Shown one piece after another: positions 1 to 64,000 of a stretch of 64,000 bases of DNA; within the stretch, counting starts at the first letter, position 1; each line of letters opens with the position of its first letter. The translations under genes were made by a program, and so were the position numbers. The notes below the pieces were generated by a model that did no database searches, was not told where the DNA came from, and saw only the letters and a program-made list of their open reading frames with translations. The DNA comes from an uncultured Acidobacteriota bacterium (GTDB lineage Bacteria; Acidobacteriota; UBA6911): NCBI GenBank assembly GCA_963827655.1, contig CAWHCF010000010.1, positions 192,001 through 256,000 on the forward strand, read 5' to 3'.

Positions 1-751
1 TGCCGATAACTCCACCCTTCTCGGCCAGGGCGCGGATTTGGGCGTCGGTCTTGTTCCGCTCCGTCGAGAGAAGCGCGCGGCAGCCCGCATGGGTGAAAGC
101 GCACGGTCGCTTCGAGAAGCGAATAGCATCGAAGGTCGTTTGTTCGCCGCAGTGCGACAGATCCACCAGGATCCGCAATTCGTTCATAGCTTCGACAACC
201 TGGAGGCCGAAGTCGCTCAGGCCGCCGTTTACCCTGTCGACATAGCCATCGCCGACAAAGTTGCGGCTGTTGTGCGTCAATTGGATCACGCGCACGCCAA
301 GATCGTAAAACAGGCGCAGGCGGTGGAGATCGCGCTCAAGAGGATAGGCATCCTGAAACAGGTAAACCAGGGCATGTTTTCCGGTCTTTTTGGCGGTCAA
401 AATATCGCGGGCGCAGTCGGCCCGCATCAGTAAATCCTTGCCGCGTGCAATCGATTCATTCCAGAGGGCGAGGCTACGAATGCAATCGTCGAAGCTGCGA
501 CCCCTGGGCGTGATGGAAACATCATAGAACGCATACGTCATGCCCGAGTCCCGGATTGCATTCAGAGTCAGGGCGTCAAGATTCGAAGAGTAGTCTTCGG
601 TGTATACCAGCGAATCTCCGGAAATCGACTTTCGGTAAAGGGTTTCTACTTCTTCGGGCGTGTAAGAGGCGGACTCGGGAAAACCGGCGCCCGGAACCAC
701 CAGGGCTGCGCCGGCCGCGCGGCACAAGAAATCCCTCCGGGTTAATGCCAT
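1..751 (-). CDS. Membrane dipeptidase family M19 (renal dipeptidase-like), Tat-exported; 3' end runs off the window
   Basis: Manual translation from ATG at 751: MALTRRDFL (twin-Arg) ... FYDLGVRVIQLTHN ... GLSDFGLQVVEAMNELRILVDLSHCGEQT ... FTHAGCRAL ... RNKTDAQIRALAEKGGVIG, typical M19 motifs. Not in the supplied ORF track. Confidence 0.88.
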   Translation of the reverse strand, partial: MALTRRDFLCRAAGAALVVPGAGFPESASYTPEEVETLYRKSISGDSLVYTEDYSSNLDALTLNAIRDSGMTYAFYDVSITPRGRSFDDCIRSLALWNESIARGKDLLMRADCARDILTAKKTGKHALVYLFQDAYPLERDLHRLRLFYDLGVRVIQLTHNSRNFVGDGYVDRVNGGLSDFGLQVVEAMNELRILVDLSHCGEQTTFDAIRFSKRPCAFTHAGCRALLSTERNKTDAQIRALAEKGGVIG

Positions 752-752
752 G

Positions 753-1070
753 TTACTCCTTCTTCTTAAAAAGATCCTCGAAACGAGCTCGCGCGTCATC
801 TGCGGATGAAGGCCGGCTGATTCCGGAACGGGCGCCTCGGCGGGGCTCGAAGTAGTCGCAGAAATTCGCTCGATCTTTGTCGCGAACCCATTCGGCCTGG
901 GGCTCATTGCATTCGTTGTGCGCCGAGCGATTGTAGAGGCGGCAATTCAGGCAAGAGTGCAGGTCGGCGTCGCACTTCGGGCACGTGTCCTTGCGTCCGA
1001 TGCGGTCCTTGATCGGATACGCCGTTCCGCATTTGAAGCAATGCAACAAGGATTCAGATTGCGATGACAT
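753..1070 (-). CDS. Small Cys-rich (zinc-ribbon-like) hypothetical protein
   Basis: CFKC, CPKC, CLNC plus two more Cys in 105 aa; ATG at 1070 chosen because the upstream extension lies in a repeat element. Confidence 0.75.
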   Translation of the reverse strand: MSSQSESLLHCFKCGTAYPIKDRIGRKDTCPKCDADLHSCLNCRLYNRSAHNECNEPQAEWVRDKDRANFCDYFEPRRGARSGISRPSSADDARARFEDLFKKKE

Positions 1071-1094
1071 AATCCACCGCCCAGAATGATGCCG

Positions 1095-1165
1095 CGCCTT
1101 CGCGCCTTTGTGGTTAGTGCGGCCGCACCAAAAGTCCACCACTAAGACTCAAAGACTCGAAGAAA
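1095..1165. repeat. 9-nt-periodic palindromic intergenic repeat (family B)
   Basis: CTTCGCGCCTTTGTGGTTAG ... CCACTAAGACTCAAAGACTCGAAGAAA, related to copies at 4226, 14460, 20000, 23683 and 30705. Confidence 0.7.
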
Positions 1166-1172
1166 GTCAATG

Positions 1173-2076
1173 CTACTTTATTGTCCTCGGCGATCGCTTC
1201 TTGTGGAAGCCCTGAAATTCGTAGGTCGCTCCCACTGCGACGCCCGAATCGGGGTCGAATTGCTTCAGGCCGGCTATGGCGGCCAGATCCCACTGGAGCC
1301 CTGCGGCAAGGAACTGCGCTCCCAGTCGAATCTGGGATTGGCTCTCATTCCCCACTCGATCCGGCCCCTGCCGGCCATGAACTTCCGCGAAGACGGCCAC
1401 GCGCCGGTGAACCGGAGTGACAAAGGCGAGGCCGTACGTGAGCAGGTCTGCCTGAGCGCCGGGCGTCACGGCTGAGCCGAGTATGGCCAACCCCAGATTG
1501 CCGAGCAACTGAACTCGCCCCACGCGTTTCGAGAGCAGCACGCTTGAGAAAAAATTGGTTTCGTCCGTTCCCAGGCCGCTTTTCGTTGCTGGCGTTTGGC
1601 AGCTGGACGGCGAACTTGAGGCCCAGCGCGGGCCGCCGGTTCCCTTCACGCGCAAACCTTAGTCTCGTAGCCAGGATAAGATCCCCAACATCGCTGGTTG
1701 CATTACCTGCAAAATCGGGCGCGATTACCGGTGGATACCGTCGGGAGACGGAAAGGAAATCCTGCACCACGCCCGAAACTTCAAAGTCTGCGTACTCCCC
1801 AACGCCAAAGCGCAAGCTGGCAACTCCGACGCGCGTCAAATCGCCTTCCAGTCCAGATAATGAGTACCGCTGCCCCTGCAGAAACTCCACTCCAAATTCG
1901 AGGCGTATTCGACCGAGCTCGAGTAGATCGGTATCTTCGGTTTTGAGGGATCGCTGCTGGGCCGGAAGAGATTCACAAAAAATCCAGGACACAAGTGCCC
2001 AGACACAGACTGCTGTGACGGGTCGTGTCCTTCTGGAGGTGTATGTACGGGACCGCTTGAAGTCCCCGAAAGTCAC
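1173..2076 (-). CDS. Putative outer-membrane beta-barrel (transporter-like) protein, one frameshift near 1581
   Basis: GTG start overlaps the rsmE stop; signal peptide ending ESLPA|QQ; alternating beta-strand pattern. ORFs 1345..2298 and 1173..1655 join (PNASNE/SGLGTDETNF) if one A is removed from an A-run. Confidence 0.7.
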
Positions 2077-2831
2077 GCCGTCTCCCCTCTTTGAGCAGTA
2101 CCGAGGCCACCACCTTGAAATTGGAGGATCGCCAGTGCCGCCACGGCGGCCGTTTCCGTGCGTAGTATCCTGGGACCCAGGTTGCGAATCTGGTAACCGG
2201 CTCGGTCCGCCGCCTCCACTTCGGCTTGATCCCAACCACCCTCCGGACCGATACAAACGACGAATCGAGCCGAGCGGCCGAAGGTGCTTCCCCAGCATTC
2301 TGGCGACTTCTCGTCAAAAAACAACCTGGCTGAATTGGGAAATTCTTTACCGGTGAGGAAGTCGAGCACCTGACGGGCTTGATGAATTCTGGGTATGGAG
2401 ACGCGGCCGCACTGTTTCGAGGCTTCCTGGACGATGCGGCGCCACCGTTCCATACTCGCTTGGAGCTTGTCCTCGGTGAGGCGGACGGGAGAAAAACGCG
2501 CCTGGAGGGGCACGATCTCCTGAACGCCCAATTCCGTTGTCTTTTGTAAGGCCCACGCGAACCGATCGGGCTTCGCCAACGCCAGCGCCAGAACGACGTG
2601 GACCGGTGATTCCGTGGCGGCTTCGATCCTTTGCAGGGAGCCAACAACTAATTCGGAGCCGGACGCTTCCACCCTGCCAACGTAACCGTTTCCCTCGCCG
2701 TCGAAAATCTCGACCTGATCGCCTGGCCGGAGCCTCAGGACATCGCGCAGGTGATGGATCTGATCGAAGGAAAGCCGGGCAACCCCGTCGCGTATCTTGT
2801 CGAGGGGAACGAAGAATCGTCTTCGGGTCAT
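2073..2831 (-). CDS. rsmE: 16S rRNA m3U1498 methyltransferase
   Basis: HHLRDVLRLRPGD, QKTTELGV, IGPEGGW, LGPRILRTETA motifs; downstream of dnaJ. Confidence 0.95.
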   Translation of the reverse strand: MTRRRFFVPLDKIRDGVARLSFDQIHHLRDVLRLRPGDQVEIFDGEGNGYVGRVEASGSELVVGSLQRIEAATESPVHVVLALALAKPDRFAWALQKTTELGVQEIVPLQARFSPVRLTEDKLQASMERWRRIVQEASKQCGRVSIPRIHQARQVLDFLTGKEFPNSARLFFDEKSPECWGSTFGRSARFVVCIGPEGGWDQAEVEAADRAGYQIRNLGPRILRTETAAVAALAILQFQGGGLGTAQRGETA

Positions 2832-2839
2832 GGGTTCTA

Positions 2840-3952
2840 CTACCCGAAGATATCTTTTACCTTGTCGAACAGGTTTCGTTCCTGTGAGAGTTCGTCGTCC
2901 TTGCTTACTCGGGCAAGGTCTTCGAAAAGCTGTCGCTGCTCTTTGGTGAGCTTGGTGGGAATTGCGACGTTTACAGCGACGAACTGGTCGCCGTGGCCGC
3001 GCTCGCCGAGACTCACGATCCCTTTATTGCGAAGCCGGAATACCGACCCGGTTTGGGTTCCTGCGGGAATCTTGAGTTTTTCGTCACCTTCCAGCGTGGG
3101 GACAATGATCTCGCCGCCCAACACAGCCTGGGTGATGGCAATGGGCACCTGGCAATAAATATTGTTCCCCTGCCGCTGAAAGAAATCATGCTCTTCTACG
3201 TAGATCACGACGTAAAGGTCCCCAGGCGGCCCCCCCTGGGTGCCGGCCTCTCCCTCGTTCTGGATGCGCAGCTTGGCGCCGTTGTCCACACCCGCTGGAA
3301 TCTTGATCTCGAGGACCTTTTCTTTTTGGACGCGCCCGCGTCCCTGGCAGTTTTCGCACGGATCTCGAATAATCTTGCCGCCGCCCTGGCATTGGCTGCA
3401 GGTTCGGCTGATCGAGAAGAAGCCCTGCTGGTAGCGGACCTGGCCGGTTCCGTGGCAAACCTGGCAGATGACAGGCTGTTTTCCCTTGGCGGTTCCCCGC
3501 CCCTCGCAGCTCGAGCAAGTATCCTGCCGCGGGATCTTGACCTTGGTCCTGAGTCCGAAGGCCGCCTCACGAAAGGAAATCTTTAAATCGTAGCGCAGGT
3601 CCGCGCCCCGGTCCGGACCCCCGCGCCGGCGTGCGCCAAAGATGTCGCCGAAGCCGAAGAACTCTCCCAGGATATCACCGAAATCGCCGAAGGTGGCCGG
3701 GTCAAACCCGGTAAAACCGCCTTGCATGCCGCCGTGCCCGAAGCGATCGTAACGGGACCGCTTTTCCTGATCGCTCAAGACGGAATATGCTTCAGCAGCC
3801 TCCTTGAACTTTTCTTCCGCCTCCTTCTGGTTTGGATTCTTGTCCGGGTGATATCTAATGGCGAGTTTCCGGTAAGCGCTCTTGATCTCCTGGTCGCTGG
3901 CGTTCTGATGGACGCCCAATACCTCGTAGTAGTCTCGTTTATGATTCATCAA
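2840..3952 (-). CDS. dnaJ: Molecular chaperone DnaJ
   Basis: J-domain with HPD, G/F-rich linker, four CxxCxGxG repeats. Confidence 0.98.
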
Positions 3953-3991
3953 TGTGAACTCCGCGCACGCTGCGTGGCTGCGACATCGTAA

Positions 3992-4020
3992 AGTATGTGA
4001 TCTGGTTTGTTATCTTGCAA
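3992..4020 (-). promoter_or_regulatory. Putative sigma70-type promoter of dnaJ
   Basis: Minus strand TTGCAA-N17-CATACT about 40 nt upstream of dnaJ; a second candidate TTGACA-N17/18-TTAAAA at 4154-4184. Confidence 0.5.
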
Positions 4021-4225
4021 TCTCGCGCTCTCAATTCGCGCAGGGCAACGTGCCGGCTTTTGGGTCGCGCCTGGCCATGCCATCCATTCGACGCCAGCAA
4101 CCCATTCATTTTAGACATGTTGTATTGTTTTGAGCGCCTTATGGGAAGCGGTTATTTTTAACATTTCCGGATGAACTGTGTCAAGAAATCCAGCCAAACC
4201 GGTCGATCGCAAGGCCTCGGGGGTT

Positions 4226-4291
4226 CCTGGAGTCTTCGTGGTTAGCGCTGCGAAATACCACTAGGACGCAAGGACACGAAGAAACACCAGG
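4226..4291. repeat. Family B palindromic intergenic repeat
   Basis: GTCTTCGTGGTTAGCGCTGCGAAATACCACTAGGACGCAAGGACACGAAGAAACACCAGG; core nearly identical to 23683 and 30705. Confidence 0.85.
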
Positions 4292-4302
4292 TGCTTGTTC
4301 GC

Positions 4303-4899
4303 TTAATCTTTGGGCGGTGTTGCGACCTTTACCTGCGCAGGACGAAGGAGACGGCCTTTGAAGAGATACCCGCGCTGCAATTCCTCGACGATGGTGTTTT
4401 CCTCGTACTCGTCGCTCTCTTCGCGGACCACGGCTTCATGAAGATGAGGATCGAATTTCTCGCCGCGAACTTCCATGGCAGTTACGCCGATTCGAGACAA
4501 CGCATCGTTGAGCTGCTTGTAAAGGAGCTGGAACCCCTGGCGGTATTGATCAAGGCCCTCGACGGTCTCAGTGGCTTCGGGGAAACTGCTAAGAGCCCTT
4601 TCACAAGCATCGACAATGGGAAGAATCTCGGACAGTACCGAACTCTTTGCCAGTGTGGCGGACTCGGTTCTTTCCTTTTCGGTTCGCTTGCGAAAATTCT
4701 CAAATTCAGCTGCTTTGCGCAGATAGCGGTCGTGCCAATCTTTGGTTTCACTCCTGGCGGCGGCGAGGTCCGCCTGAAGTTGGGCCGAAGCGTCCGCCGC
4801 TTCTGACGGGCTTGTCGCCGGACTCTCTTCAGTAGTAGTTGGCCCCTCAGGAGGAGGTCCGCCGGATTCGGAGGGGCGTCGAAAGAGTTTCCACGTCAT
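4303..4899 (-). CDS. grpE: Nucleotide exchange factor GrpE
   Basis: AEFENFRKR, FDPHLHEAV, LQRGYLFKGRLLRPAQVKV. Confidence 0.97.
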   Translation of the reverse strand: MTWKLFRRPSESGGPPPEGPTTTEESPATSPSEAADASAQLQADLAAARSETKDWHDRYLRKAAEFENFRKRTEKERTESATLAKSSVLSEILPIVDACERALSSFPEATETVEGLDQYRQGFQLLYKQLNDALSRIGVTAMEVRGEKFDPHLHEAVVREESDEYEENTIVEELQRGYLFKGRLLRPAQVKVATPPKD

Positions 4900-4918
4900 G
4901 CTTTTAGCGCCCCTTCCA

Positions 4919-5010
4919 ATTGCAGATTGCGGATTGCAGATTGCGGATTGTTTTTATTGATCAATTGCTGCATCCCTGTAATCGCAATCCAAAATCCGAA
5001 ATCCGCAATC
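4919..5010. repeat. Inverted heptamer array (family A, GATTGC[AG] variant)
   Basis: (GATTGCA/G)n left arm and (AATCCGC/AATCCGA/AATCCAA)n right arm around a roughly 30-nt spacer, between hrcA and grpE. Confidence 0.85.
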
Positions 5011-5074
5011 GGGTCGCTCGTGTCTCGCCCAGGAGCTTGGGGGAACTGCAGAACATCTATTTCCTCGCGAACCC

Positions 5075-6175
5075 TCAGGAGACCTGATTGCCCAGCACCC
5101 GCCCGAACAATCTGGCTACATAGTCCACAAGAGATATGGCGCGCCCGTATTCCATTCGGGTGGGACCTAAGATTCCGAGTGAGCCGTGGGTTTTCTCATC
5201 CACCACGTAGCGGGAGGTGATAATGGTACAGTCTTCAATCGCCGGAAGGGCGTTTTCAGCTCCGATTGTGATTCGAACCTCTTGAGTGTCTCCCTTGATG
5301 CACTCCGAAATCAGCGACGCCAGACGGCTCTTCTCTTCGATCGTTTCGAAGAGCGTTCGCATCCGGTTGATATCGGAGAATTCCGGATTCTTGATCAGGT
5401 TCGACGCGCCTTCCAGGTAGATTTCCGAGTGGACGTCGTCTGAAGCTTCGGCGAACGTCTGGGTGCTCAAGACAATCACTCGCTGCATGAATTTATCGTA
5501 AAGGGCTCGGTCCTGTTTGATCATTTGCAGGATCAGAGCCCTGATTTCCATAAGAGTCTTGTCCTTGAAACGTTCGATGATAAAACGCGCGGCCTGATCA
5601 AGTTCTGTCTGGGAAAAATCCTGTCTGACATGAATCACGCGGTTTTGAACGATCCCCGAGCGAGACACCAGAATCACCAGAATCCTATCGTCCGTCAATT
5701 GGACAAACTGAATATATTGGAGAGCCACGAGGCTGATCGGGGGAGAGACCACGATCCCCAGGCTGTTGGATACGCGCGACAAGACGTTACTGGTCCGTGC
5801 CATCAGGTGTTCGGCACTGTCGTCGGGACGTAAGTTCCGGTCGACGATATCGCGGTCGCGCGCCGATATTTCGGTCCGCTTCAGCATGTAATCGACGTAA
5901 AACCGGTATGCCTTATCGGTGGGAACTCGGCCGGCCGACGCATGGGGCTGTTTCAGGTAGCCCATTTCTTCCAGGTCGGCCATGATGTTCCGCACCGTGG
6001 CCGCGCTCAGATGTTCCCGGCTGTGACGCGCAATTTTCCTCGATCCGACCGGCTTTCTGGTCGAAACAAACGTGGAGATGACCCACTCCAGAATCTCCCG
6101 TGAGCGCTCGTTGAGGGTAAAGTGCTCGTTAGCCTGAATTCTCATACCTGCTTTCTCGCGCCCAGCGTCGGACAC
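5075..6175 (-). CDS. hrcA: Heat-inducible transcription repressor HrcA (start may be ATG at 6145)
   Basis: PVGSRKI, SAATVRNIMADLEEMGYLKQPHASAGRVPTDKAYRFYVD, GILGPTRMEY. Confidence 0.97.
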   Translation of the reverse strand: MSDAGREKAGMRIQANEHFTLNERSREILEWVISTFVSTRKPVGSRKIARHSREHLSAATVRNIMADLEEMGYLKQPHASAGRVPTDKAYRFYVDYMLKRTEISARDRDIVDRNLRPDDSAEHLMARTSNVLSRVSNSLGIVVSPPISLVALQYIQFVQLTDDRILVILVSRSGIVQNRVIHVRQDFSQTELDQAARFIIERFKDKTLMEIRALILQMIKQDRALYDKFMQRVIVLSTQTFAEASDDVHSEIYLEGASNLIKNPEFSDINRMRTLFETIEEKSRLASLISECIKGDTQEVRITIGAENALPAIEDCTIITSRYVVDEKTHGSLGILGPTRMEYGRAISLVDYVARLFGRVLGNQVS

Positions 6176-6216
6176 GAGACCAGCTTGAAAAGAGCCCGAA
6201 ATCTACTGATTACCGG

Positions 6217-6246
6217 ATTTTATAGTACAGGCCGAGGCAAAGTCAA
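6217..6246 (-). promoter_or_regulatory. Putative sigma70 promoter of hrcA-grpE
   Basis: Minus strand TTGACT-N18-TAAAAT. Confidence 0.55.
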
Positions 6247-6293
6247 ATCGTGCTCGAGCGGACCTGACCGGCAGGACGCCAGACACCAGGCTT

Positions 6294-7406
6294 TCAAAGC
6301 AGGGAGTCAATAGGGGTCTCGGGAAGCTCCTGGGCCTGGGCTACGGGCTTGCACGTGACGTGACCCCGGTAGACATTCACCCCCTGTTTCAGGGCAGGGT
6401 CCTTTCGTACTGCGTGCGCTAATCCGAGGCCCGCAAGGCGGCGCGCATAGGGGAGCGTAACGTTGGTTAAGGCGAAAGTGGAGGTCCTTGGAACCGCTCC
6501 GGGCATATTGGCGACACAGTAATGCACGACTCCGTCGACTATAAAAATCGGGTCGCTGTGGGTCGTGGGGCGAGTTGTCTCCAGGCACCCACCCTGATCA
6601 ACGGCCACGTCGACCACGACCGCTCCTTTTTGCATAGTCGAGATCATTCGCCGGCTGATGAGCTTGGGTGCTTCAGCTCCAACGATAAGAACGGCTCCGA
6701 TGAGAAGGTCGGCCTTCGCCACGGACTCCTCGATGTTGTAGGGGTTCGACATGAGGGTTTCAATCTGCCCGAAGAAGATATCGTCCAGATAGCGAAGGCG
6801 GTCAGCATCCAGGTCAATGATCGTCACTCGGGCACCCAGCCCCACGGCCATTTTGGCGGCATGTGTGCCAACCGTGCCGGCCCCGATGATAACCACGTTG
6901 GCCGGGGGCACGCCGGGCACGCCGCCCAGGAGTTCGCCTCGCCCTCCGTTCGGTTTTTGGAGATAGAAGGCGCCAACCTGAATGGACATCCGGCCCGCCA
7001 CCTCGCTCATCGGCGTGAGGAGAGGCAAGGAACCATTGGGTAATCGGATGGTTTCGTAAGCGATCCCTGTGACCTTCTTGTTGAGCAGCACCCTTGTCAG
7101 ATCGGGAGCCGGAGCAAGGTGCAGATAGGTAAAGAGAATTTGCTCGCTGCGGAGCATCTCGTACTCGGGACCTACAGGCTCCTTTACTTTGATGATCATC
7201 TCCGCGCGTTCATAAACCGTCGAAGCCGAGGAGACGATTTCGGCCCCCGCCGCGGCGTATTCGGCGTCAGCGATCCCGCTTTCTTCGCCGCTCTGCGTTT
7301 CCACCAATACCTTGTGGCCATCCTGTACCAGGGCATGCGCCCCGGCCGGGACCAGTCCCACGCGAGACTCGTTGTCTTTGATTTCCCTGGGAACTCCGAC
7401 AATCAT
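6294..7406 (-). CDS. ald: Alanine dehydrogenase
   Basis: [61 protein letters not shown]. Confidence 0.97.
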
Positions 7407-7409
7407 GCT

Positions 7410-8906
7410 CTACATGGCCTCAGTGTCAATCTGCGCCCTTTGCAACTTGCCGCTGTAATCAATGTAGATGGACTTCCATTCTGAGAAGGTATCCAGGGCT
7501 GCCTGCCCGGCTTCGCGATGGCCATTCCCAGTCTGTTTGGTGCCCCCGAAGGGAAGATGAACCTCCGCTCCAATGGTGGAAGCGTTGACATAGAAGATGC
7601 CGGTATTCATGTCTCGCATGGCCTGGAACGCGGCGTTGATATTCTGAGTGTAGATGGCGGACGACAGCCCGTAAACGACGCCGTTGCCGATCTCGATCGC
7701 GCTTTCAAGATCGTCGCAGGGAATAACTGAGACGACCGGGCCAAAGATTTCCTCCTGGGCAATTCGCATTCTGGGATCCACGTCGGCGAAGATCGTGGGC
7801 TCGTGGAAGAAACCCTTGGCATATTCCCCGTCGGAGAGTCGGCGGCCGCCGCAGACCAGCCTGGCGCCTTCATCTCGGCCGATCCTGACATATTCTTCGA
7901 CGGTCCGGAGTTGATTGTCACTGATCATCGGCCCCATTTCCGTCGAGGGATCCAAGCCATTCCCCACGCGAAGGGCTTTGGCGCGGCAAGAGAACTTTTC
8001 GAGGAATTCCGGATAGACGGTCTTGTGCACGACCACACGGCTTGCGGCCGTGCATCGCTGGCCGGAGGTTCCGAATCCTCCCCAGACGGCCCCATCTACG
8101 GCCAGGTCGAGCCTGGCATCATCCATCACGATGATGACGTTCTTGCCGCCCATTTCCAGGTGATGATGCTTGAAAGAGGGGGCGCATTCCCGGGCAACCT
8201 CGTGCCCCACTTCCGTGGAACCGGTGAATGAGACCAGCTTCACCTCCTTGTGGCGGATCAGGGGCAGACCGACCGCAGTCCCTGCACCTGTAACCAGGTT
8301 GACGACGCCGCGCGGAACTCCGGCGTCTTCGAGAACCTTGACCAGGTTGAGGGCGGAGTGAGGCGTGTCCGTGGCCGGCTTGATCACCGCGGTATTTCCG
8401 CAAACCAACGCGGGCATTATTTTCCACGACGGTATCGCCATGGGAAAATTCCACGGCGTTATCAGTCCGCACACTCCCACAGGCATTCGCATGGACATGG
8501 CGAACTTGTTCCTCAGCTCCGATGGGACGGTCTGTCCGAATTGCCGTCGACCCTCGCCCGCCATGTAGTAGCTCATATCGATGGCTTCCTGAGCATCGCC
8601 TCTGGTTTCAGTCAGGATTTTACCCATCTCTTGCGTCATCTGGCGCGCAAACTCTTCCTTGTGGCGCACGAGCATTTCGGCGGCGCGAAAGACGATCTCC
8701 GCGCGTCCTGGCGCCGGCACCAGGCTCCACGATTTGAGCGCGCGGGCGGCGGCGTCCACGGCCCTGTCGATATCCTCGGGTCCTGATCGCGGGAACAGCC
8801 CGAGCACCTGCTGGTGAAGCGCGGGATTCCGATTTTCATACGTGGCGCCGGAAGCGGCTGGCACCCACTCTCCGTCAATGAAGTTCTGGAAAACTGGCGT
8901 ACTCAT
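7410..8906 (-). CDS. Aldehyde dehydrogenase family protein
   Basis: [28 protein letters not shown] (catalytic Cys), EEIFGPV. Confidence 0.95.
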
Positions 8907-8911
8907 GATGT

Positions 8912-9022
8912 CGATTTACGATTGACGATTTACGATTGACGATTGACGATTGTACGAACGACATGAGGTCATGCTTTCCATTCTTGTACAATCGTCAATC
9001 GTAAATCGTCAATCGTCAATCG
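8912..9022. repeat. Inverted heptamer array (family A) forming a long hairpin
   Basis: (CGATTGA/CGATTTA)x5-6 + GTAC, a loop of about 30 nt, then GTAC + (AATCGTC/AATCGTA)x5; fills the whole intergenic gap. Confidence 0.92.
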
Positions 9023-10231
9023 TTAGATTTGGTCCTTCAGCAGGTGCAGGAAGGTTCCGACATCGGTAACGATGCCCACAGTCTGAGAGGAGCCTCGATC
9101 GGAGAGCTTCGTCACCACGGCGGGGTTGATGTCGATGCAGATCGTCCGCACCCACGAGGGGATCATGTTGCCCGCGCCAATCCCGTGCAGCATCGTCCCC
9201 AGGATCATGATCAACTCGGCGTCCTTGAGCAGCTCGGCGTAGCGCGCTTGCGCTTCGATCATGTCGCAGATCGTCTCGGGCAGGGGGCCGTCATCTCGGA
9301 TGCTGCCGGCGAGCGCGAAGGGGATGCGATTCTTTATCAACTGGTACATGATGCCGGATTGGAGCGCGCCGGCCCCAACCGCCTGCTCGATTCCGCCGAA
9401 ATTATTGATGAGATTGATGGCGCGCATGTGGTTTCGATGTCCTTCGTGCGCCGGCATCCCCGTCTCCAAATGAACCCCGAGCGACGTCTTGTATAGCGCA
9501 TATTCGATATCATGGATGGCGATCGCATTCCCGCCGAGAAACGCCTGGATATAGCCGGCCTCAATCATCTTGGCCAACCCTTCCACTCCTCCGGTGTGCA
9601 CCACCACAGGTCCCGCGACCACCACGATCTTGCCGCCGGCGTCATGGGTGTGCCGGAGCATCTCGGCCAGCTGGCGCACAACCACTTCCACTCGGCGCTC
9701 GGAAGAGATCTCGCTGGCCATGAAGGTGAAGTCCTTCCGATCGCGATCCTTGTACTCCCGAACCACCTTGATTCCCGCATGGCCGCACACGACCGGGTCG
9801 CCCGTACGGATGTCGCGCAGCTTGACGCATCTCGGACCCTCGGAATCGATGCGGATAACCGCATCCATGCGCTGGTCGGCTACGAGCGTCCAGTTTCCTT
9901 CGTGGCGGACAAAGGTGCGAAAGTTTGTTGTGGAGTAAAAGTCGTCGGGGACCCGACCGGTTCCAAGCGCAGGGGCCAGGCGCGCGTCTTCCTCTTTGGT
10001 GAGGTAGCAGCCCAGGGGCACCAGGAGATCGAGTAACTCGCTCAGGGATTCTTGATGGGGAGACCGTATCTTTATGCGGGCTACAGACTCGTCGACATTG
10101 GTCTTGCCGACCTCGAATTTCTCGATCTTGAAGCTACACTTCTGTTCGATGATCCGATCGAGGATCTGAGACATGATCCCGGAATCGATCAGGTGTCCTT
10201 TGGCTTCAACAACCTGCTCGAAGGGAGTCAT
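9023..10231 (-). CDS. TIGR00300 (LOR/SDH) family protein; putative ornithine cyclodeaminase of the AgrE/ArgZ C-terminal type
   Basis: GHLIDSG, PDDFYSTTN, QRMDAVI, FMASEISSER, GPVVVHTGG, GNAIAIHDIE, LAGSIRDDGPLP, VVTKLSDRGS. Confidence 0.88.
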   Translation of the reverse strand: MTPFEQVVEAKGHLIDSGIMSQILDRIIEQKCSFKIEKFEVGKTNVDESVARIKIRSPHQESLSELLDLLVPLGCYLTKEEDARLAPALGTGRVPDDFYSTTNFRTFVRHEGNWTLVADQRMDAVIRIDSEGPRCVKLRDIRTGDPVVCGHAGIKVVREYKDRDRKDFTFMASEISSERRVEVVVRQLAEMLRHTHDAGGKIVVVAGPVVVHTGGVEGLAKMIEAGYIQAFLGGNAIAIHDIEYALYKTSLGVHLETGMPAHEGHRNHMRAINLINNFGGIEQAVGAGALQSGIMYQLIKNRIPFALAGSIRDDGPLPETICDMIEAQARYAELLKDAELIMILGTMLHGIGAGNMIPSWVRTICIDINPAVVTKLSDRGSSQTVGIVTDVGTFLHLLKDQI

Positions 10232-10341
10232 GTCCCGCCTCCGGCATTAACGAAGCGCCGCCGGCTCTACGCGTCTGGGTAGTGAGTTCTATGATCGCCC
10301 TTTGCCACGAAGACGCGAAGACGCAAACGCGCCGGGGCAGT

Positions 10342-11965
10342 TTACGGCTTCATTATACTGGTGTAGTAAGTCGCGGGAGGAGAAGACGCGCCGGGATTCC
10401 TTCGCACGCGCAGAAATTTCACGACCGCGGTTTCGCCGCTTCTCAGACTCTTGATCAGATTGAAGAGGTCCTGGGCCGCGTTGATCGGCTTTCCATTAGC
10501 CGCGACGATAATGTCGGTTTCCCATCCCTGATCCGGGCTGGCGAATCCAGCCTCATCCGCGAGGCTTCCGGGTTTTACCTCCTCCACGACCGCCCCTCCG
10601 GAAATGTTGAGTTCCTGGGCAAGGCGAGCGGGAACCGTGTCGAACCGGAGCCCGATTTCTGGCTTTGGTTGTTCCTCTTTTTCCTCGAAGCTGAAGGTGC
10701 CCTTTTCGCGTTCCTGATCCTCTAGCTTTCGCTCGGCAACCGCCACTTCAAGCTCCTTCTCGACTCCATAGCGAACAACTTTCACTTTCGCCTTGCGACC
10801 CGGCGGGCGTGTTGGCTACGGCGAGCCGCAGGTCCTGAACTGAAAGTATTTTCTTTCCGTCAAATTCGACCACAACGTCCTCTGGTTTCATGCCGGCCTG
10901 CGCCGCAGGACCGCGGTCCACTACCTTTCCGCTATCATCGCTGAGTCCCGTGATCAGGACACCGGACTCTTGCTTGACGCCGAAGAACTGGGCCATCGCC
11001 GGGGTGAACGGGAGCGTGTTCATGTTGACGCCAATGTAACCGCGGGTAACCTTTCCCTTGTTGAGAATCTGATTGTAGGCGTTGACAAAGATGTGGGACG
11101 GAACGGCGAATCCTACCCCTGCGTTGGAGCGGGTCGTGGTCTGGATGAACGTATTGATTCCCACGACCTCTCCCTTCATGTTCACCAGCGGCCCGCCGCT
11201 ATTGCCCGGGTTAATGGCAGCATCGGTCTGCAGGTAATCGTTAAAGAGCATCGCCATCGACGCGGTCGAGGGATCGGGAAAAACCCGCCCGGTGGCCGAG
11301 ATAATGCCCGCAGTCACAGTCTGCTCCAGACCGAAAGGACTTCCGATCGCAAGCACCCAGTCGCCGACTTTAAGGGATTTGGCGTCTCCTATCTTGGCGT
11401 AGGAAAATTCCCTTGCCCCCTCGATCTTGATTACGGCGATATCCGAAAGCGAGTCGGCGGCAATAATCTGAGCCGTGTACTGCTGTCCCTCCTTGAGGCC
11501 GACCTTGATTTTCGTGGCGCCTTCGACAACGTGGCTGTTGGTAATGATGTAACCCTTAGGGTCCACGATGATGCCGGACCCAAGGCTCTGGCGGGTATAG
11601 TTGTCGGGAAGGTTTGGATTATTGAAGAACTTGCGGAAGAAATCCTCCATCGGGTCCTCGCGCTCCGGCGTTTCTCGGCGCTTCGTTTGCCTGCGGACGA
11701 CGGCTTCGGTGTTTATGTTGACCACCGCCGGTTCAACGAGGTTGGCCACTTCTTCGAAAGCCTGCGAGAGAGCCAGGGCGCCCGCTCCTACGAGCGGTTT
11801 GCCGTCGGTCTGTACCCGAAGCTGGCTGTCGCCCGGGGCGACGGCGCCGACACGGTAGGAGATGAGTGTGCCGATGCCGATTCCCAAGGTAAGAATAAAC
11901 AACACCATGAAAAACGAGATCAGTCGCTTTCCAGGTTTCAAGTCGTGGCTGTACCGGTTACGCAT
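10342..11965 (-). CDS. htrA: HtrA/DegP-family serine endoprotease with two PDZ domains, frameshift near 10806
   Basis: N-terminal TM segment, TNSHVV, D, QTDAAINPGNSGGPL. ORFs 10748..11965 and 10342..10785 join (ANTPPGRKAKVKVVR) on removing one C. Confidence 0.9.
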
Positions 11966-12079
11966 GCAAGATCCTCCGCTGCAAAGTTGCGCTTCAATTC
12001 TACGCGATAAAAGGCGCGGAGTTCCATCAATTTAGCTGCCGTGGGATCCTCTTGGCGTCTTCGGACCCGTGGTAAGAAG

Positions 12080-12940
12080 CTATTCGCGTCTCATCTCCGA
12101 GGTCAGAATCCCCGCCAGCACCAGGCTTCCGCCCAGCCACTCTTTCTTCGTGGGGGTCTGATCCAGTAATAGATAGGCGAACAGAACGGCGAAAATCGGT
12201 TCAAGACTGAAGATCAGCGCCGTGCGATTTGCGGTTGTCAATCGCTGAGCCCGGTTCTGTATGTAGAAACCGAGGGCTGTGGCCAGCACTCCGGTTATTA
12301 ACAAATAGATGGAGAAGAGCACATCCCAGACAAGAAAAGGAGTTTCCACGATAGGCGTCGCCACCGCCGCCACGCCCGCGCTCAGCGCTAGCTGAAGCAT
12401 AAACAACTGCCGGTAATCGCTGACGGGAGAGTACCGTCCGACGAAGAGGATGTGAAGGGCAAACGAAACGGCGCACATCAGCGTAAGGCCATCACCCGAG
12501 CTCAACTTCAGCTCGAGCCTATCGAGAGTCAGAAAGGCGAGCCCTATGGTAGCAATCAGGACACCGGCCAGCGTCTGAGGTCTTGGGCGATGCCGGAAAA
12601 GAAAGAAGCCCAGGATAGGAACCAGCAGCACGGAAAGACTGGTGATGAACGCAGACCTGGAAGGTGTGGTTCCTTGCAACCCCAGTGTCTGGAAGAAGAA
12701 TCCACCGAGAAGAAAGGCCGCCAGTGTCGAACCCCGCCGGAAGGTCTCGACGGAAATGTTCCGCAAGACCCCGGGCATGAAAGCGACCGTCACGCTGGTC
12801 GCAACCAAAAAGCGGAGCGTGATGAAAAGCATCGGCGAAACCTGAGCCAGGGTTTGCTTCACGATAGTGAAGGTGCTGCCCCATATGAGGGTAGCGAGAA
12901 TCAGGGCTAGATCTGCTTGTACGGGCCTTGGGATTCTCAT
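12080..12940 (-). CDS. DMT/EamA family transporter
   Basis: About 10 TM segments; IWGSTF, SAFITSLSVLLVP, ALIFSLEPIFA. Confidence 0.9.
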   Translation of the reverse strand: MRIPRPVQADLALILATLIWGSTFTIVKQTLAQVSPMLFITLRFLVATSVTVAFMPGVLRNISVETFRRGSTLAAFLLGGFFFQTLGLQGTTPSRSAFITSLSVLLVPILGFFLFRHRPRPQTLAGVLIATIGLAFLTLDRLELKLSSGDGLTLMCAVSFALHILFVGRYSPVSDYRQLFMLQLALSAGVAAVATPIVETPFLVWDVLFSIYLLITGVLATALGFYIQNRAQRLTTANRTALIFSLEPIFAVLFAYLLLDQTPTKKEWLGGSLVLAGILTSEMRRE

Positions 12941-13088
12941 GGCGACCGGGAATCTTAGCCCAACTTCGTTTGCGGAGTGCGTGAAAACAAAATCAACCAC
13001 CAGGACGCGAAGACGCAGACAAGGGATTTTTCTCTTGCTGTGCCGAAAAGGTGAAGACCGGCGCGGGGTGGTATACTCCATTCCAATA

Positions 13089-14456
13089 ATGCGCGAGCGA
13101 GTCTTTCAATATCTGGAGCAGGCGAAGAAGGCTGTTCCGTGTGACCAGATTCTTCGCGATGCGCTGAAGATCCGTTCGTTGAACGCCCTTGCTGCCGAGC
13201 GGGTTGTGGGTGGAATTCTTGCGCAGGATCCTCGATTTCAGCGGGATGCGAGAGGGTTCTGGCACATCGCCGCCCCGTTTCCTCAAGACGCGCCGACTGC
13301 CTTGTCCCACCGCGCCACTCTCTTTATTCAGTTTGCCGGCGGCCGGATCGACGATCTCTATGTTCGTGGAGCGATCCACATCTCAGAGAAAGACCGTGCC
13401 TGGGAGTTCGCTCTGGCAGGCGCGGCCACTCCGGGGATGCTGGGCGGAACTCGGGCAGAGGCCGATGGGCGAATTCTGGCAGCGTGGAATCCAGGAGATG
13501 TGAAGCGATGGAACTACTTGCTGCAGCGCTGCGCGCTCCCCGCCTGGAGTGGTGAAACGGTGTTTATCGAAGCCCTCGCCGGCAGGGTCCTCCGGCGCAC
13601 CCTGTCACCGGAAGATCTGTCGGGTCATCTGGGCGTCTCGCCGGCCGACGGGGATCGGCCTGCGGCCATGGCGCGATGTCTGGACGATTGCTTGACACAG
13701 CTGATCGAGCTTATCCCCCTCGATCATCGGCAGAACATCGCGCAGCTTCAGCAGTGGGTTGACGCCGGAACAGGGAGAATAGACTTCACCCGGTTTAGTT
13801 TTGGCCCCGACCTGCTAGCCCGAATTCCGGACTCCCCGGGTGTGTACGTCATGAAAAATCGGGCCGCTAGCGTCTTGTACGTCGGGAAAGCCCGCAACCT
13901 GAAGGGGCGTATGCGCGCCTATTTCACCCCTCGCGCGCTGAAGGACTCCAGAGTTGCGCGGATTCATCAGGGGCTCCACTCTCTGGAATTCTTTTCCACG
14001 CCCTCCGAAATTGAAGCTTTGCTCCTGGAGATGCGCTTGATACGAGAATTCCATCCGTCCATTAACATTCAAACCGAGGTTCACGAGCGCCCGCGCAGCT
14101 ACGGCAGGGAAGACAATCTTGTCGTCCTGGTACCCGAACCCGGCAGCGGGAAGGCCCAGGCCTATTTCCTATCCCAGGGCTCGTTTGTCGGCCAGCTCTC
14201 GATCAGGCTGGGCCGGGAGCCCGGAACAAGAGTGACAAAGAAGATCCAGTCGATCTACTTCGGATCTCGAGGAACAAAAAAGCTACGAAGAGAGGCCTGG
14301 GAACTCGAGCTGGTGTCCCGCTGGATTGCGGCAAACAGGAAGCGTCTCAACTGCGTGGACGTCGATGAAGCCGGCAGCTTCGACACGGTCGTTCGTCAAT
14401 TGAGCCAATACTTGAAAGATCCCGATCTGCTTTCGCGCAAGGTCTACTACCGGTAG
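13089..14456 (+). CDS. GIY-YIG (UvrC/Cho-like) nuclease-domain protein with long N-terminal extension
   Basis: PDSPGVYVMK ... VLYVGKARNLKGRMRAYF ... EIEALLLEMRLI ... PSINIQ; ATG at 13089. Confidence 0.8.
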   Translation: MRERVFQYLEQAKKAVPCDQILRDALKIRSLNALAAERVVGGILAQDPRFQRDARGFWHIAAPFPQDAPTALSHRATLFIQFAGGRIDDLYVRGAIHISEKDRAWEFALAGAATPGMLGGTRAEADGRILAAWNPGDVKRWNYLLQRCALPAWSGETVFIEALAGRVLRRTLSPEDLSGHLGVSPADGDRPAAMARCLDDCLTQLIELIPLDHRQNIAQLQQWVDAGTGRIDFTRFSFGPDLLARIPDSPGVYVMKNRAASVLYVGKARNLKGRMRAYFTPRALKDSRVARIHQGLHSLEFFSTPSEIEALLLEMRLIREFHPSINIQTEVHERPRSYGREDNLVVLVPEPGSGKAQAYFLSQGSFVGQLSIRLGREPGTRVTKKIQSIYFGSRGTKKLRREAWELELVSRWIAANRKRLNCVDVDEAGSFDTVVRQLSQYLKDPDLLSRKVYYR

Positions 14457-14459
14457 ACG

Positions 14460-14527
14460 CTTAGTGTTCCTTCGTGTCTTTGCGTCCTAGAGGTGTTGTT
14501 TCGGCTCTAACCACGAAGACACGAAGA
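14460..14527. repeat. Family B palindromic repeat between convergent genes
   Basis: CTTCGTGTCTTTGCGTCC ... CTAACCACGAAGACACGAAGA. Confidence 0.8.
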
Positions 14528-15238
14528 TTAGGACGTTCGAGTGACTTCGAGCGAAAGGCTGGGGATTGCAATCTTGCGCAGGATCCGCTGTTTATCCACC
14601 CAAAGGTGAATGGACACCGAGCCGGAGTCGAGCAGGAGGTGATGACACTCCGTTTTCTTGCTGCCCACCACTAGCGTTTCCTTCTCCAGTTCACTCGCCT
14701 TGAGAACTCCGGTGTCGGCCGCTTGGGGAATCACGACCTCGAAGCGCTGAACGGCCTCCTGGTTGTCAAATTTGAAAAGCCTGACCAGGAAGACGAAATG
14801 GTGAAAGATATTGGTGTCGAGAATTGTATAGTCCGTTCCGACCAGCAGTCCGGTTTTCTTGGGCTTCCCTTCATGGCCATACTCGAGTATCACCTGTTTC
14901 GGGGGAAAGGTTCCGACGATCGCCCCTTTTTTTCCGTCCACGTCGCTCCGGAGACTGTAGCCCCGTGGACGAAAGTGACCGTCCATCTCGAGCTTGGATT
15001 CGAGGCGCACCCTTTGCCGTGTGTTGGCCGGATTGCGGAAATCGAGCAGGCAGGAGGAGCTGGCCGAGTCACCAGCTATAGCAACCGAGTACTTCTCGGT
15101 GCCGATTTTCTCTCCCTGGACCGAAATCTGGAAAGTTCCCTCTTCGGTTGGAGCGCTCTTTTCATCAAGACCTGCGCCGGGTCCCGCAGACAACCAGATT
15201 CCAATCAGGAGAGATGCTAACAACCGTACGTTCCGCAT
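14528..15238 (-). CDS. Secreted beta-rich hypothetical protein
   Basis: Signal peptide, KIGTEKYS, C-terminal LWVDKQRILRKI; function unknown. Confidence 0.7.
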   Translation of the reverse strand: MRNVRLLASLLIGIWLSAGPGAGLDEKSAPTEEGTFQISVQGEKIGTEKYSVAIAGDSASSSCLLDFRNPANTRQRVRLESKLEMDGHFRPRGYSLRSDVDGKKGAIVGTFPPKQVILEYGHEGKPKKTGLLVGTDYTILDTNIFHHFVFLVRLFKFDNQEAVQRFEVVIPQAADTGVLKASELEKETLVVGSKKTECHHLLLDSGSVSIHLWVDKQRILRKIAIPSLSLEVTRTS

Positions 15239-15410
15239 CTGACTCGAGCTCCGCCAGGCTATCAGAATAGTACAACCCTACCGGGAATCGGAACAGTTAT
15301 GTCGGTGCAAAGGTCTGCGTCTTCGCGTCCGGGCGGCTTGCCGCGGCCCGGTCAGCAGCGACAGCCAGGACCGAAGGACGTGGAACACGGAGCCGGCGGT
15401 GCGGCGTTGC

Positions 15411-15440
15411 TTGAAATCTCGCGCAGCTCGCCTATATAAT
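15411..15440 (+). promoter_or_regulatory. Putative sigma70 promoter of fbaB-glpX
   Basis: TTGAAA-N18-TATAAT about 100 nt upstream of the ATG. Confidence 0.65.
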
Positions 15441-15538
15441 GGCTTCAGTTTTGAAGTCCCAACCGGGAAATCAGCGATTTGTTGGAGTATCCAAGTCTTG
15501 AGGCGCTGATTTCGATTGGCATTCCGGGAGTATTTCCT

Positions 15539-16636
15539 ATGTCTGCTTCAATTGCGGTGGATTCCACGAATACGATTTCGACGATTGAGAGATTGCTCGG
15601 GGACAACGCGAGACACTTGCTGGAGCACGAGTGCAAGACTATTTCAAAAGAGCAGCTCCAGGTACCAGGCCCGGACTTCATCGAGCGTGTTTGCCTGGTG
15701 AACGACCGGCCCGCGCCCGTGCTGCGAAATCTGCAGGCCCTTTTCGACCATGGAAGGTTGAGAGGCACGGGCTATCTATCGATACTTCCGGTTGATCAGG
15801 GAATCGAGCACTCAGCCGGAGCGTCGTTCGCGCCCAACCCGGTCTATTTCGACGGCGAAAACCTCGTCAAGCTGGCGATCGAGGGTGGCTGCAACGCCGT
15901 CGCGTCAACCCTCGGAGTGCTGGGCTCGGTTTGCCGGAAGTATGCTTACAGGATTCCGTTTATCCTCAAAATCAACCATAACGAATTCATCTCCTACCCC
16001 AACTCGTACGACCAGATCATGTTCGCCAACGTAAAGCAGGCGTTCGATATGGGCGCGGTAGCGGTCGGCGCCACGGTTTACTTTGGATCGGAAGAGTCGA
16101 AGCGGCAAATCCAGGAGATCACCGCAGCGTTTCATAGCGCCCACCAGTTGGGTATGGTCACAATCCTGTGGTGCTACCTCCGCAATGCGGCCTTCAACAA
16201 GACCAAGGAAGGGGGGCCCGACTACCACGTGTCGGCGGACCTGACCGGACAGGCAAACCACTTGGGTGCAACCCTCGAAGCCGATATCATCAAACAAAAG
16301 CTTCCGGAGAATAACCACGGTTACGAAGCCTTGAAATTCGGAAAGACGCACAAGAAGGTCTATTCTGATCTCACCAGCGACCATCCCATCGATATGACTC
16401 GTTATCAAGTGGTTAATTGCTATATGGGTCGCGCGGGTCTGATCAATTCCGGCGGCGCCAGCTCGGGAGAAAGTGATCTCACCGAAGCGGTCAAGACAGC
16501 TGTGATCAACAAGCGCGCGGGGGGCATGGGTTTGATTTCAGGGCGCAAGGCGTTCCAGCGCTCGATGAAAGAGGGCATCGCTATTCTTAACGCGATTCAG
16601 GATGTGTACCTGAGCAAAGACGTCACAATCGCATAG
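15539..16636 (+). CDS. fbaB: Class I fructose-bisphosphate aldolase (FbaB/DhnA)
   Basis: [58 protein letters not shown]. Confidence 0.96.
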
Positions 16637-16774
16637 CCGGTCTCAAGGGCCGAGCTTGATTCTTCCAATCCAGGAACCCAATCGCGTCACCGCGAACTGA
16701 GATTTTTCAGCGTCTTCGTCCTTTTGTGGTGATTGCGTTAGCTTATCCGATCCGAATCTGAAGGGGGAAAAGGC

Positions 16775-17752
16775 ATGGAGCATGACCTGGGCTCGCAGTT
16801 CGTCTCCGTTGTCGAAAAAGCTGCCGTAGCCTGCGCCCATACCATGGGTACCGGGGATCGCCGCCACTCAGATCATGTCGCTACCGAAGCCATGAGGGGC
16901 GCCATGCAGACGATTGCGATGGACGGAACGATCGTCATTGGCGAGGGCGAGCGGGACGAGGCGCCGATGTTGTTTATCGGGGAGAAGGTCGGGAATAACT
17001 CGGGAAACAAGGAAATACCAGTCATCGACATTGCGGTGGACCCGCTCGAAGGAACGAATCTCTGCGCCACGGGCACAAACAACGCGATCACGGTTCTGGC
17101 TGCATCCGAGAAAGGGGGACTCCTCCATGCGCCCGATTGTTACATGCAGAAGATTATCGTGGGACCCTCGAGTCGCGGCGCAATCGATATTGATGCGCCG
17201 GCCAAAGATAACCTGAAAGCGATCGCCAAGCGCCTGGATCGGAGCGTCGACGATCTGGTGGTAATCGTGCTCGATCGACCGCGCCATGAAGAACTCATCC
17301 GAGAGATTCGCCAGGCCGGAGCGCGCATCCGTTTGATTGGCGACGGCGACCTTTCGGCAGGAATCTCGGCGGCGGTTCTGGGCACGGGCGTTCACGCAGT
17401 CATGGGGGTGGGAGGCGCGCCCGAGGGTGTCCTTGCGGCTGCGGCGCTCCGCTGTCTGAACGGAGAGATCCAGGCTCGCCTTGTGGTTGCAAAGCCGGAC
17501 CAGGAAAAGCGGCTTCGCGATATGGGCATTGACGATTTGAAGAGGGTCTACGCGACGGAAGATCTTGCTCCGGGCAGGAAAATGATTTTTGCGGCGTGCG
17601 GCGTGACCGATGGGACCTTGCTCAAAGGAGTGCGTTTCTTTGGCGGCGGCGCCCGCACCCACACTCTGATCATGACGCTCGCGTCCAGAAAGATCAGTTT
17701 TATCGATACCGTTCACCTGGAGCGACGGCCCGACTTGAAAGTCCGCTTTTAA
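16775..17752 (+). CDS. glpX: Class II fructose-1,6-bisphosphatase
   Basis: [42 protein letters not shown]. Confidence 0.96.
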
Positions 17753-17764
17753 CCGCAAGCACCA

Positions 17765-19270
17765 CTAAGACAGCACCGAAGGTGGATTTCTCCGCCCGTC
17801 CACCACCGGACGCCCGGGAAAGGTCTTGACGTCTCGTTCTTTGAATGCACGCTTCCAGGTCGCAAAACTACCGCCGCTACGCCAGGCGTCCATGGCCGCC
17901 AACCCGGCGTCTTCTCCCCCCTGGGATAGCATATGCTCGACCCATGCCCAGCGCGCTGAAGTCGGCCGGATTTCCACCTTTCCCCTGACTCCGCGTCTCA
18001 GCCGCGACAGCTTTGCCTCGATTGATGCGATAGACTCGAAAGGAACGCCGTCCAAGGGCGTATTTCGCTTGGCGACAAACGGTGACACTCCAAGGGACAC
18101 GGGGACGATTTGCGCGAGTTCCAATGAGAACCGGATCAGCTCGTCGATATCCGCCGACGTCTCTCCCGGAAGCCCGACCATTTCATAAAGCTTAAGCCGC
18201 TTGAGCTTGAACTTTCGTGCCAGCTCCGCAGCGCGAACCAGGTGTTCTTCCGCGGTCCTTCGAGACACGAAATTCCGCAGACGCTGCGAAGCCCCATCGG
18301 AGGCGGTAGTGAGAGTTTGATAACCCCCTTTGGCAAGCAATCCGACGAACTCTTCGTCCAGGCGGTCTGCCCGCAGGCTCGAGATGCCGACTTCACGCGC
18401 GCTGGCCACGAGGCTTGCCACGATTTCTTTGATCTTCGGATGATCGGTGACCGCAGCCCCCACCAGACCGACACGACGGGCATGCTCAGGAACGAACGAA
18501 AGAACATCCTCGGGCCGAACCAGTCTCATGCCCCCGTTGGTTGTGCGTCGCATAACGCAATACGTGCACCCGCGAGAGCACCCGCGTTCGGGCTCGATCA
18601 GAAACATTGATGACAGGACAGTGTTCCGAGTGACGATCTGGGAGCGAGCCGGCAGGCGTATCGCGGACGCCATGGCGATCTCCCCCAAAGCCGGCGTGCG
18701 TCCCGGCACGTAACATCCGCGCGTCCGGGCGAAGCGGGAAAGCAGCGCTTCACGATCCAGGGTCGCCGCCGCATCGAGGAAGACATGGATCAGCTCTTCC
18801 GCTTCTCCCATGATGATGAGATCGGCGAACGGAGCCAGGGGCATGGGATTCGAGTTCGTGAGCGGCCCACCGACGACCACCAGGGGATGTTGAATCCCCC
18901 GCTCGTTTCGCAGCACCGGGATTCCGCTCAAGTCCAGCATCTCCAAAACTCCAGGTATCTCCAATTCGTACGAGACTGAGAACGCCAGGATGGGGAACTC
19001 GCCAAGAGGCGTCTCACTTTCATACGTGAACACCGGAGTCCTCGAGCCGCGATAGTCATCGCCGGCATCTGGAAGAAAGGCTCGTTCGGCTGTGACATCG
19101 GGATGAAGATGTATTTCGCGATAAATGGTCTGAAAGCCCAGGGAGCTCATCCCGACCGAATAAGGACTGGGATAGCAAAGAGCGATCCGCAGGGATGCTT
19201 GCCGGCGCAGCGTGCCGTGCTCGTCAGAGACCAGCCGCCGGATTTTTTCCAGGTGTTTCCAGGTACTCAT
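17765..19270 (-). CDS. Radical SAM protein with N-terminal B12-binding-like domain
   Basis: YPSPYSVGMSSLGFQ, RGCSRGCTYC (CxxxCxxC), SSLRAD, KLYEMVGLPGET. Confidence 0.88.
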   Translation of the reverse strand: MSTWKHLEKIRRLVSDEHGTLRRQASLRIALCYPSPYSVGMSSLGFQTIYREIHLHPDVTAERAFLPDAGDDYRGSRTPVFTYESETPLGEFPILAFSVSYELEIPGVLEMLDLSGIPVLRNERGIQHPLVVVGGPLTNSNPMPLAPFADLIIMGEAEELIHVFLDAAATLDREALLSRFARTRGCYVPGRTPALGEIAMASAIRLPARSQIVTRNTVLSSMFLIEPERGCSRGCTYCVMRRTTNGGMRLVRPEDVLSFVPEHARRVGLVGAAVTDHPKIKEIVASLVASAREVGISSLRADRLDEEFVGLLAKGGYQTLTTASDGASQRLRNFVSRRTAEEHLVRAAELARKFKLKRLKLYEMVGLPGETSADIDELIRFSLELAQIVPVSLGVSPFVAKRNTPLDGVPFESIASIEAKLSRLRRGVRGKVEIRPTSARWAWVEHMLSQGGEDAGLAAMDAWRSGGSFATWKRAFKERDVKTFPGRPVVDGRRNPPSVLS

Positions 19271-19294
19271 CGGTTGATTAATGCCCCTACCGGC

Positions 19295-19942
19295 TCAAAC
19301 GCCACGCGGGATCGAAGGCCAGATGATCTTGTGCAGTTGAAGTTGCAGGCGGACCGACAGCGCCGAATCCAATACCCAGCGGGCCAGCTGCTCGTAGGGA
19401 AGCTCTCCGTAGACCGGCGAGAATAGGACCGTTCCAACTCCAGAGGTCAAGTTGTAGGCTCGGATTTTTTCGCAGGCCCAGTCGAAATCCGCTCGCGTGC
19501 CTACAACGAATTTTACTTCGTCATTATGCGTCAAATACTCGATATTGCCGTAGTCATTGTGTTCCAACATGCCGCTCGAGGGGCACTTCAGATCCATGAT
19601 CTTGTGGACGCGTGGGTCAACATCTTTTAGCGAGACGTGACCACCCGTCTCCAGCGCGACGGTGTAGCCTCGATCCAGCAGCCCTCCGAAGAGTGCGTGA
19701 ACACCCTTTTGCAGCATGGGCTCACCACCCGTGACCAGCGCAAGCCTCGTAGGATAGGGTTCGATCGCGTGAAGAATCTGGTCGACTGACATCTCCCTGC
19801 CTTCGAAGAAGGCATACTCGGTGTCGCAGTAGGTACAGCGCAGGTCGCAAGCCGTGAGACGGATGAACGCGCAGGGCCAGCCCATGAAGCTGGACTCGCC
19901 CTGAATGCTGTAAAAGATCTCGTTAACTTTCATCGCCGACAT
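19295..19942 (-). CDS. queE: 7-carboxy-7-deazaguanine synthase (radical SAM)
   Basis: EIFYSIQGES, CDLRCTYCDT, VTGGEP, LETGG, QLQLHK. Confidence 0.9.
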   Translation of the reverse strand: MSAMKVNEIFYSIQGESSFMGWPCAFIRLTACDLRCTYCDTEYAFFEGREMSVDQILHAIEPYPTRLALVTGGEPMLQKGVHALFGGLLDRGYTVALETGGHVSLKDVDPRVHKIMDLKCPSSGMLEHNDYGNIEYLTHNDEVKFVVGTRADFDWACEKIRAYNLTSGVGTVLFSPVYGELPYEQLARWVLDSALSVRLQLQLHKIIWPSIPRGV

Positions 19943-19999
19943 AGCCTGGCTGCTGCGAAACCACTCATTTTAGCAACCACCATGGGCAGGAGACAAAAG

Positions 20000-20082
20000 T
20001 TCTTAGCGTTTCTTCGAGTCTGGTGTCTTGGAGGTGGGTTTTTGCTCTGCGGCACTAACCACGAAGACGCGAAGACACCAGG
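20000..20082. repeat. Family B palindromic repeat (reverse orientation)
   Basis: TTCTTAGCGTTTCTTCGAGTC ... CACTAACCACGAAGACGCGAAGACACCAGG. Confidence 0.8.
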
Positions 20083-20083
20083 C

Positions 20084-21325
20084 CTAGTATACCGAGCGTT
20101 TATGAACCTTGTCTTTGGTGGCCAGCGTGAAACGCGGGTCCACCTCCCCGCCATCCAGTTTAGTCGAGACGTATTCTCCCAGCGCGGGTCCGTGTTTGAA
20201 GCCGTGACCCGAGCCGCCTCCAACCAGCCAGACATTCTCCAGTCCGGGGTGACGATCGATAAGAAAATCGCCGTTGGACGTGTTTTCGTACTGGCAAACT
20301 CGTGCCTCGACCAGGGGGGCGTTGCGCAGCCCTGGGAAACGCCTGGCCAGAATCTTGCGCATCGCCTCAACGCTCTCGCTTCCCACCAGCCGATTCCCCG
20401 AGTCGGCGTCGAAGTGAGGACCGTGCCGATCGAGCGCGATCTTGAAACCGCGGTTTTCGAGATCCGGCACTCCGTACACTTCCTCACCGAAGTCGATCCA
20501 AACTGGCAGGGCGGGGGACGTAAAACGAGCGTCTCCAGCGGGTGGGCCAAAAAAGAGGATTTCCTGGCGCGTCGGGTAGACTCGGTTTTGGAGCAGCTCG
20601 GGAAAAATCTTTGGCAGCCATGGGCCACAGGCGAATACAAAGGTTTCCGCGTGAATGTTATTTCCGCTCCGGGTCTTGAGCGCGGCCAACCGGCCTTTGG
20701 CGCGAGGCGTCTCGACTGCCTCCTTGAAGTAGGCAGTTCCAATCGCGACGGCCTGCTCGACGACCGCCAGAACGCACCGTCGCGCCATGAGCGCTCCACT
20801 GTCGGGCTCGAGCAGACCCCACGTCACCGACCCGAAAGCAATCTGAGGGTATCGCTTCTCAAGCTGCGGGCGCGTCATCTTCTCGAAGGGAACGCCCAGT
20901 TTCTCGAGCGTCGCCATTGTCTTGTTTGCGTACTCGTCGCCGTCGCGCGCCATCCACAGCACTCCGGTGGGGTGAAAGAGCTTTTGGTGGATTTGATCGA
21001 AGAAAGACTTCCACATCTCAAGCGACCGGATCGACCAGCGGGTGTAAATCTCGTCGGCTCCGTAGCCCATCCGGATGATGCGGGATTCACCCCCGGAACT
21101 GGCCCGGCTGTTGCCCGGTCCATAGGCATCGAGCACAACGACTCTTCTTCCGGCCTGTTGCAGGCGATAGGCAATCCAGGCGCCAAAGACACCGGCTCCG
21201 ATGACGGCTACATCGTAGGTTTTTTCCGTTTTCAATGCTGCTGCTCCCGCGTGTGGCCTCCGAATCCCAAAATGAGAGGCCACGCAAGTCAGAGATCGTA
21301 CAAAGTCACGTCGGTTGATGGGCAT
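20084..21325 (-). CDS. FAD-dependent oxidoreductase, monomeric sarcosine oxidase/SolA-like, with Tat signal
   Basis: NRRDFV, VIGAGVFG, SSGGESRIIR, CQYENT, GSGHGFKHGP. Confidence 0.88.
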   Translation of the reverse strand: MPINRRDFVRSLTCVASHFGIRRPHAGAAALKTEKTYDVAVIGAGVFGAWIAYRLQQAGRRVVVLDAYGPGNSRASSGGESRIIRMGYGADEIYTRWSIRSLEMWKSFFDQIHQKLFHPTGVLWMARDGDEYANKTMATLEKLGVPFEKMTRPQLEKRYPQIAFGSVTWGLLEPDSGALMARRCVLAVVEQAVAIGTAYFKEAVETPRAKGRLAALKTRSGNNIHAETFVFACGPWLPKIFPELLQNRVYPTRQEILFFGPPAGDARFTSPALPVWIDFGEEVYGVPDLENRGFKIALDRHGPHFDADSGNRLVGSESVEAMRKILARRFPGLRNAPLVEARVCQYENTSNGDFLIDRHPGLENVWLVGGGSGHGFKHGPALGEYVSTKLDGGEVDPRFTLATKDKVHKRSVY

Positions 21326-21429
21326 ACCGTAGGGGCCGGTATATCCAAGCCCTCCGCGAAAGTCAAGGCGCCCTCACTTCCGGCGCCCTGGGGCATTGTT
21401 TCGAAAGAGCCGAAGCCTTCCGTTCGCTG

Positions 21430-22428
21430 CTATTTTAGTCCTTCGGACCATCGTGCGGGTGTGATGCGGGCGCGGAGTTCGGCCGCCTTCTCCTCGGCAA
21501 GCGTGTCGTTGATAAACATTCCGGCGCCAGTCTCGCTCCCGGCGAGGTACTTGAGACGGTTGAAGGAGCGGAGCGGTGGATAGAACTCGATGTGGAAGTG
21601 ATAGTGATCGTACACGCCGCCGTCCGTCGGGCGCTGGTGAATTACCATCATGTAAGGAAACGAGAGGTTGAACAGCCGGTCATAAGCGACCAGCAGGGAC
21701 TTGAGCATCGAAGCCAGGTCTCTTTGCTCCTCGCGGCCGAGATCCGTAAGGGCCTGGATATGTCGCTGCGCGGCGATGTGTACTTCGTAGGGCCAGCGCG
21801 CGAAAAAAGGAATATAACCGATAAAGGAACCGTTCTCCGCGATCATCCTGCGCCCATCGCGGCGCTCTTCGGTCATGACGTCACAAATGAGACAACGTCC
21901 CGTCCGCTCCCGGTGACGGCTCGATCGCTCGAGTTCTTGCCGGATGCGAGGCGGGATGAAGGGATAGGCGTAAATCTGGCTGTGGGGATGATGGAGCGTG
22001 ACTCCGATCGACTCCCCCTTATTCTCGAACACGAAAACGTAATCCACAAAATCCAGGGCCCCCAGCTCCTCGAAGCGGTCAGTCCAAACTCGGACCACCT
22101 TGTCAATCTGTTCCACCGGCTCTTCCGCCAGGGTCGAAGTATGGCGGGGAGCATAGAGCACCACCTCGCAGACACCCCGGGCAGGGCGAACCGGATAGAG
22201 GTCGGTTGTCTCGATGCTCGGAGCCTCGGGACTGGACTGGAGGCTTGGAAAGCGATTCTCGAAAACCACGATATCGTAGGCGCTGTCGGGTACTTCGGTA
22301 GAAAACCCGCCGGGCTCCGTAGGGCAGAGGGGGCAGTATCCCGGGGGAGGTAGAAATGTCCGCTCTTGACGGTGCGTTGCGGTAGCCACCCATTCCCCTA
22401 GCAACGGATTCCAGCGCAGCTCGCTCAT
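21430..22428 (-). CDS. galT: Galactose-1-phosphate uridylyltransferase
   Basis: MSELRWNPLLGEW, CPLCP, FENKG, HPHSQ active site, KYLAGSE. Confidence 0.96.
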   Translation of the reverse strand: MSELRWNPLLGEWVATATHRQERTFLPPPGYCPLCPTEPGGFSTEVPDSAYDIVVFENRFPSLQSSPEAPSIETTDLYPVRPARGVCEVVLYAPRHTSTLAEEPVEQIDKVVRVWTDRFEELGALDFVDYVFVFENKGESIGVTLHHPHSQIYAYPFIPPRIRQELERSSRHRERTGRCLICDVMTEERRDGRRMIAENGSFIGYIPFFARWPYEVHIAAQRHIQALTDLGREEQRDLASMLKSLLVAYDRLFNLSFPYMMVIHQRPTDGGVYDHYHFHIEFYPPLRSFNRLKYLAGSETGAGMFINDTLAEEKAAELRARITPARWSEGLK

Positions 22429-22430
22429 TT

Positions 22431-22610
22431 TTATTGCTTCTTGCGCCTATTTTCCGGAGGTGGCCTCATTTTGGGGCTTTCTTCTTTGGACTTATCTTCA
22501 TTGTCCCGGGGAGTGGTTTCCAGTTCCTTTTCCGCTCCAGAGCGCTCGTCGTCAAATGTGTAGAAGATCAGATAGCGCCCGTCCGGCAGCTTGATGCAAC
22601 GTTTTTGCAT
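22431..22610 (-). CDS. 59-aa small protein resembling the N-terminal extension of actinobacterial GalT
   Basis: MQKRCIKLPDGRYLIFYTF...; stop codon 2 nt before the galT ATG. Confidence 0.6.
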   Translation of the reverse strand: MQKRCIKLPDGRYLIFYTFDDERSGAEKELETTPRDNEDKSKEESPKMRPPPENRRKKQ

Positions 22611-22681
22611 GAAGGTCGTGGGCCGGTCCATAACACCGAGACTCAAAGACACGAAGAAACACCAGGAATCTTTGCAACGTC

Positions 22682-23671
22682 TCAACCGCCCTTTGAGTCG
22701 TAACCGAACGGGTGATCCTGCATCCAGATCCAGGCCGAACCAATCATCGTGTCCAATTGTTGGAATTGAGGGTCCCATCCCAGCTCGCGTCTGATCTTAT
22801 CAGAGCTGGCAACGAGCACCGCGGGATCGCCCGGTCTGCGAGGTCCGAACCGAAGTGGAATCTCGCGCCCCGTTACCGCGCGAGCCGTCTCGATGACCTC
22901 GAGCACCGAGTAGCCGTTGCCCCCGCATCCCAGGTTGTATGTCGCACTGCGGTGGTCTAGAAGACCAAGCGCAAGCACGTGGGCGCGCGCCAGGTCGACA
23001 ACATGGACGTAGTCTCGCACGCAGGTTCCGTCGGGCGTGGAATAGTCGTCTCCGTAGACCTCGACCAACCCTCTGCGTCCGGCGGCTGCCTCGAGTACCA
23101 GAGGGATCAGATGGGTTTCAGGATGGTGCCATTCGCCGCGCCTCCGGCTTGCCCCGGCGGCGTTGAAGTAGCGCAACGAAGCATGACGCAGGCCGTAAGC
23201 TTCCCCGTACCATTGCAGCGCGCGCTCCAGAGCGAGCTTGGTTTCGCCGTACGGATTGGTCGGATACACCGGATCAGTCTCATCGATTGGCTGTTTCTCC
23301 CGGTCACCATAGACCGCCGCCGTTGATGAGAAGACCAGTCGCGCGACGCCACACTCCTTCATGGCATCGAGCAGCGAAAGACCGGCACTTACGTTGTTTC
23401 GATAATACCGCTGAGGGTCTGAGAAGGATTCTCCCACGAGCGAATCCGCCGCCATGTGAATTACGGCTTCGATCTTGTAGTGAGACAGAACGTGGCACAG
23501 GGCTCCCCTGTCGGCCAGTTCCGCCCTCACCAGCGGAGTTTCAGCGCCAACCGCTCCGGCGTGACCCTTGCTGAGATTGTCGTAGACGACGGCTTCGTGT
23601 CCATGACCCGTTAATTCTTCGGTCACGACGCTTCCAATATAACCCGCTCCGCCGGTGACCAGAACACGCAT
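22682..23671 (-). CDS. galE: UDP-glucose 4-epimerase
   Basis: VTGGAGYIGS, FSSTAAVYG, YGETK, LRYFNAAG, DGTCVRDYVHV, RRPGD. Confidence 0.97.
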   Translation of the reverse strand: MRVLVTGGAGYIGSVVTEELTGHGHEAVVYDNLSKGHAGAVGAETPLVRAELADRGALCHVLSHYKIEAVIHMAADSLVGESFSDPQRYYRNNVSAGLSLLDAMKECGVARLVFSSTAAVYGDREKQPIDETDPVYPTNPYGETKLALERALQWYGEAYGLRHASLRYFNAAGASRRRGEWHHPETHLIPLVLEAAAGRRGLVEVYGDDYSTPDGTCVRDYVHVVDLARAHVLALGLLDHRSATYNLGCGGNGYSVLEVIETARAVTGREIPLRFGPRRPGDPAVLVASSDKIRRELGWDPQFQQLDTMIGSAWIWMQDHPFGYDSKGG

Positions 23672-23682
23672 GAGTACTCAGT

Positions 23683-23764
23683 CCTAGCGTCTTCGTGTCT
23701 TCGTGGTTAGCGCTGCGAAACAAATACCGCCAAGACAGGAAGACACCAAGAAACACCAAGAATC
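23683..23764. repeat. Family B palindromic repeat
   Basis: CTTCGTGTCTTCGTGGTTAGCGCTGCGAAACAAATACCGCCAAGACAGGAAGACACCAAGAAACACCAAGAAT. Confidence 0.88.
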
Positions 23765-24538
23765 TTAAGAAGGAGGATTCTCTTCGACCGGGTTCGGCGC
23801 CGCTCCGGAGATTTCGTGCTCTCCGAGCCTGACGACCACGACCGTTACATTGTCGGGGCCACCGGCCCGGTTCGCCGTCGTTACCAGAGCTTCCCCCATG
23901 GCCTGGGGAGACTTCTGACTATCTGAGAGAATCTCGCGGATGGTGTCGTCCGGAACTACGTCGGTCAGCCCATCGGAGCAGAGAAGATAGACGTCGCCTT
24001 CTCGTGCCTCTCCGCGCTCCAGGTCTATCTCGACCTGTGGATGCGGGCCGATCGATCGCGTGATCAGGTTTTTTTGAGGATGACTTGAGAGTTCTTCTTT
24101 TCTAAGTATGCCGCTTTCGAACAGATGCCAGACCAGGGAGTGGTCACGTGTGAGTTGGTCCAGAACCCCGTCCCGCAACAGGTACGCCCTCGAGTCCCCC
24201 ACGTGAGCGATGTAGTAGCGGTTGTCTTTAAACGATAAGGCCGTTAGCGTGCTGCCCATCCCCGCCAGTTCCGGTTCCAGAGATTGGGTCTCGTGTATCC
24301 GGGCGTTAGCCTTCACCGCTGCTGAAAACAGGGCAGCTTCAGGTTGATCATTGCTGCTGTGCGCGATCGATTCTTCCATTGTCGAAGCAGCTATCTTGCT
24401 CGCTACTTCTCCAGCGGCGTGTCCTCCCATCCCGTCTGCCACGAGAAAGAGTCTTCGATCAGCGTTGGCGGCGTAAGAATCTTCATTCGAAGTTCTGACT
24501 TTGCCCTGGTCGGATAGGATGCCGTACTGAATGTCCAA
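23765..24538 (-). CDS. Stp1/IreP family PP2C Ser/Thr phosphatase
   Basis: RTSNED, VADGMGGHAAGEVAS, HVGDSRAY, LCSDGL, GGPDNVT. Confidence 0.95.
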   Translation of the reverse strand: MDIQYGILSDQGKVRTSNEDSYAANADRRLFLVADGMGGHAAGEVASKIAASTMEESIAHSSNDQPEAALFSAAVKANARIHETQSLEPELAGMGSTLTALSFKDNRYYIAHVGDSRAYLLRDGVLDQLTRDHSLVWHLFESGILRKEELSSHPQKNLITRSIGPHPQVEIDLERGEAREGDVYLLCSDGLTDVVPDDTIREILSDSQKSPQAMGEALVTTANRAGGPDNVTVVVVRLGEHEISGAAPNPVEENPPS

Positions 24539-24716
24539 GGAATTCGTCGCCTTTGAAAGCCCATTGAGGCGGAGTTCTTATAGCACGCAGGACTCTGTTC
24601 TATCAAGCCTCGCCAGCCACTGCTGGCTGAGACGGCTCGTCTACCGAGGAACGGTCGTCGCCTCGAGGCCCGGCAGTTTTCAGGGAGATTCAATCGGGGA
24701 TCCAATCGGTTGGATC

Positions 24717-24751
24717 AAAAACAAAAGGCAGGCGCTCATCGCACCTGCCTT
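24717..24751 (-). terminator. Rho-independent terminator after the small ORF
   Basis: Minus strand AAGGCAGGTGC-GATGA-GCGCCTGCCTT followed by TTGTTTTT. Confidence 0.75.
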
Positions 24752-24779
24752 CGATGTACTCGTGTGTTGTGGTTTCGAT

Positions 24780-24962
24780 TTACGCTCCGACCATATGAGC
24801 GCGAGAAAGTGTGACCCGACTTGTCCGCGTCTGGCGCTCCGCACGGCGAAGCTTCACTCTCTGAACCATCTCGCGTCGCGCGCTTACGAAGGAATCAAAG
24901 GTCTTGCCGTCGAACATGTACAAATCGCATCCAATTTTTTCAATGCGGGCCACGATTTTCAT
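24780..24962 (-). CDS. 60-aa basic hypothetical protein
   Basis: Strong RBS (GAGGAGG) before ATG at 24962 and its own terminator downstream. Confidence 0.6.
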   Translation of the reverse strand: MKIVARIEKIGCDLYMFDGKTFDSFVSARREMVQRVKLRRAERQTRTSRVTLSRAHMVGA

Positions 24963-25446
24963 GCTTCCTCCTCTCTGGGCACGGCGCGGGAGGGAGGCAT
25001 GCAAGAGCCTCTACATCTCCCGGTTCTTCTGCATTCTGACCCGTCCCTTCAACAGCATCGGCGCTTGATCCGCCCGACGCTACCAGCAAATGCAATTTCC
25101 ATGCCCGATGCCCGGAAACATTTGCGATCGCTTGATTCCTAAAAGGTTCCGGGCGAACCCTTATCGTTTCCGCTCTTCACAAGCGCTTTGAGACGGTCGG
25201 AATTATTTCCCGCGGCGATAAATTTCATTAAGCTTGTGCTCGTGTTATTCCCAGTCCTCATATGCCTTTAACGTTTCCGGGGCTTCTCGTGCCCATTACC
25301 AAAATGGAACGAAAGTCGTGGAATCGACTACTCCTTTTCTATTTCAGATCCCACGTCTTCCTTTGTGCTAGAATTCTTTCATTCGTATCATGGAAAAGCA
25401 CAACCTTGCCTGGTCGGATCAAGGAGGCTAACCTTAAGGAAGTCGT

Positions 25447-27222
25447 ATGTCTTTCAAATATTCGCGATTTCGACGATGCGTTCCATGGGTCGCCTTGGTT
25501 CTGCTGATCGCCCAGGTGGGCCTGGCCGGGATATCTCGGACCTTGCAAGATCAGTATCGGCGGCGTTACCAGAATAAGGCGCTGTTTCTCAAGGTTCCGA
25601 TTTTTTCCGAGAGGCACCTCATTGCGGTCGGAAGTCGTCTTCCGCAATCGTCCGCATCGACTCCGCCTCGTTTCAAGGTTGGAGATCAAGTGCGTATCCT
25701 CGGTATCGAGTTCGGAGGGGACGAAATCAAGTTCCAGGTCGGATCCATTGCGGGGACCAGTCCTTCGGAAATCTTGTTCAAGTTTGATGGTGATCTGGCT
25801 GAGGAATTTCCCAACCGGAATGAGTTTGAGGCCGCTCTGGCGGCTACCTTCACCGAAGGTCTCCGATACAGCGATCTCGAAGACGCGAAGAAGGGTTATG
25901 TAGAAGATGCTTTCGAGCGGGCAGTTCGCGAGATTTCTTCAACCAGCGGGGCAAGCCGCGAGACGGTGCTCAAGAACATGGCTCCGCGGCTTCCCGCCTA
26001 CCAGGATGCGCTGCGCGATCTTGAAAACCTCAAAGTCAAGAACCAGGATCTGACGGGCCAGGTCGCACAGCTTCAGTCGGAAAATAAACGGGTCGAGACT
26101 GAACTGCGGCAGCATCAGGCGGAAGTTTCCAAGCTTCGAGGTCTAAGCGCGACATTGCAGGAAAAAACCGACAGCTCGTCTACACAGCTAACCCGCCTCG
26201 GCGATGACCTTAAGAATCTTCGAGGACAAGTTCAGGCATACCAAAGTCAGTTCGCGAATCTGCAGCGCTCGCTCAATATCAGAGTAGATCCGAAAGGCGA
26301 GCTGGCTTCGCAGTTCGGCGAGGTGGTCCAGGCAACGAAGAAACTGCAGAAGGACGGCGAGACTCTCGCGGAGCAGAATAACACTCTTCGCACCAACCTG
26401 GAGAAAGAGCAAGCCGCCAGCAAGCGGCTCTCAGGTGAGATTGAAGACGCCAAGAATTCCAACCGCCAGATGCGCGAAACAATCGAAACCTTGAGCTCGA
26501 AGGAAGATTCGCTCGCCCGGCAGTACCTGAAACTCAAGCAGGTAAAAGAAAACCTGGAGAATGTCACCCTTTCGATGGGAAGTCTGACCACCCAGACGGT
26601 CGACGACAAATCTCAGGCGGGCATACGGAGTCGCAAGGCGAATGTTTATCTGCGGAGCATTCTTCTTGGTACTCTGGAATGGAAACTTCCGGAGCGCTTG
26701 AGTCCCAATGGGACCGGCGGTGGAGAAGCGCGCTTCGCCACCGAATCAATCGATTACGTGCGTGTCGCGCCCGAGGAGCGGCACGTTCTCAGGTCGCTGG
26801 GAGAACGATTCAAGGTTGGGATGAAACTTTCTTCGCTGTCTTCCGGGATGGAAGTTAGACCTGGCGCGGGGGAGGCTTTGCAAGAAGTCGGAGAGCGTGA
26901 CCAGGCGACCTGGCGATGGAACATCGTCAACCGCGGCACGGAGGACACCCGCGTGGTAATTGCCGTCACACTGCTTAATGGCAATGGTGATGAGATTCCG
27001 CTGGCGAAAGACGACCACGTAGTCTTGTCTTCCAGTGTTGTCCGCCAGGCGCGAAATTATTTACAGCCCGTACCTATTGGCCTGGGAGCGCTCCTGGGAC
27101 TCCTGGCAATGGCAATTGTCGGAGTCTTTCGAAGGGGGAGGAGATCAGAGCACGCCCGCAGCCATCCTGAAAGCCCTCGCTCCGAGCCCCCCTCATACGT
27201 CGGTCAGCGAAAACAACTCTAA
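25447..27222 (+). CDS. Exported long coiled-coil protein with C-terminal membrane anchor
   Basis: Signal peptide, about 200-aa heptad-rich Q/E/K/L region, beta-rich domain, C-terminal TM segment with basic tail. Confidence 0.8.
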   Translation: MSFKYSRFRRCVPWVALVLLIAQVGLAGISRTLQDQYRRRYQNKALFLKVPIFSERHLIAVGSRLPQSSASTPPRFKVGDQVRILGIEFGGDEIKFQVGSIAGTSPSEILFKFDGDLAEEFPNRNEFEAALAATFTEGLRYSDLEDAKKGYVEDAFERAVREISSTSGASRETVLKNMAPRLPAYQDALRDLENLKVKNQDLTGQVAQLQSENKRVETELRQHQAEVSKLRGLSATLQEKTDSSSTQLTRLGDDLKNLRGQVQAYQSQFANLQRSLNIRVDPKGELASQFGEVVQATKKLQKDGETLAEQNNTLRTNLEKEQAASKRLSGEIEDAKNSNRQMRETIETLSSKEDSLARQYLKLKQVKENLENVTLSMGSLTTQTVDDKSQAGIRSRKANVYLRSILLGTLEWKLPERLSPNGTGGGEARFATESIDYVRVAPEERHVLRSLGERFKVGMKLSSLSSGMEVRPGAGEALQEVGERDQATWRWNIVNRGTEDTRVVIAVTLLNGNGDEIPLAKDDHVVLSSSVVRQARNYLQPVPIGLGALLGLLAMAIVGVFRRGRRSEHARSHPESPRSEPPSYVGQRKQL

Positions 27223-27475
27223 CGATTTACGATTTACGATTGACGATTGCGAGCTTGGCGGCAGCTGGTCAATCGTCATTCTAATCGGTAGAGTCCGGAC
27301 AAGCGCCGGAAACTCCCGCCAATCTTTCGTCCGAGCCCGCAGAATTACGATCGACGATTGACGATTGCAGCTTGCCGGTGGTTGTTCAATCGTGTGCCGC
27401 AAGATATCCCTTCCATCTCAGTCCGCAAACCTCGTAAATACCGTCAAATCGTAACGTCAATCGTCAATCGTCAAT
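27223..27475. repeat. Composite family A heptamer array between convergent genes
   Basis: Two ~40-nt units ACGATTGACGATTGC..GCTTG...TCAATCGT separated by unique DNA, ending in (TCAATCG)n overlapping the next stop codon. Confidence 0.8.
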
Positions 27476-29290
27476 TTGAACATGCCGGGCAGCCAGGCTG
27501 CGAATAATATTCCCGTGGCTTGGGTTGACGAGCCTGAAGTTGTACTTCTTGTTATTCCGGGTGCGGATCGCGATGTCGTCTCCTTGCACCCCCAGGTTGC
27601 GAAGACTGGCGTAAGCCTCGTAGAAACTGTGGTCGTTCTCGGTTGTCTTGTATTCCACGCCTTGTTCCGTAATCAGAAGATTCCCCTTGCAACTGGAGAA
27701 CGCATGCTTGTGTTCTACAGCGAAGGGAGCATTCTCCATCGATGCGAGACGGCTTCGCTGCTGCAAGTCTTGAACCATTGCTTGCAACCGGTCGGGCGTG
27801 TATTTGTCGACCCCGCCGAGTTTTTCCACCTTCCTTAAATGGTCGACGGCGTTCGCGATGTCGTTCCGGTGACGATCGTAAAGAAGGCCCAGGTTTAAGT
27901 GCGCCATGGCGTGGTTCGGGTTGAGCGAGGCGGCCTTCTCGAAATTGAGTATGGCGGTATCCAGTTGCTTCTGCTCCATGTGCGCAGCGCCCAGGTAGAA
28001 ATAGGCCTCGTCGCTGTTGGCATCAAATTTTAGAAACTCTCGCCACTCGACGATTGCTTTGTCATAAGCGCCGGAACGATAGGAATTGATGGCAGACTGG
28101 CGCAGAGTGGCGACCTTCTGGCCCAACTGTTGCTCCTCCTGCTTGCGCAGGAGACCCTGCTGTTCTTTAAGAGCGATTTCGGCCAGCTTGGCCTTCGCTT
28201 CCGCCACTTCAAGGCGCGACTTGCTGTAATTGTCCTCGGGAAAGTACTGCAGTACGAGTTTGAAATCGTTCCTCGCCCCCTGCCAATCGGCGCTGCTGAT
28301 CTTCGTGTCGCCGCGATTCTGCAGCAGCTCCTTTACGCGGAGAAGGGCTCCCTTCGCATACACGTTTTTCTTGTCGAGACGCTCTATGTTGCGAATTGCG
28401 TCCAGCGCATTGTCCTTTTCAGGAGGAACGAGACTCCCGGCTTTCACGGCAGCTTCGGCCTTAGCCGTCCACTCGGCCACCTGTTTCTCGCGATCCTTCA
28501 AGCTGGCGTCAATCTTGCCCGCTAGGTCGGTAAGTCGTTCGTTGATGGAGATATCGTCCGGAAGGATAGCAGCCAGCTGTTTGTAGTGTTTCTCGGCTTC
28601 GAGCCAGTCTTCGCGCGCGTAGGATACGTCTGCGCTGCGGCGCAGCCCTTCGGCGAGCTTTCCTTTCACTTCCTGGGCATGGGGATTCGCCGGATCGATA
28701 GCCAGAATCTTGTTGGCGAAGTAGAGAACATTGTAGTCGTCCGGAGGCGGGAGCAGGATGTTCTCCTTCTGCGCAGTCTCCAGCTTCTTCCTCCACGACT
28801 CGACTTCGGCAAGCTGTTCGTTGCTCAATTTGGCGATCAAAGGTTCAAGTTTCCAGTGAAGGTTCTCGGTCGCGTAGGGGATAACCTCCACTTGTTGGAC
28901 TCTCTCCTTGTATCCCTCCTTGACCGCCTTGATCTGGTATCCACCCGAACGCAGTTCTTCCACTGTGAGCGGACTGGAGCCCCTTGATTTACCGTCGACA
29001 AAAATGGTTGCTCCGGCCGGCGTGGTCTTCACGACGAGCCCGCCATACTTCGGTTTGAGCGACAGGTAGAAGAATGCGGCCGCGGCGCTCAGGAAAGCCA
29101 CGACGACGAGGAGTCCGAGGCTGAGGACCAGCGTGCGAACGGTTACGACCGCCGGCTCCGAACCGTTTCGAGGGGAATGATACGCGGGGGGCTGGAACGA
29201 CTCGACCGCCACATCCAGTTCGGCGCCGTCAACGGGACAGAAGCGGTAGCGATCTTCGTAACTTTCGCCGCATTTACTGCAACTTCTCAT
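27464..29290 (-). CDS. Zinc-ribbon/TM/PEGA/TPR-repeat membrane protein
   Basis: CSKC...CPVDG, one TM segment, PEGA (VKTTPAGATIFVDG...KEGY), multiple TPRs (EAYFYLG, AHLNLG). Confidence 0.85.
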   Translation of the reverse strand: MRSCSKCGESYEDRYRFCPVDGAELDVAVESFQPPAYHSPRNGSEPAVVTVRTLVLSLGLLVVVAFLSAAAAFFYLSLKPKYGGLVVKTTPAGATIFVDGKSRGSSPLTVEELRSGGYQIKAVKEGYKERVQQVEVIPYATENLHWKLEPLIAKLSNEQLAEVESWRKKLETAQKENILLPPPDDYNVLYFANKILAIDPANPHAQEVKGKLAEGLRRSADVSYAREDWLEAEKHYKQLAAILPDDISINERLTDLAGKIDASLKDREKQVAEWTAKAEAAVKAGSLVPPEKDNALDAIRNIERLDKKNVYAKGALLRVKELLQNRGDTKISSADWQGARNDFKLVLQYFPEDNYSKSRLEVAEAKAKLAEIALKEQQGLLRKQEEQQLGQKVATLRQSAINSYRSGAYDKAIVEWREFLKFDANSDEAYFYLGAAHMEQKQLDTAILNFEKAASLNPNHAMAHLNLGLLYDRHRNDIANAVDHLRKVEKLGGVDKYTPDRLQAMVQDLQQRSRLASMENAPFAVEHKHAFSSCKGNLLITEQGVEYKTTENDHSFYEAYASLRNLGVQGDDIAIRTRNNKKYNFRLVNPSHGNIIRSLAARHVQIDD

Positions 29291-29424
29291 GCACGGTAAG
29301 ATAGCATACCGTCTTGAACAGTTGAATACGGGCGCGCTCCGCCAACGACGCGCGCTGAAGTACGTGTTTCAGGTGTGAAACCAATACCACCAGGACACCA
29401 AGACACGAAGAAACACCAGGAGTC

Positions 29425-30672
29425 TCAGTGCACGCGCTCGTAATCACTCTGGAAGCAGCGCCTGATTCCGTAGACCAGAAGGATCGCTGCCGCAATGCAA
29501 ACAAGCGCTGCGGAACTCATCAAGGCGTCAAGTCCAAAGTTCTGTTTCCACATGCCTCCGAAGAGGGCCGCAAAACCCGAAACGAACGCTCCTATCAAGT
29601 TCAGGCATCCCACCGCCGAGGCTCGCGTGTCCGCGGGAACTACCTCGAAAGATGACACCATGAGATTGGCGATGAACAAGCCGCTCCCCAGACCGAATCC
29701 CACCGCAGCAATCTTGGTAAACAGGAGCGAGCTGCTGCTTCCGATCAGGTGAACGCACGGAGCCGAAAGGAAAAGGCCGGCGCAGACCAGCCACAGTCGG
29801 GCTGCCTTCGTGCGACGATAGAGCCGATCGGCCATGGCTCCACCCGCAAGCAAGCCAACCAGCGTGGCCGACTGAAGGTAGACCGTCGCCGTAAAACCTG
29901 CGTCGGCAAGAGTGAGTGAGAACTTTTCGTAGAGGAAATTGGGCAGCCAGGTATAGAGCAGCCAGAGAACGAAGGTAAAAGCCGGAAAAACGACGCAGAG
30001 AAAACGGTAGGTCGGAATTCCCGCAAGCACTCTTATGGCCAGGCGCCCGCCTGAGGTCTTGGTCTCGGCCCGCGCCTCTTCCCCCACGGTTCTCAGGAAT
30101 GCCAGGTAAGGAAAGGCAAAGATGATTCCGAAAACGCCAAGAGAGTAGAAGGCAAACCTCCAGTGATATTCCTGAGCCATGAAGCCGCCGTACCAACCCC
30201 CCATCACGACTCCGGCGAGCTGAGCCGTATCGAAAACCGCGATCGCTCGCGACCGGCTTTCGGGAGGATGAGCGTTGGCCGTCAGCGCAACGGCCGCCGG
30301 CATGAAGAGCGATTCCGTCACTCCAATGAGAGCCCGGCAGGCGAGCAGCATGAATGCCGAGTTCGACAGACCCGTCAAGGCGGTCACGCCGCTCCACAGG
30401 ACCAGGCTCACGACTACCAGCAGCCGCTTGGAGAAACGGTCGCCGATTTGCCCGGCAATGGGAGAACAGATCGCGTAAACCCAGAGGAAGATCGATCCGG
30501 TCAACCCAAGCTCGGTGTCGGTAAACTGGAGCTCTCGCTTGAGCAGAGGAAAGATCGAAAAGACCACCTGGCGGTCGGAATAATTGAGGAAGTAGGCGAC
30601 CCACATCAGGCCCACAAGGAACCAGGCCTGTCTGGCATTGCGATCCGGGTGACTGGTAATGTTGTCGGTCAG
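29425..30672 (-). CDS. MFS transporter (Spinster/ACS-like); start uncertain (in-frame CTG at 30672 or GTG at 30615)
   Basis: NYSDRQ, GQIGDRFSKR motif A, about 12 TM segments. Confidence 0.88.
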   Translation of the reverse strand: MTDNITSHPDRNARQAWFLVGLMWVAYFLNYSDRQVVFSIFPLLKRELQFTDTELGLTGSIFLWVYAICSPIAGQIGDRFSKRLLVVVSLVLWSGVTALTGLSNSAFMLLACRALIGVTESLFMPAAVALTANAHPPESRSRAIAVFDTAQLAGVVMGGWYGGFMAQEYHWRFAFYSLGVFGIIFAFPYLAFLRTVGEEARAETKTSGGRLAIRVLAGIPTYRFLCVVFPAFTFVLWLLYTWLPNFLYEKFSLTLADAGFTATVYLQSATLVGLLAGGAMADRLYRRTKAARLWLVCAGLFLSAPCVHLIGSSSSLLFTKIAAVGFGLGSGLFIANLMVSSFEVVPADTRASAVGCLNLIGAFVSGFAALFGGMWKQNFGLDALMSSAALVCIAAAILLVYGIRRCFQSDYERVH

Positions 30673-30704
30673 GCTCGATTCCCTCGTATTTGCTGTTCTT
30701 CGTA

Positions 30705-30786
30705 TTAGCGTTTTTCGTGTCTTCGTGGTTTAGCGCTGCGAAACAAATACCACCAGGACACTAAGACACGGAGAAACACCAAGAAT
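30705..30786. repeat. Family B palindromic repeat
   Basis: TCGTGTCTTCGTGGTTTAGCGCTGCGAAACAAATACCACCAGGACACTAAGACACGGAGAAACACCAAGAAT; a half-copy lies at 29382-29423. Confidence 0.88.
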
Positions 30787-30918
30787 TTTGGGCGCGGTAG
30801 GACCCGCAATCTATAAACCTCACGAAATTTGCAGTCAAGCGGCAACTGTGGCAGACTGCGCTGCACCAAGAGACGCCGAGGGCTTGCCGTCCCATCCGCC
30901 ATCCTGAGGGAAAACGCG

Positions 30919-31764
30919 GTGCTGGTTGACGTACACAGTCATTTCTTTAGAGATCCCGAGCATTTTACCGCCGATTTCCGACGGCAGGCCCGCCGTGCCC
31001 GCAACGCCGACATCGATCTCACGGTCCGCTGGGAGGAATACCATGCCACGGCGACCCAGTGCGACAAGACCATCGTATTCGGCGGGAAAGCAAAGTTGTC
31101 GGGTCTCTGGGTGCCGGATCGAGACGTTGCCGAGTATGTAAAACTCCATCCTGACCGGCTGATCGGCTTTCTCTCGGTTGATCCCACGCAGGCCGGTTGG
31201 CAGGGCGAGCTCGAGCACGGCCACCAGGATCTGAAGCTTAAAGGGATCAAGCTCATGCCGATGTACGGCGGGTACAAGCCAAACCAGCCGGAGATCGATT
31301 ATGTCTGGGAATATGCCAGCCGGCACGGTCTGCCGGTGCTGGTGCATACCGGCACGACTTTCATCGACCGGGCGCCCCTGGAGTGCACCCTGCCGCGCCT
31401 TCTCGATGACGTCAGCACGCGGTTCCCGGAGCTCCGTCTGATTCTTGCGCATCTTTCGCATCCCTACGAAGGAGAATGTGTGGTCACGATTCGGAAGCAT
31501 CCGAATGTGTATGCGGACTGTTCGGCCCTTCACTACCGCCCATTCCAGCTCTACCAATCCCTCATGCTGGTCCAGGAGTATGGCGTGTGGAACAAAGTCC
31601 TGTTCGGCAGCGATTATCCGTTCACCACGGTGGACGCGAGTGTCGCGGCGATGCGCAAGTTGAACGAAATGCTCGACGGTACCGCTCTCCCTCGTCTGAA
31701 AATGGAACAGATGGAGGAGATGTTCCAGCGCGATACTCTCCACCTTCTTGGAATCTCCGCCTGA
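30919..31764 (+). CDS. Amidohydrolase_2 family protein
   Basis: VDVHSH, GIKL, LVHTG, ILAHLSHP, FGSDYP. Confidence 0.9.
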   Translation: MLVDVHSHFFRDPEHFTADFRRQARRARNADIDLTVRWEEYHATATQCDKTIVFGGKAKLSGLWVPDRDVAEYVKLHPDRLIGFLSVDPTQAGWQGELEHGHQDLKLKGIKLMPMYGGYKPNQPEIDYVWEYASRHGLPVLVHTGTTFIDRAPLECTLPRLLDDVSTRFPELRLILAHLSHPYEGECVVTIRKHPNVYADCSALHYRPFQLYQSLMLVQEYGVWNKVLFGSDYPFTTVDASVAAMRKLNEMLDGTALPRLKMEQMEEMFQRDTLHLLGISA

Positions 31765-31784
31765 AGCCGGAGGCAATCCTCAGA

Positions 31785-33122
31785 GTGATCTCGGACGCCG
31801 GCCTCTCTAACCAGGAACACGCGAACAAGCGAGGAATCAAAGCGTTCTTACCGGCCGGGAAGAGCGAATGGCAGCGCTGGACTATCGTCCTCTATCTCTG
31901 GGGCGCTTTCTTCCTTGCCTATATCGGCCGGCAATCGATGTTTTCGATTTTTCCGGTCCTGCGTCGCGAACTGGGTTTCACGGAGGTCCAGCTCGGACTG
32001 ACTGGCACTGTATTCCTGTGGGTCTACGCGCTGGCAAATCCGCTCGGCGGCCGTCTCAGCGACCGCTGGTCGAAGAAGGCGCTGGTCATGGGCGCGATCC
32101 TCTCCTGGAGTGTCTGCACATTGATGATTGGGGTTACCCAGTCTCCCTCGGGGCTGCTTGCCTGGCGGGCGGCTCTGGCTTTCGCGCAAGCCCTGTATTT
32201 TCCCGCTGCCGTCGCCTTGATCAGCAACCTGCACTCCGAATACACGCGTTCAACGGCGCTCTCGCTGCATGGTAGCGCCCAGTTCGTCGGCGTGATTTTT
32301 GGCGGCTGGTATGGCGGTTTCGCGACCGAAGCGCTCGGCTGGCGCTGGATGTTGTGGATCCTGGCTGCTGCCGGTACCGCCTACGGTCTGGTTCTCTATT
32401 TCCGCCTTGAAGACAAGCAGCCGCCTGCGCGAACCGCGACTCCGTCTACCGTCGATAATGAGTCCGGTTCGACGGGCGTGTTCACGCCGACTTATCTGGC
32501 GCTTTGCATCAGTTTTTTCGCTATCTGCGCGATGATATGGCTGATCTATGCCTGGCTCCCCGACATTGTGCGCGAGAGGTTCAACTTGCCGCTGGGAACG
32601 GCGGGCCTGGTCGCGACGGCATACGCCCAGGTTGCTATGATCGCCGGCCTCGTTTGCGCCGCTCCGCTCGGGGATTGGCTGATGAAACAGACCAAGCGCG
32701 GCCGCCTTTATGTGATGCTGGTCGGGCTGATCGTCTGTTCGCCATTTCTCCATATCCTCGTGCGCTGCCAGACGCTCGAAGGAGTGCGACTGGCCGCTCT
32801 GGGCTACGGCTTTTTCACAGGTCTCTTCACGGCCAATTTTCTCGCCTGTGTCTTCGACGTCGTTCCCAAGGAAAAGCGAGGCTTCGCCGCCGGTTTTGCC
32901 AACATGATCGGCGGGATCGCAGGCGGATTGTCGGCCTACCTGGTGGGGTTGCTGAAAGGCCGGTACTCGGTCGAAGTAATGTTCAGCGTCGCGGCCGGTT
33001 TCGGGATCGTCTCCGCCATCCTGCTTCTCGCGACGGTCTGGCTGCTGTTTCTTCGCGATTACGGCAGGGCGCACCCCGAGATGGCGCCGGCGGCGGCTGG
33101 AAGCCGGGGGCTGGACCGGTAA
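31785..33122 (+). CDS. MFS transporter, paralog of the divergent MFS at 29425
   Basis: YIGRQSMFSIFP, GGRLSDRWSKK, GGWYGGF shared with the 29425 protein. Confidence 0.88.
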   Translation: MISDAGLSNQEHANKRGIKAFLPAGKSEWQRWTIVLYLWGAFFLAYIGRQSMFSIFPVLRRELGFTEVQLGLTGTVFLWVYALANPLGGRLSDRWSKKALVMGAILSWSVCTLMIGVTQSPSGLLAWRAALAFAQALYFPAAVALISNLHSEYTRSTALSLHGSAQFVGVIFGGWYGGFATEALGWRWMLWILAAAGTAYGLVLYFRLEDKQPPARTATPSTVDNESGSTGVFTPTYLALCISFFAICAMIWLIYAWLPDIVRERFNLPLGTAGLVATAYAQVAMIAGLVCAAPLGDWLMKQTKRGRLYVMLVGLIVCSPFLHILVRCQTLEGVRLAALGYGFFTGLFTANFLACVFDVVPKEKRGFAAGFANMIGGIAGGLSAYLVGLLKGRYSVEVMFSVAAGFGIVSAILLLATVWLLFLRDYGRAHPEMAPAAAGSRGLDR

Positions 33123-33187
33123 ACAAAGTGTTCCTGGCTTTGTCAGGCATCATTAACCACGAAGACACGAAGACGCAAAGGCGCTGA

Positions 33188-34000
33188 ATGGACAAACGTT
33201 TGTTGTTCGAAGAGCTCACGCGTGAAGAAGCCCGCGCCATCGCTGCCGAGACCTTGGCCGTCTTGCCGATCGGCGCTGTAGAACAGCACGGGCCGCACCT
33301 GCCGGTCGGCACCGACTTTCTAACCATTGACCACCTGGCCCGCACGGCCGCCGCCCGCGCCGCTGAAGAAATTCCCGTCATCGTCACTCCGACCATGCCG
33401 TTCGGCTCGTCTCACCACCACCTGCCCTTCGGCGGGACAATGTCTCTTTCAACCCGGACTTGTTATCAGGTTCTCTACGATCTGGCGGAGTCGCTGGTTG
33501 CCGGTGGCTTCCGCAGCATCTTTATTCTCAACGGCCACGGCGGCAATCACGAGGTCGCCCAGCTTGTGGCTCGCGATCTTGCACTGAAACACCCGGCGCA
33601 CCTTGCCGCCGCGTCGTACTGGACCATCGCATGGGATGCCCTGATCGAAGAAGGCGCTCACGTTGCCGGACGCCTTCCGGGCCATTCGGGAGCGTACGAG
33701 ACTTCGCAGATGCTCGCTCTCAGGCCCGACCTCGTCCGGCGCCCGCTTCCCGCGCGAGCCGGAGCGTCCGGTTCCAATCCCCGCAGCCTCAATCGCCCCT
33801 ATCGTGCCGAGCGACCCGGGTTCTGGCAAAGCATCGACGGATACAGCGACAGCCCGGACCGTGCCGATGCGGAGCGGGGCCGGGCGTACCTCGACGCCGT
33901 GGCGCGCTCGGTAGCAAACGCGCTGGTCGAATTCCACAAGGGAAGCCGCGCTAAACAAAAACGAACCTCGAAGACGCGAAGAAACGCCAAGAATAAATGA
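33188..34000 (+). CDS. Creatininase/MftE-like amidohydrolase
   Basis: GAVEQHGPHLPVGTD, SHHH, NGHGGN, HSGAYETS. Confidence 0.92.
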   Translation: MDKRLLFEELTREEARAIAAETLAVLPIGAVEQHGPHLPVGTDFLTIDHLARTAAARAAEEIPVIVTPTMPFGSSHHHLPFGGTMSLSTRTCYQVLYDLAESLVAGGFRSIFILNGHGGNHEVAQLVARDLALKHPAHLAAASYWTIAWDALIEEGAHVAGRLPGHSGAYETSQMLALRPDLVRRPLPARAGASGSNPRSLNRPYRAERPGFWQSIDGYSDSPDRADAERGRAYLDAVARSVANALVEFHKGSRAKQKRTSKTRRNAKNK

Positions 34001-34052
34001 GACCAACTTGGGCTAGAATGAACCGCGGTCTCCTGTGCGGCGAGGTTCTACA

Positions 34053-36512
34053 ATGTCAAACTCAGTCAGCGGCTCGCTAACCCCATCGATACGGTTCTGG
34101 GGTGAGCAATTAGTGCGCGATATCCGTTACGGGATTCGAAATCTGGCGAAGAACCCGGGGTTCGCAGCCGTAGCAATTCTCTCGCTGGCGCTGGGGATCA
34201 TGGCCACCACGGCCATGTACAGCGTAATCTACGGGGTGGTTCTGAACCCGTTCCCATACAAGGACGTGGACAGCTTGATGAGTGTAAAAGTCTGGGAACC
34301 GGGGCAGCGCGGGTGGCGGCTTTACTACTCGACCGACCAGTTCCTGGAGATCGCGGAACGCGCCACCATTTTTGACGGCGTGATCGCCTCGACTATCAGC
34401 GACGTGCTTCGGTCCGGAGAGGGAGAACCGCAGCGCCTGCGCGGGAACCACGTCACGACCAATACCTTCCAGGTTCTTGGGGTCCCTCCGCTCCTCGGCC
34501 GGGCGATCACTCCCGCCGATGGGGCGCCGGATGCGCCTGCCGTCTGCGTTCTGGGGTATCGCTTCTGGCAGCGGCAGTTCGGTGGCGATCCCGGCGTGCT
34601 GGGCCGCGAGCTGCGCCTGAACGACAGGGTACACACGGTCGTCGGCGTCATGCCGCGCCGGTTCATGTGGCGTGGCGCCGACGTTTACCTTCCGATCGTG
34701 TTCCGGCGCGGACAGGTTGTGGAAGGGGTCCGTTTCGTGCACCTCCTGGGCCGGCTGAAACGTGGAGTCACCGAAGCCCAGGTGGAAACAGACCTGCAGC
34801 CCATCATCGAAGATCTCAAGCGCCGGGAACCGGCGGCTTTTCCCGAGAAGTTTCGCGTCGGCCTGCTCTCATTCAAAGAGACCTTCCCCAGCGGCATCCG
34901 GGAATTGCTGTGGATCCTTTTCGGCGCGGTCGGCCTTCTGCTGCTGATTGCCTGCGCTAACGTTTCCAACCTGCTGCTCTCCAAGGCGGCTTCACGCCAA
35001 AGGGAAATGGCTCTGCGGGCGGCGCTCGGCGCCGGGCGCGGCCGGCTTGTCCGCCAGCTCCTCACTGAAAGCCTCACCCTGGCGCTGGCGGGAGGCGCCC
35101 TCGGGGTCGCGCTGGCCTATGCTGGATTGGGCGTCATCATCGCTCTGGTACCGCCCGGTACCATTCCCGACGAGTCGGAGATCGTCGTCAACCTGCCGGT
35201 GTTGCTTTTTTCGCTGGCCGTGTCCACGGCGACTTCATTGCTGTTCGGGCTGGCGCCGGCTCTTCATGCCTGCACCCGCGACCTGGCCAACCCGCTGAAG
35301 GACTCGAGCCGGGGCATCAGCGGCGGGCTTCGGCGGGCGCTTCTGCGCCACAGCCTTGTGGTAGCGGAAGTGGCGTTGTCGCTCGTGCTGCTGGTGGGTG
35401 CCAGCCTCATGATTCGCACGCTGTTCGCCGTCCGGGCGCTCGATTTCGGCTTCCACCCGGAACGCCTGCTCACGATGCGGATCCCGCTCCCCGAAAAGCG
35501 CTACCCGGACCCAGTCCGCCGCGGCGCTTTCTTCCAGGAGTTGCTTCCCCGTGTCGCCGCAGTGCCGGGTGTAGTGTCGGTTGGGCTGAATACCTGGATT
35601 CATCCCCTGGGTAATTGGTCGCTTCCGGTAGAGATGGTGGGCGAAGCGCAGATGGACACGCGGCGCACTCTGGTTCACCAGGTTAACCCGGGCTATCCTG
35701 AAACCCTCGGTATTCGGTTCCTTCAGGGCCGGATGTTCAGCGAAAGCGAAGTCGGAAACAAGCAGCGCCTGGCTGTAGTCAACCAGGCGTTCGTAAACCG
35801 GTATAGCGCCGGCCGCGATCCCATCGGGCGGCTCATCCGCATTCCGCGGCTGAAGGAACCGCCCTTTGGCGTGGCCGAGCCCTCCTTCCAGATCGTCGGT
35901 GTGGTCAAGGATGTGATGAACGACGACAACCGGACCGAGCCAGAGATTTACCTGCCTTACACCTTGACGGGCTCCGCCGATAACCTGATCGTCCTCACCC
36001 AGGGCAATCCGTCTGCCCTCGCCCAGGCAGTTCGGGCGCAGGTGTATGAATTGGACAAGGACCAGCCGGTGATGAACGTAAAGACCGTCGAACAGGTGCT
36101 GGATGAAGAGATGTTCTCGTACGCGCGCTTTCAAGTTGTTTTGTTTTCGGTCTTCGCCGGCCTCGGGCTGGCGCTGGCCGTCATCGGAGTCTACGGACTG
36201 ATCTCCCATTCGGTGGCCCAGCGTACCCAGGAAATTGGCGTTCGCATCGCTCTTGGAGCCAGCCTGGGAGACATCATCCGGATGGTGATGGCCGGCGGGT
36301 GCCGCCAACTCCTGATAGGGGTGGCGCTGGGACTGGCGGGGAGCGCCGCCGCCACGCGCGTTGTCGCGCAATATATCGCTGTTTCTCGATGGGATCCGAT
36401 TTCCTTTGCGGGGGTGGCAGTTTTGTTGTTTGCGGCTGGTATGGCCGCCTGCTACTGGCCCGCTCTTCGCGCATCTCGTGTGGATCCCGTGACAGCGCTG
36501 CGCCATGAATGA
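34053..36512 (+). CDS. ADOP-type duplicated ABC permease (MacB/FtsX domains)
   Basis: DIRYGIRNLAKNPGF, LLIACANVSNLLL, REMALRAALGAGRGRLVRQLLTES, RTQEIGVRIALGA, RASRVDPVTALRHE. Confidence 0.93.
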   Translation: MSNSVSGSLTPSIRFWGEQLVRDIRYGIRNLAKNPGFAAVAILSLALGIMATTAMYSVIYGVVLNPFPYKDVDSLMSVKVWEPGQRGWRLYYSTDQFLEIAERATIFDGVIASTISDVLRSGEGEPQRLRGNHVTTNTFQVLGVPPLLGRAITPADGAPDAPAVCVLGYRFWQRQFGGDPGVLGRELRLNDRVHTVVGVMPRRFMWRGADVYLPIVFRRGQVVEGVRFVHLLGRLKRGVTEAQVETDLQPIIEDLKRREPAAFPEKFRVGLLSFKETFPSGIRELLWILFGAVGLLLLIACANVSNLLLSKAASRQREMALRAALGAGRGRLVRQLLTESLTLALAGGALGVALAYAGLGVIIALVPPGTIPDESEIVVNLPVLLFSLAVSTATSLLFGLAPALHACTRDLANPLKDSSRGISGGLRRALLRHSLVVAEVALSLVLLVGASLMIRTLFAVRALDFGFHPERLLTMRIPLPEKRYPDPVRRGAFFQELLPRVAAVPGVVSVGLNTWIHPLGNWSLPVEMVGEAQMDTRRTLVHQVNPGYPETLGIRFLQGRMFSESEVGNKQRLAVVNQAFVNRYSAGRDPIGRLIRIPRLKEPPFGVAEPSFQIVGVVKDVMNDDNRTEPEIYLPYTLTGSADNLIVLTQGNPSALAQAVRAQVYELDKDQPVMNVKTVEQVLDEEMFSYARFQVVLFSVFAGLGLALAVIGVYGLISHSVAQRTQEIGVRIALGASLGDIIRMVMAGGCRQLLIGVALGLAGSAAATRVVAQYIAVSRWDPISFAGVAVLLFAAGMAACYWPALRASRVDPVTALRHE

Positions 36513-36567
36513 GGTTGTCTTGGTGTCTTCGCTTCTTTGTGATAGATCTTCCGCTATGAGGTGACTC

Positions 36568-37491
36568 GTGAATAGACGAAGGCTCTTGCTCACGGCTTCC
36601 GGGGTGGTAGGTGCCGCCCTGGCTTCCCGGTGGAGGGCAGCCGAGCTCTACGGAGCCAAGCTGCACTTCAAGTATTCCATCTGCAACGAAGTGTTTGAAA
36701 AGTGGGAGTTCGCGGCGCAGTGCCGTGCCATCAAGGCCGCAGGTTATGAGGGCGTGGAGATCGCTCCTTTCACTCTGGCCGACCATCTCGACGAGATCAG
36801 CGCGGCCCGGCGCCGTGAGTTGAGCAACATCATGCGCTCCGAAGGTATTCAATTCGCAGGGCTCCACTGGCTGCTTATCACGCCGAAGTGGCTGCACATT
36901 ACCACGGCGGACCGCGCGATCCGTGAAAAGTCGTGGGCTTATTTCAAGCAGCTGATCGACTTCTGCGCCGACCTGGGCGACAAGGGCATTATGGTCCTCG
37001 GGTCGCCGAAACAGCGGGCTTCTCAGGGCAGCTCGGCCGAAGAGGCGACCAAGCATCTGAAAGAGGGACTGGCCAAAGTCGCGCCTCATGCCGGAGAGCG
37101 AGGAATCACGATTCTGATCGAGCCTCTCGCAGGCAAAGATACCGATGTCGTGAACACGCTCGATCAGGCGGTCCGCATGGTCGAGGAGATCCGCCATCCC
37201 GCCATCCAGACGATGTTCGATTTTCACAATACGCCCGATGAGCGAGAGCCGCTCGATAAGCTGGTGAGACGCCACTTCTCCCGGATTCGTCACATCCACG
37301 TGAATGAGATGGATGGCCGGTACCCCGGGACCGGCAACCTCGACTTTCGTCCGGTGTTTCAGGTTCTTGCGGACTTGAAGTTCTCCCGCTGGGTTTCGCT
37401 CGAGGTGTTCGACTTCAAACCCAGTCCCGAGCATATTGCCAAAGCCTCGATGGAGTATTTTCGAAAGTTGGAAGCAAAATTGAAACTGTGA
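36568..37491 (+). CDS. Sugar phosphate isomerase/epimerase (D-tagatose 3-epimerase-like TIM barrel), Tat-like signal
   Basis: NRRRLLL, ICNE, GYEGVEIAP, LIEPL, FDFHN, HIHVNE, SLEVF. Confidence 0.88.
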   Translation: MNRRRLLLTASGVVGAALASRWRAAELYGAKLHFKYSICNEVFEKWEFAAQCRAIKAAGYEGVEIAPFTLADHLDEISAARRRELSNIMRSEGIQFAGLHWLLITPKWLHITTADRAIREKSWAYFKQLIDFCADLGDKGIMVLGSPKQRASQGSSAEEATKHLKEGLAKVAPHAGERGITILIEPLAGKDTDVVNTLDQAVRMVEEIRHPAIQTMFDFHNTPDEREPLDKLVRRHFSRIRHIHVNEMDGRYPGTGNLDFRPVFQVLADLKFSRWVSLEVFDFKPSPEHIAKASMEYFRKLEAKLKL

Positions 37492-37497
37492 ATATTC

Positions 37498-37713
37498 ACG
37501 ATTTACGATTGACGATTGACGATTTGAAAAACGGATCGCGTTTGCGGTATACTTTCTTGGAGTTTCTATGTCTATACCTGAACTCCTGATCACGCATTCG
37601 ACAAGGTAATGAGTGGCGCTGCTTCAAATGACAACTTACGATTGACGATTGAGGATTGAGATTGGAAGACCGGAGACGTTATGGTCAATCGTCAATCGTC
37701 AATCGTCAATCGT
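37498..37713. repeat. Family A heptamer arrays flanking a 110-nt unique segment
   Basis: (CGATTGA)n at 37498-37526 and 37637-37665; (AATCGTC)x4 at 37687-37713. Confidence 0.85.
37524..37553 (+). promoter_or_regulatory. Putative sigma70 promoter
   Basis: TTGAAA-N18-TATACT followed by GGAG and ATG at 37568. Confidence 0.45.
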
Positions 37714-37716
37714 TGA

Positions 37717-38701
37717 TCGGTCGTCGGCAGCTACCCCGTCCCATCCTGGCTGGTGGGGAACACTTCGCGCGTGGTGCTGCGCGATGCCATCATGACGGTG
37801 CTGAAAACGCAGGAGCTGGCGGGACTCGACGTCATCAGCGACGGCGAACTGCAGCGCTTCGATCCCGGCCATCCCGAAACCAACGGGATGATCGACTATT
37901 TTGTTTCTCAGATGGAGGGGATCCAGACGCGCTTCTCGAAGGCGGACCTGGACCGCTTTCGTTCCGACCAGGCGCTGCAGTATCGCGCGGCTCCCGCCGG
38001 ACTGGTGTTCGGCAAGGTCGGGAGCGGAACGCTCAATCTTCGAAATGACTACCAGCTGGCCCGCGCGCTCACGCCCCGCCCGCTCAAGTTCACCTGCACC
38101 GGGCCGCATATGCTTTCGAAAGTTTTGACCAACAGTTACTATCGCGACCAGGCCGAGCTGGCCATGGACATCGCGGGAGTGCTGCGCGATCAACTGGAGC
38201 CGATCGATGCCGCGGTGGTCCAGCTCGATGAGGCCAACATCAGCGGTCATCCGGAAGACAGCGAATGGGCCATCCAGGCAATCAACCACGTTCTGGATGG
38301 CATCCGGGTGGAGAAGGCGGTTCACATCTGCTTCGGCAATTACGCGGGACAGACCAGTTCAAAAGGGCTTCTGGCGGGAGTTGATCCCCTTCCTGAACTC
38401 TTTGCGAACGAATCACGTGGTGCTTGAATTCGCGCGCCGTGGCTACGGGGAACTGACCGATTTCGTCGGGCTCGACCCCAAAATCGCCCTGGGGATCGGT
38501 GTCGTCGACATAAAGGACAACGAAGTGGAAAACCCCGATCTCATAGCGCGCCGCATCGAACAAATTGTGAAAACCCTCGGCGAGGGGAGGCTGCGATATA
38601 TTCATCCAGACTGCGGCTTGTGGATGCTGCAGCGCAGCGTTGCCGATCGAAAGCTGCGCGCTCTGGTAGAAGGGAGAGATCTCTTTGAAGCCCGGACTTA
38701 G
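37717..38701 (+). CDS. Cobalamin-independent methionine synthase II (MetE C-terminal/core-like) family protein; frameshift near 38356; start codon unresolved
   Basis: SVVGSYPVP, QELAGLDVISDGE, TGPHML, VQLDEA, HICFGNY (HxC Zn ligands), LEFAR, HPDCGL. Confidence 0.85.
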
Positions 38702-38731
38702 AGATCACGCGCCGCGCTCTGCTCGGCGGCC

Positions 38732-39856
38732 ATGACCGCGGCGCCCTTCAGCCGGATCATGCGAGCTGCAGGCTCCGAGTATCGGCGTCTTCGAGACGAG
38801 GTCACGGGCGCTACCGTGCACCAGCTCACCTCGCATCAGTCTATCAATCATCCTACTTACTTCTTGACCTCTTCGTTCACGCCGGACCGCAAATACGTGA
38901 TCTTTACTTCGTATCGTTCGGGCGCGCCGCAGTTGTATGAGCTTGAATTCCCTGACGGTCCGATGCGGCAGCTGACGAAGGTGGAAGGGCTGCACCCCTA
39001 TTCGGCCACGATCTCGCGGGATGGAAGCGAGATCTACTTCACGCGAAAGGGAAGCGTCGACGCCTTGCGGCGGAAGGATCTGTCGGTCCGAACCCTGCTG
39101 GCGCTCGAGGGGGCGCAGTTCGGCGAATGCAGTCTGAGCCATGACGGCCTGTGGATCGTGACGGCCATGAAGCAAGGCTCGCAGAACGGTGTGGCGCTCG
39201 CCAGCACGGCCGGGAAGACAGGCGGCGTGCTGTGCAGTTTCCCGCGCACCATCATCCATCCGCAATTTCATCCGACCGACAGCAATTGGGTCGAGTTCTC
39301 GGGAGATCCGGCGCCGCGCATGCATCGGGTGCGGCGCGACGGCAGCGGCCTCGAGTGTCTGTACGAGCACGGCAACGACGAGTTCGTCGTGCACGAGACC
39401 TTCCTGGGGCGCACGGGCGACATCGTCTTCACGGTGTGGCCGCGCGCCTTGCGGCGCATGGACTGGAAGACGCGCAAGATAAGCACCATCGCCGAGTTTA
39501 ACGCGTGGCACATCACGCCTAACAAGGCCGGCAGCGCGATCCTGTGCGACACGAATCATCCGGATATCGGGCTGCAGCTCGTGGACGTGGCCACCGGCCG
39601 GAGGCGGACCCTCTGCCACCCGCGCAGCTCGAACGGCGGCAGCCAGTGGAAAAAATCGAGTTATGCGCTGGAAGCGGATTTTGCGGCGGCGCGGCAGGAG
39701 CGCAAGGGAGCGCTGAGCTGGATGGAGATGCCGACCGACACGGTCTACGGCCCGCAATGGACGCACCCGCATCCTTCGTTCAGCCCGGACGAAAAGCTTG
39801 CCGTCTATACCTCCGACGTCTCAGGACACCCGCAGGTCTACGCGGTAGAGCTGTAG
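38732..39856 (+). CDS. Oligogalacturonate lyase family beta-propeller
   Basis: HPTYFLTSSFTPD, HPQFHP, HETF, WH, THPHPSFSPD. A Tat-like ITRRALLGG lies just upstream in another frame, so the true start is probably near 38690. Confidence 0.82.
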   Translation: MTAAPFSRIMRAAGSEYRRLRDEVTGATVHQLTSHQSINHPTYFLTSSFTPDRKYVIFTSYRSGAPQLYELEFPDGPMRQLTKVEGLHPYSATISRDGSEIYFTRKGSVDALRRKDLSVRTLLALEGAQFGECSLSHDGLWIVTAMKQGSQNGVALASTAGKTGGVLCSFPRTIIHPQFHPTDSNWVEFSGDPAPRMHRVRRDGSGLECLYEHGNDEFVVHETFLGRTGDIVFTVWPRALRRMDWKTRKISTIAEFNAWHITPNKAGSAILCDTNHPDIGLQLVDVATGRRRTLCHPRSSNGGSQWKKSSYALEADFAAARQERKGALSWMEMPTDTVYGPQWTHPHPSFSPDEKLAVYTSDVSGHPQVYAVEL

Positions 39857-39940
39857 CTTCATTCAGCGTGTTCGCGTCTTGGCGGTTGGGTTTTCAAGTC
39901 CTAGCATCTTAGTGGTTGGTGCCGAGGACGCAGAAGTCTA

Positions 39941-39969
39941 TTGACACACGAGTCGCGTGGTCCGATACT
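39941..39969 (+). promoter_or_regulatory. Putative sigma70 promoter of the TonB-dependent receptor
   Basis: TTGACA-N17-GATACT. Confidence 0.55.
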
Positions 39970-40225
39970 CGGACCAGAGTTCATTGATGTTTTGGAACAT
40001 GTGACGGCAGCGAAAGCATCAAGCCGGTAGCGGTTCTCGAAATGACGCCGAGACCCAGCTCGATAGGCTGACCTTCCTGGCACGCAGCCCTGACCGGCCC
40101 TTGCTCGAGGCGGTTGCTCGCCTCAAATCTGTCGAAGGGCGTCTCATGAAATCACGGCCTTAGGATACGCGCACGTGCGCGCAGTGGGTGTTGTGCATTT
40201 CAGTGGCGATGAGCGAGGAGGTTAG

Positions 40226-43200
40226 ATGAAACCATTTGGCTTTGCAGTGATTGCGCGAGTCCTTCCCTTTTTCTTGATCCTGTCTTCCAGCTTCCACAGC
40301 GCTGGGGCAGGGTGAGCGAGGAGCTCTCAACGGCCTCGTAAGTGACATCAGCGGAGCCGTTGTGCCTGGCGCCGAGGTCATGGCGGTCAACAAAGACACC
40401 AGTGTCGAGACCAAAGCGGTCACCACCGATGCGGGCGTTTACCGGCTCCCTTACCTCCCTCCGGGAAACTACAGAGTGACGGCGAGCCTGCCTGGATTCA
40501 AGACGGCGATCGCCGAAACCGTCGTCCTCCACGTCGGCCAGACCCTTACCGTGGACTTCAAGCTCGAAGTCGGTGAGGTGTCCGAGAGAATCACGGTCAT
40601 GGCCGAGACCCCACTGCTCGAGTCAGGCACCGCGGAAGTGAGCCGCTATGTCACAAAGACGGAGTTCGACACCTGGCCGATCGCGGTTGCGGATGGCCAG
40701 CGCCAGATCCAGACGTTCATTTTCTCGAGTCTGCCGGGCACGGTTCGGTGGAACCTTTGAGGGCTCGATCAACGGGGGGCAATACTACTCGCACGAGATC
40801 CTGATCGAGGGAATCCCGCTCGGCCGGTTTGATCTACAGGGGGGAAGCAATAACGAGTTCAGCCCTTCGGCCGACGCGGTCAGTGAGTTCAAACTGCAAA
40901 GCGGAACCATGTCGGCCCAGTACACCGGCGGCCAGACGAGCGTTGCGAATTTTGCGATCAAATCTGGAACCAATGAGCTGCACGGTGCCGCATTCAGCTA
41001 CATCCAGAATGACGCGCTGAGAGCCAACGCTTTCAACAACAATGCCATCAACCGGGAAAGAGCCCCATACAAGCTGTTCAACTGGGGCTACGCCGTCGGG
41101 GGTCCGGTCTACCTCCCGAAGCTTTACGACGGTCGCAACAAGACCTTTTTCTTCACCAATCTCGAGAGCACACGCGTGCGGGATTACAACCCGGGTGGAT
41201 TCATCTCGCTTCCGGTCCCGAGATTCAAGCAGGGGGACTTCAGCCAGCTCTTTGATCCTTCCTTTACGGGAAACACGCGCTCCGGAAGTGTAGTTGGAAC
41301 CGACGCGCTCGGGCGCCCGATCACTTTCGGACAGATCTATGACCCGCGCACGATTCGCCAGGTCGGAGATGCCGTCGTACGCGATCCCTTCCCCGGCAAT
41401 ATCATCCCACAGGCTATGTGGAGTTCCGTCGCGAAGAATATTCTCCAGCAGGCGCCGATTACGGATCCGATCTTCCCGACGATGCTCAACAACTACCCGT
41501 CGATCGGCACCTGCTGCCCGGTGTTCGACGAGAAGATCTTGGCCATCAAGGGGGATCACATTATCAGCTCCAACCACCGCGTGTCGGCCTATTACAACCA
41601 GACGTGGCGGGAGCGCAACAACTCTCCGGGCGGACGCTGGGGTAACCCGCCAGGTACCCCGACCGGGGTCTATCAGCTTCAGAGCACGCCGGGACGGCTC
41701 GCTCGGCTCGCTGAAGACTGGACCATCAACAAGAGCCTCATAAACCATTTCGCGATTGGCTATAACCGGTTCGGTAACTATAACGAGAGCGTGTTCGTCG
41801 ATCAGGGATGGCCCGAAAAGATCGGTCTCCAGAATGTAGATCAGACCCACTTCCCGGTGTTGTTCTTCGACGGGTTGCCGATCCAGGGCGGCGGCATTGG
41901 CGCGGGGGGCCGGCTTGGTTCAGGAAACCGAGGCTTTGGCTACAACGGGAGCTGGATCACCCAGGACGACCTGACTTACATTCGAGGCAGGCACAACTTC
42001 AAGTTCGGGTTCGAGCTGCGGAAGTACTACTACAATAACGTCGGATAAGTCCGGCTCGGGTGACTTCCGATTCGATCCGATCACAACCCAGTTTCCCGGA
42101 TCCAGCGACAGCACTGGGCATGCTTTCGCAAGCTTTCTTCTGGGGGCGGTCCGCAGTACGACCCGCGGAATCAACCCGGACGAACCCCGGATATCGTGTT
42201 GCACAACCCGGATTCTACGCGATGGACGATTGGAAGATCACCCGCAAGCTGACTCTGAACCTCGGGCTTCGCTGGGAGCTCATCAGCGGCTACAACGAGG
42301 TGGTGGGGCGGGAGTCGGGGATCGACCTTGCCGCGCCGAACCCGGGGGCCGGGAACCGTCCGGGGGCGCTCGTCTTCGCCGAAGACCTGGGACGCAAAGG
42401 TTTCCAGGATTGGTACAAAAACATGATAGCGCCCCGGTTCGGCTTCGCCTATGCGGTTTCTGACAGGCTTGTCGTCCGTGGCGGTTACGGCATCACCAAC
42501 ATGCCGTTCGTGACCAATGGATTCTCCTTCCCGGATCTTTTCGGTTATAACGGGAGTATCAGCGTCACTCCGGCGAACACACCACTCCGTTTCGTTCAGG
42601 ATCCCGTGCTGTATCTGGACGATCGCTATCCGGATTTCCCCGGAACGCTGCCGAACAAGGACCCGGCGGGTAAGAACGGCCAGGGGATGATCTACATCGC
42701 GCCCGATTCAAACCGGGTCGGCTACACCCAGAACTACAACCTGGGGATTCAGTTTCAGCTTCCCGCCTCGACGGTGCTCGAGGTCAGCTATCTTGGCAAC
42801 AAGGGAACTCGTCTTGAAGCGAACGGACTCGACCAGCTCGACCAGCTTCCAGTTTCAATGCTGGCGCTCGGCGACAGGCTACTTGAGCCGCTGTCCGCCA
42901 ATCCCGGGCTGGCGCCTCTGCCCTATCCCGGCTTTAACGGGAGAGTGGCCCAGGCGCTGCGCGGGTATCCCCAATACAACGGGATTACCCAGATCTTCGC
43001 GAACTTCGGCACCTCGCACTACGACTCGCTGCAGTTAAGCTTGACGCGACACCTGACGAACGGGCTCGCCGTTCTGGGTGCCTACACCTGGTCAAAAGCG
43101 ATCACGGTCGGGTCCGACAGCGCGATCGACGCGAGGGCTTCTCAGGATGTATATAACCGCGACCTCGAAAAGTCGCTGACGCTCTACCATGTACCCCACT

Positions 43201-43781
43201 TTTTGAAGCTAACCTGGATTTACGACCTCCCCTTCGGAAAGGGGCGGCGGTTTAGCAGCGATAACCGTGCCGTCGATCTTCTGTTGGGAGGTTGGACGGT
43301 TACCGGAATCCACAACTACCGCTCCGGGAATCCGCTCGCTGTGTCAACGAGCGGCTTTACCACCGATGGGATCTTCAACGGCACTTTTCGTCCGGATGTC
43401 GTGGCGGGAGTGCCTCAGATCCTCAATGATAACGCGCCGGTCGGTGTCGGTTCGGGGGGCCCGGGCGATCCCTACCTGAACCCGGCGGCTTTCGCCCAGA
43501 TCCCGCGCTCGCCCAATCAGGTGCCGTTGCGGCTCGGAACGGCGCCGCGTATCCTCGATATTCGTGGCCCGCACCAGTTCAGCGAGGACTTCGGAGTTGG
43601 CAAAAAGTTCAATTTCGACGAAGTCCGGAGCTTCGAGTTGCGCGCGGACTTCTTCAACGCGTTCAACCGGGCCGGACGGGCAGACCCCGTCACCAACATC
43701 ACCAGCCCGCTGTTTGGAAAGATAACCGGATCCCAGCGCGGCCCGCGCAATATCCAGATTGAGATGCGCGTCAACTTCTAG
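40226..43781 (+). CDS. TonB-dependent receptor (carboxypeptidase-regulatory-like N-domain, Oar-like barrel); four apparent frameshifts (~40290, ~40745, ~42044, ~42177)
   Basis: RBS GAGGAGG-ATG; LPPGNYRVTASLPGFK, DAVSEFKLQ, KSGTNELHG, DDWKITRKLTLNLGLRWE, C-terminal PRNIQIEMRVNF. Confidence 0.9.
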
Positions 43782-43849
43782 AGAACCCTTCTTCGCGTCC
43801 TGGTGGCGAGTCTTTACCTGCTCACCGCCAGGACGCTTCGAGTCCCAAG

Positions 43850-45133
43850 TCAGTAGCCCTCGTACTCCCGCGTCGGAATCCACCTGCCGTCGACCATCAC
43901 GCGCCGGACATTCCTCAGGGCTCGGATGTCGGCGGCGGGGTTGCCTTCGACAACGATCAGATCGGCCAGCATCGCCGGCTTGAGGGTTCCCAGTTCATGC
44001 TCCCGGCGCAGGAACTCGGCGCCTCGCTGGGTGGCGGCGCGGATCACCTCCATCGGGGTCAGTCCGCACTCGACCAGAAGCTCGGTCTCCCGGAAGAAGG
44101 CTCTCCCGCGCTCGGCAAAAGGAACCGACGTGTGACTCCCCACAACCACGCGCGCGCCGGCGTCGTGAAGCGTCTTGACGAAGCTCATCATATTCTTGAA
44201 ACCCTTGACGGCCGTTACTTGAGCTGAGGTAGAGGGCGATCCCTCGCGGCGCTCGAAGACCGCGAGCGTCGGATCGACGAAGGTGCGCCGTTCGGAGATC
44301 AGCGCAAGCAGCGCCTTCGCCTGCAGACTGGAAAAATCCAATTCGGCCCACATGCGATATCGCCCCTCTCTCCGCGCGCTGTTATCCGCCAGGATGGCCT
44401 GGCGGTAAACCTCTCCTTGCCGGAGGGGGGCGAGGGCGACGCCGAAAGACGTGATGTGCTCGAGGCCGTCCAGCCCCATGCGAATCGCCTCGGCCGCATC
44501 CACGATCTCCAGGTGACCGGTCACCGGGACGCCTCGCGCATGCGCGGTCTCGATTACGGTCTTTATCAGATCCAGAGGGAGCCGGAAGTAGACCTTGATG
44601 GCGGTGGCTCCCTGCGCGATGACCTCCTCGGTCCAGCGCCGGGCTTCGAGCGGGCCCAGGATGACTCTGGAGTCCTTGGGATAGGCCGGCCCCGGTCCAT
44701 CAAGATGAGGGCCGGTAAGCGACATCCTCGGGCCCGGGAGATCGTTCTTGCGCATCATTTCCTTCAGGGACTCGAACTGTTCGATCCATTGCCCCGGATC
44801 GCGAAACGCGGTGATTCCGTAGGCCAGCTGTTTCAACGCCAGGTTGGGGTCATTTTCAATATGAAAGTGATGATCGATCAGTCCGGGCAGGACGAAGAAG
44901 CCGCGAAGATCGATGGTCGATGCGCCGGGAGGAGGCTGGATTCCGCTTGAGGGGCCCACCGCCTCAATGCGATTCCCGCGGACCACGAGCCTGCAGTCTA
45001 CGCAAGGGCGCGCCCCTGTGCCGTCAATAATCGTGGCTCCGTCCAGCACGATAGCGCTTTCCTGCTGGTAGAGAACGGAGGCGTTCCCAAAGATCGCCGC
45101 CAGCAAGAAAATTGAGTTCAGGGTTATTTTCAC
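43850..45133 (-). CDS. Secreted amidohydrolase family protein
   Basis: Signal peptide, LPGLIDHHFH, IKVY, GH, EH, LGTLKPAMLADLIVVEGNP. Confidence 0.9.
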   Translation of the reverse strand: MKITLNSIFLLAAIFGNASVLYQQESAIVLDGATIIDGTGARPCVDCRLVVRGNRIEAVGPSSGIQPPPGASTIDLRGFFVLPGLIDHHFHIENDPNLALKQLAYGITAFRDPGQWIEQFESLKEMMRKNDLPGPRMSLTGPHLDGPGPAYPKDSRVILGPLEARRWTEEVIAQGATAIKVYFRLPLDLIKTVIETAHARGVPVTGHLEIVDAAEAIRMGLDGLEHITSFGVALAPLRQGEVYRQAILADNSARREGRYRMWAELDFSSLQAKALLALISERRTFVDPTLAVFERREGSPSTSAQVTAVKGFKNMMSFVKTLHDAGARVVVGSHTSVPFAERGRAFFRETELLVECGLTPMEVIRAATQRGAEFLRREHELGTLKPAMLADLIVVEGNPAADIRALRNVRRVMVDGRWIPTREYEGY

Positions 45134-45188
45134 GATTTTCTTTGCGTCTTCGCGTCTCCGTGGTGAGCGTGCGGGAGCCGGACGCGAA

Positions 45189-45626
45189 CTACATTTCAGG
45201 AAACGCCCACGACTGCAGCAGGTCGGCGCGCGCCTTTTCGTCTGAAGCGACCATGCGAAGGACGTCCTGAGCCGAGATCATTCCCCGCGAATGACCCGAG
45301 CTATCCACGACAACGAGATGATAGATCTTGTTCTTTTCCATCAGCCGAACGCACTCTTCCACGCTGCTCTCGGGAGTTACGGTGATCAAACGGGTGGACA
45401 TTACCTCGCGGACTCTGGTCCAGGACGGGCACAGGTGTTCTGCGGCCACTTTGTTGGAGATGTCGCTCTGAGCGATCACGCCCACAGGGCACGTCTTGTC
45501 ATCGCACACTATCGTGGCGCGGACCTGCCGGTCGCGCAGATACATCGCCGCCCGATGGACCGTGTCATCCACGGAAAGGGAATAGACTTCGGTTCGATCG
45601 CCCAGCAGGTCTTTCACTGTAGCCAT
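45189..45626 (-). CDS. CBS domain pair protein
   Basis: TVKDLL, VREVMSTRLITVTPE, HLVVVD, GMISAQDV. Confidence 0.9.
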   Translation of the reverse strand: MATVKDLLGDRTEVYSLSVDDTVHRAAMYLRDRQVRATIVCDDKTCPVGVIAQSDISNKVAAEHLCPSWTRVREVMSTRLITVTPESSVEECVRLMEKNKIYHLVVVDSSGHSRGMISAQDVLRMVASDEKARADLLQSWAFPEM

Positions 45627-45638
45627 GGCATCCTCCTA

Positions 45639-45672
45639 CGATTTCGGATTGCGGATTTCGGATTGCGGATTG
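45639..45672. repeat. Family A heptamer tract (GATTTCG/GATTGCG)
   Basis: About five tandem heptamers just upstream of the CBS gene. Confidence 0.8.
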
Positions 45673-45713
45673 AAATGCTTTATTCTTGCCCGTTCACCGC
45701 CAATGCCGAAGGG

Positions 45714-46604
45714 TCAAGCAACCCGGTTGCGCAGGGTTCCGATCTCCGGGACGGTAATCTCGACCAGATCGCCGGACTGCAGAGTGAACTCGTCGGGAGG
45801 AACAATTCCGGTGCCTGTCAGCAGTATGACGCCGTGGGGGAATTCCTGTTCCTGGAAGAGGTACGTGACCAGGTCCTCGAAGGTTCGCTTCATCTGGGCC
45901 ACGCTGGTGCTGCCGTCGAACTCCACGCGGCCGTTGCGTCGAATCACAAGCCGAATGCCAAGCTGACGCACGTCCGGGACCGATTGAGCGAGGAGAATGG
46001 CCGGGCCGAGCGCGCATGAACCCAGGTAAACCTTGGCTTGCGGAAGATAGAGCGGGTTTTCGCCTTCGATATCGCGCGAACTCACGTCATTGCCGATCGT
46101 GTATCCCAGCACCTTCCCTGTGACGCTTACCACAAGAGCGATTTCCGGCTCGGGCACATTCCATTTCGAGTCGGCGCGAATCCGAATCGCGCCGTTCGGG
46201 CCGGCCACCCGATTTGGGGTCGCCTTGAAAAAGAGCTCCGGTCTGGCGGCGGAATAGACTTTGTCATAAAACGAACCGCCGGCCTCGCTTTCTTCCATCC
46301 GCGCCTCGCGGCTGCGAAGGTAAGTCACGCCCGCGGCCCAGACTTCCTGCTCGGTCACGGGAGGGAGCAGGTGTGGCCTGGCGCGATCGGGCGCGGTATC
46401 CAGTTCTGAGAATGGTATACCCGCATTCCTGGTTGCGCTGGTTCCCACAGCTTCCAGCCGTTGCGCCAGGTCATCGAGCGAGAACAATGCGGAAAAGGAT
46501 CCGAAGTGTTGCGGGTCGGCCGAATTCAGGTTGTAGACCTTATCGTCGCGCACCAGGCCGAGCGCGGGACCGGAGTCTGGGTTCCAGTAACGACAGAGTT
46601 TCAT
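45714..46604 (-). CDS. Fumarylacetoacetate hydrolase family protein, likely 2-keto-3-deoxypentonate dehydratase (XylX/KdaD-like)
   Basis: QEVWAAGVTYLRSR, RPELFFK, WNVPEPE, GNDVSSRDIEGENPLYLPQAKVY, LTGTGIVP. Confidence 0.88.
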   Translation of the reverse strand: MKLCRYWNPDSGPALGLVRDDKVYNLNSADPQHFGSFSALFSLDDLAQRLEAVGTSATRNAGIPFSELDTAPDRARPHLLPPVTEQEVWAAGVTYLRSREARMEESEAGGSFYDKVYSAARPELFFKATPNRVAGPNGAIRIRADSKWNVPEPEIALVVSVTGKVLGYTIGNDVSSRDIEGENPLYLPQAKVYLGSCALGPAILLAQSVPDVRQLGIRLVIRRNGRVEFDGSTSVAQMKRTFEDLVTYLFQEQEFPHGVILLTGTGIVPPDEFTLQSGDLVEITVPEIGTLRNRVA

Positions 46605-46605
46605 A

Positions 46606-46863
46606 TTGACGATTGACGATTGACGATTGACCATTATTGACGATCTTCTTTAGAAGATCGTCAATCGTAAATCGTCAATCGGTACACTCCATGGCTGCGC
46701 GTCCTTGCTCGCGCGAACGGGATGACGACTCGTTTATTCCCCCAAAGGCACCTGTGGTTCCACCGACGATTGGCGATCCTTTTTGGCAATCGTCAATCGT
46801 AAATCGTAAATCGTCAATCGGTTGACGATCTTCTTGGCAATCGTCAATCGTCAATCGTCAATC
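46606..46863. repeat. Composite family A array enclosing a diverged copy (46686-46763) of the adjacent ALDH 3' coding region (46911-46989)
   Basis: Heptamer tracts, hairpin TTGACGATCTTCT/AGAAGATCGTCAA, and a 69/79 identical direct repeat (manual alignment). Confidence 0.9.
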
Positions 46864-48339
46864 CTAAAGTCCGGCCCGGTCCATGTACACGGTTTTTATG
46901 CTGGTGAAGAACTCCATGGCCGCGCGCCCTTGCTCGCGCGAATGGGATGACGACTCCTTCATTCCACCAAAGGGAACCTGCGGCTCCACGCCGGCAGTTT
47001 CGCCGTTGACCTTCACGATGCCGGCTTCGATGCGGTTGACGTACTCTTGAATCGCATTGAGGTCGCGCGTGAAGATGCTGGCGCTGAGACCGTACCGGAC
47101 GTTGTTGGCGAGCTGTATGGCCTGGTCGAGATCGCGGGCCCGGGTCAGGGACAGCACCGGACCAAAAATCTCTTCCTGGAAGAGATGTGAATCCGGTTTC
47201 ACATCGCCGAAAATCGTCGGCTCTATGAAGTAGCCGTTCGCGAAAGAATCGCCGTCTGGAACGCCGCCGCCGCACAAGAGGCGCGCTTCGCGCTTCCCTC
47301 TTTCGATCGCCGCCAGGATCCCTTTATGTTGTTCCTCCGATACCACGGGCGGCACAACGGTAGACTCGTCCTTTCCGATCCCCAGTTTCAGAGCCCTGGT
47401 TTTTTCCATCAGTTTCTGAACGAAAGTCTCGTAAACCTGGTCGAGGACGATGGCGCGCGAAGTGGCGGTGCACTTCTGTCCCGCGTAGGCGAATGCCCCG
47501 CGCACCGTCAAGGTTGTGGCCTGCTCGAGATCGCAATCAGGCAAGATCAGGACGGGATTCTTTCCCCCCATCTCCAGCTGGCACTTCACACCCCGTTCAC
47601 TCGCCCAAGTTGCGATACGCCGGCCGACCGAGTTGGAACCCGTGAAGGAAACACCGTGTACCTTCTCGTTCTTGACCATCTCTGCGCCGAGAGTACCGCC
47701 CCCTCCCGTGATGAGATTGAGAACGCCGGGCGGAATTCCGGCCTGCTCAAAAACCTGCGCAATGAGCACGCCGCAGTGGGGCGTGACGCTCGCCGGTTTG
47801 AAGACCACGGTGTTGCCGTAAATCAGCGCCGGCGCAATTTTCCAGATCGGAATTGCGACCGGAAAATTCCAGGGCGTGATGATGCTCACCACGCCGAGAG
47901 GCGCGCGAGTTGTGTATATGAGGGTATTCGGATTGACGGACGGCACCACTTCGCCGACGCTGCGAAGTCCTTCGGCGGCATAGTAGCGGAGCAGCGCGAC
48001 GCCGCGCGCGGTTTCCCCTCGAGCTTCGGCGATGGTCTTGCCGTTTTCCCGCACCATCGCCTGCGCCACATCCTGCAGCTTCGACTCGAGAATGTCTGCG
48101 GCCTTGCGCAGGAACTCCCCACGAGCCCATCCCGACAGCTGCCTCCACTGTGGAAGCGCGCCATGCGCCGCGTCGATGGCCCTGCGTACATCATCCAAAT
48201 CCGCAGAAGCGAATTCACCGATAACGTCACGGGTATCCGCTGGATTGATTGAGGAGAACTTCTTGTCTCCGGCGGCGTTTGTCCAGCGACCATTGATAAA
48301 GTTCTGAAAGCTGCCGGGCATTTCTTTCGCCATCTTCAT
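46864..48339 (-). CDS. Aldehyde dehydrogenase, likely alpha-ketoglutaric semialdehyde dehydrogenase
   Basis: ITPWNFP, FTGS, LEMGGKN, GQKCTA, EEIFGPV, REQG; adjacent to an XylX-like gene. Confidence 0.88.
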   Translation of the reverse strand: MKMAKEMPGSFQNFINGRWTNAAGDKKFSSINPADTRDVIGEFASADLDDVRRAIDAAHGALPQWRQLSGWARGEFLRKAADILESKLQDVAQAMVRENGKTIAEARGETARGVALLRYYAAEGLRSVGEVVPSVNPNTLIYTTRAPLGVVSIITPWNFPVAIPIWKIAPALIYGNTVVFKPASVTPHCGVLIAQVFEQAGIPPGVLNLITGGGGTLGAEMVKNEKVHGVSFTGSNSVGRRIATWASERGVKCQLEMGGKNPVLILPDCDLEQATTLTVRGAFAYAGQKCTATSRAIVLDQVYETFVQKLMEKTRALKLGIGKDESTVVPPVVSEEQHKGILAAIERGKREARLLCGGGVPDGDSFANGYFIEPTIFGDVKPDSHLFQEEIFGPVLSLTRARDLDQAIQLANNVRYGLSASIFTRDLNAIQEYVNRIEAGIVKVNGETAGVEPQVPFGGMKESSSHSREQGRAAMEFFTSIKTVYMDRAGL

Positions 48340-48395
48340 CGATTTCCTCCGATTGCGAGCCAAGCTCAGTCGCGCTTCAATCCGCAATTCGCATT

Positions 48396-49535
48396 CTAGA
48401 GTTTTACCGTTTTCCCTGTTCGGGCCGCCTCGTAGATCGCCATCATGATCTTCAAGTCGCGCAATCCTTCTTCTCCGGGTGTCAGGGGCTCACTGTTATT
48501 CATGACGCACTCGGACATGTGATCCATCTCGAGAGCGAAATGATCCTGCTGTGGAAGCGTTCTCTCTTCAACGGCGCCTCCGCGGCCCACCCTCATGCGC
48601 AAGCCGGTGTAGCTCGTGGCCGGTTCGAGTTCGAACCATCCTTTGGTGGTAACGACGCGATAGCGGTTTTGTCCCGAGTAGCCGTAGCTTGAGGTGCAAT
48701 TGGCGAGAATGCCGCTCGGGAAGCGCAACTGAAAGTTGATGGTTTCTTCCACTTCTTTAAAGCGGACATCTCCGGCGGTGGTGTACATCATGGCGTTCAC
48801 TTCGACCGGTTCCTCCCCCGTAACGTAACGGGTGGCTTGCAGACTGTAGATTCCGATATCCATCAGCGAGCCTCCGCCGGCGAGATCTTTCTTCAGGCGC
48901 CACTGAGTCGGATCTCCGATGTTGAACCCGTGATCTCCGAGAATGACCTTGATCGGTCCCAATTCCTGGTCGCGAGCCATCTTGATCATCGCCTTGTTGA
49001 AGGGCTCGTAGCGGCAGCGGTAGGCTACCATGAGCTTGCGGTTCGCCTTGCGGCACGCTTCGATCATCTCCTGGCAGTCGGCCGGCGTATTGGCCATGGG
49101 CTTCTCGGCAAGAATGTGCTTGCCGGCGCGCGCTCCGCGTATGGTGTACTCGGCATGCATGCCGTTGGGAAGGACGATATAGATGATATCGACCTCAGGA
49201 TTGTCACGGATCGAATCGTAATTCTGATAGTTATAGATACTTTTGGGATTCACGCCATAGCGCTGTGCCAGCTTGTTGGCCTTTTCGGGGCTCCCGCTCA
49301 CGAACGCCACGACTCTCGACTTCTCGCACTTGGCGAAAGCGGGGAGGATCTGATTCATGGACAGGCGCCCGAGCCCGACGATGGCCCAACCCAGCTTCTT
49401 TCCCGGAGGCTCTGGAACTTGCTGGGCTTGAGCACGGCCAAAGAGCGACCCGGTGACATTGACGGCCACGATTCCCTGCCCGACCTTCCTGAAAAATGTC
49501 CGGCGGGAGCTTTCTTTGTGCGATGAATTGGACAT
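48396..49535 (-). CDS. Gfo/Idh/MocA oxidoreductase (glucose-fructose oxidoreductase/aldose dehydrogenase-like), Tat signal
   Basis: SRRTFF, WAIVGLG, VLPNGMHAE, EKPM, GGSLMDIGIY. Confidence 0.92.
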   Translation of the reverse strand: MSNSSHKESSRRTFFRKVGQGIVAVNVTGSLFGRAQAQQVPEPPGKKLGWAIVGLGRLSMNQILPAFAKCEKSRVVAFVSGSPEKANKLAQRYGVNPKSIYNYQNYDSIRDNPEVDIIYIVLPNGMHAEYTIRGARAGKHILAEKPMANTPADCQEMIEACRKANRKLMVAYRCRYEPFNKAMIKMARDQELGPIKVILGDHGFNIGDPTQWRLKKDLAGGGSLMDIGIYSLQATRYVTGEEPVEVNAMMYTTAGDVRFKEVEETINFQLRFPSGILANCTSSYGYSGQNRYRVVTTKGWFELEPATSYTGLRMRVGRGGAVEERTLPQQDHFALEMDHMSECVMNNSEPLTPGEEGLRDLKIMMAIYEAARTGKTVKL

Positions 49536-49778
49536 GGCGAACTCCTTGGTATGCCAGAGCGGTATGCTATGCCTTCGCCCTGCCCTCGGTCAATGTTTGT
49601 CAGAGTGGAGTAATGCGATCACTACTAACTTCTGATTCTCGAATTCCCGCGCTCGGGATGACTCCTCGAGTTCGACCAGCGGAAGGGCGCCCGCGAGATT
49701 TCAAGGAACGCACGCCGCGCCTGGCCTCAGCGTTTGGACGTCGTGCCCTCGTGGTTTTGATTTGATACAAGTTCGCGC

Positions 49779-50117
49779 TCAGGTTGCGATAATCTCGTTC
49801 AATCCTTCAACGACCTGATCTAATTCCTCTGCGGCCGCCCGACCAATTACCTTTCCTATCCTTTCGACCGCAAGGGTCCGAATCTGGCTAATTTTAACCC
49901 ACGATTTTTTCGGGAGCCCTCTTGCATGAAGTTCAAGCGTCAAAGGAAAGCCGGCGCGTTGAGGTTGACTTGTCAGAGCAACCGCAATTACCGTTCCGGA
50001 CCGTTCATTGAAGACGTCCTGGCTCAGAATCAAGACTGGACGTTGTCCTGCTTGTTCTCGGCCTCGTACCGGATTCAAGTTGGCCCAGCGGATCTCACCT
50101 CTCAGTATTCGGACCAT
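49779..50117 (-). CDS. mazF: Type II TA toxin, PemK/MazF family
   Basis: [29 protein letters not shown] ... SQIRTL; overlaps the antitoxin by 16 nt. Confidence 0.92.
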
Positions 50118-50344
50118 TCCGCCAGGTCCTCGGATAGCCCTTCCTCCGCGAGCGCTTTTTCGAAAGTGGGATCAAGTTTCGCGCACTCCTGGGCAAGACG
50201 ACTTTTCTCGAGCCGCGCGAGTTTCTCCACAACAGCATCCTCTATGGCCTGACTACGGTTGGGAAAGACTTGTTTCTTGACCAGCTGATCGAGCCGATTC
50301 AGGGTCGACTCATCCAGAGAAATTGCAATTTTAGACCTTACCAT
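50102..50344 (-). CDS. Ribbon-helix-helix (CopG-like) antitoxin
   Basis: KIAISLD ... NRSQAI; acidic C-terminus; upstream of the toxin. Confidence 0.88.
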
Positions 50345-50355
50345 GACTCACCTCA

Positions 50356-50378
50356 TGGTATGACAATACTTCATACCA
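50356..50378. promoter_or_regulatory. Probable TA autoregulatory operator
   Basis: Perfect inverted repeat TGGTATGA-N7-TCATACCA about 12 nt upstream of the antitoxin ATG. Confidence 0.7.
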
Positions 50379-50452
50379 CAACCCTGGGTCAAACCACGCG
50401 CCGGTCGGGACCGTCGATGCACGGCGCGACCCTCGGCCGCGACCAGATAACG

Positions 50453-50516
50453 GCCACAGATTCCACGAATTTCACGAAACCTAAATTGGGTCTGTGAAAT
50501 TCGTGTAATTCGTGGC
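50453..50516. repeat. 9-nt-periodic inverted repeat (CACGAATTT/AATTCGTG variant)
   Basis: GCCACAGATTCCACGAATTTCACGAA ... TCTGTGAAATTCGTGTAATTCGTGGC. Confidence 0.75.
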
Positions 50517-50628
50517 AGATGTTTTTCTCTGGTTATACGGGGGACAACTGCCGTGCGTCTACCATTGCGGCCCGCGCTTGCAGGCACAGGATCCTGGCCG
50601 TGATTCGACTCGAGACTCGAGCGCAATA

Positions 50629-52769
50629 ATGAACTTGAAGCCGATGGCGTCGGAGCCGACAATGCTCCATCCGATTAACAAGAGGACCATGGGGGGTGAT
50701 CGACTGTACCGGCACATTCATTACCTCTATTTGTTGCGAGTTCCGATTCTGTTCTGCGTGCTGTTGCTAGCCCTGGTTGCCGTCGCGGTCCCGAAAGATG
50801 GCGCCGCGGCGAGTCTGCTTCGGGGTACGTTCGACATCGCACCGCCTGGCGCGAGCTTCTGCGTCCAGTACGTTTCGTTTCTCTTCTGCGTCATGGCGGC
50901 TGCAAGCGTGGCATTTGCCATCTACATGACGGCGTACCTGGTGCTCCAATACTCCCACGCGCGGTCAAAAGCGGCCAAAATCTCCAAGACAGACCTCGAC
51001 AACGCGGACCTGCTGCTCGTAATCCTTAGCGTCCTCCCGGCGGTGGCGCTGGTGATGGGGGCCTGGGCCGTAACCGATGTTCTGTGGTATGTCGCGCTCG
51101 GGGCGCTCGTGAGCGGTGTGGCGCTGAGCGTCGCCCTTGTATATGTGCGTCCATGTCTGTAACCCGCCGGGGTGGCCACTCCGGTGGCTGGCGGCGAGGT
51201 TCCAGCACTCACCGGCCGGCTTCCTTGACCAGAGGGACGATTTTCTTCCCGGCCATCGGCTCGCCCTCCTCTACCTGATCTTCAGTGTCGCGCTTTACGC
51301 GCTAGCCGGCGTCGTCAAGGGATTCTACCTTGAAGAGAAGATTGTGTTCTCGACGCTCACGATGCTTTTGCTGTGGGCCGCGCTAGCCTGCTGGGCATCC
51401 GGCTTCGTGGCGTTCTTTTTCGACCGCTATCGGATCCCGTTCTTGATTCCACTGGTCCTGTATCTCGGTGCGGGATCGTTTTCTCGAGAGAACGACCACT
51501 TCTTTCCATCCCAGAAAGTCGAGCCACCCGAGCAGGTGACGCCGGGGATTGCACTCGAAAAAGGCGAGCACGACACTGTCATCGTGGTTGCTGCGACCGG
51601 AGGAGGCATTCAGTCAGCCGCCTGGACGGGGAATGTGCTGGCCCGGCTCAAGGAGACGTTTGGCGATGTCCCCCAGTTCGACCGTTCCGTGCGGCTGGTC
51701 AGCTCGGTCTCGGGCGGCAGCGTCGGCGCCATGTATTTCCTGCACGCCTATCAGAACGGGGTCCTTCCCTCCGGCCCGGAAGAACTGCGCTCGCGCATTA
51801 TCGAGCCGGCGCAGGCATCGAGTCTCGACGCCGTCACCTGGGGCTGGTTGTTCCAGGACCAGTTGCGGGCGTTCATCCCGTTCGGCTGGGAGGCGACTGG
51901 GTTTGCTTGCAAACGATCGTGGATTGAGTTTACAGGAGGCATGGTCGGAACGCGCGACGGGGATCGGGAACGCAACACTTGCCTCGTGGCGGCGCGATGC
52001 GGCAGCCGGCCTGCGTCCGGCGGTAATTTTTAACACGACCGTGGTTGAAACGGGACAGCGGCTGCTGCTGTCGACGACCGATCTGAGGAAGCGCGAGAAG
52101 GGATGCGCTCCACGGGCCGCTGCGCTTTCGGCGAGCGTCGGTTTCTACGACCTGTATCCGTGCTCGGATATCACCGTTCCGACGGCGGCGCGGCTGTCGG
52201 CGACCTTCCCGCTGGTGACTCCGGCGGCGCGGATCGAGCAAGGCGGGACCTGTGAGCGGCACAACCATGTCGTCGACGGCGGCTACTACGACAATTACGG
52301 GATGTCTTCGCTGCTGGAGTGGCTCGACATAGGTTTGCAGCAGACGAGCGCGATCCGAAACGTGATTGTCCTCGAGATCCGATCTTCTCCCGCGGCGGAA
52401 GCCTCTCCTGCCGAGGGTAAGTTCGGCTGGTTTTTCCAGACAGGTTCAGCTCTCACCACAATGGCAAAGGTGCGGGAGGATGCGCAGCTTGCCAATAACA
52501 ATCGGATGCTCTGCATGGCGAGACGCCTGTGGGCCTCAAAATCCGTGACGATCACAAGTTTCCCGGTTGTGTACCAGTCTCCGGAGCAGGGCGCGAAGCC
52601 GCCGACGCCTCCCTTGTCGTGGCACCTGACGGCGGAACAGAAGGCGAACATCGAAGGTGCCGCCGCCAGGGCGGCCCAGGGAGTGATCCGCGACGTTAAA
52701 AGCTGTTTTACCAACCCACAGAAATGTGGAGAGCTGGCGAGAAACTATGACGACGCCTGTCGGAATTGA
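50629..52769 (+). CDS. Patatin-like phospholipase with multi-TM N-terminal region; frameshifts near 51150 and 51890
   Basis: About 7-8 TM segments, then ATGGGIQSA, SSVSGGS (nucleophile), ARLSATFP, VDGGYYDN, spread over three consecutive ORFs. Confidence 0.82.
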
Positions 52770-53534
52770 GCGACCCGTTCGGTGGCTTGCATGGTGCGCC
52801 ATTGTGATGGCGGCACTGGCCGTGGCCATGGGGGTCCACAAGGCAGCATCGGGCTATGAGGATCGTGAGCTGCCACGGGGCGTCAGCCATCCGATTTTCG
52901 CGCTCCAGCTGGCGGGGAGCGACGCGGAGGTCCGCCTGATAGCAGGATGTTCGAACACCACCGAGAGGCTGGCGCAGTGCCGTGATGAGGCCACGCTGCG
53001 GTGGCAAGTCTACCTCGATTTTCCGTTCGTGGCCGCTTATACCGGGTTTCTACTTACTTGTGCGTGGGTCACGGGTGCGCGGTGGCCGAAGCTGTGCGTT
53101 GGATCGCCTGGGCGGGTGCAATTGCGGCAGTCGTGGCGGCGGCCATGGACTTTCGCGAGAACTTTGCCATGCTGCGGACGCTTGCCGGTAGTGGAGCCGA
53201 TGGCGTCCGCGATGCGGGCTACGACAAATGGGTCTGGGTGTGCGTCGCGGCCTGTTTTGCGGCCCTGGCGGCGTTCGCCGTGGTCTCCGGGCGTGGATTC
53301 TGGTGGAGGTTGATCTCGGTCGCGGTTGCTGCCCAGATCCTGGCGGGCGCCGTGGTCGTGTGGAGCGCAAGCACGAGTGGATGCGACCTGCGGCTGGAGG
53401 AAGGCGCGATGCGGACGATGTCCGGGCTGGCAATGCTGGCGCTGTTGGTGCTGGTGCTAGCCTTCGGCGCGGCCCTCAAGCGTTTCGCCTTTGACAAATT
53501 GGGAGCGCGCTGGCGTCGCGCCGTGTGGGGATAA
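52747..53534 (+). CDS. Membrane protein coupled to the patatin gene; frameshift near 53090
   Basis: ALQLAG ... LDFPFVAAY ... DFRENFAML; about 6 TM segments; overlaps the patatin stop. Confidence 0.65.
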
Positions 53535-53594
53535 AGCGATTTTGGAGTGCGGTAGCTAGCTCTGAACCTTACACGCATCTCACCGTCTTGCGAT

Positions 53595-53794
53595 CGCCCC
53601 GAGGGCGACTGAAATTAGCCTGGGCAAGCGAAGCGCGGCCCGGGGTTTGCGGCGTATGTCCAAGCGCCCTGAAGGGGCGCAGGAGCATTGAGGGGGAAGC
53701 GTCCAGCGCCCCTCCGGGGCGCGTCTCTTTGCTTGGGTAAACCGGGGCAGCGCTTCGCTTGCCCCCGGCTAATTTCCGTCGCCCTTTCAGGGCG
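53595..53794. repeat. ~200-bp nested palindrome, REPIN-like non-autonomous element
   Basis: Arms GGGCGACTGAAATTAGCC..GGGCAAGCGAAGCGC / GCGCTTCGCTTGCCC..GGCTAATTTCCGTCGCCC, with small internal hairpins such as GCGCCCTGAAGGGGCGC. Confidence 0.75.
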
Positions 53795-53950
53795 CGAAGG
53801 TAATCGTTTGACCTTAGCCTAACAAGTCAGTTGTGCCTCGCTCGGAAGCCGGACGTGCTTGATAGCCCGTCCGCACATGCGATCGGTACCGTTTTCAGAC
53901 AATCTCGTTCCTAAGCGTAGTTTGCTATCCGCCAGCGGAACAGGAAGGTC

Positions 53951-55732
53951 CTACTTCGTCGTCGGCACTTCCAGTTCGAAGGCGATTTCGCCGCGGCGCC
54001 AATCAAGGGCTGCGCCCGGCGGCGCCGGTTGGACATTGACCGGTACCGTCAGCACTCCGACGGCGCGGCGCAATTCCTTTTCCGGGGCGTTGGCATAGGG
54101 ATTAAAGGGGAGCACAGGCCAGGTCAGCCGGGCGGCCGGATCGACACGGAGGGTCCAGCCGCGATGGCGGATCCAGCCGCCAATCTGGTCGGGGAGCAGC
54201 TCGACGCGGCTGGCATCCAGAGCGACCTTCGTCCTGGCGGTTTCCAGCATCTCGCCTCCCTGCAAGCGGAGTTGCAGGTTGAGCTGTACATCTTGCAGCC
54301 GTCCGCGGCCCGTCTCGGTGATCGCGAAGCGCAGCGCCACGCGATCGTCGCGCGGCGCCGGCACCTCGGCTTCGGCGAAAAAGGTGAAATAGCCCAGGCC
54401 AAGCCGGTCGCGCTCGTCGTTCATTCGCAGCCGGCTACTGAGCGGTATCGTCGTTACGCGCGGGGCAGGCGCCGGAGGCGTCCCGCTCGACGCGACGTTT
54501 CCCTCGCGCGGAGCCTGCGGACTGCGATCGACGGTCTTCTCCAGAAATGTGGCCAGCTCCGGCTGATACTTGGAGTTGGCGCCGGTGATAATCAGTCCAA
54601 GCTTTTCGTGATAAATGCTCAGGTGACCCTGTCGGTCCAGAGTGAACTGACTGTCGATCGGGGTATCGATCAGGCCGGAAAGGCAGACAACCCAGGGCCC
54701 GCTCTTGCGAATCCCCGCAGCTTCTTTCATCTGGTAGGCGGAACGGGTCAGCTCTTGCGGAATTGGCTCGGTCGGTCCCTCGTGATAGTAGAGCGCGCTT
54801 TGTGAGAGCCGGCCCAGATCGCGCGAGCTTGTTTTCCCGGGCGTGAAGAAACCGGCCAGGAAAGCGGCATAGCGGCGACCGTCGGGCCAGTGAGAAAAGC
54901 CGAATTGGCCCCACGGGCTGACGGCCCAGTGCCGGTTACGGCCGTTGATCGTCTCGACCGGCGTGCCGTCGGGCCACGTGAAATTCTTGTGGAAGTTGGT
55001 CGCCCGCCGCAGGGCCTCGAGCGCCGCGGGGTCGCGGCTGTGTTCCCAGTAAAGGGCGACGCAGCACATGGTCAGATAGTTATAGCCGGTCGCGGGCCCG
55101 TTGTCGGTGAATTCGGCCCAGTAGCCATCCGGGGTCTGTTCCTCGGAGGCCAGCCGGTGGAGCGCGCGCGCGCCCAGCTGCTCCCATTCCTTGTTCGCCA
55201 GGACCCGCCCGGCCAGATAGGTCGTCGAGGCGAAGAGCGCATAGTGATTGGTCGAAGTCCGAATGTACGGTCCCTGGTAGCGGGGGAAGTCAATGCGATA
55301 AGCCACCTGGCCGGCGAACCAGCGCGTGATCTTCTCGATCTCCCGTTGCCAACGGGCGCGCCGCTCATTGCCCAGCTGGGTTTCGAGCAAGCGAAACGTA
55401 TCGAGCCAGAAATGGATTTCCCACTCGTAGTCCTGCTTGTTTTCGGCAGTGTCCTTTTCGCTCTGGCCGGCAAACAGATCGCCAAGCTTCAGCGCCAGGT
55501 CGAGCTTCTGTTTGTCGCCCAGCGAGGGATTGGCCTGATGCTTCTTGGTGTAGAGCACGGCTGCGGCCAGCATTGCGCCGTGGTTGGACTTCAAGTTGTC
55601 GGGTTGGAGCGGTTTCAGCTCGGCTTCCATCAGCTTGAAGTAATATCCCGGCAGCTCCACCGAAGGGGGAGCAGCCGACGCTCCCAGAACGAATCCGACG
55701 AGAATCAGGCAGGTAAAGCGACGCGGTCTCAT
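53951..55732 (-). CDS. Secreted hypothetical protein, possibly alpha/alpha-toroid plus beta-sandwich (heparinase II/III-like lyase architecture)
   Basis: Signal peptide; helical N-half with STNH and QTPDGYWAE..GPATGY; beta-rich C-half. The fold is inferred only. Confidence 0.6.
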   Translation of the reverse strand: MRPRRFTCLILVGFVLGASAAPPSVELPGYYFKLMEAELKPLQPDNLKSNHGAMLAAAVLYTKKHQANPSLGDKQKLDLALKLGDLFAGQSEKDTAENKQDYEWEIHFWLDTFRLLETQLGNERRARWQREIEKITRWFAGQVAYRIDFPRYQGPYIRTSTNHYALFASTTYLAGRVLANKEWEQLGARALHRLASEEQTPDGYWAEFTDNGPATGYNYLTMCCVALYWEHSRDPAALEALRRATNFHKNFTWPDGTPVETINGRNRHWAVSPWGQFGFSHWPDGRRYAAFLAGFFTPGKTSSRDLGRLSQSALYYHEGPTEPIPQELTRSAYQMKEAAGIRKSGPWVVCLSGLIDTPIDSQFTLDRQGHLSIYHEKLGLIITGANSKYQPELATFLEKTVDRSPQAPREGNVASSGTPPAPAPRVTTIPLSSRLRMNDERDRLGLGYFTFFAEAEVPAPRDDRVALRFAITETGRGRLQDVQLNLQLRLQGGEMLETARTKVALDASRVELLPDQIGGWIRHRGWTLRVDPAARLTWPVLPFNPYANAPEKELRRAVGVLTVPVNVQPAPPGAALDWRRGEIAFELEVPTTK

Positions 55733-56044
55733 GACATGGCCTCCATGCGGCGGAACAAAAACCAACCACTAAGAAGACTCGCAGAAACGCTAAGCTTCGC
55801 ACTCGGCGCGAATGTCGGCAGTGAGTTCTTGAAGGGTTTCCGTTTGTGCCGGCCTAAGGCTCAGGATCGCGCCACTTCGGGTGCGCCGAAGGCCCAGCTG
55901 GCTCTGTCCTCGCACCTCACGTACAGACCTCGAAAACGCACGTCGCTACGCGCACTCGCCAGACGGGCCTTGGCCTGCAACAAAACAGCGACTTAGTTCT
56001 GCCGAATCGTAAGACAAAGACTCGAAGAAACGCTAAGTGTCGGA

Positions 56045-56491
56045 TCAAAACACGATGCGGTCTTTTTTGGCTTCGATCTTCTCTGCGTCCACCCCGGGCA
56101 CTTTTTTGAGGTCTTCGATCGACTTGAACTTGCCGTTCTTGGTTCGATAGGCAATGATGGCGGCGGCTTGAGAGCGCCGAAGAGAGAGCCTGCTCTCCAG
56201 CTCAATAGCGGCGGCCTTATTCACATTGACGGGGGGAACCTCCCCCGCCGGGAAGTGCTTGGCCAGGTAGTCAAGAATCAAAGCGAGCTCCTGGTCCGAT
56301 GCTTTAGTGCCTAAACCCACCATTTTGTTCAGAGTCGCCAGCCAGCCATCGCGATCCTGCCGCTTTGAGACCGACTGTTCCATATCGTGGCAACCCTTGC
56401 AGACTCTCTCGGTCTCTTCGCGTCCCGGACCTTCAGGGAGTTGCGCCCACAGATTGGTTGAGAACAGCAGAAAGAGAATTATGCCCGTCAT
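56045..56491 (-). CDS. Periplasmic c-type cytochrome fused to a ComEA-like helix-hairpin-helix domain
   Basis: Signal peptide, LPEGPG..CKGCH..W...KM, then VNVNKA..EL..AAAIIAYR..NGKFKSIEDLKKVPGV. Confidence 0.88.
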   Translation of the reverse strand: MTGIILFLLFSTNLWAQLPEGPGREETERVCKGCHDMEQSVSKRQDRDGWLATLNKMVGLGTKASDQELALILDYLAKHFPAGEVPPVNVNKAAAIELESRLSLRRSQAAAIIAYRTKNGKFKSIEDLKKVPGVDAEKIEAKKDRIVF

Positions 56492-56532
56492 AGGTTACTT
56501 TATCGTTCGACTCGCGACCGAGTCAGTCCACT

Positions 56533-58156
56533 CTAACGCTCCAGGTGGAAGCCGAACGCGTACTGCGTTCCGTCATAGCCTCCGACATAAACACGGCCTC
56601 CACCTGCCGAGAGTCCACCGCTATGCACAAAGGATGTGATCGCGCCGCCACTGTTCCACAGCTCTTTGCCGGTCACGGCATCGAGCGCGTACAAGACCGC
56701 TGTCGAGGAACGCTGTGCGCGCTGCGCGGCGGTAAGCTGAGGATCGCTCGAGCGGAACTCGCCGCTGGAGAGCGCAAAAACCACGCCATTGACGATCGTG
56801 GGCGGCAGTGGCGAAACCATGTCGCGCGAGACCCAGCGCGGTCGCAAGGTGGGAGCGCCGTTCTCTTCAACGACCTCGAATGCGACAATCGCGCCATTGC
56901 TGACCTCGCCGTTGCCGGACGCAGATCCGGCGGCTGAGGCGACCGAGCCGCCGGCCGGAGCCAATAGCCAACGTGTGCCGTCGGAGCCCTGCCAGCTGGC
57001 CAGGGAGCCCGCGGCAAAGTCCGGGTTTGAAAAAGCGGGCGTTATTGCCAGCGGCTTACCGTCCAGCGCGGCGGTGTCGAGCAACTGAATCCGGCCGTCG
57101 CGGGTAGCCACGGCGATCAGATCCTTGTCCTTGTACTCGAACACGACGGGCGAAGAAGTGAAATCCTTTCCGGCCTTGTAGGAAGTCTTGACCGTGAGCG
57201 TGCCCGGCTCGAGCGCCACCAGTTCTCCGCCCGCGGCGGCCACATAGAGCGTTCCGTCCGGACCCACCGCGAAACCTGCCGATCCGGCCACTCCGCCACC
57301 GGATTTCCAGTGAGTCACCTTCTTCGACTCCAGATCGAGCGCCCAGACACCATCTTCGACACCGCCACAACCGTTGACAGTCGCCACATACGCGGTGTTG
57401 TCAAACACGATCAGGCCGCGGGCATTCGCATTGGGCGGCAAGAACTGGATGGGCGGGTTCGGTTCTTCGCCGTTGGATACATAGAGCGAATGGAACTTGC
57501 CGTCGGACGTAACCGCGTGCACGTACTGCGGACCGCGGGCGAACGGGTTGGGCGCAGGCGCGGTTCTGCGGCCCGCCCCAGTCGCCGGAGTTGCCGGAGC
57601 CGGAGGCTGAAGTGGCCGCTCTTTCAGGGTGACCGCACCCTCGAAGGGTTCGCCAACTCCCGACTTTGCCGGCCCGCCCCGTCCGAAACCGCGGATAGCG
57701 GCCACCGCAGGGTATGCGACAAAAGTGGGACGCGTAAGGCTCGAGGTCATTCCTCCGGGGCAGAGGAGGGACGCGGGCGGCGCTGGAATCCGATGCAAGA
57801 CTCTTTTCCCACTCGATGCGGGCCATGTCGACGTCCATCGCGATGATTTTGTCCGAACTGCCGCCCACGAATCCGAGCGAACGGAAGCCGCGGTACCCGA
57901 TGTAGAAGTCGAACAGCACCGCCGGCATCAATGAATTCAGTTGCCGAGCCTCGTTTTGCAACTTGAGCTTCCATACGAGCTCAAAGCCGGGCTTCGCCAT
58001 GGTCGCGGCGGAAATCTTTGCGTCCCCCCGGACCCAGGACGACCGCTGGCCATCGTTGCCCATGGTCGTCCAGTCCGTACCACGCTGGGCGTACAACTGG
58101 CTTATGGCTCCAAGTGCGTAGCCTGCGAACACCGCGGAACGAACTAACTTTTGCAT
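56533..58156 (-). CDS. PQQ-binding-like beta-propeller protein; frameshift near 57780
   Basis: Signal peptide, [44 protein letters not shown]. Confidence 0.82.
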
Positions 58157-58480
58157 ACCAAGAAAACTCCTCTTCGGTTCGCGACCGGAAACTCGGTGAT
58201 TTGAAGCCAGGTTTCCGTCAAATCCGGCGTCCGAGCAATCCGCGAAACACTTGGCATTGTTCATCGGCTATCTTTGCGATTGGTGTCCTGGACGCTTGAC
58301 TTAAAATAGCCCTTCGAAAAATCGCCCACTAACCATAAACATCGACCTTGCCGTACGATGGATCGTCTTCAATCCCCTTACTCCGGGGATGTCACACGCG
58401 TACGGTTTGCTGTATAGTGAGGCGTTTGGGGAGAAAAGTAAAGCCACGTCGACTCATCTGCGTCGTCGGAGAGACCGCCC

Positions 58481-60034
58481 ATGAGAAGATTCCGAATCGT
58501 TGTTCCGTCGTTCCTATGGCTGCTTGGCGTCAGCGCCTGGAGCGCTGACTGGCTGACTGATGGCGGCGATGTGATGCGCACCAACTGGCAGAAGGACGAA
58601 AGCATCATCAACACGAAGAACGCGAAGGACATCAAGTTACTTTGGAAAATCAAGCTGGACAACCAGCCGCGCCAGATGCATTCGCTCCTCCCTCCGCTCG
58701 TAATTGGACGCGTCAACACCGGCAGCGGTCCGAAGCAGCTCGTCATCCAGGCCGGCGTCTCGGATAATCTCTATGCTATCGACGTTGCTACAGGTGAACT
58801 CCTCTGGAAGAGGCGTTTTGAAAGCACATACGAGGACCCGCCCGGCGCCCGCGGACCGACTGTGCTGTGCCCCGGAGGCATGACGGCAAACGTGACGATC
58901 GGACCCGGGGGAGAGCCCGGCAAGTACACTATCTACGCCGCCTCCTGGGACGGCCGCCTGTGGCAGGTCAACGCTGCCGACGGAAAGGACAATGCTCCGC
59001 CTGCCAAATTCATGCCCCCCAACGGCAAGCCGTATGCGATGAACCTGTTCAAGAACGTTCTGTACACCCACAGCGCGCAGGGTTGTGGCGGCAACCCGAA
59101 CGTCGTCTACGCCTATGATCTGGCCACCCACAAGGTAGGCAGTTGGGGACCGGCGGGCGGGGGCATGTGGGGCCGATCCGGTCCTGCCATCAGCGCCAAC
59201 GGAACGATGTATACCGGAACGGGCGACGGGCGTTGGGACCCGGAAAACGGAGTCTTCGGCAACGGTATTATCGGCGTGAAGCAGAATCCCGAGACCAAGA
59301 GTCTGGAGCTCGTGGACTACTACGGGCCTTCCAACGCCGAATGGCTCTTCAAGCGTGATCTGGATATGCAGGTGACGCCCACCATTTTCAGTTACCAGGG
59401 CAAGGAGTACATGGTGGACGCCAGCAAGGAGTGTCGTCTTTACTTTATGGATACGGAATCCATCGGCGGCGACGATCATCGGACACCAGTCTACCGCACG
59501 CCCCTCATCTGCAATGAAATTGTGGATTTTGCGGAGGCCGGCATCTGGGGTTCCCTGGCCACGTGGGAAGAATCGAATGGAACCCGTTGGCTGTTGACAC
59601 CCTTTTGGGGACCGAAGCACTCCCAGTTCAAGGCGCCGGTGGAGCATGGCGAAGTCAAGAAGGGCGCCATCGCAGCGTTCAAGGTGGAGCCGAAGGAGGG
59701 CAAAGTGCAGTTGTCGCCGGCGTGGATTTCGCGCGACATGGATCAGGCCGAGCCCCCCGTGATCGCCAATGGCGTGGTATATGCCTATGGCAGCGGCGAA
59801 AACACGGCGCAGGCATTTCCGGACGTGGGCCTCGACTTCCGGATGGAGCGGCGACTTCCCAAGTCGACGCACGCCGTGCTGTACGCCCTGGATGCCCAGA
59901 CAGGCAAGGAGCTCTGGTCCAGCGGCAAGCAGATCCCCACGTGGAATCACTGGGGCGGTCTCGCGATGGCCAACGGGCGGGTGTACATCAACACGTACGA
60001 CGGGGTTCTGTACTGCTTCGGCATCAAGAAGTGA
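58481..60034 (+). CDS. PQQ-binding-like beta-propeller protein (divergent paralog)
   Basis: Signal peptide, [53 protein letters not shown]. Confidence 0.88.
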
Positions 60035-60045
60035 ACCCCGTATGG

Positions 60046-60072
60046 GATTGACGATTGACGATTGACGATTGC
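60046..60072. repeat. Family A heptamer tract
   Basis: (GATTGAC)x3-4 just after the stop codon. Confidence 0.8.
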
Positions 60073-60178
60073 GACGCAGGGACGTTGAGAGAAGATGGGC
60101 CAGCGCGTGGCATCTTTACGCTTTCGCTTTCACAGAACGGGTAGAAGAAACCTTGGCTGCACCCCCGGCAGAGCCTGC

Positions 60179-61048
60179 ATGCAGGCTGTCGCGTTTCTCG
60201 ACGCGCCGCGCGGTTTCGGCCGCCTTGCGGTGCGATCAAATGAGAAACGCACTCCGCGCGCCGCCGGCCGATCTCGCAACCGGCTCTGTGGATTTCGGTA
60301 TTTCTTCGGCTTGGTTGTGCTCCTGCTGTCCAGTGTTGGAGTGTCGGTCCAGGCCCAAACGGTGGACCCTGCCAGGACCATCGCCGAGTTGGAACGGGAG
60401 TTGGCCGCTCACGTGCGCCTCCTGAGTGACTGGGGCGGTCTCACACGGTACGGCAGCGAGAATGCCGATCTGGGTCCCCCGGCTCCGGGCGTTGATCGAG
60501 TGGTTTTTCTGGGCGATGAGATCACCGAGATGTGGGGCCGGGGCGAGGCGAAGTTTTTCCCCGGAAAGCCGTTCTTGAACCGGGGCATTCGTCATCAGAC
60601 CACGCCCCAAATGCTGGTCCGCTTCCGCCAGGATGTCATCAGCCTGAAGCCGAAGGTCGTGGTGATCCAGGGAGGTTCCAGCGACCTGGCGGGTTACTCG
60701 GGTCCAGCCACCCAGGGCACCATCTCCGAGAATTTCATGTCGATGACCGAACTTGCCAAGGCCAACGGCATTCGCGTTGTGCTGGCCTCGGTCACGCCGG
60801 TCTGCGACTGCTTCAAGATCCTGACGGACCGCCGGCCGCCGGGAAGGATCATTGGAATCAACGGATGGTTGAAGGATTACGCGGCCGAAAGCGGTTCGGT
60901 CTACCTCGACTACTATTCTGCGCTGGTCGAAGGCCGGGCAATGAGGAAGGAATTCACCGTGGACGGTCTCATCCCGAACGACGCCGGTTACAAGGCGATG
61001 GCTTCGCTGGCCGAGCAGGCCATAATCCAGGCTCTGGGCCCGAAGTGA
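60179..61048 (+). CDS. SGNH/GDSL-fold protein lacking catalytic residues; start uncertain
   Basis: RVVFLGDEIT, NRGI..QTTPQMLVRFRQDV, GGSSD, DGLIPN. Confidence 0.82.
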   Translation: MQAVAFLDAPRGFGRLAVRSNEKRTPRAAGRSRNRLCGFRYFFGLVVLLLSSVGVSVQAQTVDPARTIAELERELAAHVRLLSDWGGLTRYGSENADLGPPAPGVDRVVFLGDEITEMWGRGEAKFFPGKPFLNRGIRHQTTPQMLVRFRQDVISLKPKVVVIQGGSSDLAGYSGPATQGTISENFMSMTELAKANGIRVVLASVTPVCDCFKILTDRRPPGRIIGINGWLKDYAAESGSVYLDYYSALVEGRAMRKEFTVDGLIPNDAGYKAMASLAEQAIIQALGPK

Positions 61049-61095
61049 TCCAGGCACCGGTCTGATGATTGTCGCGAAACCACCCGATACATGTG

Positions 61096-61119
61096 CGGAC
61101 GGGCTATCAAGCCCGTCCG
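61096..61119. terminator. GC-rich hairpin between convergent genes
   Basis: CGGACGGGC-TATCAA-GCCCGTCCG, perfect 9-bp stem but no clear U-tract. Confidence 0.4.
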
Positions 61120-61142
61120 GCCCCCTGGTGGCACAAAAGCTT

Positions 61143-61270
61143 TCATTGGTCATTTCTCATTCGTCATCTGTCATTTGTCATTAGTGGGTGCTGCGGGCGG
61201 GTTTGCGCTCGCAGACTACGCGGGCCTTGTTACCCCATGAATGACAAATGAAAATGAACAGACCTGATGA
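61143..61270. repeat. Inverted heptamer array (TCATTTG/CAAATGA variant of family A)
   Basis: (TCATTNN)x6 ... ATGAATGACAAATGAAAATGA. Confidence 0.7.
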
Positions 61271-61325
61271 CCCGTCGCCACAGTCAAATTGCAGGGTTAG
61301 AGCTGAGGTTTCAGCAACCGCGGGG

Positions 61326-62813
61326 TCAGCGCTTGGGCGCAACGTCGGCGTCAAACGCGGCGGTCAGGATCCGATCTCCGACCTTGACCTGAACCCAGAG
61401 GCGATAACGGCCGTCCTGCGGGAACTCGAATGGAAAGGAGACGGTGCCGCCGGCCACGGCGGCGTGCTCGCTGTGATCCACTGGCTTTGTGGTTGCGCCG
61501 GCGCCGCGCTCGAGTACCTGCTGAGCCGCCATCGAGAAACTCCCGGCAGGATGGATGTGGGCGAAGACGGAACCGTCATCGCGCCGGACGGCCATGTGTC
61601 CCAGCATCCCCATATAGGGCTCGAGCGCGGCCGGGCGGCCGTCGCTCCCGCGCACCTGAAAAGTGAGAGATGAGGGCTGCCCCGCGACCAGCTCCTGCTG
61701 TTGCCAGACCATGACGATACCGTCGGCGAGCGGAGCCGCCGGGCTTGCCGCGCCACCAAGCGCCGCGGCGACGTGGAAGGAGTCGTCAGGATCGGGTTCG
61801 GGCGCGGCGCCCGGCGCCGCCGTTGATGGGGCTTCGGGTACGTCGACACGATCGGTCAGAGTCTGCGCATATCCGCTCTCGTGCGTGACGTCGGCGTAGA
61901 CGACGTAGCGGCCGGCGGGGAGCGGCGGCAACCTGACGTCAAAAGTGTTCGGGTCAAGGCGGAGCGGATGGAGGTGCGCGAAGGCGTCGAGCGCCGGCTC
62001 GCGCACGAGGAACATGTGCATCAGCTTGCCATGGTCCGGCACCAACGGACTGAAGCGGTTCCGTCCCGGTTCCTGCGCGAGCCACCGCGGATCGTCGATC
62101 GCCAGGCGGAGCACGCGCTGCGAGGCCACGGAGCGGACGCCGGTGGTGATGTGGAGCGGGCGAAACATGTTGGCGCGGTAGCGGGCGTCGACGCTGTTCC
62201 ACCATGCCCTCCCACCCGCGAGCACGAGCGCCAGAACGAGAGCAGATCCGGCGATGACGCGTCGACCACGGGCCCGGCGGGCCGCGTCGGGAACTTCGCC
62301 GGGCGGAAGCACGGCCTCGCGCGCCGCAGCGCCGAGGATGGTCAGGGCCCCGACAAACAGCAAAAGACCGAGCCCTGCGAACAGCACGCCGAGCCCCCGG
62401 TCGATTCCGAGCCGCCGCGTCGCCACCGACATCACCGGGACGACGGCCTTGCCCGACCCGGACGTGCCTTCGACCGCGACGTGGATGCTGTAGGAGCCGA
62501 AGTCCATGAGCCAGAGCTCCGCGCTCCGAAGGGTCGCGTCGCCGCGCACCGGCTGTGCCAGATCGGGGGCTGGCGCACCTTTGGTGCCGGCGTCCCAGCG
62601 GACGGGTTGGACCGTGACCCTCCCCACCTCCGGGCTCTCGACTCGGACGGTCACTTCGGCGCGTCCCGGCACGACGCCGGGCGGGCGGACGATCACGTCG
62701 ATCGCGTAGGGCCCGGCGTTGCCATGATAGAAAACGGTCGAAGCGCCGATGTGCCCCCAGGTGGCGAACGGTATCGCGATAAGGAAAGCGAGGCGCGCGA
62801 GCGTCCTGATCAC
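61326..62813 (-). CDS. His-rich membrane-anchored periplasmic protein with PmoB-like topology; putative copper-binding
   Basis: Signal peptide predicted to expose N-terminal His21, ~110-aa beta domain, two TM helices, then two repeats (HGKLMHMFLV..FAHLHP; YMGMLGHMAV..FAHIHP). GTG start overlaps the upstream stop (GTGA). Confidence 0.75.
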   Translation of the reverse strand: MIRTLARLAFLIAIPFATWGHIGASTVFYHGNAGPYAIDVIVRPPGVVPGRAEVTVRVESPEVGRVTVQPVRWDAGTKGAPAPDLAQPVRGDATLRSAELWLMDFGSYSIHVAVEGTSGSGKAVVPVMSVATRRLGIDRGLGVLFAGLGLLLFVGALTILGAAAREAVLPPGEVPDAARRARGRRVIAGSALVLALVLAGGRAWWNSVDARYRANMFRPLHITTGVRSVASQRVLRLAIDDPRWLAQEPGRNRFSPLVPDHGKLMHMFLVREPALDAFAHLHPLRLDPNTFDVRLPPLPAGRYVVYADVTHESGYAQTLTDRVDVPEAPSTAAPGAAPEPDPDDSFHVAAALGGAASPAAPLADGIVMVWQQQELVAGQPSSLTFQVRGSDGRPAALEPYMGMLGHMAVRRDDGSVFAHIHPAGSFSMAAQQVLERGAGATTKPVDHSEHAAVAGGTVSFPFEFPQDGRYRLWVQVKVGDRILTAAFDADVAPKR

Positions 62814-63983
62814 CGTTTCACCCGCGCCATCCAGCCACCCCAGGCGAGTCCGAGTCGGGCCGAGAGGAAAGAGAACAGGAGCGCCAATCCCAGACCGCGC
62901 AAGCTGAGCGGGTCCTGGGCCTGGTTCCAGAACTGGTAACGCCAGGGACCCGGGCGGGCGTCGTACGACCAGATCCGGTCGCCCCCGAAGAACCAGTTGC
63001 GCGACAGCGGGGAAAGCAGAAACTCGGAGAAAAAGAACTGCGCCGCGAGGAAGAGCGCGAAGAACACCGCGCCCACCGCGGCTGCCAGGACCCAGTCACT
63101 CTTGCAGGTCGCGCGGCGGAGCAGGAGGTCGATCCCAAACGCGGGGATTACAAGGAGCAACGGAAAGGCCGGCGGCACCATGTGGGTCACGCGGTTGTAG
63201 ATCGGGCCGAGCAGCGGTTCGGCCGGAAAGAGCGGCAGAATCCAGAGCATCGCTGCGATCAGCAGCATGTAAACGGCGGCCGCGGTGGTCGCGGGCCAGC
63301 GCAGCTTCGAGCCGCGCGCGGTCGCGAGGAGTAAGATGGGATACAGACCGCAGCTTATCTGATAGAAGAGCGAGGCGTGCTGCTGGTTGGGAGTGTTGTA
63401 CTCCATCACCAGGAGCGCGAACAGCGCAATCAGCACCCCCGCAGAGTAGCCGAAGAGTACCTGGACCCGCCCTGTCGGCGGGCCCCCTCCCGTTGTTCTG
63501 CCATGCTAACGAAAGAAGCAGCGAGCCCAGAATAATTCCGAGGATCCCGGCGGCAAGCACCGTGTGGGGCGGGCTCAGCACCTCGACGTCGAGACCATAG
63601 GCGTTGTGCCACCAGTCATCGAAGGGCGCGGAGGTCAGCATCGCAATCGCGCCCCAGATGGCGACCCACGCTCCGAGCGGCGCCCGGAAACCCCAGACCG
63701 GCACCGATGCGCCGCGTTCCGCGGCGCTTCCGGCAAAGGTCGTCTTGAGCGCGAGCCAACCCGAGGAGAGTCCGCCCAGGATGCCCCCCAGGTACATGGC
63801 CACGTGCGCCGGCGTCCAGAAGGTGTCGCGCCCGATCGTCGAGTGCCATGAGATGTCCCAGATGGCTCCGACGATGATGCTGGTCGAGCCCACTGCGAGG
63901 GCGTACAGGTACCACGGGACAGCGCTCGAACGCTCGGTCGGAACCGGCCCGACCTGGTCGAGAGACACGGCGGCGTTGGACAT
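62810..63983 (-). CDS. Multi-pass membrane protein with PmoC/AmoC-like metal-site motifs and PmoA-like C-half; frameshift near 63485
   Basis: WDISWHSTIGRDTFWTPAH and FDDWWHNAYGLDVEVLSPPH. ORFs 63096..63983 and 62810..63436 join into about 390 aa on removing one base of a G-run. RBS AGGAGG. Confidence 0.8.
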
Positions 63984-64000
63984 CGAGACCTCCTTGCGTG

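Follow-up and report, generated by a model that had tools for sequence, protein, structure and literature searches.

Does a pair of overlapping genes in an uncultured Acidobacteriota bacterium encode a divergent relative of the copper membrane monooxygenases (CuMMOs)? The question comes from a first-pass annotation of the window, a stretch of 64,000 nucleotides of contig CAWHCF010000010.1. At positions 61326 to 63983 this annotation proposed a fused PmoC/PmoA-like membrane protein, here called F1, followed by a PmoB-like partner, here called F2. Judged from sequence, the pair is best read as a CuMMO-like copper-binding membrane module with a putative function. The sequence features that had been noted were found at their positions, and the interpretation placed on them held in part. 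The PmoC-like nature of the N-terminal half of F1 is supported, and the PmoA-like nature of its C-terminal half is suggestive only. Homology of F2 to PmoB was not borne out, and what stands of that claim is the domain layout and the N-terminal histidine.

F1 (62810..63983, minus strand) is the gene of a 390-aa membrane protein with ten helices and carries a +1 frameshift. In the three-frame translation, the open reading frame starts with an ATG at 63983, stays in frame 0 up to residue ~168, and then continues in frame +1 to a stop at 62810. Ahead of the ATG, at a distance of 5 nt, the sequence shows a Shine-Dalgarno-like AAGGAGG (63989..63995, minus strand). At the break, inside a G/C run (63474..63476), the assembly has one base more than its relatives. 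All four soil-metagenome contigs that span the site (two from X1 and one each from X2 and X3, three metagenomes in total) lack one base at 63474 or 63476, which justifies the repair of F1 that the first-pass annotation had made. The intact 390-aa homologue P0001, 99% identical to F1 over the N-terminal part and continuous across the break, agrees with this repair.

Irrespective of the role of the family in other genomes, the copy here might be frameshifted in reality and thus a true pseudogene. The extra base is present in the assembly, and the gene occurs in none of 40 relatives (0/40), which would fit a recently acquired dispensable gene. In another genome, G110, F1 (locus L209) is likewise divided in two, and one in-frame TGA is reported within the N-terminal match. 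Against this, P0001 (99% identical) and the four contigs that cross the site in three metagenomes are intact, these being relatives and not the same strain. Apart from the break, neither half of F1 contains a stop, and both match P0001 at 96-98% identity. PSCyt2/PSD1, a second gene at a distance of 2-4 kb, is also split exactly within a domain, which suggests indel errors in the assembly. We therefore regard an assembly error as more likely than a real pseudogene, which is an unlikely explanation of the insertion. Contigs from an RNA library cover 63009-63331 and 63554-63841. Since DNA carry-over is possible, this coverage is a weak hint only of expression of the region.

The repaired F1 has ten hydrophobic segments, and the positive-inside charges of the loops place two metal-ligand motifs outside the cytoplasm. 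The first loop, D43-x3-H47-x12-H60, lies between helices 1 and 2 (63804..63857, minus strand) and contains R52-D53. The second, D122-x3-H126-x13-H140, lies between helices 3 and 4 (63564..63620, minus strand) and belongs to an internal repeat of the first hairpin; the two hairpins are mutually homologous (P 6e-6). Both triads occur at the residues and spacings given in the first-pass annotation. The conservation check that it had called for came out in favor of the triads, with DHHDHH at all six positions in 244 of 262 distinct near-full-length homologues. Singly, D43 is kept in 258/262, H47 in 247/262, and H60 in 256/262; the corresponding counts for D122, H126, and H140 are 260/262, 253/262, and 254/262. 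The rare ligand variants among these 262 homologues alter both sites together, as D[E/D]H-DQQ. Seven non-ligand residues of the first loop (S45, W46, R52, D53, T54, T57, and P58) are each retained in 206-255 of the 262.

Profile comparisons support residues ~40-160 of F1 as a remote homologue of the metal core of PmoC/AmoC. When the A1 family profile (61 sequences) was run against 177,635 PDB sequences, there were only three matches at E<=10, all of them AmoC: 9leg_C (2.8e-4), 9cl6_C (6.5e-3), and 9pxf_G (0.011). These fall on residues 23-81, i.e., on the first triad. Pfam AmoC matched 12 of the 61 members (best E 0.0011) and was the only family found in more than two of them, among the 25 listed of 32 matched families. 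The NCBIfam model AmoC_BACT placed F1 residues 42-137 on model positions 131-217. CuMMO subunit C is thus the sole family found by the Pfam, NCBIfam, and PDB profile searches, for Pfam as the recurrent family among those listed. With hhalign against 43 AmoC/PmoC sequences, 43/43 of which match Pfam AmoC, the whole F1 protein gave P 1.5e-6, residues 1-95 gave 4.7e-8, and residues 1-178 gave 3.4e-7 over 104 columns; this reference set was gathered with a pattern of the first-triad loop itself, and its profile is therefore sharpened at that loop. Controls (reversed sequences and A/B subunits) gave P 0.04-0.6. The AmoC HMM scored a median of 14.7 bits and a top of 25.8 bits on 193 F1 homologues, compared with a median of -0.8 and a maximum of 2.8 on reversed sequences. 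The PmoC-like N-terminal half proposed at first is thus supported by weak but specific matches.

At the first site the ligands correspond. D43/H47/H60 align with D134/H138/H151 of the AmoC reference set, the CuC triad, and the first hairpin of F1 is, by these profile alignments, homologous to PmoC. Passages of PMC13058606 and PMC11725843 describe both AmoC sites as two histidines plus an aspartate or asparagine and take them as the active-site region. In a relaxed alignment, F1 5-176 runs collinear with AmoC 92-263, and D122/H126/H140 fall on N205/H209/H223. The triad spacings are equal in both proteins (x3/x12 and x3/x13), with an inter-site offset of 79 residues in F1 and 71 in AmoC. Both families have four helices that carry a pair of Asp/Asn-x3-His-x12/13-His sites on loops at the outer face, the second of which is matched in the relaxed alignment, and both have S, W, R-D-T, and T-P besides the ligands in the first loop. 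There are also clear differences. The second site has Asp in F1 and Asn in PmoC. The F1 hairpins are still recognizable duplicates, whereas the two AmoC hairpins compared with each other give P 0.092. F1 covers only AmoC ~92-263, lacks a counterpart of the first two hydrophobic segments and hence the two N-terminal helices of PmoC, and so is not a full six-helix C subunit; its N-terminal half is instead fused to six further helices.

Could F1 resemble PmoC only through convergence or chance in a metal-binding loop? In that case it would be a polytopic protein of other descent, such as a transporter or a membrane hydrolase that uses zinc or iron, and F2 would likewise be unrelated, a periplasmic Ig-like protein. 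The significant hhalign similarity is concentrated in about 20-30 columns of the first loop, with a short core of 20-28 columns. Neither the second hairpin nor the C-terminal half is significant independently. The second hairpin alone gave P 0.098 against the CuD region and scored better on an unrelated N-terminal stretch of AmoC (P 0.0013). None of the 61 family members reaches the curated AmoC cut-offs (best E 0.0011), and F1 itself scores far under those of PF04896 (13.5 vs 26.7 bits), TIGR03078 (14.2 vs 280.6), and NF041641 (14.5 vs 319). The CuC site of PmoC has been seen with zinc in crystals, which also counts for this explanation. On the other side, the seven widely retained non-ligand positions are common to both loops, and three independent libraries (Pfam, NCBIfam, and PDB) point to AmoC only. 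The second triad is collinear with equal spacings, and the reversed-sequence controls are flat. We consider convergence improbable.

The C-terminal half of F1 (residues ~179-390; 62810..63449, minus strand) consists of six helices, the last of which is preceded by a long loop. Profile-profile alignment with PmoA gave P 0.0016-0.0055 and a probability of 7-16% over 172-208 collinear columns, values below accepted thresholds, and 1 of 100 block-shuffled decoys equaled the score. Five conserved identical columns (W247, P274, A281, D285, and W316) coincide with PmoA, whereas the decoys reach at most four (0/100 reach five). F1 columns 170-388 align collinearly with AmoA 30-253, nearly all of AmoA (PF02461); both have six hydrophobic segments with the long loop before the last, and the position after the C-like part agrees with a C-A-B gene order. 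Unlike a recognizable PmoA, the C-terminal half has weak statistics and no signal with an HMM on single sequences: the AmoA HMM found nothing above reversed controls on 193 F1 sequences, and no Pfam AMO match is among the families listed for the 61 members. The segments that the first-pass annotation had paired by eye are indeed aligned within ~200 collinear columns, and the P values are weak; a PmoA-like nature of this half is suggestive only.

The second gene, F2 (61326..62813, minus strand), encodes a 495-aa protein. From the ORF, alignments, and hydropathy, it has a signal-peptide-like start, His21, a beta-rich domain 1, a two-helix hairpin, and two repeated His-rich domains. Its GTG start overlaps the F1 stop by 4 nt in the sequence GTGA (62810..62813, minus strand), which suggests translational coupling. 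The overlapping next gene with a PmoB-like layout had been noted before, and this is borne out by the hydropathy and loop charges. His21 (codon 62751..62753, minus strand) is the predicted first mature residue, from its conservation and an inferred cleavage site. It is invariant in 70/70 and 52/52 aligned homologues and is kept in both divergent genome copies (2/2). The transmembrane hairpin spans residues 141-201 (62211..62393, minus strand); its two hydrophobic helices (141-159 and 183-201) are joined by a loop of positive charge, and ~290 soluble residues follow. Domains 2 and 3 (~residues 215-335 and 365-495; 61329..62171, minus strand) are homologous repeats (P 7e-5) with the invariant residues H261/H266/H280/H282 and M401/M403/H406/H419/H421, respectively; the His/Met cluster of the third domain is absent from the divergent copies. 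Because the soluble domains are preceded by a signal-peptide-like start and a helical hairpin, they can be placed by inference on the same side as the triad loops of F1. About 50 nt after the F2 stop is a terminator-like hairpin (61257..61276, minus strand), whose position is suggestive only, as two such sites were found against 2.4 expected in shuffles.

Resemblance of F2 to PmoB/AmoB (PF04744) lies in the order of its parts: signal peptide, N-terminal His, soluble beta domain, two membrane helices, and soluble beta domain(s). F2 also follows the membrane-subunit gene, and its soluble parts are all predicted outside the cytoplasm. In contrast to this shared layout, F2 has no sequence or profile similarity to PmoB. 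The profile comparisons gave P 0.093 (reversed control 0.14) and 0.062, which is at control level, and there was no Pfam match to PmoB. The PmoB reference set has H29, H134, and H136, whereas F2 residues 21-135 contain no second invariant His and hence no HxH for a CuB-type site; F2 also has one extra soluble domain. Its family hints are YtkA-like and CopC rather than cupredoxin-type as in PmoB. The Pfam matches are faint: YtkA-like in 12/52 homologues (best 8.4e-5), CopC in 5/52, and DUF2271 in 4/52, with every YtkA and CopC match under curated cut-offs. Domains 2 and 3 also give faint E-set hints, and overall the domains look YtkA/CopC-like. For the proposed PmoB-like partner, layout and the invariant His21 speak in favor and the comparison of sequences against.

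The two genes travel together. Of the 63 metagenome loci with at least 300 nt downstream, 61 have F2 next to F1 in the same orientation, with near-zero or negative HMM-projected gaps, and the other two have it ~4.7 kb downstream. The pair is also present in 4/4 genome loci, including copies only 33-34% identical, so the gene-pair conservation proposed earlier as a check is found. No other neighbor is conserved, none recurring in more than 9 of 80 loci, and in these 80 loci there is no conserved dehydrogenase, reductase, or copper-regulator neighbor that would point to catalysis. Where xmoCAB has three separate C, A, and B genes, there are two genes here and in the 61 of 63 loci. For the C-A-B order claimed for the locus to fit this arrangement, F1 must be a C-A fusion. 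In the host genome, no AmoA, AmoB, or AmoC match exceeds the cut-off; for AmoB this negative is weak, because the PF04744 search matched none of the control genomes either.

The faint F2 matches raise another interpretation, a non-enzymatic system for the capture and hand-over or import of copper or another metal. F2 would capture periplasmic Cu(II) via its N-terminal His and His/Met-rich YtkA/CopC-like domains and deliver it to F1, whose Asp/His/His sites would store, relay, or translocate it, by analogy with CopC-CopD, YcnI/YcnJ, and the N-terminal-His domains attached to HupE/UreJ transporters. According to passages of PMC8424229, CopC, CopD, and YtkA are fused in YcnJ, and YcnI uses its N-terminal His and a Glu to bind Cu(II); passages of PMC12537917 describe N-terminal-His domains joined to membrane transporter domains. 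F2, with its predicted N-terminal His on a secreted beta-sandwich, resembles the Bacillus YcnI/YcnJ and CopC-CopD copper acquisition proteins, and in F2 this His may pair with a carboxylate as a mono-His brace. YtkA-like domains beside a polytopic membrane protein are likewise shared with YcnI/YcnJ, as far as passages of PMC8424229 go. A stand-alone two-gene unit without metabolic neighbors is often seen for copper-handling pairs, and the remote homologue P0393 has a C-terminal beta-rich domain and helix of its own.

However, F1 is not CopD-like: neither CopD nor any other transporter appears in the Pfam scan of the 61 members (25 listed of 32 matched families), where only AmoC recurs. The domain matches of F2 are sub-threshold, and these loci, unlike those of YcnI/YcnJ and CopC-CopD, have no conserved copper-regulator gene nearby. 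The conserved polar residues of F1 lie at the outer face and form no membrane-spanning path, with only D285 and Y238 among the conserved positions inside helices. Moreover, F1 retains the residues of the catalytic PmoC loop other than the ligands. We judge a copper-handling role to be on the unlikely side, and, if true, it would still name two large unnamed families.

The reading to which we commit, tentatively and with slightly less than even confidence, is that F1 and F2 constitute a self-contained two-gene module, a metal-binding (most likely copper) membrane complex on a CuMMO scaffold that acts as a copper-dependent oxidoreductase. We infer that copper is the metal, that F1 and F2 form a physical complex, and that this complex is catalytic. 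Helices 1-4 of F1 are tandem helix-loop-helix hairpins, each with an Asp-x3-His...His triad in a loop predicted on the non-cytoplasmic side. We read these four helices as remotely homologous to PmoC/AmoC helices 3-6, where CuC (Asp, His, His) and CuD (Asn, His, His) are housed. The six remaining helices probably occupy the position of PmoA. F2 would be held by its helical hairpin with all soluble domains outside, so that the predicted N-terminal His and the two His/Met-rich beta-sandwich domains face the same side, and it would supply copper and/or reducing equivalents. Oxygen or peroxide would be activated at the PmoC-type site, acting on a substrate that would probably be membrane-soluble and for which we propose no identity. 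Within this reading, the module is neither a methane nor an ammonia oxidizer, and the caution in the first-pass annotation that the locus is no evidence of methane or ammonia oxidation is upheld.

A further-reaching proposal, possible though doubtful, is that F1/F2 represents a previously unrecognized, widespread sister lineage of the CuMMOs. A shortened C and an A subunit would be fused in the 10-helix protein, a non-homologous His-brace protein would replace PmoB, and soil heterotrophs of the Acidobacteriota and Gemmatimonadota type would have in it a copper enzyme that activates oxygen. If so, the duplication of the F1 hairpins would imply that a single metal-binding helical hairpin, duplicated in tandem, gave rise to the CuC/CuD pair of pMMO/AMO. 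According to passages of PMC11725843 and PMC13058606, it is still debated where the active copper site of pMMO/AMO (the CuC/CuD region of subunit C) lies and what its nature is, and these enzymes are difficult to express and handle. A simpler two-protein relative that keeps both triads could be a workable model of the CuC/CuD site and would offer a view of its evolution. With it, the CuMMO scaffold at least, if not the chemistry as well, would reach organisms without known methane or ammonia oxidation.

The distribution of the module is patchy. It is absent from the 40 relatives, and in the phylum sample 8 of 151 genomes carry it, a count that includes G000. A full-text literature search, with supplements outside its reach, found no description of the F1/F2 family. 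No precomputed Pfam domain is on F1 family members among the matches listed, and the source names them only "hypothetical protein". F1 and F2 are members of large unnamed families of soil bacteria; at E<=1e-3 the F1 family has 2,115 representatives when grouped at 50% identity, and grouping at 90% gives at least 7,991 clusters.

F1, the gene of the 390-aa membrane protein, and F2, the gene of its 495-aa His-rich partner, adjoin each other on the minus strand. F1 starts with the ATG at 63983, preceded by AAGGAGG at 63989-63995 on the same strand. Its ORF is hydrophobic up to about residue 168 and then goes out of frame, and the second part, also hydrophobic, is read in the next frame to the stop at 62810. 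F2 starts with the GTG at 62813, which overlaps the F1 stop (GTGA), and its ORF of 495 aa ends at 61326. A promoter scan found no site. Since the upstream genes are divergent and the downstream gene is on the opposite strand, F1 and F2 are considered a two-gene unit.

The first-pass annotation had repaired F1 as a single reading frame broken by a frameshift, and this reading was borne out. P0001 (390 aa, from a public metagenome) shares 99% identity with the N-terminal part of F1 and is continuous across the break. When compared with the genome of the window itself, P0001 matches in two pieces (98% and 96% identity) with no internal stops. In all four contigs that span the site (three soil metagenomes, positions 62900-63900), one base is missing at 63474 or 63476. 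These contigs also differ elsewhere at several places and are therefore from relatives, not from the same strain. A PSCyt2/PSD1 (DUF1549/DUF1553) gene outside the window, at a distance of about 2.3-4.4 kb upstream from F1 (L003:6239-8396), shows a second apparent frameshift. This gene is divided into two ORFs, of 545 and 209 aa, that overlap, and the break lies exactly between positions 84 and 85 of the PSD1 model. The presence of a second break near that of F1 hints at indel errors in the assembly. Because P0001 and the four contigs do not have the extra base and the PSCyt2/PSD1 gene is split too, an assembly indel error is considered the more probable explanation, ahead of a genuine pseudogene. 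A programmed frameshift was ruled out, as the extra base is absent in relatives and the break is located elsewhere in the genome G110. In G110 (L209:2427-3949), F1 is divided between two overlapping ORFs, one matching HMM positions 9-206 and the other 203-389; a single in-frame TGA is reported within the N-terminal match, and an intact F2 follows. For all later work, P0001 served as the intact form of F1, and F2 was the window's own 495-aa protein (P0121).

The N-terminal half of F1 had been proposed to be PmoC-like, and AmoC (PmoC/AmoC, subunit C of the copper membrane monooxygenases, CuMMOs) is the recurrent match in Pfam, NCBIfam, and PDB. Searches of F1 against Pfam and NCBIfam gave weak matches only, all of them to AmoC and exactly over the first triad, D43/H47/H60. 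A set of 61 diverse full-length F1 sequences was hand-picked from 120 plus 150 listed rows, excluding fragments and multi-stretch rows. Pfam AmoC was matched by 12 of these 61 (best E 0.0011, never above the cut-off) and was the only Pfam family matched more than twice. The profile of this set retrieved only AmoC from the PDB at E≤10, in three sequences (E 2.8e-4, 6.5e-3, and 0.011); F1 as a single sequence gave no match in the PDB. For direct comparison, reference sets of AmoC, AmoA, and AmoB were taken from genomic CuMMO operons, which were located by back-translating the AmoC loop into a DNA search pattern. Of the 120 pattern loci, 43 had all three ORFs (C, A, B) complete, and Pfam confirmed AmoC, AMO, and Monooxygenase_B in 43/43 each. 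Against this AmoC profile, which is sharpened at the first-triad loop because the set was picked by a pattern of that loop, hhalign gave P 1.5e-6 for whole F1 (probability 90%), 4.7e-8 for residues 1-95 (95%), and 3.4e-7 over 104 columns for residues 1-178. The Pfam, NCBIfam, and PDB results are unaffected by this choice. Control comparisons of the F1 queries with reversed AmoC, AmoA, AmoB, and their reversals gave 0.04-0.6. The AmoC HMM scored a median of 14.7 bits on 193 F1 homologues, compared with -0.8 for reversed sequences. The likeness of the first loop also extends past the ligands. F1 reads W-D-I-S-W-H-x-S-I-G-R-D-T-F-W-T-P-P-H and the AmoC consensus Q-D-G-T-W-H-Q-T-I-V-R-D-T-D-F-T-P-S-H, and the non-ligand residues S45, W46, R52, D53, T54, T57, and P58 are each kept in 206-255 of 262 F1 homologues. 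From these profiles, homology of the first F1 hairpin to PmoC is judged highly probable and is taken as established.

In a relaxed alignment, residues 5-176 of F1 are collinear with AmoC 92-263, and the second triad, D122/H126/H140, falls on N205/H209/H223, residues that are invariant in 43/43 AmoC sequences and lie outside the collecting pattern. The spacings within the triads are equal in the two proteins (x3/x12, then x3/x13), and the distance between the sites is 79 residues in F1 versus 71 in AmoC. The second F1 hairpin by itself did not match the CuD region of AmoC significantly (hhalign P 0.098). The F1 hairpins 22-80 and 101-160 are duplicates of each other (P 6e-6 by half-against-half hhalign), whereas those of AmoC are no longer recognizable as such (P 0.092). 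Hydropathy places the triads of AmoC between segments 3/4 and 5/6 and those of F1 between segments 1/2 and 3/4. Loops with three or more Lys and Arg residues are 80-100, 161-174, 222-233, 285-297, and the C-terminus, and because of these loop charges both triad loops are predicted to be outside the cytoplasm. The six ligands proposed for F1 proved to be conserved, as DHHDHH is kept in 244 of 262 distinct homologues, and both triads are retained in copies that are only 33-34% identical. According to PMC13058606 (section 12) and PMC11725843, each AmoC site has two His and one further ligand, Asp in CuC and Asn in CuD, and the active site is probably located there. At the level of sequence, F1 is likely to contain a two-site PmoC-like core. 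The commonest ligand variant alters both sites at once. In this variant, D[E/D]H-DQQ (exact pattern in 4/262), H47 is changed to E/D together with the change of H126 and H140 to Q, which hints that the two sites may act as one unit or that another metal may be used in that branch.

A likeness of the second half of F1 to PmoA had been noted by eye. The same two segment pairs were aligned by hhalign, in which F1 ~170-388 is collinear with AmoA ~20-250, but the statistics are weak. P was 0.0016 for the C-terminal half alone, 0.0055 for the re-aligned family, and 0.0032 with a second hhalign set-up, at probabilities of 7-16% and with controls at P 0.3-0.6. The two set-ups agree for this pair and for F2-AmoB. 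One of 100 block-shuffled AmoA decoys scored equally high. Five columns (W247, P274, A281, D285, and W316) are both conserved and identical in the F1 and AmoA families; five was reached by 0/100 decoys and four by 7/100, in a test that is not independent of the decoy scores. Each of the two proteins has six hydrophobic segments, the last of which is preceded by a long loop. The AmoA HMM found nothing in single F1 sequences, and a Pfam scan of F1 members gave no AMO match. On this evidence, the C-terminal half may be PmoA-like, with roughly even odds.

The partner had likewise been described as PmoB-like. What stood of this is the layout of F2, with a signal-peptide-like start, His21, a beta-rich domain, two helices with a basic loop between them, and two more domains. 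His21, the predicted N-terminal His, is invariant in 52/52 homologues (52 of 120 listed rows) and in 70/70 of a second alignment (the first 70 of those rows with a length of 470-560 aa). Homology found no support, as profile comparison with PmoB gave P 0.093 versus 0.14 for the reversed profile, and 0.062 with the second hhalign set-up, which is no signal. PmoB has H29 together with H134 and H136, whereas the first domain of F2 has no second invariant His. F2 is considered an analogue of PmoB and not a homologue. In the PDB, F2 as a single sequence gave one chance match only and its profile none. Faint Pfam matches were to YtkA-like (12/52), CopC (5/52), and other Ig-like sandwiches. In YcnI, a single N-terminal His acts with a carboxylate, according to PMC8424229. 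By analogy, His21 with a carboxylate is a possible model for F2; conservation reaches at least 94% at both E53 and D84. Of the last two domains, one is a repeat of the other (P 7e-5), and they contain the invariant residues H261/H266/H280/H282 and M401/M403/H406/H419/H421. Divergent copies of F2 retain the N-terminal His and have lost the third-domain cluster.

F2 directly follows F1 on the same strand in 61 of the 63 metagenome loci with at least 300 nt after F1 (the other 17 of 80 loci had less), and is about 4.7 kb away in two. The pair was also kept in 4/4 genome loci examined. Because the gene overlap is conserved, F1 and F2 would probably form a physical complex. At the two exceptional loci (L173:5964-10669 and L187:7179-11808), three genes lie between F1 and F2, encoding a GMC-family FAD oxidoreductase, a secreted protein that matches no Pfam family, and a C92 (YaeF/YiiX-like) amidase-domain protein. 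Present in 2/63 loci only, they were set aside as an insertion. Any other neighbour is shared by at most 9 of the 80 loci. In the window, genes for a secreted PQQ-like beta-propeller protein (58481-60034) and a GDSL/SGNH lipase-like protein (60095-61048) lie downstream on the plus strand, opposite to F1 and F2, and do not accompany the pair in other loci. Upstream of F1 and divergent from it are genes for a PPC-domain protein, PSCyt2/PSD1, DUF1501, and ThuA. These neighbours are uninformative on function.

F1/F2 would be a copper-dependent oxidoreductase, a reading that we hold tentatively; the conserved residues of the catalytic loop and the absence of a polar route across the membrane favour it. 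A system for copper capture or relay is considered somewhat less likely; in its favour are a partner that is YtkA/CopC-like and a unit of just two genes that stands alone. The evidence on enzyme versus trafficking is thin. A chance resemblance is considered improbable, and the rest of the probability is given to no particular reading. The host genome (90% completeness) has no AmoC, AmoA, or AmoB above the cut-off, a result that is weak for PF04744, which was silent in control genomes too.

At least 7,991 proteins, from 8,000 scored candidates, match F1 at E≤1e-3, and nearly all are about 390 aa; for F2, 2,678 of 8,000 match. An exhaustive search of 50%-identity representatives with F1 gave 2,115 matches at E≤1e-3, 1,252 at 1e-10, and 298 at 1e-30. 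None of the F1 matches listed has a Pfam domain in its precomputed annotation, and the sources name them "hypothetical protein" only. Where organisms are named for F1 and F2 matches, they are Thermoanaerobaculia, Acidobacteria, Longimicrobium, and Gemmatimonadetes MAGs. No description of the family was found in the main text of the open-access articles searched. F1 was not detected in 40 relatives searched (24 of the same family and 16 of the same class) and was detected in 8 of 151 genomes sampled across the phylum, a count that includes the source genome and the unpublished G024, on which no other claim depends. Many metagenomes from soil and rhizosphere contain the stretch, as do RNA-library contigs, which show its presence and do not prove transcription.

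Searching for longer relatives of F1 yielded four matches. P0390 and P0392 were rejected as fusions; since part of F1 has no counterpart in their HMM match, they seem to be read-through products of genes that overlap or carry frameshifts. P0024 (481 aa; sources ncbi and ena; longest contig 8.38 Mb) is a natural chimera in which F1 9-194 passes directly into F2 HMM 153-500, as would result from a deletion that fused an F1 helix to the F2 helical hairpin. None of these three was counted as Rosetta-stone evidence. P0393 (689 aa) is a remote homologue (E 1.5e-26 to the F1 HMM) that has no Pfam domain, shows no similarity to AmoC by HMM, and is not closer to AmoC than F1. Its triads are D-x3-H-x14-H and D-x3-H-x13-H, and it carries an N-terminal extension, its own C-terminal beta-rich domain, and a final helix.
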